22,416 nt of DNA from Sulfurimonadaceae bacterium (lineage in GTDB: Bacteria > Campylobacterota > Campylobacteria > Campylobacterales > Sulfurimonadaceae), in assembly GCA_041571435.1 (NCBI GenBank), contig JBFFUI010000037.1, positions 1-22,416 on the forward strand, written 5' to 3'. The translations under genes were made by a program, and so were the position numbers. Position 1 is the first letter of the stretch, and each line of letters begins with the position of its first letter. The notes beneath the pieces are model-generated. The model did no database searches and was not told the DNA's origin. It saw only the letters and a list, made by a program, of their open reading frames with translations. Of the stretch, positions 1 through 22,416 are shown piece by piece.

Positions 1-2
1 CA

Positions 3-776
<774 letters not shown>

Positions 777-809
777 TAGCTCGGCTACTCTTTAACATAA
801 AGGCTAACA

Positions 810-1202
810 ATGGAAACTCTTAAATTAGAAGTTGTAACACCGAGCGGACTTATCTACGATGGTACTGCCCTTGAGGTTACACTACCTGGTGAAGAGGGGG
901 AATTTGGTGTTCTTCCTCATCACGCTTCTCTCACAACACAGCTTAAAGCAGGTGTTGTCGACATAGAAAAAGAGGATAAAAGTGTCGAATCTATCGTTGT
1001 AAACTGGGGTGTTGTCCAGGTCAACGAAGAGAAAGTTGTTGTACTTGTTGACGGTGCTGTTGCAATTCGCGGCGAAAGCGAAAGCGAAATCGCCAAAGCA
1101 CTTGATGATGCCAAGACACTTCTTGCAGACGTCTCTGACTCTAATCTTGCTATCGCTTCTGTATCTGCAAAGATCGAATCGGCAGCACATAAGCTAGTGT
1201 AG
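810..1202 (+). CDS. atpC: F0F1 ATP synthase subunit epsilon
   Basis: 130 aa; LEVVTP...LPGEEGEFGVLPHH motif; directly follows atpD; AAGG RBS upstream. Confidence 0.97.
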   Translation: METLKLEVVTPSGLIYDGTALEVTLPGEEGEFGVLPHHASLTTQLKAGVVDIEKEDKSVESIVVNWGVVQVNEEKVVVLVDGAVAIRGESESEIAKALDDAKTLLADVSDSNLAIASVSAKIESAAHKLV

Positions 1203-1206
1203 GCTT

Positions 1207-1776
1207 ATGGAAAACTTTTCTGACTTTATCTCCCAAAGTCACAGTGTCACACTTATGGTGTTGGCACTTCTCTCGATCTACTTCATACTGGTAAACTGGG
1301 TCTTTTACTACCGTTTTTTCTCTCTTAACAGCTGGATAGAACGTGAAACACTCTCGCTTGAACAACTTCTTATGGGTGGTGAAAACGTAGCAACGAATGC
1401 TTACCTCTACAAGTTTTTAAGTGCCAGTTCCAAAGTAACAAGAGAGATCTTTGATCTTGGGATGTTCTCCGCAAGCAAAGAGTCTACAAAAGGGCTCTCA
1501 TACCTCTCAGTTGTTGCATCAACTTCACCGTTTATCGGCCTGTTTGGTACAGTTGTCTCTATTTTGGACACCTTTGATAATATTGGCGGTGCCGGTGGCA
1601 TGAACATGATCGCCGCAGGCGTCTCCGATGCGCTAATAGCCACTGCCGGCGGAATTTTTGTCGCGATCTTTGCGTACACCTATCACCAGATATTAAAGCG
1701 CCGTGCCTTTGAGCTTAACGGTCTTATCCGTATGCAACGTGATTCCGTACTTTCACAGATGGCTGAAGAGGCATAA
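1207..1776 (+). CDS. tolQ: MotA/TolQ/ExbB proton channel protein (TolQ-like)
   Basis: Three hydrophobic segments with SPFIGLFGTV and ALIATAGG motifs; first gene of a tol-pal cluster. Confidence 0.9.
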   Translation: MENFSDFISQSHSVTLMVLALLSIYFILVNWVFYYRFFSLNSWIERETLSLEQLLMGGENVATNAYLYKFLSASSKVTREIFDLGMFSASKESTKGLSYLSVVASTSPFIGLFGTVVSILDTFDNIGGAGGMNMIAAGVSDALIATAGGIFVAIFAYTYHQILKRRAFELNGLIRMQRDSVLSQMAEEA

Positions 1777-2171
1777 TGAACGATTTCGATTGGGAAGAAT
1801 CTCCGGAACTTAACATCACGCCGCTTGTTGACGTGATGCTTGTCCTTTTGGCTATTCTCATGGTCATCGCACCAACTGTCATCTATGAAGAGATGATTAA
1901 ACTGCCGCAAGGTTCTGCAACAAAACAGATCGAGAAAAAAGCGCCTGTGCATATCACTGTTGACGAAAACGGCAACGTAGCTGTCAACAAAGAGAATTTC
2001 GAGCTTGCAGGTTTTACCGATAACTTCTATCGTTATGCTGAAAAACTTGACAAAGAGGCGACGGTGCTGATCAGTGCAGACAAGACATTGGATTATGGCC
2101 TGGTCATGTCTATTCTCGGTGCGGTCAAACAAGCGGGATTTACCGAAGTCTCACTTGCTACTAACGGTTAA
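1776..2171 (+). CDS. tolR: ExbD/TolR family protein
   Basis: LNITPLVDVMLVLL with the conserved Asp, and ISADK..L.YG.VM..L...K.AGF; TAATG stop/start coupling with tolQ. Confidence 0.92.
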   Translation: MNDFDWEESPELNITPLVDVMLVLLAILMVIAPTVIYEEMIKLPQGSATKQIEKKAPVHITVDENGNVAVNKENFELAGFTDNFYRYAEKLDKEATVLISADKTLDYGLVMSILGAVKQAGFTEVSLATNG

Positions 2172-2211
2172 TCGCAACACGTTACACTTTCAAAAACAGG
2201 CAGGGTAGGTA

Positions 2212-2994
2212 ATGGTGCAAAGCAGCCAAGAAGATCGCTATTTTTACATAAGCGGCCTTATCTCTTTCAGCCTTTTTTTCGCCGTTGTCCTTCTCTTTAT
2301 TCTGGTCATCCTTCACAAAAGCTCGATTGAGACCTTTGCGATGCAAAAAGACAACTACATATCGGTTTCACTTGACATGGTCGTCCCCTTACCAACAAAA
2401 AATAATGCAAAACCCGATCCGAAACCGACACCTAAAGAGGAACCCTTACCCGAACCTGAACCTGTTACGGACGAGATGGAAACGACACCCGAAACGGTCG
2501 AAACGGACGTCTCTTCTCTCTTTGACGATGTATGGACACAGAGTGCCGATACAAAAGTAGAGAAGAAAGAGGAGAAGATCGATTCGAAACGTCTGGCTGC
2601 TATAGAAAAACGGATAGAGAAGAAAGAGGCCACACAAACACATAAGGCGAGTGACACGATCAAAACCTTAGATCTGGTAAAGCCCTCTATAGAAGTGGTC
2701 GGCGGGTCAGCTTCCACGGCACCAGAGGTAAATGAATATTTGGCTAAAATACACGCACAAGTCAAAGCCAAGTTCTATCCACCGGCCAGCAGTGAAGGCG
2801 AAAGTGCCAAGGTCCGTGTGCGACTTGATGCAAATGGAAATGTCACCAGTTACCGGGTTCTAGTCTATTCCGGTGTCCCTATTTTCAACGAAGAAGTTGA
2901 CAGATTGGATAGACGCCTGAAGCGGATGACATTTCCAAAAAATCCAGACGGGAAGTCGATCTCGCTGGACATTATTTTAACAGTTGAGGAGTAA
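2212..2994 (+). CDS. TolA/TonB-type energy transducer (N-terminal TM, Pro/Lys/Glu-rich linker, TonB_C-like domain)
   Basis: Single TM, PKPDPKPTPKEEPLPEPEP linker and a C-terminal TonB-like domain; lies between tolR and tolB. Confidence 0.85.
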   Translation: MVQSSQEDRYFYISGLISFSLFFAVVLLFILVILHKSSIETFAMQKDNYISVSLDMVVPLPTKNNAKPDPKPTPKEEPLPEPEPVTDEMETTPETVETDVSSLFDDVWTQSADTKVEKKEEKIDSKRLAAIEKRIEKKEATQTHKASDTIKTLDLVKPSIEVVGGSASTAPEVNEYLAKIHAQVKAKFYPPASSEGESAKVRVRLDANGNVTSYRVLVYSGVPIFNEEVDRLDRRLKRMTFPKNPDGKSISLDIILTVEE

Positions 2995-2996
2995 TA

Positions 2997-4244
2997 ATGC
3001 GTATTATCTTTGGAGTGATCTTTTCAGCACTTATATTGTGGGGTTCGGATGCCACCATCGAGGTCAAAAAGAGTGTTGATTCGTTTCCTTCTATTGCAGT
3101 AGAAGATGCGTCTGTCGATTTCAGCGACGGTCTAAGTCAGCGTTTTTTTCGTGTCATGGTAAGTGATTTGAATGTACTGAGTATCTTCAATGTCGATCGT
3201 GACTATGTCAAAGTTGACTTTGGTGACGAGCATGTCGCTGACACGCATAAAGAGTTAGATTATGTACTTCGCTACCAGCTGGTAGATGATAACGGAGTGA
3301 TGGTCGTAAATGTCAATCTTATCAACAACGACAAGGTGATGCATGAACTTAACTATCGTATCAAAAACCCAAAACAGTATGTCTTTTTAGTCCATACAAT
3401 CGCAGCTGCTATCAATGATTTTATGGGTGAAGATCCGGTTGACTGGATGAAAGAGAAAGTAATCATATCCAGATCGACAAGCCCGCGTACTTCAGAGATC
3501 CTGATCACCGACTATACCTTGAGCTATCAGTTCTCGATCAAGCGCACCGGTCTGAACGTCTTTCCTAAATGGACAGACGAGAGTAAACAATATTTTTACT
3601 ACACAAGCCTGACCAGTGGAACGCCTGAACTGCGCAAACACGGTGTATATGATAAAAGTGATGTCTCTATACTATCATCAGACGGTATGCTGGTCTGTTC
3701 GGATGTTAGTGAGGATGGTAAAAAACTGCTGCTTACAATGGCACCGAAAGGACAGCCGGATATTTATGAATATGACACCTCTTCCAAAAAGCTGACGCGG
3801 ATCACCAAATACAGCGGCATCGATGTTAATGCACAATACATGGCAGATGGCAGAATCGCTTTTATCTCAAATCGCCTGGGTTATCCGAATGTTTTCTCTA
3901 AACAGATCGCTTCTCAAGCAACCGAGCAGATGGTCTATGTCGGAAAAAGCAATTCCTCATGTACGGCGCATGACAACTACATCATCTATAAAGCACGTGA
4001 AAGTTCAAACGCATTTTCGAACAACACCTTTAATCTGCATCTGATTTCGACTAAAACAGACTTCATCCGTCGATTGACGGTAACCGGTATTAATGAACAC
4101 CCTCTCTTCTCGCGAGACGGCGGTACGGTACTATTTGTTAAAAAATACAAAAACCAGAGCTCCATCGGTGTGATTCGCCTTAACCAGAACAAAAATTATC
4201 TTTTCCCGCTTACAGGCGGTCCTATACAGTCGATCGACTGGTAA
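2997..4244 (+). CDS. tolB: Tol-Pal system beta-propeller protein TolB
   Basis: Signal peptide; PD40-like repeats (FPKW, SDVSEDG, IAFISNRLGYP, PLFSRDG); C-terminal SIDW; upstream of pal. Confidence 0.95.
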   Translation: MRIIFGVIFSALILWGSDATIEVKKSVDSFPSIAVEDASVDFSDGLSQRFFRVMVSDLNVLSIFNVDRDYVKVDFGDEHVADTHKELDYVLRYQLVDDNGVMVVNVNLINNDKVMHELNYRIKNPKQYVFLVHTIAAAINDFMGEDPVDWMKEKVIISRSTSPRTSEILITDYTLSYQFSIKRTGLNVFPKWTDESKQYFYYTSLTSGTPELRKHGVYDKSDVSILSSDGMLVCSDVSEDGKKLLLTMAPKGQPDIYEYDTSSKKLTRITKYSGIDVNAQYMADGRIAFISNRLGYPNVFSKQIASQATEQMVYVGKSNSSCTAHDNYIIYKARESSNAFSNNTFNLHLISTKTDFIRRLTVTGINEHPLFSRDGGTVLFVKKYKNQSSIGVIRLNQNKNYLFPLTGGPIQSIDW

Positions 4245-4278
4245 TCCTTCCATAGTTGGGAAGTAATATGACCTCTTT

Positions 4279-4303
4279 GGTCCCTTGAAATAGGGGCCTT
4301 TTT
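4279..4303 (+). terminator. Probable intrinsic terminator after tolB
   Basis: Hairpin GGTCCCT-tgaaat-AGGGGCC (one G-U pair) followed by TTTTT. Confidence 0.6.
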
Positions 4304-4423
4304 CTCTTTTTCACCTAATGTCAGATTTTAAAAACTTTTCCACGATCAAGTTTACTCTTTGTTGCATATTCTTCATTATAATTCTGAAAATTGATACGAT
4401 TAGCTTCTCTTTATAAAAAAAAA

Positions 4424-4434
4424 GCTAAAATCGC
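4424..4434 (+). promoter_or_regulatory. Putative housekeeping-sigma -10 element for pal
   Basis: gcTAAAATcgc about 30 nt upstream of the pal ATG, in an AT-rich region; the same 11-mer precedes slyD. Confidence 0.55.
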
Positions 4435-4459
4435 CTATCAAACTATCCGAAGGAATAAA

Positions 4460-5020
4460 ATGAAAGCTTTACTTTACGCAAGTACGATTACTGCGATGTT
4501 AGTATTTACAGGGTGTGGCGGTACTGAACCGACAGTCGATGATTCGGCAGCAAATGCTAACCAGGAAGAGATTAATATTGTTGACGAAGGCAGTGCAGCA
4601 GATACACAAGCAGGTATTAAGTCGACTGATCTCGATGCAGGAGCATTGACACTAGAGAGTATTGAAGCAAAAATGTCGCCTATCTATTTTGGATTTGACA
4701 AATACAAATTGGCGGATGAAGATATTGATACACTACGTCAAAACGTGAAACTTGTTAAAAGTGATACTGAAGCTATGAACATCGCAAGTAACTATTCACT
4801 TAAACTTGAAGGTAATTGTGATGAGTGGGGCTCAGACGAATATAACTTCGCACTTGGTCTTAAGCGTGCTAACGCGGTTAAAGATGAGCTGATCAATGAC
4901 GGTATTGCTGCCGAGCGTATCAACTTGGTAAGTTATGGTTCAAGTAATCCTGTCTGTACTGAAAAAACACAAGAGTGCTGGTCTAAAAACCGTCGTGTCG
5001 ACTTCAAACTTCTACCATAG
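4460..5020 (+). CDS. pal: Peptidoglycan-associated lipoprotein Pal (OmpA-C domain)
   Basis: ATG 4460 with AAGGA RBS is preferred over the track's TTG 4391. Lipobox FTGC; EGNCDEWGSDEYNFALGLKRA and KNRRVDF motifs. Confidence 0.95.
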   Translation: MKALLYASTITAMLVFTGCGGTEPTVDDSAANANQEEINIVDEGSAADTQAGIKSTDLDAGALTLESIEAKMSPIYFGFDKYKLADEDIDTLRQNVKLVKSDTEAMNIASNYSLKLEGNCDEWGSDEYNFALGLKRANAVKDELINDGIAAERINLVSYGSSNPVCTEKTQECWSKNRRVDFKLLP

Positions 5021-5027
5021 ATTGTAA

Positions 5028-5921
5028 ATGCGTATCGCACTATCTCTTTCCCTTTTTTTTCTTTCTTTCACCCTTTTAGCCGATGAACCATCGGCATTTG
5101 GTGCAGGTGACCTTGACAGCGACAACCCGTATGGGCTTACTGCAGCTGAAAAGAAGATTCTTCAGAACAACAAGTCGTTAAAGCAGAACAATCGCAAACT
5201 CAACTCCCAAAAAAGTGAGATTGAGTCTCTTCGAGAGCGTATTGACGGGCTTCAGTCTGTTCTGGAATCGATTGCGATGAAATCGCAGAAAAACAAAGTT
5301 GCGCTAGGTGATATTACCAAAACACGCGAAAATGAAGGTGCCAATACCCAAGAGCGCCTACTGGCACTTGAAACGCGGATCGCAACCAACAATGAAAATA
5401 TTGTCCAACTTAAAACGGCGATCGAAGAGTTGGGCAAGCTTATTGATGAACAGAGTGTGACAAAAGAAGAGCATAATGCACTGGTAGAAGATGTCAATGC
5501 CTTTAAGCTACTGGTTGCAAATGAACTGAAAAAGAAGGCTAAACAGAGCAGTTCAACAGTTAGTAGCGGTGATCTTGCCACACAGGCAAAGAGACATTAT
5601 GACAAGAAGAACTATTCAAAAGCTCTAAACGATTACAAAGAACTGGTGAACCGCAAATATAAACCTGCCTACAGCCACTATATGATTGCGCAATGCTACT
5701 TTGCACTGAATGACTACGGTCCGGCTATCGCGCACTATAAAGAGAGCGCATCCCGCTATAAGAAAGCATCGTACATGCCGACGTTGATGTTACGTACTGC
5801 TTATTCAATGGAAAAAACGGGAGACGTTATAAATGCGAAAAAGTTTTATAATGCTGTTATCGCCAAATACCCGGGTTCCAGTGAAGCTCAAAAAGCAGAA
5901 AGTTACCTGTCAAAGCTGTAA
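5028..5921 (+). CDS. cpoB: CpoB/YbgF-like TPR protein of the tol-pal cluster
   Basis: Signal peptide, EPSAFGAG N-terminus, long coiled coil and C-terminal TPRs ending KYPGSSEAQKA; directly after pal. Confidence 0.85.
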   Translation: MRIALSLSLFFLSFTLLADEPSAFGAGDLDSDNPYGLTAAEKKILQNNKSLKQNNRKLNSQKSEIESLRERIDGLQSVLESIAMKSQKNKVALGDITKTRENEGANTQERLLALETRIATNNENIVQLKTAIEELGKLIDEQSVTKEEHNALVEDVNAFKLLVANELKKKAKQSSSTVSSGDLATQAKRHYDKKNYSKALNDYKELVNRKYKPAYSHYMIAQCYFALNDYGPAIAHYKESASRYKKASYMPTLMLRTAYSMEKTGDVINAKKFYNAVIAKYPGSSEAQKAESYLSKL

Positions 5922-6122
5922 TGCAGTGTATCACGCATTGAATACAGCTTAACACTGGATTCCTGCACAGGCTTTCTATTTTCATTCTTCTTATTTCCTC
6001 TTCGCTAACTGATTTTTTGCCAATTCAAAGACAAATAAATTGCACTTTTCATCTATTTCAACTGACTATTGATGCTACAGGACAGGCTACTGATTAATTT
6101 TCAGCCAATCCATAGATTAATC

Positions 6123-6131
6123 TGCTAAAAT
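6123..6131 (+). promoter_or_regulatory. Extended -10 promoter element (TGnTAAAAT) for slyD
   Basis: TGCTAAAAT 47 nt upstream of the slyD ATG; AGAGGA RBS at 6167-6172. Confidence 0.6.
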
Positions 6132-6178
6132 CGCGGTTAAATTATCAAAAAGCCAAATTGGCCAAAAGAGGAATTAAA

Positions 6179-6688
6179 ATGTCAATTTCAGAAAATCAAG
6201 TTGTTTCTATTGAATACGAAGTAAAAGACGGAGCAACGATCGTTGACTCAAATGTAGGTGGTGCTCCACTGGTATTTATCTACGGAAAAGGTCAGATCAT
6301 TCCAGGTCTTGAAGCTGGAATTGCTAACATGTCTATTGGTGATAAGGGCGATGTTCTTGTTAAACCTGAAGATGCATACGGTGAATACAACGCTGAAGCA
6401 ACACAATCGGTACCAAAAGAGCAATTTGCCGGTATCGAGCTTGAAGTAGGACAAACACTATACGGTCAAGGTGAAGATGGCGGTACTGTTCAGGTCACTG
6501 TTAAAGAGATCGGTGAAGAGGAAGTCACAGTTGACTTTAACCACCCACTTGCGGGTAAAGAATTGATGTTCACTGTTACAATCAACAACGTGCGCGACGC
6601 TTCAGCTGACGAAATCCTTTCCGGTGTTCCAGCTGAAAATGCTCCTGCTAAAGGTGAGTCATGTGGCTCAGGCTGTGGCTGTCACTAG
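6179..6688 (+). CDS. slyD: FKBP-type peptidyl-prolyl isomerase SlyD
   Basis: ATG 6179 follows an RBS; G.GQIIPGLE, PEDAYG and VDFNHPLAGKEL motifs; short Cys/His tail SCGSGCGCH. Confidence 0.95.
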   Translation: MSISENQVVSIEYEVKDGATIVDSNVGGAPLVFIYGKGQIIPGLEAGIANMSIGDKGDVLVKPEDAYGEYNAEATQSVPKEQFAGIELEVGQTLYGQGEDGGTVQVTVKEIGEEEVTVDFNHPLAGKELMFTVTINNVRDASADEILSGVPAENAPAKGESCGSGCGCH

Positions 6689-7433
6689 TTTTTTAGGGAC
6701 ATCGCGTGCTTCTGCAGAAGCATTTAAAACTGCGAATCTATTAAAAACACTCAACGTAAATGCACTTATTTACGGTGAACATGGAACGGGTAAGCTGACA
6801 CTTGCTCGTTACATTCTTCCTAATGCCCCGATATTCAGCACAGAAAATTTTGATGAACTTTTAGAGGCGATCAACAGTAACAAAGAGATTATTATTACTC
6901 ATATTGAAGAGGCACCTAATCTCAAACGCCTTATCGATGCGATCGCTGCATCAAACGTACGTGTGCTTGTTACAAGCAGGGATACTGCTCTAAATGAGCT
7001 GATGGAGGAGAACTTTAGTGTTCGTATTCATATCCCGCCATTGCGTGAGCGCTTGGAAGACATTGAGCCATTGATGGAACTTTTCATAGATGAAGCAAAT
7101 GCCATCTTTGGTGAGGATAAGCCGTTTGAGATGCCGACATATGAGTTTGATCTTAGTAAAAATGCCATCTCGCTTCGCAGACAGCTTTTTTTACACTACC
7201 AGTTCAGCAACATCAGCGAAAACAATCTGATCGGGATAATAGAGCAGTATTTGAGTGATAAACTCGGCTCACAAAATGATTATCGAAAGTTTCTGCATCT
7301 GTATGAGGTACCGTTGATCCGTGTCGGGTTAAAACAGTTCAAGTCTCAACTTCAGCTCTCTGACAAGCTGGGACTTAACAGGAACACTCTTCGCAAGAAG
7401 ATAGCCGAAAACAGCCAATATGGTCTGGAATAA
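6675..7433 (+). CDS. Fis-HTH transcriptional regulator with a degenerate sigma54-activator-like AAA+ domain
   Basis: Walker A GEHGTGK, IPPLRERLEDI motif and C-terminal LGLNRNTLRKKI HTH; no GAFTGA. Start uncertain (GTG 6675, ATG 6639 or GTG 6624, all overlapping slyD). Confidence 0.8.
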   Translation: MAVTSFLGTSRASAEAFKTANLLKTLNVNALIYGEHGTGKLTLARYILPNAPIFSTENFDELLEAINSNKEIIITHIEEAPNLKRLIDAIAASNVRVLVTSRDTALNELMEENFSVRIHIPPLRERLEDIEPLMELFIDEANAIFGEDKPFEMPTYEFDLSKNAISLRRQLFLHYQFSNISENNLIGIIEQYLSDKLGSQNDYRKFLHLYEVPLIRVGLKQFKSQLQLSDKLGLNRNTLRKKIAENSQYGLE

Positions 7434-7457
7434 CAAAGATAAATAAAAGGAAAATTT

Positions 7458-8396
7458 ATGAGTAAAAGAGTTGCGATGATCTTCCCTGGCCAGGGAAGTC
7501 AGACAATCGGGATGGGTAAGTCTTTTTATGAGAACTCTGATCTTGCAAAAGAGATGTTTGACAAGGCAGGTGCACGTATTGGTGTAGATTTTAAAGCACT
7601 TCTTTTTGAAGAGAATGAGCAGATCAACCAAACGGCGTACACGCAACCCGCTATTTTACTTGTGAGCATTATTGCCTATAAACTGTTCCAGCAAAAACTT
7701 GATCTCAAGCCGACGCTTCTGCTTGGTCACTCGCTCGGTGAGATCTCTGCTCTTTGCGCTGCAGGTGCCATTGATTACCTTGATGCTGTTGAACTCGTAC
7801 ACCAGCGTGGTACCTTGATGCAGGCAGCATGCGAGGGAATCGAAGCCGGTATGATGGCTATTGTCGGTCTTGACGATGCATCGATAGAGCAGATCTGTCT
7901 CGATGCCCGTAACAAAGAGAACAAAAAGATCTGGCCGGCGAACTACAATCAGGACGGGCAACTGGTTATTGCCGGTCTTAAACCGGACCTTGCAAGCATG
8001 GAAGACGCATTCAAAGAGGCCGGTGCAAAACGTGCACTGCTGTTGAACATGTCTGTCGCCAGTCACTGCCCGCTTCTGGCACCTGCACAGGCACCGCTGA
8101 AAGCAGAGCTTGAGCGTATGCTGCATGATCCGTTTGTCGCACCGGTCATTTCCAATGTCACGGCTAAACCATATGAAACAAAACAGCAGGCGCTCGAACT
8201 GGTAACAGAACAGTTGGTCAAACCTGTTCTTTACAAGCAGTCGATTGTTGCGATCAAAGAGGATGTCGATATGGCGATCGAGTTTGGTAACGGTTCTGTT
8301 CTCAAAGGGATGAACCGCCGTATCAACAAAGATATGCCGACATTGAATGTGAGTGATATGGACTCACTGCAAAAGGTCCTTGAAGAGCTTTCATGA
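7458..8396 (+). CDS. fabD: Malonyl CoA-ACP transacylase
   Basis: FPGQGSQ, TQPAI, GHSLGE catalytic Ser and SVASHC; strong AAAGGA RBS. Confidence 0.97.
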   Translation: MSKRVAMIFPGQGSQTIGMGKSFYENSDLAKEMFDKAGARIGVDFKALLFEENEQINQTAYTQPAILLVSIIAYKLFQQKLDLKPTLLLGHSLGEISALCAAGAIDYLDAVELVHQRGTLMQAACEGIEAGMMAIVGLDDASIEQICLDARNKENKKIWPANYNQDGQLVIAGLKPDLASMEDAFKEAGAKRALLLNMSVASHCPLLAPAQAPLKAELERMLHDPFVAPVISNVTAKPYETKQQALELVTEQLVKPVLYKQSIVAIKEDVDMAIEFGNGSVLKGMNRRINKDMPTLNVSDMDSLQKVLEELS

Positions 8397-9118
8397 GCCG
8401 GTTTCCTAAGGGCCTGACCCTTGTCCAGAATGCACCTCGATTAAACCGAAGTAATCTGGATGAGGCTCTGTCATATATCGAGCGTGCATCCGAACTCTCC
8501 GATGTTATTATTTTTCCCGAACTCTCTCTTAATGGTTATATGCTGCAGGATAAGCTGCATGAAGATGCATGGTCATTAGATGAATTGAGTGTCCTGAAAG
8601 AGGCAAGTCTAAATATCGACATTGTCATCGGTGCTGCGCTGAAAGAGGTGAACGGGTTTTATAATGCCGCGCTCTACTTTTCGCAGGGGACAATGGTCCA
8701 TGCCCATCATAAAGTACACCTGCCTAACTACGGGATGTTTGAAGAAGCACGCTACTTTAGACCGGGAAACCAGATCAAAAGTTTCGGGACGCGATTTGGC
8801 CGTGCTGCGATGCTGGTCTGTGAGGATCTCTGGGAGGTGAACCTTATGGAAGATCTTGAAGACGAACATCCTGAGATCATCTATGTTCTTGCAGCATCAC
8901 CGGCACGTGGTTTCAATGACAAAGGTCTTGAGATTGAAGCAACCTGGCAGAAACTGCTGGCAAAAGCTGCACAAGATATGCAGGCCGAAGTGGTCTTTGT
9001 CAACCGTGTCGGGTTTGAAGACGGTCTGGGTTTCTGGGGCGGCAGCCGCCTCTTGAACACAAAAGGCGAGATCACGGTTGAACTGCCAAAATTTGATAAT
9101 ATAATAGAAGTGATATAG
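8393..9118 (+). CDS. Carbon-nitrogen hydrolase (nitrilase superfamily), similar to the NAD synthetase glutaminase domain
   Basis: Glu-Lys-Cys triad in FPEL, HHKVHLPNYGMFEEARYF and LVCEDLW; ATGA overlap with fabD. Confidence 0.88.
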   Translation: MSRFPKGLTLVQNAPRLNRSNLDEALSYIERASELSDVIIFPELSLNGYMLQDKLHEDAWSLDELSVLKEASLNIDIVIGAALKEVNGFYNAALYFSQGTMVHAHHKVHLPNYGMFEEARYFRPGNQIKSFGTRFGRAAMLVCEDLWEVNLMEDLEDEHPEIIYVLAASPARGFNDKGLEIEATWQKLLAKAAQDMQAEVVFVNRVGFEDGLGFWGGSRLLNTKGEITVELPKFDNIIEVI

Positions 9119-9129
9119 AAGGAACTGCA

Positions 9130-9822
9130 TTGAAAATAGGAATTATGGGTGCAATGCCCGAAGAGATCGCACCTATCCTCGAAAAAGTGGGTAAGTATAC
9201 GAGTACGGATATTGCTGACAATACCTATTATGAGGCGAACTATAAGGGTGTTGACCTTGTGATCGCCTACTCGAAAATAGGCAAGGTTTTTTCAACACTG
9301 ACGGCAAGTACGATGATCCACCATTTCGGCGTTGAGAAGATGCTCTTTTCCGGTGTGGCCGGTGGGATTAACCCGGCACTTAAGATCGGTGACCTGATTG
9401 CTGCAAGCTCGTTGTGTCAGCATGACCTGGATATAACCGCCTTTGGTCACCCGCACGGTTTTGTACCGGGCGGTTCGCAGTTTGTCGAAACGGACAAGGC
9501 CTTGCGAAAACTTGCCGTTGAAGTGGCCGGTGAGATGGATGTCGCTCTGCAAGAGGGTGTGATAGCCACCGGTGATCAGTTCGTTCACGATCCTGAACGT
9601 AAAGCCTTCATTGAGCGTACGTTCAAGGCGGACGCTTTGGAGATGGAAGGTGCTTCGGTAGCCGTTGTCTGTCACTCCCTGAATGTCCCTGTCTTTATCT
9701 TGCGTGCCATCAGTGACACGGCGGATACGGACGCGAGTTTTAATTTCGATGCATTTATGGAGAGTTCGGCAAAGATCAGCGCCGATTTTATTATGAAAAT
9801 GGTTGATAGACTTGAGAGATAA
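9130..9822 (+). CDS. mtnN: 5'-methylthioadenosine/S-adenosylhomocysteine nucleosidase (Pfs/MTAN)
   Basis: TTG start with GAAGGA RBS; KIGIMGAMPEE, IATGDQF, LEMEGAS and LRAISDTAD motifs. Confidence 0.95.
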   Translation: MKIGIMGAMPEEIAPILEKVGKYTSTDIADNTYYEANYKGVDLVIAYSKIGKVFSTLTASTMIHHFGVEKMLFSGVAGGINPALKIGDLIAASSLCQHDLDITAFGHPHGFVPGGSQFVETDKALRKLAVEVAGEMDVALQEGVIATGDQFVHDPERKAFIERTFKADALEMEGASVAVVCHSLNVPVFILRAISDTADTDASFNFDAFMESSAKISADFIMKMVDRLER

Positions 9823-10585
9823 AACACCCTCTATCGTCCCTTCTAAAAAAATCATGAAGCAGTTGGGGAAGACCAACGGTGCCTTTGAACTGATAGAAGA
9901 GGGGGATAGGATACTTGTCGGGCTGAGTGGCGGTAAAGACTCTTTGACGTTGATCCATGCGCTCAAAGAGCAGCAGCGTCGCGCTCCTTTTGACTTTGAG
10001 TTTATTGCGGTGACGGTCGGCTATGGGATGGGCGAGAACTTTGACTATTTGGCCAAGCACTGTAAAGAGTATGGCATCCGCTATGAGATCCATGACACAA
10101 AGATCTATGAGACGGCCCAGGAGAAGATCCGTAAAAACTCCTCATTCTGCTCTTTCTTCTCACGCATGCGACGCGGATCGCTCTACTCGGCAGCAGAGAA
10201 GTTCGGCTGCAACAAAGTTGCCTTGGGACATCACCTCGACGATGCGGTCGAGAGCTTTTTTATGAACCTTATCTATAATGGACAGATGCGGGCGTTGTCA
10301 CCGAAATACAGAGCCGGGAACGGACTGATCGTCATCCGTCCGCTGATCCAGATGCGTGAGCGTCAACTTCGTGCTTTTGCTGAAGATAACGGTCTTGAAG
10401 CGATTGGCGATGAGGCCTGCCCTAGTATGCGTTTTGACGTGAAGATGCCCTATGCCCGAGCTGAGATGAAAGAGATGTTAAAAGGGATGGAAGAGAAATA
10501 CCCCGACATCTTTACCTCGGTCAACGCCGCATTTTCAAATATTTCCGATGAAAGCTTTTTTGATCCGGAACGTTTTTCACTGTAA
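9803..10585 (+). CDS. ttcA: TtcA-family PP-loop protein (tRNA 2-thiocytidine biosynthesis family)
   Basis: SGGKDS PP-loop, ALGHHLDDAVESFFMN and VIRPLI motifs; CxxC motifs degenerate; start uncertain (TTG 9803 or 9812). Confidence 0.8.
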   Translation: MIDLRDKTPSIVPSKKIMKQLGKTNGAFELIEEGDRILVGLSGGKDSLTLIHALKEQQRRAPFDFEFIAVTVGYGMGENFDYLAKHCKEYGIRYEIHDTKIYETAQEKIRKNSSFCSFFSRMRRGSLYSAAEKFGCNKVALGHHLDDAVESFFMNLIYNGQMRALSPKYRAGNGLIVIRPLIQMRERQLRAFAEDNGLEAIGDEACPSMRFDVKMPYARAEMKEMLKGMEEKYPDIFTSVNAAFSNISDESFFDPERFSL

Positions 10586-10600
10586 GATCGTACGCAGGCA

Positions 10601-11806
10601 CTAGATACCGATGAAACTGAGCTGACCTTCGGTGACTTTGAACTCTACGATAGGTGTGAAGTTCGGGTCCGTAAGTTTTGAACGCATCGCCTGCGCATCA
10701 CTGTTTTCAACCTCAAGGGTCACCTTCTTTTGATAATAAGGCACCCCTTTTTCATCATGGTTTTGTGAAATAAGGTCAAAGGTCAGCTCCCTTTTTTCTG
10801 CATTGTAGGCAACATTTCGGATCAACGGCGAGCCATATTTTACAAAGAGTGCCATCTGCAAAGCATCTAATGCACGTTGATTTAGCGATGGCTTTTCCTC
10901 AATGAGTACCAGAGAGATCTCACGGCTCATCTCTTGGTCAAAAAGCGCCGATGCTAGTTCTTGGAGGGAGAGCTTCTCCGGATAGTGCAGTTGCTGCAGG
11001 CACATTGTATATGTCTTTCCATATTTTTTGTACCAGCTGTTCGCACCGCTGCCAAGATTGACGTATTTGGCATAACTTTCATGCTCACTGTCCGTCGTTG
11101 ATGTCCAGTAGATATTAGGGGCCACAATGAGCGGTTTATTACGGTAGAGCTGCAGCAGTTCTGTGTCAGTCGGCAGCATGAAATCGCTGCTGTGATAGCC
11201 GTAGGTGGTGATATCGAGATTACGGCAGTACTCTGTTGCCGCCTGCCAGTTCATCTTTTCTGCTTCGTCCTCCGCGTAATACCAGATACGGTCTCCTGTG
11301 GAGAAAAGATGCTCTTCTTTCAGCCACGATATCGTACCGTTGGCTTTTGAGATAGATATCTTGAGCTGTATGTTCAATGTTATGTCATTGTCGACAGTGA
11401 TCCACTTTTCATAGGTTTTGTAACCGGGTTGTGTAATCTGGATATGATATTGTCCAGGTGAAAGCCACATGCCGTCACTGTATTTTGGCTTTATATTCAA
11501 AATCCTGATGGTTGCAGAAGGTTGCGTATTGATGGTCAGTCTGAAGGTGCTTCGCTGCTCTTCAAGGTTGGAGAGAGGGATCTTGCCTTCTTGGGTTATG
11601 GCGAGATCACCATCTATGGAGAGAACCGATACAGATTGCCCCTGTTTAAAAGGCGGGGCGTCTTTTTTGACATACATTGTCACTGGAAACACTATCTCTT
11701 TGACTTGCTCTATCTCTTTAGGTTGTTTGGTACAACCTGTAAACAAAAGCGAAGTGGAGAGTACCGAGAACATTACAACGGTGATGATATTTACCAAATG
11801 TCTCAA
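10601..11806 (-). CDS. Lipoprotein with PEGA-like and DUF1566/Lcl-like domains
   Basis: TTG 11806 lies 7 nt after AGAGGAG and gives signal MRHLVNIITVVMFSVLSTSLLFTG-C. PEGA-like LTINTQP...PGQYHIQITQPGY; DUF1566-like MNWQAATEYCRNL...LPT.TEL...YWTST...MCL. Confidence 0.7.
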   Translation of the reverse strand: MRHLVNIITVVMFSVLSTSLLFTGCTKQPKEIEQVKEIVFPVTMYVKKDAPPFKQGQSVSVLSIDGDLAITQEGKIPLSNLEEQRSTFRLTINTQPSATIRILNIKPKYSDGMWLSPGQYHIQITQPGYKTYEKWITVDNDITLNIQLKISISKANGTISWLKEEHLFSTGDRIWYYAEDEAEKMNWQAATEYCRNLDITTYGYHSSDFMLPTDTELLQLYRNKPLIVAPNIYWTSTTDSEHESYAKYVNLGSGANSWYKKYGKTYTMCLQQLHYPEKLSLQELASALFDQEMSREISLVLIEEKPSLNQRALDALQMALFVKYGSPLIRNVAYNAEKRELTFDLISQNHDEKGVPYYQKKVTLEVENSDAQAMRSKLTDPNFTPIVEFKVTEGQLSFIGI

Positions 11807-12025
11807 ACTGATACTCCTCTTTTTGAACGTGAACCTTTTACGGATATTCATGACATATTGTAAATCAGTGCACCTCTTAAACCCCTGAATATAACCTAAA
11901 ACAGTCATTTGTGAACACTATATAAAGTCAAAAATGGTAGGATATAAAAAATAAAAAGGTTACTGGAGACTTTGCGTTCTGGTACTTTTGTGTTTTAGAT
12001 ACCGCTTATCTAGAAAAAGGGAACC

Positions 12026-14062
12026 GTGCAAACCAATATGTACAAAAAACTATTTCACTATTATAATAATCTTTCCATCGCCAAAAAACTGCGTTTCATG
12101 GGTGTTTCAACGGTGGCGTTGGTCGGGTCCATCTCCATCTTTTTTATACTTATCTATCAATATAACAATGAAAAATTGCTGCTTGAAAATCATGTTAACA
12201 CGCTGACTATGGTCGTTGCCGACAATATCGCACCGGCCGTTTTGTTTGATGACACGGAGCAGATCCGCAAGATCCTCTTTTCACTTCGACATAAAGACGA
12301 GGTCCATCACGCTTATGTATTGGGAAAAGAGTCCAATGTCCTTGGCAGTTATCATATTGCCGGAGAACAGAAAATCGACAAAGAGATGTTAGAGCATCTT
12401 AGGCGAGATGGACGTCAGCAGTGGCGAGGAATGCAGCTATATACCCTTGTTCCTATTGTGGCTGATGAGATGCAGGTAGGATCGATTGTCATTGTTGCCT
12501 CGATCTATGCCTTTATTTATCAGATGCTTTTTGAGATTCTTGTCTTGGCCCTTATTGTCATTGCCTCTATTCTTGTGACCTACAAATACCGGGCACTTCT
12601 ACGAGACTCTATCCTGCATCCTATTGCTCAGCTAAACACGTTGACCAGCAAGATCATTGAGACAAAAAACCTTAATAACAAGATCCCGGTCTACAGTCAA
12701 GATGAAATAGGTGAGTTGGCAAAGAACTTCAACAGTATGTTGGACGATCTCGATAAGACGCATACCGAGTTGAACCGTCAGAAAGATTCTCTGGCCTACA
12801 AAGCGCATCATGATGCACTAACGGGCCTGCCGAACAGAGCCCTCTTCAATGACCGTCTGGAACAGGCGATTAGCAAGGCTAAACGCCATCATGAAGAGAT
12901 CGCGCTCTTTTTTATCGACCTTGATCATTTCAAAGAGATCAATGATACCCTGGGGCATGAGGTCGGTGATGAAGTTCTGAAGTTTTTTGCGAAACGGCTT
13001 AATGCCAGCGTCAGGACAGAAGATACGATCGCACGTTTAGGCGGCGATGAGTTCATGGTGATCATGGAGAACCTTCATACCCAGGAAGCGATCTCCGTCG
13101 TCGCAAATAAGATCGTCTCTATTGTCAAAGAGCCTATTATCCTGGGCGAACAGACACTGTATCTTGGAACAAGTATCGGTATCAGTGTCTATCCTCAAAA
13201 CGGCGAGACGTCCGAACAACTCATTAAAAGTGCCGATACTGCGATGTACAAGGCTAAAGAGGAAGGTCGTGACAATTATCAGTTCTATACGCCGCAGATG
13301 AAAGAGCTTGCACTCAAACGTATGGCAGACGAGACGGCCTTGCGCAGCGCTGTTGAAAACGAGGAACTTACACTCTCTTATCAGCCGCAGGTCGATGTCG
13401 ATCACGATATTGTCTCCGGTTATGCAGTCGATGTTAAATGGCAGCATCCTGATAACGGGCTTATCGACTTCAGTGATTTTAAACAGCTGGCAAGGGACAT
13501 GGGCGTCTTTATCAAGATAGAGCAGTGGATGTTGAAAGCAGCTATTGCGCAGACAGGGTTATGGAGAGCGAAAGGGATGGAAAATAGACGGATCATCCTC
13601 AACCTCTCTATGAAGACGGTCCTGGACAAAGCGTTTACGGCTACACTGAAGAACTTGATAGAGAGCCACGGTGTTCATGCGCAGGAGATTGAGATCACGG
13701 TATCTGAAAGTGAACTCATCAATGAGCAAAAACGTTCCCTCAAAGCACTACAGACATTGGCGGAGATGGACTTTAGACTGACGATTAGTGATTTTGGAGT
13801 CTCAGATACATCACTGCTCTACCTTAGCCGCTTGCCGGTGCACAATGTCAAGATCGCACGTGCGTTGATCACAGATATGGCAGACAATAGTGTGGCAATC
13901 ACGGCAGTAAGTGCTTTAATCAGCAGTATGGGATTGCAGCTCCATGCTGACGGTGTTGAAAGTGATCAGGAGAAAGAACGTTTGAAAGAACAGGGCTATG
14001 TGATGATGCAAGGTCCGTTCTTTGGTACGGCGGTTTCTGCTGATGAGATCAATGTAAAATAG
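12026..14062 (+). CDS. Membrane-bound diguanylate cyclase: TM-periplasmic sensor (CHASE8-like)-TM-HAMP-GGDEF-degenerate EAL
   Basis: Two TMs, HAMP (DEIGELAKNFN), HDALTGLPNR, DLDHFK and intact GGDEF (13040-13054); EAL signature residues replaced. Start GTG 12026 or ATG 12038. Confidence 0.92.
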   Translation: MQTNMYKKLFHYYNNLSIAKKLRFMGVSTVALVGSISIFFILIYQYNNEKLLLENHVNTLTMVVADNIAPAVLFDDTEQIRKILFSLRHKDEVHHAYVLGKESNVLGSYHIAGEQKIDKEMLEHLRRDGRQQWRGMQLYTLVPIVADEMQVGSIVIVASIYAFIYQMLFEILVLALIVIASILVTYKYRALLRDSILHPIAQLNTLTSKIIETKNLNNKIPVYSQDEIGELAKNFNSMLDDLDKTHTELNRQKDSLAYKAHHDALTGLPNRALFNDRLEQAISKAKRHHEEIALFFIDLDHFKEINDTLGHEVGDEVLKFFAKRLNASVRTEDTIARLGGDEFMVIMENLHTQEAISVVANKIVSIVKEPIILGEQTLYLGTSIGISVYPQNGETSEQLIKSADTAMYKAKEEGRDNYQFYTPQMKELALKRMADETALRSAVENEELTLSYQPQVDVDHDIVSGYAVDVKWQHPDNGLIDFSDFKQLARDMGVFIKIEQWMLKAAIAQTGLWRAKGMENRRIILNLSMKTVLDKAFTATLKNLIESHGVHAQEIEITVSESELINEQKRSLKALQTLAEMDFRLTISDFGVSDTSLLYLSRLPVHNVKIARALITDMADNSVAITAVSALISSMGLQLHADGVESDQEKERLKEQGYVMMQGPFFGTAVSADEINVK

Positions 14063-14143
14063 GCAGTTTGAAAATACTCTTCAGTATCAACTTAAATACC
14101 CGAGTTGCTTTTTATCTCTAAAGATTGTGTCTGCCAGTTTAGG

Positions 14144-14149
14144 TATAAT
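14144..14149 (+). promoter_or_regulatory. -10 box for the rhodanese gene
   Basis: Perfect TATAAT about 30 nt upstream of ATG 14179; AAGG RBS. Confidence 0.55.
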
Positions 14150-14178
14150 TATATTGAATTTTATTTATAAGGTACATA

Positions 14179-14526
14179 ATGAGTATTAATGTGACTCCCG
14201 ACAAAGAACTATTGGAAAATTCAGAGATGATCATCGTAGACATCCGCACAGAAGGTGAATGGATGGAGACCGGTATTGTCCCGGGTAGTAAGACTATCAC
14301 TTTTTTTGATGAGCGCGGCGGCTATGACGCAGAGGGCTTTTTAAAGCAGATGGATGAGCTCGGTGGTAAAGATGTCGAGATAGGTTTGATCTGCCGTACA
14401 GGCTCCCGTACGGCACAGGTAGCCGGTTTTATGAAACAGCAGGGTTATAATGTAAAAAACCTTGTCGGCGGGGTTATGAAGTTGGCTAGAGAGGGGTACC
14501 AGCTCGTCCCATACCAGCGGTCATAG
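14179..14526 (+). CDS. Single-domain rhodanese-like sulfurtransferase
   Basis: IVDIRT.GEW, active-site loop ICRTGSR and NLVGG. Confidence 0.92.
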   Translation: MSINVTPDKELLENSEMIIVDIRTEGEWMETGIVPGSKTITFFDERGGYDAEGFLKQMDELGGKDVEIGLICRTGSRTAQVAGFMKQQGYNVKNLVGGVMKLAREGYQLVPYQRS

Positions 14527-14535
14527 AGGTCGTTT

Positions 14536-14685
14536 CTACTCTGTAGAGTGCGTTTCAATATGACCTTGTTCATATTGTTCCAGCGGTGGCATCTGTGTTT
14601 CATCTTCCATTTCGACAGGTTCGGTTCTGTTTTCGCAACCGCTTAAAAGCAGAAGTAGAAACAGACTACTTACGACGTTTTTCAT
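14536..14685 (-). CDS. Small acidic lipoprotein, 49 aa (not in ORF track)
   Basis: Manual translation MKNVVSSLFLLLLLSG-CENRTEPVEMEDETQMPPLEQYEQGHIETHSTE*. Canonical LSGC lipobox; fills the gap and overlaps the end of the upstream gene. Confidence 0.75.
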   Translation of the reverse strand: MKNVVSSLFLLLLLSGCENRTEPVEMEDETQMPPLEQYEQGHIETHSTE

Positions 14686-15106
14686 AATCATCTTTTAACC
14701 TTTGGTAAAGAGCGATGATCCGCTCTTGATATATTCTGCTCTCTTCATCTTCACAACACGTCATGATCTTTTCATACTCTTCTATGGTGATCTTGTCTGC
14801 ATAACGGGGATAATCTTTCAGATCCATCATAAGATGCTCGATCAGTTCGTCAATCGCCAGTCCGTTGTCTTCGACGATCTTTTCAAGGTACTCCTCTACG
14901 GTGAGGCGGAGTGTGTTAGCCCTGTTTTCATCGTTATAGATAGCCAATCCGGCCTTTTCGACAATGTCAAGTTCGCACTCTCCAAATTGTTCATTGGCTG
15001 CGATCAATGCGGCATAAAGTTTGGCTCTGAACTCAAGCGAGTTATGGTGATATAACAGAAGTTCGCGAAAGGCACGAAAAAGATAGTGTTTGAGGTTGAA
15101 TGCCAT
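14666..15106 (-). CDS. Conserved hypothetical helical protein, possibly TerB-like fold
   Basis: Preferred start MAFNLK at 15106; FRELLLYHHNSLEFRAK motif; acidic and helical. The fold is inference only. Confidence 0.65.
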   Translation of the reverse strand: MAFNLKHYLFRAFRELLLYHHNSLEFRAKLYAALIAANEQFGECELDIVEKAGLAIYNDENRANTLRLTVEEYLEKIVEDNGLAIDELIEHLMMDLKDYPRYADKITIEEYEKIMTCCEDEESRIYQERIIALYQRLKDDYEKRRK

Positions 15107-15157
15107 TGTCTGCCTATTACAATAATATCTGTTATTATACTGCAAAGGAAATTAGCA

Positions 15158-16054
15158 TTGAAACAAATATCATTTTTTATCGGCATATTACTACTTATAG
15201 CAGGCTGCAGTTCAAAAGAGAGAACCGTTATAACACATAAGGTGCCGACAACATGCGACTATTATTCACTGCAATCTGCCCAGTGTCTGGACAAGAAGGG
15301 CTTTATTGATCGTGTCGAACCCTATGCGGTCATTTTTGTGGGCGATCATCACCACAGTGCCAATGCGCATAAGGTGATGACAGAGTTGGTCAACGGGCTC
15401 TCCGGGCGCGGATACCGAATCGCCTTGGCAAACGAGTGGTTCACGCCGAAGGACAACACTCTTTTACAGCAGTATGTAGACGGAGAACTCGACAGCAACG
15501 GCTCAAAAGCACTCAACTGGAAAAAGAAAGTCGGCTACGACTTCAACCTCTCGGAACCCATCTACAGCGCGGTCATAGCCAATGGCGGAAAGCTGTACGG
15601 TATCAATATGGAGAAGTCGTTTAAACAGATGGTATCTGAGCAAAATACAACGGCGATGAGTGACGATCAGAGAGCGTTTTACGACAGTCTTGACCTCAAT
15701 GTCACGGCGCATCAACAGCTTCTGGCACCTTTTTTTAACCACTGCCATAAAATAAAGAATGGTGAATCTGTGCAGGAGTGCAGCGAACGGATGTACCGAG
15801 TTCAGGTTGCATGGGACAGCATGATGGGCAGAGAGAGCGCAAAGCTCGCAGAGAAGCTCAAAGAGAACGAAAAACTGATCGTATTTGTGGGTGCAATGCA
15901 TCTGGAAAGTGCGCTTGGTGCCAACTTGCGTTTTTCAAGGTTCTCCAATGAACCCTTTGTCACGATACAGCCGGTCAATAAAGATGTGAAGCTGCAAAAA
16001 GAGCTCACGGTTGATGTCGGCAGCAGTGACCTGATCTACCTCTACAGCGATTAG
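15158..16054 (+). CDS. ChaN-family (haem-uptake-associated, EreA/ChaN/TIKI superfamily) lipoprotein
   Basis: TTG 15158 after AAAGGA; lipobox IAGC; VIFVGDHH, LANEWF, QVAWDSMM and VFVGAMHL motifs. Confidence 0.85.
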   Translation: MKQISFFIGILLLIAGCSSKERTVITHKVPTTCDYYSLQSAQCLDKKGFIDRVEPYAVIFVGDHHHSANAHKVMTELVNGLSGRGYRIALANEWFTPKDNTLLQQYVDGELDSNGSKALNWKKKVGYDFNLSEPIYSAVIANGGKLYGINMEKSFKQMVSEQNTTAMSDDQRAFYDSLDLNVTAHQQLLAPFFNHCHKIKNGESVQECSERMYRVQVAWDSMMGRESAKLAEKLKENEKLIVFVGAMHLESALGANLRFSRFSNEPFVTIQPVNKDVKLQKELTVDVGSSDLIYLYSD

Positions 16055-17361
16055 TGGGACACCTTTTCGAGTTCCATATCATTTTTAAAAGCCTCTTTAT
16101 AATAGGCGATAACTGCGATCAGACCGGCAGCATAGACAAAGATAGAGAGTAAAATGACACCCATGACCACCTGGGTGAACATCTCCTTGTAGACAAAGCT
16201 GTCAGGCAGCTGATGCACCATGATGATAGAGAGTCCCCCTTTTATCCCGGAGAACGTCAAGATAGCCCACCACCTGTAGTTGACATTGGTCATTCGCCCG
16301 CTTGTCCGTGTAATTAGCGAGAACTTTAACATCATTATAGCCCTGATAATCGTGGTGACCAAAAAGAGCAGGATGATCTCATAGGCGTAGCTGAAAAGCT
16401 TGTCGATCTCTATCAATTCGGCCAGGCTCACAAAGAGCAGGGCGTTGGCAAAGAGGGCAAAAAAAGCGATGGATTGTTTGTTGGCATCGATGCGTGCCTG
16501 CGTCGTGATCAGACGTTCACGAGAGCTGAGTCTCTCTCGCTTTTCATCCGTGATGAGCTCCTCATCCTCGCTGAACTGTTTCATGCTTTTGTTGATGAAG
16601 TATTTAAGGGTCATGATAGCGGTAATAAGCGCCAAGATACCGGAGACATGGATAGCGTGAAGTTCGGCGATCACAAAGGCCGTATAGCCTGTGAGCAGGA
16701 TGATAATGAACTCATCGACAACGGTGTGGAGCAGCCCCAGGACAATTTTCGCGACATAGCCCACAACGACGCCGACAGCAAGGGAGCCGAGAAGTACTTT
16801 AACCAGTATAAATGAAACGTCGCTTGCCGTGATCTCGGCGCCGCTCATAAGCGGAAGGCCGATAAACAAAAAGGCGATCATGGCCGTGGCATCATTGAAA
16901 AGCGATTCCCCCTCCGTCAAAACTTTAAGCGAGTGGGGCAGTTCAAACTGCGAGAAGATGGAGCTGACACTGACGGCATCCGTTGCGAGTACCATCGCAA
17001 AAAGAGAGATCAGCATGCCGATGGTGAAGGTGTATTCGCTCGGTGATGCGAAGTTAAGCACAATACCGGCAATGATAGAGAGAACAACAGCGACAAAGGA
17101 GAGATAGAAGATAGCCAGGCCATGTTTTTTCAGGTCGGTGAGTTTGAAGTTCATCGCATCCGGTAACAGTATCAGTGGCAGAAGCAACAACAGGATCTCA
17201 TCAAAGTTTTCATTGGCCGAAAGATTGATCATCTCCGGAAAAAAGGAGTAGACGATGAGGGTGAGTGACATAATACCGATAGGCAACGGGAGGGAGAGTT
17301 GGCGCTGTAAAATTCGAGAGAGCAGCAAAACGGTTAAAATGGATATGAGAACAATACTCAT
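16051..17361 (-). CDS. CPA1-family Na+(K+)/H+ antiporter (NhaP-like)
   Basis: About 12 TMs; ATDAVSV and EGESLFNDA motifs; AAAGGA RBS. Confidence 0.92.
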   Translation of the reverse strand: MSIVLISILTVLLLSRILQRQLSLPLPIGIMSLTLIVYSFFPEMINLSANENFDEILLLLLPLILLPDAMNFKLTDLKKHGLAIFYLSFVAVVLSIIAGIVLNFASPSEYTFTIGMLISLFAMVLATDAVSVSSIFSQFELPHSLKVLTEGESLFNDATAMIAFLFIGLPLMSGAEITASDVSFILVKVLLGSLAVGVVVGYVAKIVLGLLHTVVDEFIIILLTGYTAFVIAELHAIHVSGILALITAIMTLKYFINKSMKQFSEDEELITDEKRERLSSRERLITTQARIDANKQSIAFFALFANALLFVSLAELIEIDKLFSYAYEIILLFLVTTIIRAIMMLKFSLITRTSGRMTNVNYRWWAILTFSGIKGGLSIIMVHQLPDSFVYKEMFTQVVMGVILLSIFVYAAGLIAVIAYYKEAFKNDMELEKVSH

Positions 17362-17395
17362 TGATTTCCTTTGTTTAGGCGGTTAGAAGGGGTGA

Positions 17396-18352
17396 TTATA
17401 CACTACTTTTTTCCAGCAGTGCAAACGCTTTATGGTCGGCACCGCTCAAAGCCAACTCTTTGATCTGCTCTCTGGTGTACCACTCAACATCCTCCTCGAC
17501 TGTTGCGAGAGAGTGATAGACTTTGGCATGCAGGTGAAAATGGGAGTATTGGTGCCTTATCTCGCCTATAGTTGCCATCGGCTGTGCTTCATCATGCTCC
17601 AAAAATCCCCAAAGACCGTGTAAAAAGCGTGTCTCTCTCTGACGCAGGGCATAGCGGTTCCTGTGCTCATGTATCACGATGTGTTTATGACGTACAGGGA
17701 CCTGTTTTTTCACCTTTTTTTCCGGGTAGAGGAGCGGATCATCACGTCTGGCTCTGCAGACGCTGTTAAACGGACAGATCTCGCAATCTGCCCGTTTTGC
17801 CAGACAGACCAGCGAACCGACATCCATCATCGCCTGGTTGTACGCAAAGGGGTGTTCTTCATCAAAGAGGCGGTACGCAAGCTCCCATAAGGCTTTGTCG
17901 TTCGCTTTTTTGACACCGAAGACCCTGTAAAGAATTCGCTTGACGTTGGCATCCATGATGGGCACGGGGGTGTGGTAGGCGAAAGCAGCCACGGCGTGGG
18001 CGGTACTTTGACCGATTCCGGGAAGGGCGACCAGCTCGGTGACACTTTGCGGCAGTGCGTTTCGGCAGAGCTGCGCCGTCTTGTGAAGATTTCGGGCTCG
18101 GGTGTAGTAGCCGAGCCCTTCCCACTGTTTCAGGACATCGTCTTCATGGGCTTCTGCCAGTGCTTGAAGGGTGGGGAACCGCTCCAGAAACGGAAAGTAG
18201 AAGCGTTCGAGCACGGTCTTGACCTGTGTCTGTTGGAGCATGATCTCACTGACCCAGATCGCATAGGCATCACTGCTTTGACGCCATGGAAGATCATGGC
18301 GGCCGTTTTGTTCGTACCATGCAAAGAGTCGTTGGTGCGCCTCTTTAAACAT
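17396..18352 (-). CDS. mutY: A/G-specific adenine glycosylase MutY
   Basis: WVSEIMLQQTQV, GLGYY.RARNL, HhH LPGIG, catalytic D in MDANVKR, Fe-S motif C-x6-C-x2-C-x5-C and C-terminal HQYSHF. Confidence 0.95.
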   Translation of the reverse strand: MFKEAHQRLFAWYEQNGRHDLPWRQSSDAYAIWVSEIMLQQTQVKTVLERFYFPFLERFPTLQALAEAHEDDVLKQWEGLGYYTRARNLHKTAQLCRNALPQSVTELVALPGIGQSTAHAVAAFAYHTPVPIMDANVKRILYRVFGVKKANDKALWELAYRLFDEEHPFAYNQAMMDVGSLVCLAKRADCEICPFNSVCRARRDDPLLYPEKKVKKQVPVRHKHIVIHEHRNRYALRQRETRFLHGLWGFLEHDEAQPMATIGEIRHQYSHFHLHAKVYHSLATVEEDVEWYTREQIKELALSGADHKAFALLEKSSV

Positions 18353-19226
18353 CAGCTTTTTTCTCGGGTTTGGTGATAAGGTAACCGCCGATCAGGATCG
18401 GGATAATGCCGAATACCTGACGCACTTCGGGAACCTCATTGAGCACAAAATAGGCGAAGATCAGGGTAAAAAGCGGTGCGATTGCCAGCATCGCACTCAT
18501 CTTGGTGATCGAGATGCGGTGGAGCGCTTCGATCCATAAGACCTTTGCGACGACAAAGACCAAAAGAGCGATCACCATGAGATACGGGAGTGCCTTGAGC
18601 AGGTTCTCAACGCTCGGCATCGGTTCAGCAATGTAGGCGAGCGCAAAGATCAGAGGGAGTCCAATGATATTTCTGAAGGCCAGGATACTTTCAGAGCTGA
18701 CATAGCTGCGGGCCCGCTTCTGATAGAGGTTGGCCAGGGGTGCGATCGCTGCTGCGAGCAGCACAATAAGATCGCCTTTGTTGAGACTGAGATCATCGGG
18801 GATAAGAATAGTAAAGGCTCCGATGCTCATCATCACCGCACCGAACGTATGTGTCGGGCTGAGTCTGTCACGGCCAAAGAGATTAAAATAGAGATAGGCG
18901 AAAAGCAGCTGAAGAAAGATGATGACCGCCAGGTTGCCTGCTGTCGTGTAACGCAGACCTATAAATAGAAGAACGAAAAGAAGGTTGATATAGAAGGTGG
19001 TCCACAGCAGGTCTTTAAGCGCATCTCTTTGAAAAAGCTCAGCGGTTTTTTTCTGGTAGATGACCAGTCCTACAAAGACGACAGTCGCGATAAGGACGGT
19101 GAATGCGTAACTGTAGATCGCCCCGATCAGGGCAATACTGAAAAGTGACAAAATAGGAAACCAGCTCTCCAAGACCGAGAGCAGTAACATATAGATCTCG
19201 CCTTTTCGCTCTTCTCGCATCGTCAT
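18345..19226 (-). CDS. DMT/EamA family transporter
   Basis: About 293 aa with roughly 10 TMs in two halves (GLRYTTAGNLAVI; PLFTLIFAYFVLNE); overlaps the mutY start by 8 nt. Confidence 0.9.
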   Translation of the reverse strand: MTMREERKGEIYMLLLSVLESWFPILSLFSIALIGAIYSYAFTVLIATVVFVGLVIYQKKTAELFQRDALKDLLWTTFYINLLFVLLFIGLRYTTAGNLAVIIFLQLLFAYLYFNLFGRDRLSPTHTFGAVMMSIGAFTILIPDDLSLNKGDLIVLLAAAIAPLANLYQKRARSYVSSESILAFRNIIGLPLIFALAYIAEPMPSVENLLKALPYLMVIALLVFVVAKVLWIEALHRISITKMSAMLAIAPLFTLIFAYFVLNEVPEVRQVFGIIPILIGGYLITKPEKKADV

Positions 19227-19402
19227 CTCTTTTTTGGTTGGATTCTAGCATAACTAAGAGAAATAGGGTATATCCCAAAGAGGTGGACTGAGAGATTAAT
19301 GCCCGTAATCGTTGCGTAAGAGAAATGAGATGATATTGTAATTTATTATAGTAATCGGCAAACTAATCTATTTTTTTAAATTAGAATAAATTATATTAGC
19401 CG

Positions 19403-19408
19403 TATACT
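19403..19408 (+). promoter_or_regulatory. Candidate -10 box (TATACT) for the large secreted-protein gene
   Basis: TATACT after a very AT-rich tract (19331-19398), about 145 nt upstream of ATG 19553. An alternative TATAAT lies at 19534-19539. Confidence 0.4.
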
Positions 19409-19552
19409 GATTTCATAAAGGCTACGGAGAAACTCTCCTTAGTTGAAAGACTCCGTAAGATCTTCGCAACGTAAGTTGAAAAGATTCCCGCCAGCTCAAA
19501 TAAAGGCCTGTCTCTTTTCCAAAATATAGTACTTATAATCAAAGGATTTCCT

Positions 19553-22416
19553 ATGAAAGTGCATACAGAAAATGACTGGTTACAACGATTTGTAAACTGG
19601 TTTAAAGGAACAGCTCTCGTCGCTGCAATATTGTTTAGTGGGACAGCATTGCAAGCAAACGTAGGCTTTACATTGGAAGGGTGTCGCGCGAGTGACACAA
19701 TGAACTACCATCAAGTTACGCTGCAAGCGGGAGATGGTAGTTGGGTGCCCACATATATATGTGATGATAAAGCATATACAACGGGTAATTTAAAAGGTTG
19801 GGCAGAGCTGGACTATGTGCCTCACCGCGTAACTGTAGAAAATAAAGGTTCAACTCCTGAAACCTTTACCTTTACCGTCGGTGGTGACTTCCTTCAGACA
19901 GAAGGCGGCGATCTTCGCGGATGGGATGACATTACCGTTCTAGTCCTTGACCCTGATCTTTCGGATCAGGCTTGTTTCGATATTCAATCACAGAGTACTC
20001 AGGCATTGCTGATCACACCAGATAATGAAGGTGCCGGTGGTGTTTTTACCACGATCTATCGTCAAGTCAATGTTGTCGGCTTACCCGCCGGTGCACGATG
20101 TGTGGCACACTATAATGCCCGACTCGCTTTGGGCTCTCACCTCTATCCGGGCTCATCCCTTCAATCAAACTTATGGAATGAAAACCTGGAATCCGGTGGT
20201 ATTGGTGAAAAACGTGTGCAACTTCCAGATGTCCTGGCACAAGACTTCTCCAAAAACATGCAGGCATTGCAAGGTGGTGGATATGATTGGACAATCACCA
20301 AATCAACACCAAACAGCACTGTAGACTTCGGGGATACCTGTGCACCAGGTGCGGTCTTGTCTAAACCTGTCAGCATTACGGTTGAATGGGAAAGAGGACC
20401 ATTAACGCCTTCTGGAACAGTCAATGTCACAACGATCATCTCAGGCAGTAATACGGCGAAACGCGATCTCAATGTTTCTATCGCTGATACCATCTACAGT
20501 GGCATGACACCTTTGAGCGTCCTGCCTGATCCTCAGACATCAACATGTGGAGACCATATATTGACGGCTGGATATGCAGGTGAGATCTGTAGGAATACGT
20601 ACGAATTGACTACAGCACAAGCGGTTGATCTTAACGACAAAGCTGTTTTGACCTACAACATCTACTATGACCCAGTAATTTTGGCGGAAGGACCGGTTTA
20701 TACAAAAAATGCCGAGGCATCTGCTGTAGTAGAGTCTTCTGGTGAAAACACTAATCCGACTGCTGTGATCACAGACCACGAATGGATCACCTCTTTAGGT
20801 AATATATTCAGTTATTCTGTTGCTTCACCTACCAGCGGTTCTTTGGATGCTCCTTATGTAGCAGATACAGTAACACAAGGTGATGTTAATTGGACATCAA
20901 CGACACAAAGCGGCAGTGGTTCGGTTACACTTAATAAAATGATCTCGCTTAACGGGCCTGCAGTAAGTGGTCCGAATGACAAGTTGCAAGACCATGCTTA
21001 TCTGAATGGAGCTGATGGTCTTCAACGTGATTACGGGCCTTTGGCAATCGATCTGAGTGCTGACGCAACCGTTACGTTGACGATTACGAAAACCATACCG
21101 GACATTTTGCAAGGTGCGGAAGAAGTGACGTTTACGTTTACTGTTTCTAAATCAGGCTATTCGGAAGATGTGAATGTGACCTTTGCTGCCGGTGATGAAC
21201 TGTCTAAAGATATTGTCGTTTCAGATCTGGAGCCAGGTACCTACTCTGTAGTAGAACATAGTGTACCTGGTTTTGCCCCAGAGGGTGGTGCAACCAAAGA
21301 AAATATAGATCTTACACTTCCTACCTGTTCTACATCGGTTGTCTTTGACAATGACCTGACCGTTGATCAACATGTCCGTGTCGTAAAAGTAACAGTTCCG
21401 GTAACTGTAGATGGTCAAAATGCTGACGGGGACTGGAATATGACGCTCTACAAAGTTGTCGGCGGTAATGAGATCTTTGTGTCGACTTTACTTACAACAG
21501 CCGGTGGGGGAACAGATGAATTTACCATTCCTGGTAATTATCTTGATGAAGGTAACTACACCATCAAAGAGACGATGAAAGCCGGCTGGTATCAGTCAGA
21601 AAGAGGTGCAGGTTGTGACTTTAGCGTTGATTACCCTGCGGATGTCAACAGAACGTATGAGTGTATGTACACAAATACCAAGTTTGCAGAAATAATTGTT
21701 GCAAAAGTAACTGATCCGGCCGGTTCCAATGTAGACTTTACCTTTGCTCAGGACATGAACGGAACGCCGTTGACATTGAAACACGGTTGGGCACAAGCCT
21801 ATAATGAACTTATGCCGAATACCTATACGGTAACGGAAAACGATCCGACACCGGCATTTGACCTTGTCGATGTAACATGTGTCGAGACAAATACGGACTA
21901 CGCTGACCCTAACAGAATTCAAGTTGACGGTGCTACCGCAACAATCGACCTTATAGCAGGTGAAACAGTTACATGTACCTATACCAACCGTGAACGCGGT
22001 ATGGTTGAAGTGACGAAAATCGAAAACGGTATTGCTCCGGTTCATGAGTGGACCTTTACGTTGAGCGGACCTGATGTGGGTACTGTCAGCGGTACGACAC
22101 CACCGAATCCTCTGGATTTCAATGGTGCGAAACTGATCCCTGGCGAGACCTATACCTTGTGTGAAAAAGCTGTACCGGTTGCGTGGGAGACGATATGGAC
22201 ACTTAATGGAAATGGTGTTATACCGTATAACCCTTATGCCGGTACGGACGCGTCGAACGAAGATCGATGTATCGACTTTAATGTGACAGCGGGTCAAACG
22301 GTAGGTTTCACTGTTAATAATAATTATACGCCGCCGGGTGGTGAACCGAGAACGATCGGTTACTGGAAGAACTGGAACGACTGTTCCAATGGAAATCAGT
22401 ATGACAAAGCTCAAGA
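19553..22416 (+). CDS. Large secreted adhesin/pilin-like protein with tandem CnaB/SpaA (prealbumin-like) domains; 3'-truncated, at least 954 aa; absent from the ORF track
   Basis: Manually translated with no stop from ATG 19553 (AAAGGA RBS at 19541) to the window end. 35-aa signal peptide ending LQA; Thr/Val/Gly/Asp-rich; four repeats of xxxK...(P)G.Y...E...(F/Y/V)xN. Confidence 0.92.
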   Translation, partial: MKVHTENDWLQRFVNWFKGTALVAAILFSGTALQANVGFTLEGCRASDTMNYHQVTLQAGDGSWVPTYICDDKAYTTGNLKGWAELDYVPHRVTVENKGSTPETFTFTVGGDFLQTEGGDLRGWDDITVLVLDPDLSDQACFDIQSQSTQALLITPDNEGAGGVFTTIYRQVNVVGLPAGARCVAHYNARLALGSHLYPGSSLQSNLWNENLESGGIGEKRVQLPDVLAQDFSKNMQALQGGGYDWTITKSTPNSTVDFGDTCAPGAVLSKPVSITVEWERGPLTPSGTVNVTTIISGSNTAKRDLNVSIADTIYSGMTPLSVLPDPQTSTCGDHILTAGYAGEICRNTYELTTAQAVDLNDKAVLTYNIYYDPVILAEGPVYTKNAEASAVVESSGENTNPTAVITDHEWITSLGNIFSYSVASPTSGSLDAPYVADTVTQGDVNWTSTTQSGSGSVTLNKMISLNGPAVSGPNDKLQDHAYLNGADGLQRDYGPLAIDLSADATVTLTITKTIPDILQGAEEVTFTFTVSKSGYSEDVNVTFAAGDELSKDIVVSDLEPGTYSVVEHSVPGFAPEGGATKENIDLTLPTCSTSVVFDNDLTVDQHVRVVKVTVPVTVDGQNADGDWNMTLYKVVGGNEIFVSTLLTTAGGGTDEFTIPGNYLDEGNYTIKETMKAGWYQSERGAGCDFSVDYPADVNRTYECMYTNTKFAEIIVAKVTDPAGSNVDFTFAQDMNGTPLTLKHGWAQAYNELMPNTYTVTENDPTPAFDLVDVTCVETNTDYADPNRIQVDGATATIDLIAGETVTCTYTNRERGMVEVTKIENGIAPVHEWTFTLSGPDVGTVSGTTPPNPLDFNGAKLIPGETYTLCEKAVPVAWETIWTLNGNGVIPYNPYAGTDASNEDRCIDFNVTAGQTVGFTVNNNYTPPGGEPRTIGYWKNWNDCSNGNQYDKAQ

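Follow-up and report, generated by a model that had tools for sequence, protein, structure and literature searches.

A gene cut by the end of the contig

The window, which is the whole 22,416-nucleotide stretch of DNA that was analysed and consists of one entire contig (C37) from a Sulfurimonadaceae bacterium, breaks off within a gene for an exported protein of many domains (Table 1). The open reading frame called there encodes 954 amino acids and has an open 3' end. Full-length relatives comprise 1074-1092 amino acids, and the complete window protein is expected to reach about 1080. Because the contig end cuts the gene and leaves its 3' end open, it is absent from any list of reading frames compiled without open ends. 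The initial annotation had noted that the protein was missed by the ORF track, and this could be reproduced: when open ends are disallowed, the only frame reported at this position is a 272-aa antisense shadow ORF. The assembly gap lies between C37 and contig C38, and the roughly 125 missing C-terminal codons were not found when the whole assembly was searched with the C-termini of two relatives (P0002 and P0003). In the closest locus (L003), the corresponding place is occupied by an NHL-repeat gene. A search of the genome for paralogs of the window protein (E<=1e-3) returned none. The surroundings of the gene are housekeeping genes.

Table 1. Features of the gene at the 3' end of the window (positions in the window; residues in the window protein)
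Feature	Positions	Strand	Description
Exported multi-domain protein gene	19553..22414	+	first 954 codons; 3' end lost at contig break
Probable Sec signal peptide	19553..19657	+	residues 1-35; basic n-region, hydrophobic GTALVAAILFSGTAL, LQA before N36
Head domain N1	19658..20233	+	residues 36-227; CnaA-like Ig fold; conserved Cys 44/70 and 141/183
Head domain N2	20237..20734	+	residues 229-394; beta-sandwich; nearly invariant K250, N300, D312, D362, C263
Head domain N3	20756..21064	+	residues 402-504; beta-sandwich; nearly invariant D408, E410, K462, D480
Domain 1, CnaB-like	21065..21361	+	residues 505-603; triad K513/E568/N600; C592
Domain 2, CnaB-like	21362..21685	+	residues 604-711; triad K612/E673/N708; Cys 688/704
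Domain 3, Pfam SpaA_4	21686..21997	+	residues 712-815; triad K718/E762/N812; Cys 776/808
Domain 4, divergent CnaB-like	21998..22330	+	residues 816-926; triad K822/E871/N923; Cys 870/906
C-terminal helical Cys domain, start	22331..22414	+	GGEPRTIGYWKNW..., C944; remaining ~125 codons missing

Residues 1-35 read as a probable Sec signal peptide, and residues 1-22 of the P0002 structure model have pLDDT values below 50. The mature protein begins with a head of three domains, continues with the four domains to which the initial annotation had drawn attention, and ends with the beginning of a domain that is helical in the model of the relative (residues 923-1076).

Four tandem domains with a conserved Lys-Glu-Asn triad

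Within positions 21071..22321, which correspond to residues 507..923, the initial annotation had described four tandem domains, each with a first-strand Lys, a YxxxE Glu and a last-strand Asn. All 12 of these residues are found at the positions claimed, and a chain of four K..YxxxE..N units did not arise in any of 2000 shuffles of residues 505-926. Conservation was counted in an alignment of the window protein and 120 homologs (121 rows). The four most conserved Lys (of 14), Glu (of 27) and Asn (of 29) between residues 500 and 930 are precisely those of the proposed triads. A complete triad is present in 111, 83, 75 and 100 of the 120 homologs for domains 1, 2, 3 and 4, respectively, and homologs without the full set mostly have alignment gaps or an Asp in place of the Asn. 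Together, the motif positions and their conservation bear out the overall observation of four triad-bearing tandem domains.

The single Cys pair reported for each of domains 2-4 is likewise there, with 688/704, 776/808 and 870/906 jointly present in 79, 81 and 105 of the 120 homologs, and each pair lies on strands within one domain in the relative's model. A further Cys, C592 of domain 1, was absent from that description and is nearly invariant (117/120); it co-occurs with C263 of the head in 113/120 homologs.

Assignment of these domains to a family by profiles gave a graded outcome. Domain 3 matches SpaA_4 (PF24514; Pfam clan Transthyretin, CL0287) with 41.6 bits against a cut-off of 27.3, over profile positions 1-106 of 107. 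Domains 1 and 2 have sub-threshold matches only (E 0.03-0.07), those of domain 1 being to SpaA_2, SpaA and SpaA_4, and domain 4 has no Pfam family match. Thus, the suggested check against SpaA families turned out well for domain 3, but not at the level of family cut-offs for the other three. When the domains are compared with each other by hhalign, all six pairs have probabilities of 93.6-99.2%, and the three triad residues fall into equivalent columns; the values against domain 3 are 96.2% for domain 1, 99.2% for domain 2 and 97.6% for domain 4, the last over 100 columns with the triad aligned. As a control, the head domains were aligned with domains 1-4, and 11 of 12 pairs gave 1.0% or less (one gave 57%); N3 is unrelated to the four domains by this measure. 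Among the 120 homologs, precomputed Pfam assignments include PF24514 and/or PF17802 in 98, other families only in six, and none in 16.

Several other searches were less informative. NCBIfam yielded no family at E<=1 for the window protein and none for relatives P0002 and P0069, and P0007 and P0024 gave only chance matches far below the cut-off. A PDB search using the sequence of domains 2-3 alone returned chance matches (RPN11, E about 1). Calcium-binding SdrD_B repeats (PF17210) were considered and rejected, with 12.2 bits against a cut-off of 29.7. A Sulfurovum relative (P0019) carries a true SdrD_B domain at its C-terminus.

Structural comparisons were made with an AlphaFold2 model of P0002, a full-length relative with 94% identity to the window protein, in which each of the 12 triad residues is unchanged, as are 13 conserved Cys. 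The underlying alignment held the 70 sequences of 950-1200 aa among the 121, and the model has a mean pLDDT of 87.8, with values of about 85-95 over domains 1-4; a single-sequence prediction of window residues 501-954 reached a mean of 37. In each domain of the model, the first strand carries the Lys and the last strand the Asn, as the initial annotation had anticipated, and a central strand ends with the Glu; Gram-positive CnaB pilins have the same arrangement. The highest-ranking Foldseek hits are PitA, SpaC, the Bacillus anthracis TIE protein, T-antigen, Cna B repeats, BcpA and RrgC. In VIA alignments, which barely cover domain 4, the fold matches Spy0128, Cpa/Spy0125 and RrgC (3b2m, 2xid/4bug and 4oq1) with Z scores of 9.3-11.4, the highest for model residues 592-804 against Spy0128. 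Model residues 593-804 align with Cpa 290-719, and range-end offsets place K600 on Lys297 and N800 on Asn715, both of which are entries in Table 1 of Costa et al. 2025 (PMC12617251). The likeness to Gram-positive CnaB pilins is one of fold and triad, whereas sequence identity is only 16-20% and the Cys pairs are extra. The domain 3 match to SpaA_4, the hhalign results and the structural matches to isopeptide-forming pilins together uphold the CnaB/SpaA-type identity that had been proposed for all four domains.

It is appropriate to ask whether these triads form bonds. According to PMC12617251, SpaA_4 is a predicted Lys-Glu-Asn isopeptide domain with a CnaB-like fold, the bonds are predictions (Table 1 there lists no experimental structure for them), and Isopeptor calls them in 378 of 567 SpaA_4 domains from the AlphaFold database, with about a third uncalled. 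Hence the Lys, Glu and Asn could be conserved in a SpaA-like fold for packing or another interaction, with disulfides alone stabilising the domains. We regard this explanation as improbable, given how nearly invariant the three residues are together across four divergent copies and that Asn is replaced mainly by Asp, which is also bond-competent. It is further opposed by an alignment with residues of RrgC that are experimentally essential: the family profile matches RrgC (4OQ1) marginally (E 0.055), and the domain 1 Glu and Asn fall on E222 and N252, whose mutation abolishes isopeptide formation.

Host envelope, head and C-terminal domain

The genome encodes Tol-Pal-like proteins and two secretins, which mark the diderm envelope assumed at the outset; the organism is placed close to Sulfurimonadaceae in the phylum Campylobacterota. 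The genome also lacks a match to the sortase family PF04203 throughout (estimated completeness 100%), in line with the original remark that no sortase is visible, and three Gram-positive control genomes scored positive. There is no LPXTG-like motif in the window protein fragment or in five full-length relatives. The pilin motif YPKN, which contains the lysine used for polymerisation, is absent from the same six sequences, and the window protein does not contain PKN either. The C-terminus of the five relatives is a helical domain ending in '...NNGxLCP', predicted to be folded where a sorting signal would be expected in a pilin subunit. Pilins and pilus tip adhesins are the best structural matches of the protein and would be the reason to assign it, as a subunit, to a sortase-polymerised pilus in the Gram-positive style; however, the findings on sortase, motifs and C-terminus make this extremely improbable, and we have rejected it.

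The head (residues 36-504) has no Pfam match, thioester domain (TED) families included, and its folds were compared through the model. N1 (model residues 22-215) resembles the middle domains of shaft pilins (8wxd, Z 11.2, rmsd 2.8 Å over 136 residues), and N2 (model residues 217-382) aligns with transglutaminase beta-barrel domains and the C-terminal domains of Antigen I/II. N1 and N2 together (model residues 22-382) align with those Antigen I/II domains (SspB 2wza and SpaP 3opu) over about 250 residues with Z scores of 9.5-10.1, although the head shows no sequence-level relation to that family. A thioester domain had been considered for the 'LQSNLW' stretch. Since there is no TED match and the fold matches are Ig-like, this idea was dropped. 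A chain of Ig-like domains is also found in the Mobiluncus mulieris adhesin 5u6f, with which model residues 232-591 align (Z 10.0). That protein is multiply cross-linked by disulfide, isopeptide and ester bonds and, unlike the window protein, belongs to a Gram-positive host; the near-invariant residues of the head include no conserved Thr/Gln/His set that would suit an ester bond. The head, with its adhesin-like Ig fold in the model, is the probable binding part. With respect to fibrillar adhesins more generally, tandem homologous stalk domains are present (four), and the head fold is adhesin-like without belonging to a named family.

The C-terminal domain matches no named family in Pfam, NCBIfam or the ESM Atlas. 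Only unnamed or weak clusters were returned by the Atlas, the best ones scoring 0.87 with the head and 0.90 (unnamed) with the C-terminal domain. This domain is conserved in both monoderm and diderm phyla, and the protein family itself, which has 367 representatives at 50% identity, occurs in both. Relatives are listed at NCBI as 'MSCRAMM family protein' or 'prealbumin-like fold domain-containing protein'. In Sulfurimonas sp. HSL-1656, two copies are present in tandem.

Neither an anchor nor an outer-membrane export signal nor a partner gene turned up for the window protein, and its relatives are without an anchor or sorting signal. The recurrent neighbour of the gene in Pseudomonadota is a secreted metalloprotease rather than an adhesion gene: in 22 of 80 loci, the gene is followed downstream by a Peptidase_M11 gene in convergent orientation. 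These observations, the retention of the C-terminal domain across monoderm and diderm phyla and the location of the gene amid housekeeping genes would be consistent with cross-linked domains that serve a released or periplasmic, protease-resistant scaffold, in which the C-terminal domain or head is the active part and which perhaps acts beside the M11 metalloprotease. On the other hand, the closest locus (L003) has no protease neighbour, the convergent orientation means that the gene and the protease share no operon, and the modelled head is similar to domains that Gram-positive adhesins use for binding or as stalks. A search of the genome for Peptidase_M11 was negative, but its control was silent and we give this no weight. 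On balance, we find the scaffold somewhat unlikely.

A proposed self-locking stalk and its relation to known systems

In our view, the product of the gene is likely to be a sortase-independent protein of about 1080 aa that is exported through Sec and includes a rod of self-locking CnaB/SpaA_4-type domains. The architecture would comprise seven beta-sandwich domains followed by the helical C-terminal domain, with residues 505-926 forming the rod of four. In each of these, the first-strand Lys and last-strand Asn would react spontaneously once the domain has folded, assisted by the Glu that lies buried on the YxxxE strand and with loss of ammonia, such that the first strand is tied covalently to the last. 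The conserved Cys pair would form a disulfide in the oxidising periplasm. The outcome would be a stalk resistant to protease, heat and force, which may join the CnaA-like and AgI/II-like Ig head at the N-terminus to the helical domain at the other end. Formation of both kinds of bond, export beyond the periplasm and a role in adhesion are what we infer from these features.

A broader proposal can be built on the same data, namely that the window protein represents an undescribed sortase-independent family of monoderm and diderm bacteria that is locked by more than its four CnaB bonds, and that it is the first CnaB-type isopeptide protein of Campylobacterota. The head would then hold additional cross-links, for which K250/D312/D362 and K462/D408-E410/D480 are candidates, possibly of Lys-Asp type; head and stalk would be clamped together by a conserved C263-C592 disulfide; and the helical Cys domain with its invariant 'PRTIGYWKNW' would serve as a novel module, either for attachment or as an effector. 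We put this combination forward tentatively, and rather doubt that it holds in full.

The individual domains have clear precedents. The triad of domain 3 occurs at the same profile offsets as that of the SpaA_4 exemplar in PMC12617251 (K704/E766/N814 in domain 700-816), a Cys pair again lies beside it, and the phyla of the family match Table S5 of that paper, in which Table S4 gives 99.5% of SpaA_4 isopeptide domains as also disulfide-bonded. Domains 1, 2 and 4 differ in that they fall below or outside the Pfam models. The paper also reports SpaA_4-type domains in Pseudomonadota and other Gram-negative phyla. The initial annotation was correct to place CnaB-type domains in a diderm host; its surprise at Gram-positive-type domains in a Gram-negative cell was overstated, because that paper already predicts SpaA_4 isopeptide domains in such phyla. 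Thus, the window protein adds a member to an already described kind of isopeptide domain. Campylobacterota are not named in the main text of PMC12617251 or in one of its supplement files, nor is the combination of head, four domains and helical C-terminus described there. A literature search for isopeptides in Sulfurimonas yielded nothing relevant.

Intramolecular isopeptide domains in Gram-negative surface proteins are otherwise represented by the CLIPPER/DUF11 domain of an Acinetobacter silvestris fibrillar adhesin (9IFR) and by Porphyromonas gingivalis Mfa5, with which the bonds predicted here can be compared. The discussion of the CLIPPER paper names Mfa5 as the sole such domain characterised structurally outside Gram-positives before CLIPPER. 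CLIPPER also has a disulfide, recalling the Cys pairs of the window protein, but its fold is CnaA-like and its catalyst an Asp; domains 1-4 are CnaB-like and have a predicted catalytic Glu.

Given that the general principle has already been published, the gain from this protein is incremental. For genome annotation, current Pfam models miss three of its four tandem domains, and a clearly bounded family whose head and C-terminal domain are conserved still bears the label 'hypothetical' or, misleadingly, 'MSCRAMM'. If the proposed bonds exist, four compact domains, each potentially held by an isopeptide and a disulfide, would be candidates for stable scaffolds or tag/catcher parts. To our knowledge, experimental proof of CnaB-type self-locking domains has so far come from Gram-positive pilins only. 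If the bonds form as predicted, this type of self-locking would extend to free-living, sulfur-oxidising Campylobacterota.

A gene cut by a contig end and its four related domains

The initial annotation had placed four tandem domains in a protein missed by the ORF track, and this is borne out. A single open frame of 954 codons runs stop-free up to the end of the window, and it escaped the ORF listing because open-ended frames were excluded there; the sole frame listed at this position is a 272-aa antisense frame (see table). With a translation rich in Arg and Ile, that frame is most probably a shadow ORF. Contig C37, one of 66 in a 2.16-Mb genome assembly (G000), starts and ends with the window, so that the gene breaks off where the assembly does. 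At L003, a related locus (86% identity), the same MutY-EamA genes lie upstream, and the downstream side has a convergent NHL-repeat gene followed by UPF0029 and EamA. Contig C38 of G000 starts inside a UPF0029 gene and continues with the gene order of L003, and thus C37 and C38 flank a single gap, measuring ~2.4 kb in L003, in which the last ~125 codons of the gene lie. These codons were sought across the G000 assembly and not found. In another genome of the same genus (G045), the gene is again split over contig ends (C78 and C60).

Coordinates of the features discussed, on the window unless a genome is named
Feature	Coordinates	Strand	Remarks
Open gene of the window protein	19553-22414	+	to last full codon
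Inner head domains	20237-21064	+	residues 229-504
C263, head domain N2	20339-20341	+
Triad-bearing stretch of domains 1-4	21071-22321	+	residues 507-923
C592, domain 1	21326-21328	+
Antisense ORF	21596-22414	-	272 aa
Tol-Pal-like cluster	1207-5921	+	MotA/ExbB, ExbD, TonB_2 C-terminal domain, 415-aa ORF, OmpA-family, TPR
ORF in TolB position	2997-4244	+	415 aa; no Pfam match at E<=1e-5
PEGA and Lcl_C protein	10601-11908	-	435 aa
Tandem paralogs in G010	G010:C1:820719-827270		two whole-gene copies

All 12 Lys, Glu and Asn residues proposed to form the isopeptide triads of these domains (K513/E568/N600, K612/E673/N708, K718/E762/N812 and K822/E871/N923 for domains 1 to 4) lie exactly where they had been annotated. 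Of 2000 shuffled versions of residues 505-926, none contained a chain of four successive K..YxxxE..N units. Among 7999 candidates scored in a homolog search, 149 proteins passed at E<=0.001; 120 of these were listed and aligned, with identities from 94% to about 30%. Across residues 500-930 in these 120 homologs, the four most conserved of the 14 Lys, of the 27 Glu and of the 29 Asn are precisely the twelve triad residues. Domains 1 to 4 keep the full triad in 111, 83, 75 and 100 of the 120 homologs, respectively, and the losses are mostly alignment gaps (21 ‘KE-’ cases in domain 2, 15 all-gap cases in domain 3) or Asn-to-Asp changes. The Cys pairs noted for domains 2-4 are likewise retained together, in 79 (688/704), 81 (776/808) and 105 (870/906) of the 120.

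Assignment of the domains to SpaA or Cna_B families proved uneven. Domain 3 exceeds the SpaA_4 (PF24514) cut-off both in a whole-protein Pfam scan (residues 714-813, 36.1 bits versus 27.3) and when scanned singly (41.6 bits), whereas domain 1 falls just below the cut-off for SpaA (PF17802) in the whole-protein scan (22.0 versus 23.1), domains 1 and 2 scanned singly give only sub-threshold SpaA_2, SpaA or SpaA_4 matches (E 0.03-0.07), and domain 4 scanned singly has no Pfam match. When sub-alignments built from 70 members of the family were compared as profiles with hhalign, six of six domain pairs proved related (probability 93.6-99.2%, E 1e-7 to 9e-20), with the Lys, Glu and Asn of domains 1-4 in equivalent columns. 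As a control, the three head sub-domains were compared with domains 1-4 and proved unrelated to them: 11 of 12 pairs scored <=1.0%, with one pair at 57%.

Predicted fold of the stalk and head

Folded alone, the window fragment gave a pLDDT of 37. The protein modelled was a full-length relative, P0002 (94% identical, 1079 aa), with a 70-sequence alignment; at an offset of 12 residues, it shares all 12 triad residues and 13 conserved Cys with the window protein. The model has a mean pLDDT of 87.8 (about 85-95 over domains 1-4) and places K501, K600, K706 and K810 on the first strand of their domains and N588, N696, N800 and N911 on the last, with E556, E661, E750 and E859 closing a central strand. 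The top Foldseek matches in the PDB are Gram-positive pilus proteins and adhesins made of isopeptide domains, namely PitA (E 1.8e-14), SpaC, the Bacillus anthracis TIE protein, T-antigen, Cna B repeats, SdrD, BcpA and RrgC. The two-domain pilin Spy0128 aligns by VIA with model residues 592-804, which are domains 2-3 (Z 11.4, 177 residues, 16% identity), and Cpa 290-719 aligns with 593-804. Counted from the range ends, Cpa Lys297 corresponds to model K600 and Asn715 to N800, a mapping that is approximate because the ranges give the first and last aligned residues only; both are isopeptide residues in Table 1 of PMC12617251. The family profile has one PDB match, RrgC (4OQ1), marginal overall (E 0.055), in which E222 pairs with the Glu of the domain-1 ‘YxVxE’ motif, N252 with the last-strand Asn and K264 with the domain-2 Lys. 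Mutation of RrgC K155, E222 and N252 abolishes isopeptide formation, as described in PMC5487036. Within the reach of sequence, profile and fold comparison, the results support a CnaB-type fold with predicted Lys-Glu-Asn isopeptide chemistry for domains 1-4.

By inspection, the first 35 residues resemble a Sec signal peptide. The head that follows has no Pfam family match and yields weak leads only in ESM-Atlas, and a head-only query returned 367 representatives at 50% identity (E<=0.001) among 1.84 billion, 219 of them at E<=1e-30. The shaft pilin PilA (8wxd), through its CnaA-like middle domain, superposes on model residues 22-215 (2.8 A over 136 residues, Z 11.2), as do those of EbpB and SpaD and the Ig domains of PrgB. 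Furthermore, the C-terminal domains of antigen I/II proteins (SspB, SpaP) align with residues 22-382, and a Mobiluncus adhesin with disulfide, isopeptide and ester cross-links aligns with 232-591. Because of these alignments, we regard the head as also built of pilin- or adhesin-type Ig folds. Both inner head domains carry an ‘LND-x-A’ or ‘LSD-x-A’ motif and nearly invariant charged sets (K250, N300, D312 and D362 of N2 in 112-114 of the 120 homologs; D408, E410, K462 and D480 of N3 in 108-119), which may be additional CnaA-type, possibly Lys-Asp, cross-link sites. C592 of domain 1 (117 of 120 homologs) and C263 of N2 are also nearly invariant. Given that they occur together in 113 of 120 homologs and that neither has another partner inside its own domain, an inter-domain disulfide stapling head to stalk is suggested.

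C terminus, genomic setting and spread

Full-length relatives continue past ‘GGEPRTIGYWKNW’ into a helical domain of ~150 aa with four Cys that ends in ‘...NNGxLCP’ and matches no named family in the libraries searched. Neither the window protein nor five full-length relatives has an LPXTG-like or YPKN motif. In P0019, from Sulfurovum sp. zt1-1, residues 942-1103 hold a true SdrD_B domain (89.6 bits) in place of the helical domain, and then a hydrophobic tail that contains basic residues and resembles a membrane anchor or sorting signal; the C-terminal module is therefore exchangeable.

The window had been described as having no sortase, and this extends to the whole genome: none was found in G000 (completeness estimated at 100%), with control genomes positive. 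G000 has two secretins. The other window genes are housekeeping (ATP synthase, the Tol-Pal-like cluster, FabD, a GGDEF-EAL protein, MutY, EamA), and the PEGA and Lcl_C protein is possibly another envelope or surface protein.

The nearest named loci (L002, L003) are contigs of MAGs from Sulfurimonadaceae, a family of Campylobacterota. The gene has a patchy distribution in the host family (6 of 120 other genomes sampled, 2 of 23 genera). In some relatives the whole gene occurs as two tandem paralogs, as in Sulfurimonas sp. HSL-1656 (P0007/P0008, WCX49_04185 and WCX49_04190) and in G010. Among GTDB species genomes, 139 stretches match the search pattern, 111 encode a relative, and 80 loci were kept. 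Their hosts are Pseudomonadota (Marinobacterium, Vogesella, Pseudogulbenkiania, Aeromonas, Zobellella, Oceanimonas, Photobacterium), Myxococcota, Nitrospiraceae, Acidobacteriota, Deinococcota, Chloroflexota and many Actinomycetota. Many of these matches cover query residues about 23 to 1076, and therefore the architecture is linked neither to a particular envelope type nor to sortases. Only one neighbour recurs widely: a convergent gene downstream, for a secreted Peptidase_M11 (gametolysin-like) metalloprotease that also has NPCBM_assoc and Big_9/cadherin-like domains, found by crude ORF clustering at 22 of the 80 loci, several of which are too short for the downstream flank. It lies directly downstream at L006, L009, L010, L012, L013, L017, L019, L020, L022, L023 and others, in Pseudomonadota except for one Nitrospiraceae MAG (L079), and is absent at the Sulfurimonadaceae locus L003.

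Predicted cross-linking and its novelty

The window gene codes for a probably exported protein of several domains. Four of these are homologous and of CnaB type, with conserved triads and Cys pairs, and the genome is without sortase machinery. By analogy with the established chemistry of CnaB domains, the protein would fold in the oxidising periplasm after Sec export, and in each hydrophobic core the Lys amine would attack the Asn side-chain amide of the same domain, assisted by the neighbouring Glu and with loss of ammonia. The first strand of each domain would thereby be tied covalently to the last, a disulfide would add a second staple, and the outcome would be a rod withstanding heat, proteases and pulling force. 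Such a rod may display the Ig-like head at the cell surface in the role of an adhesin.

As a novelty, a Gram-positive-type stalk in a Gram-negative bacterium was overstated in the initial annotation. The text of Costa et al. 2025 (PMC12617251) describes an Isopeptor scan of the AlphaFold database, from whose matches the CnaB-like family SpaA_4 was built. The bond predicted for this family is of the Lys-Glu-Asn type (exemplar K704/E766/N814), and disulfides are predicted for 376 of its isopeptide domains (99.5%). Isopeptide domains are also reported there in significant number from two Gram-negative phyla, Bacteroidota and Pseudomonadota. The phyla in Table S5 of that paper (Actinomycetota, Pseudomonadota, Chloroflexota, Acidobacteriota, Deinococcota) are the same as those that hold the window-protein family, and NCBI names relatives ‘MSCRAMM family protein’, ‘SpaA-like prealbumin fold domain-containing protein’ or ‘prealbumin-like fold domain-containing protein’. 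Thus, a doubly cross-linked stalk of this type in Gram-negative bacteria is already published as a prediction. Campylobacterota has 0 occurrences in the main text and the supplement text searched; given that phyla with <100 counts are pooled there as ‘other’ and that this count covers text only, the survey cannot be claimed to be without Campylobacterota matches. A literature search for ‘isopeptide’ with ‘Sulfurimonas’ gave unrelated work only. According to the discussion of PMC12617251, Mfa5 was the sole structurally characterised intramolecular isopeptide domain outside Gram-positives until that study, which contributed CLIPPER, and therefore a diderm CnaB-type bond is so far a prediction. 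The new points are modest: three of the four domains lie outside current Pfam models, and the family keeps to one architecture, in which neither the head nor the C-terminal domain has a name and which is not described in the text consulted of PMC12617251.
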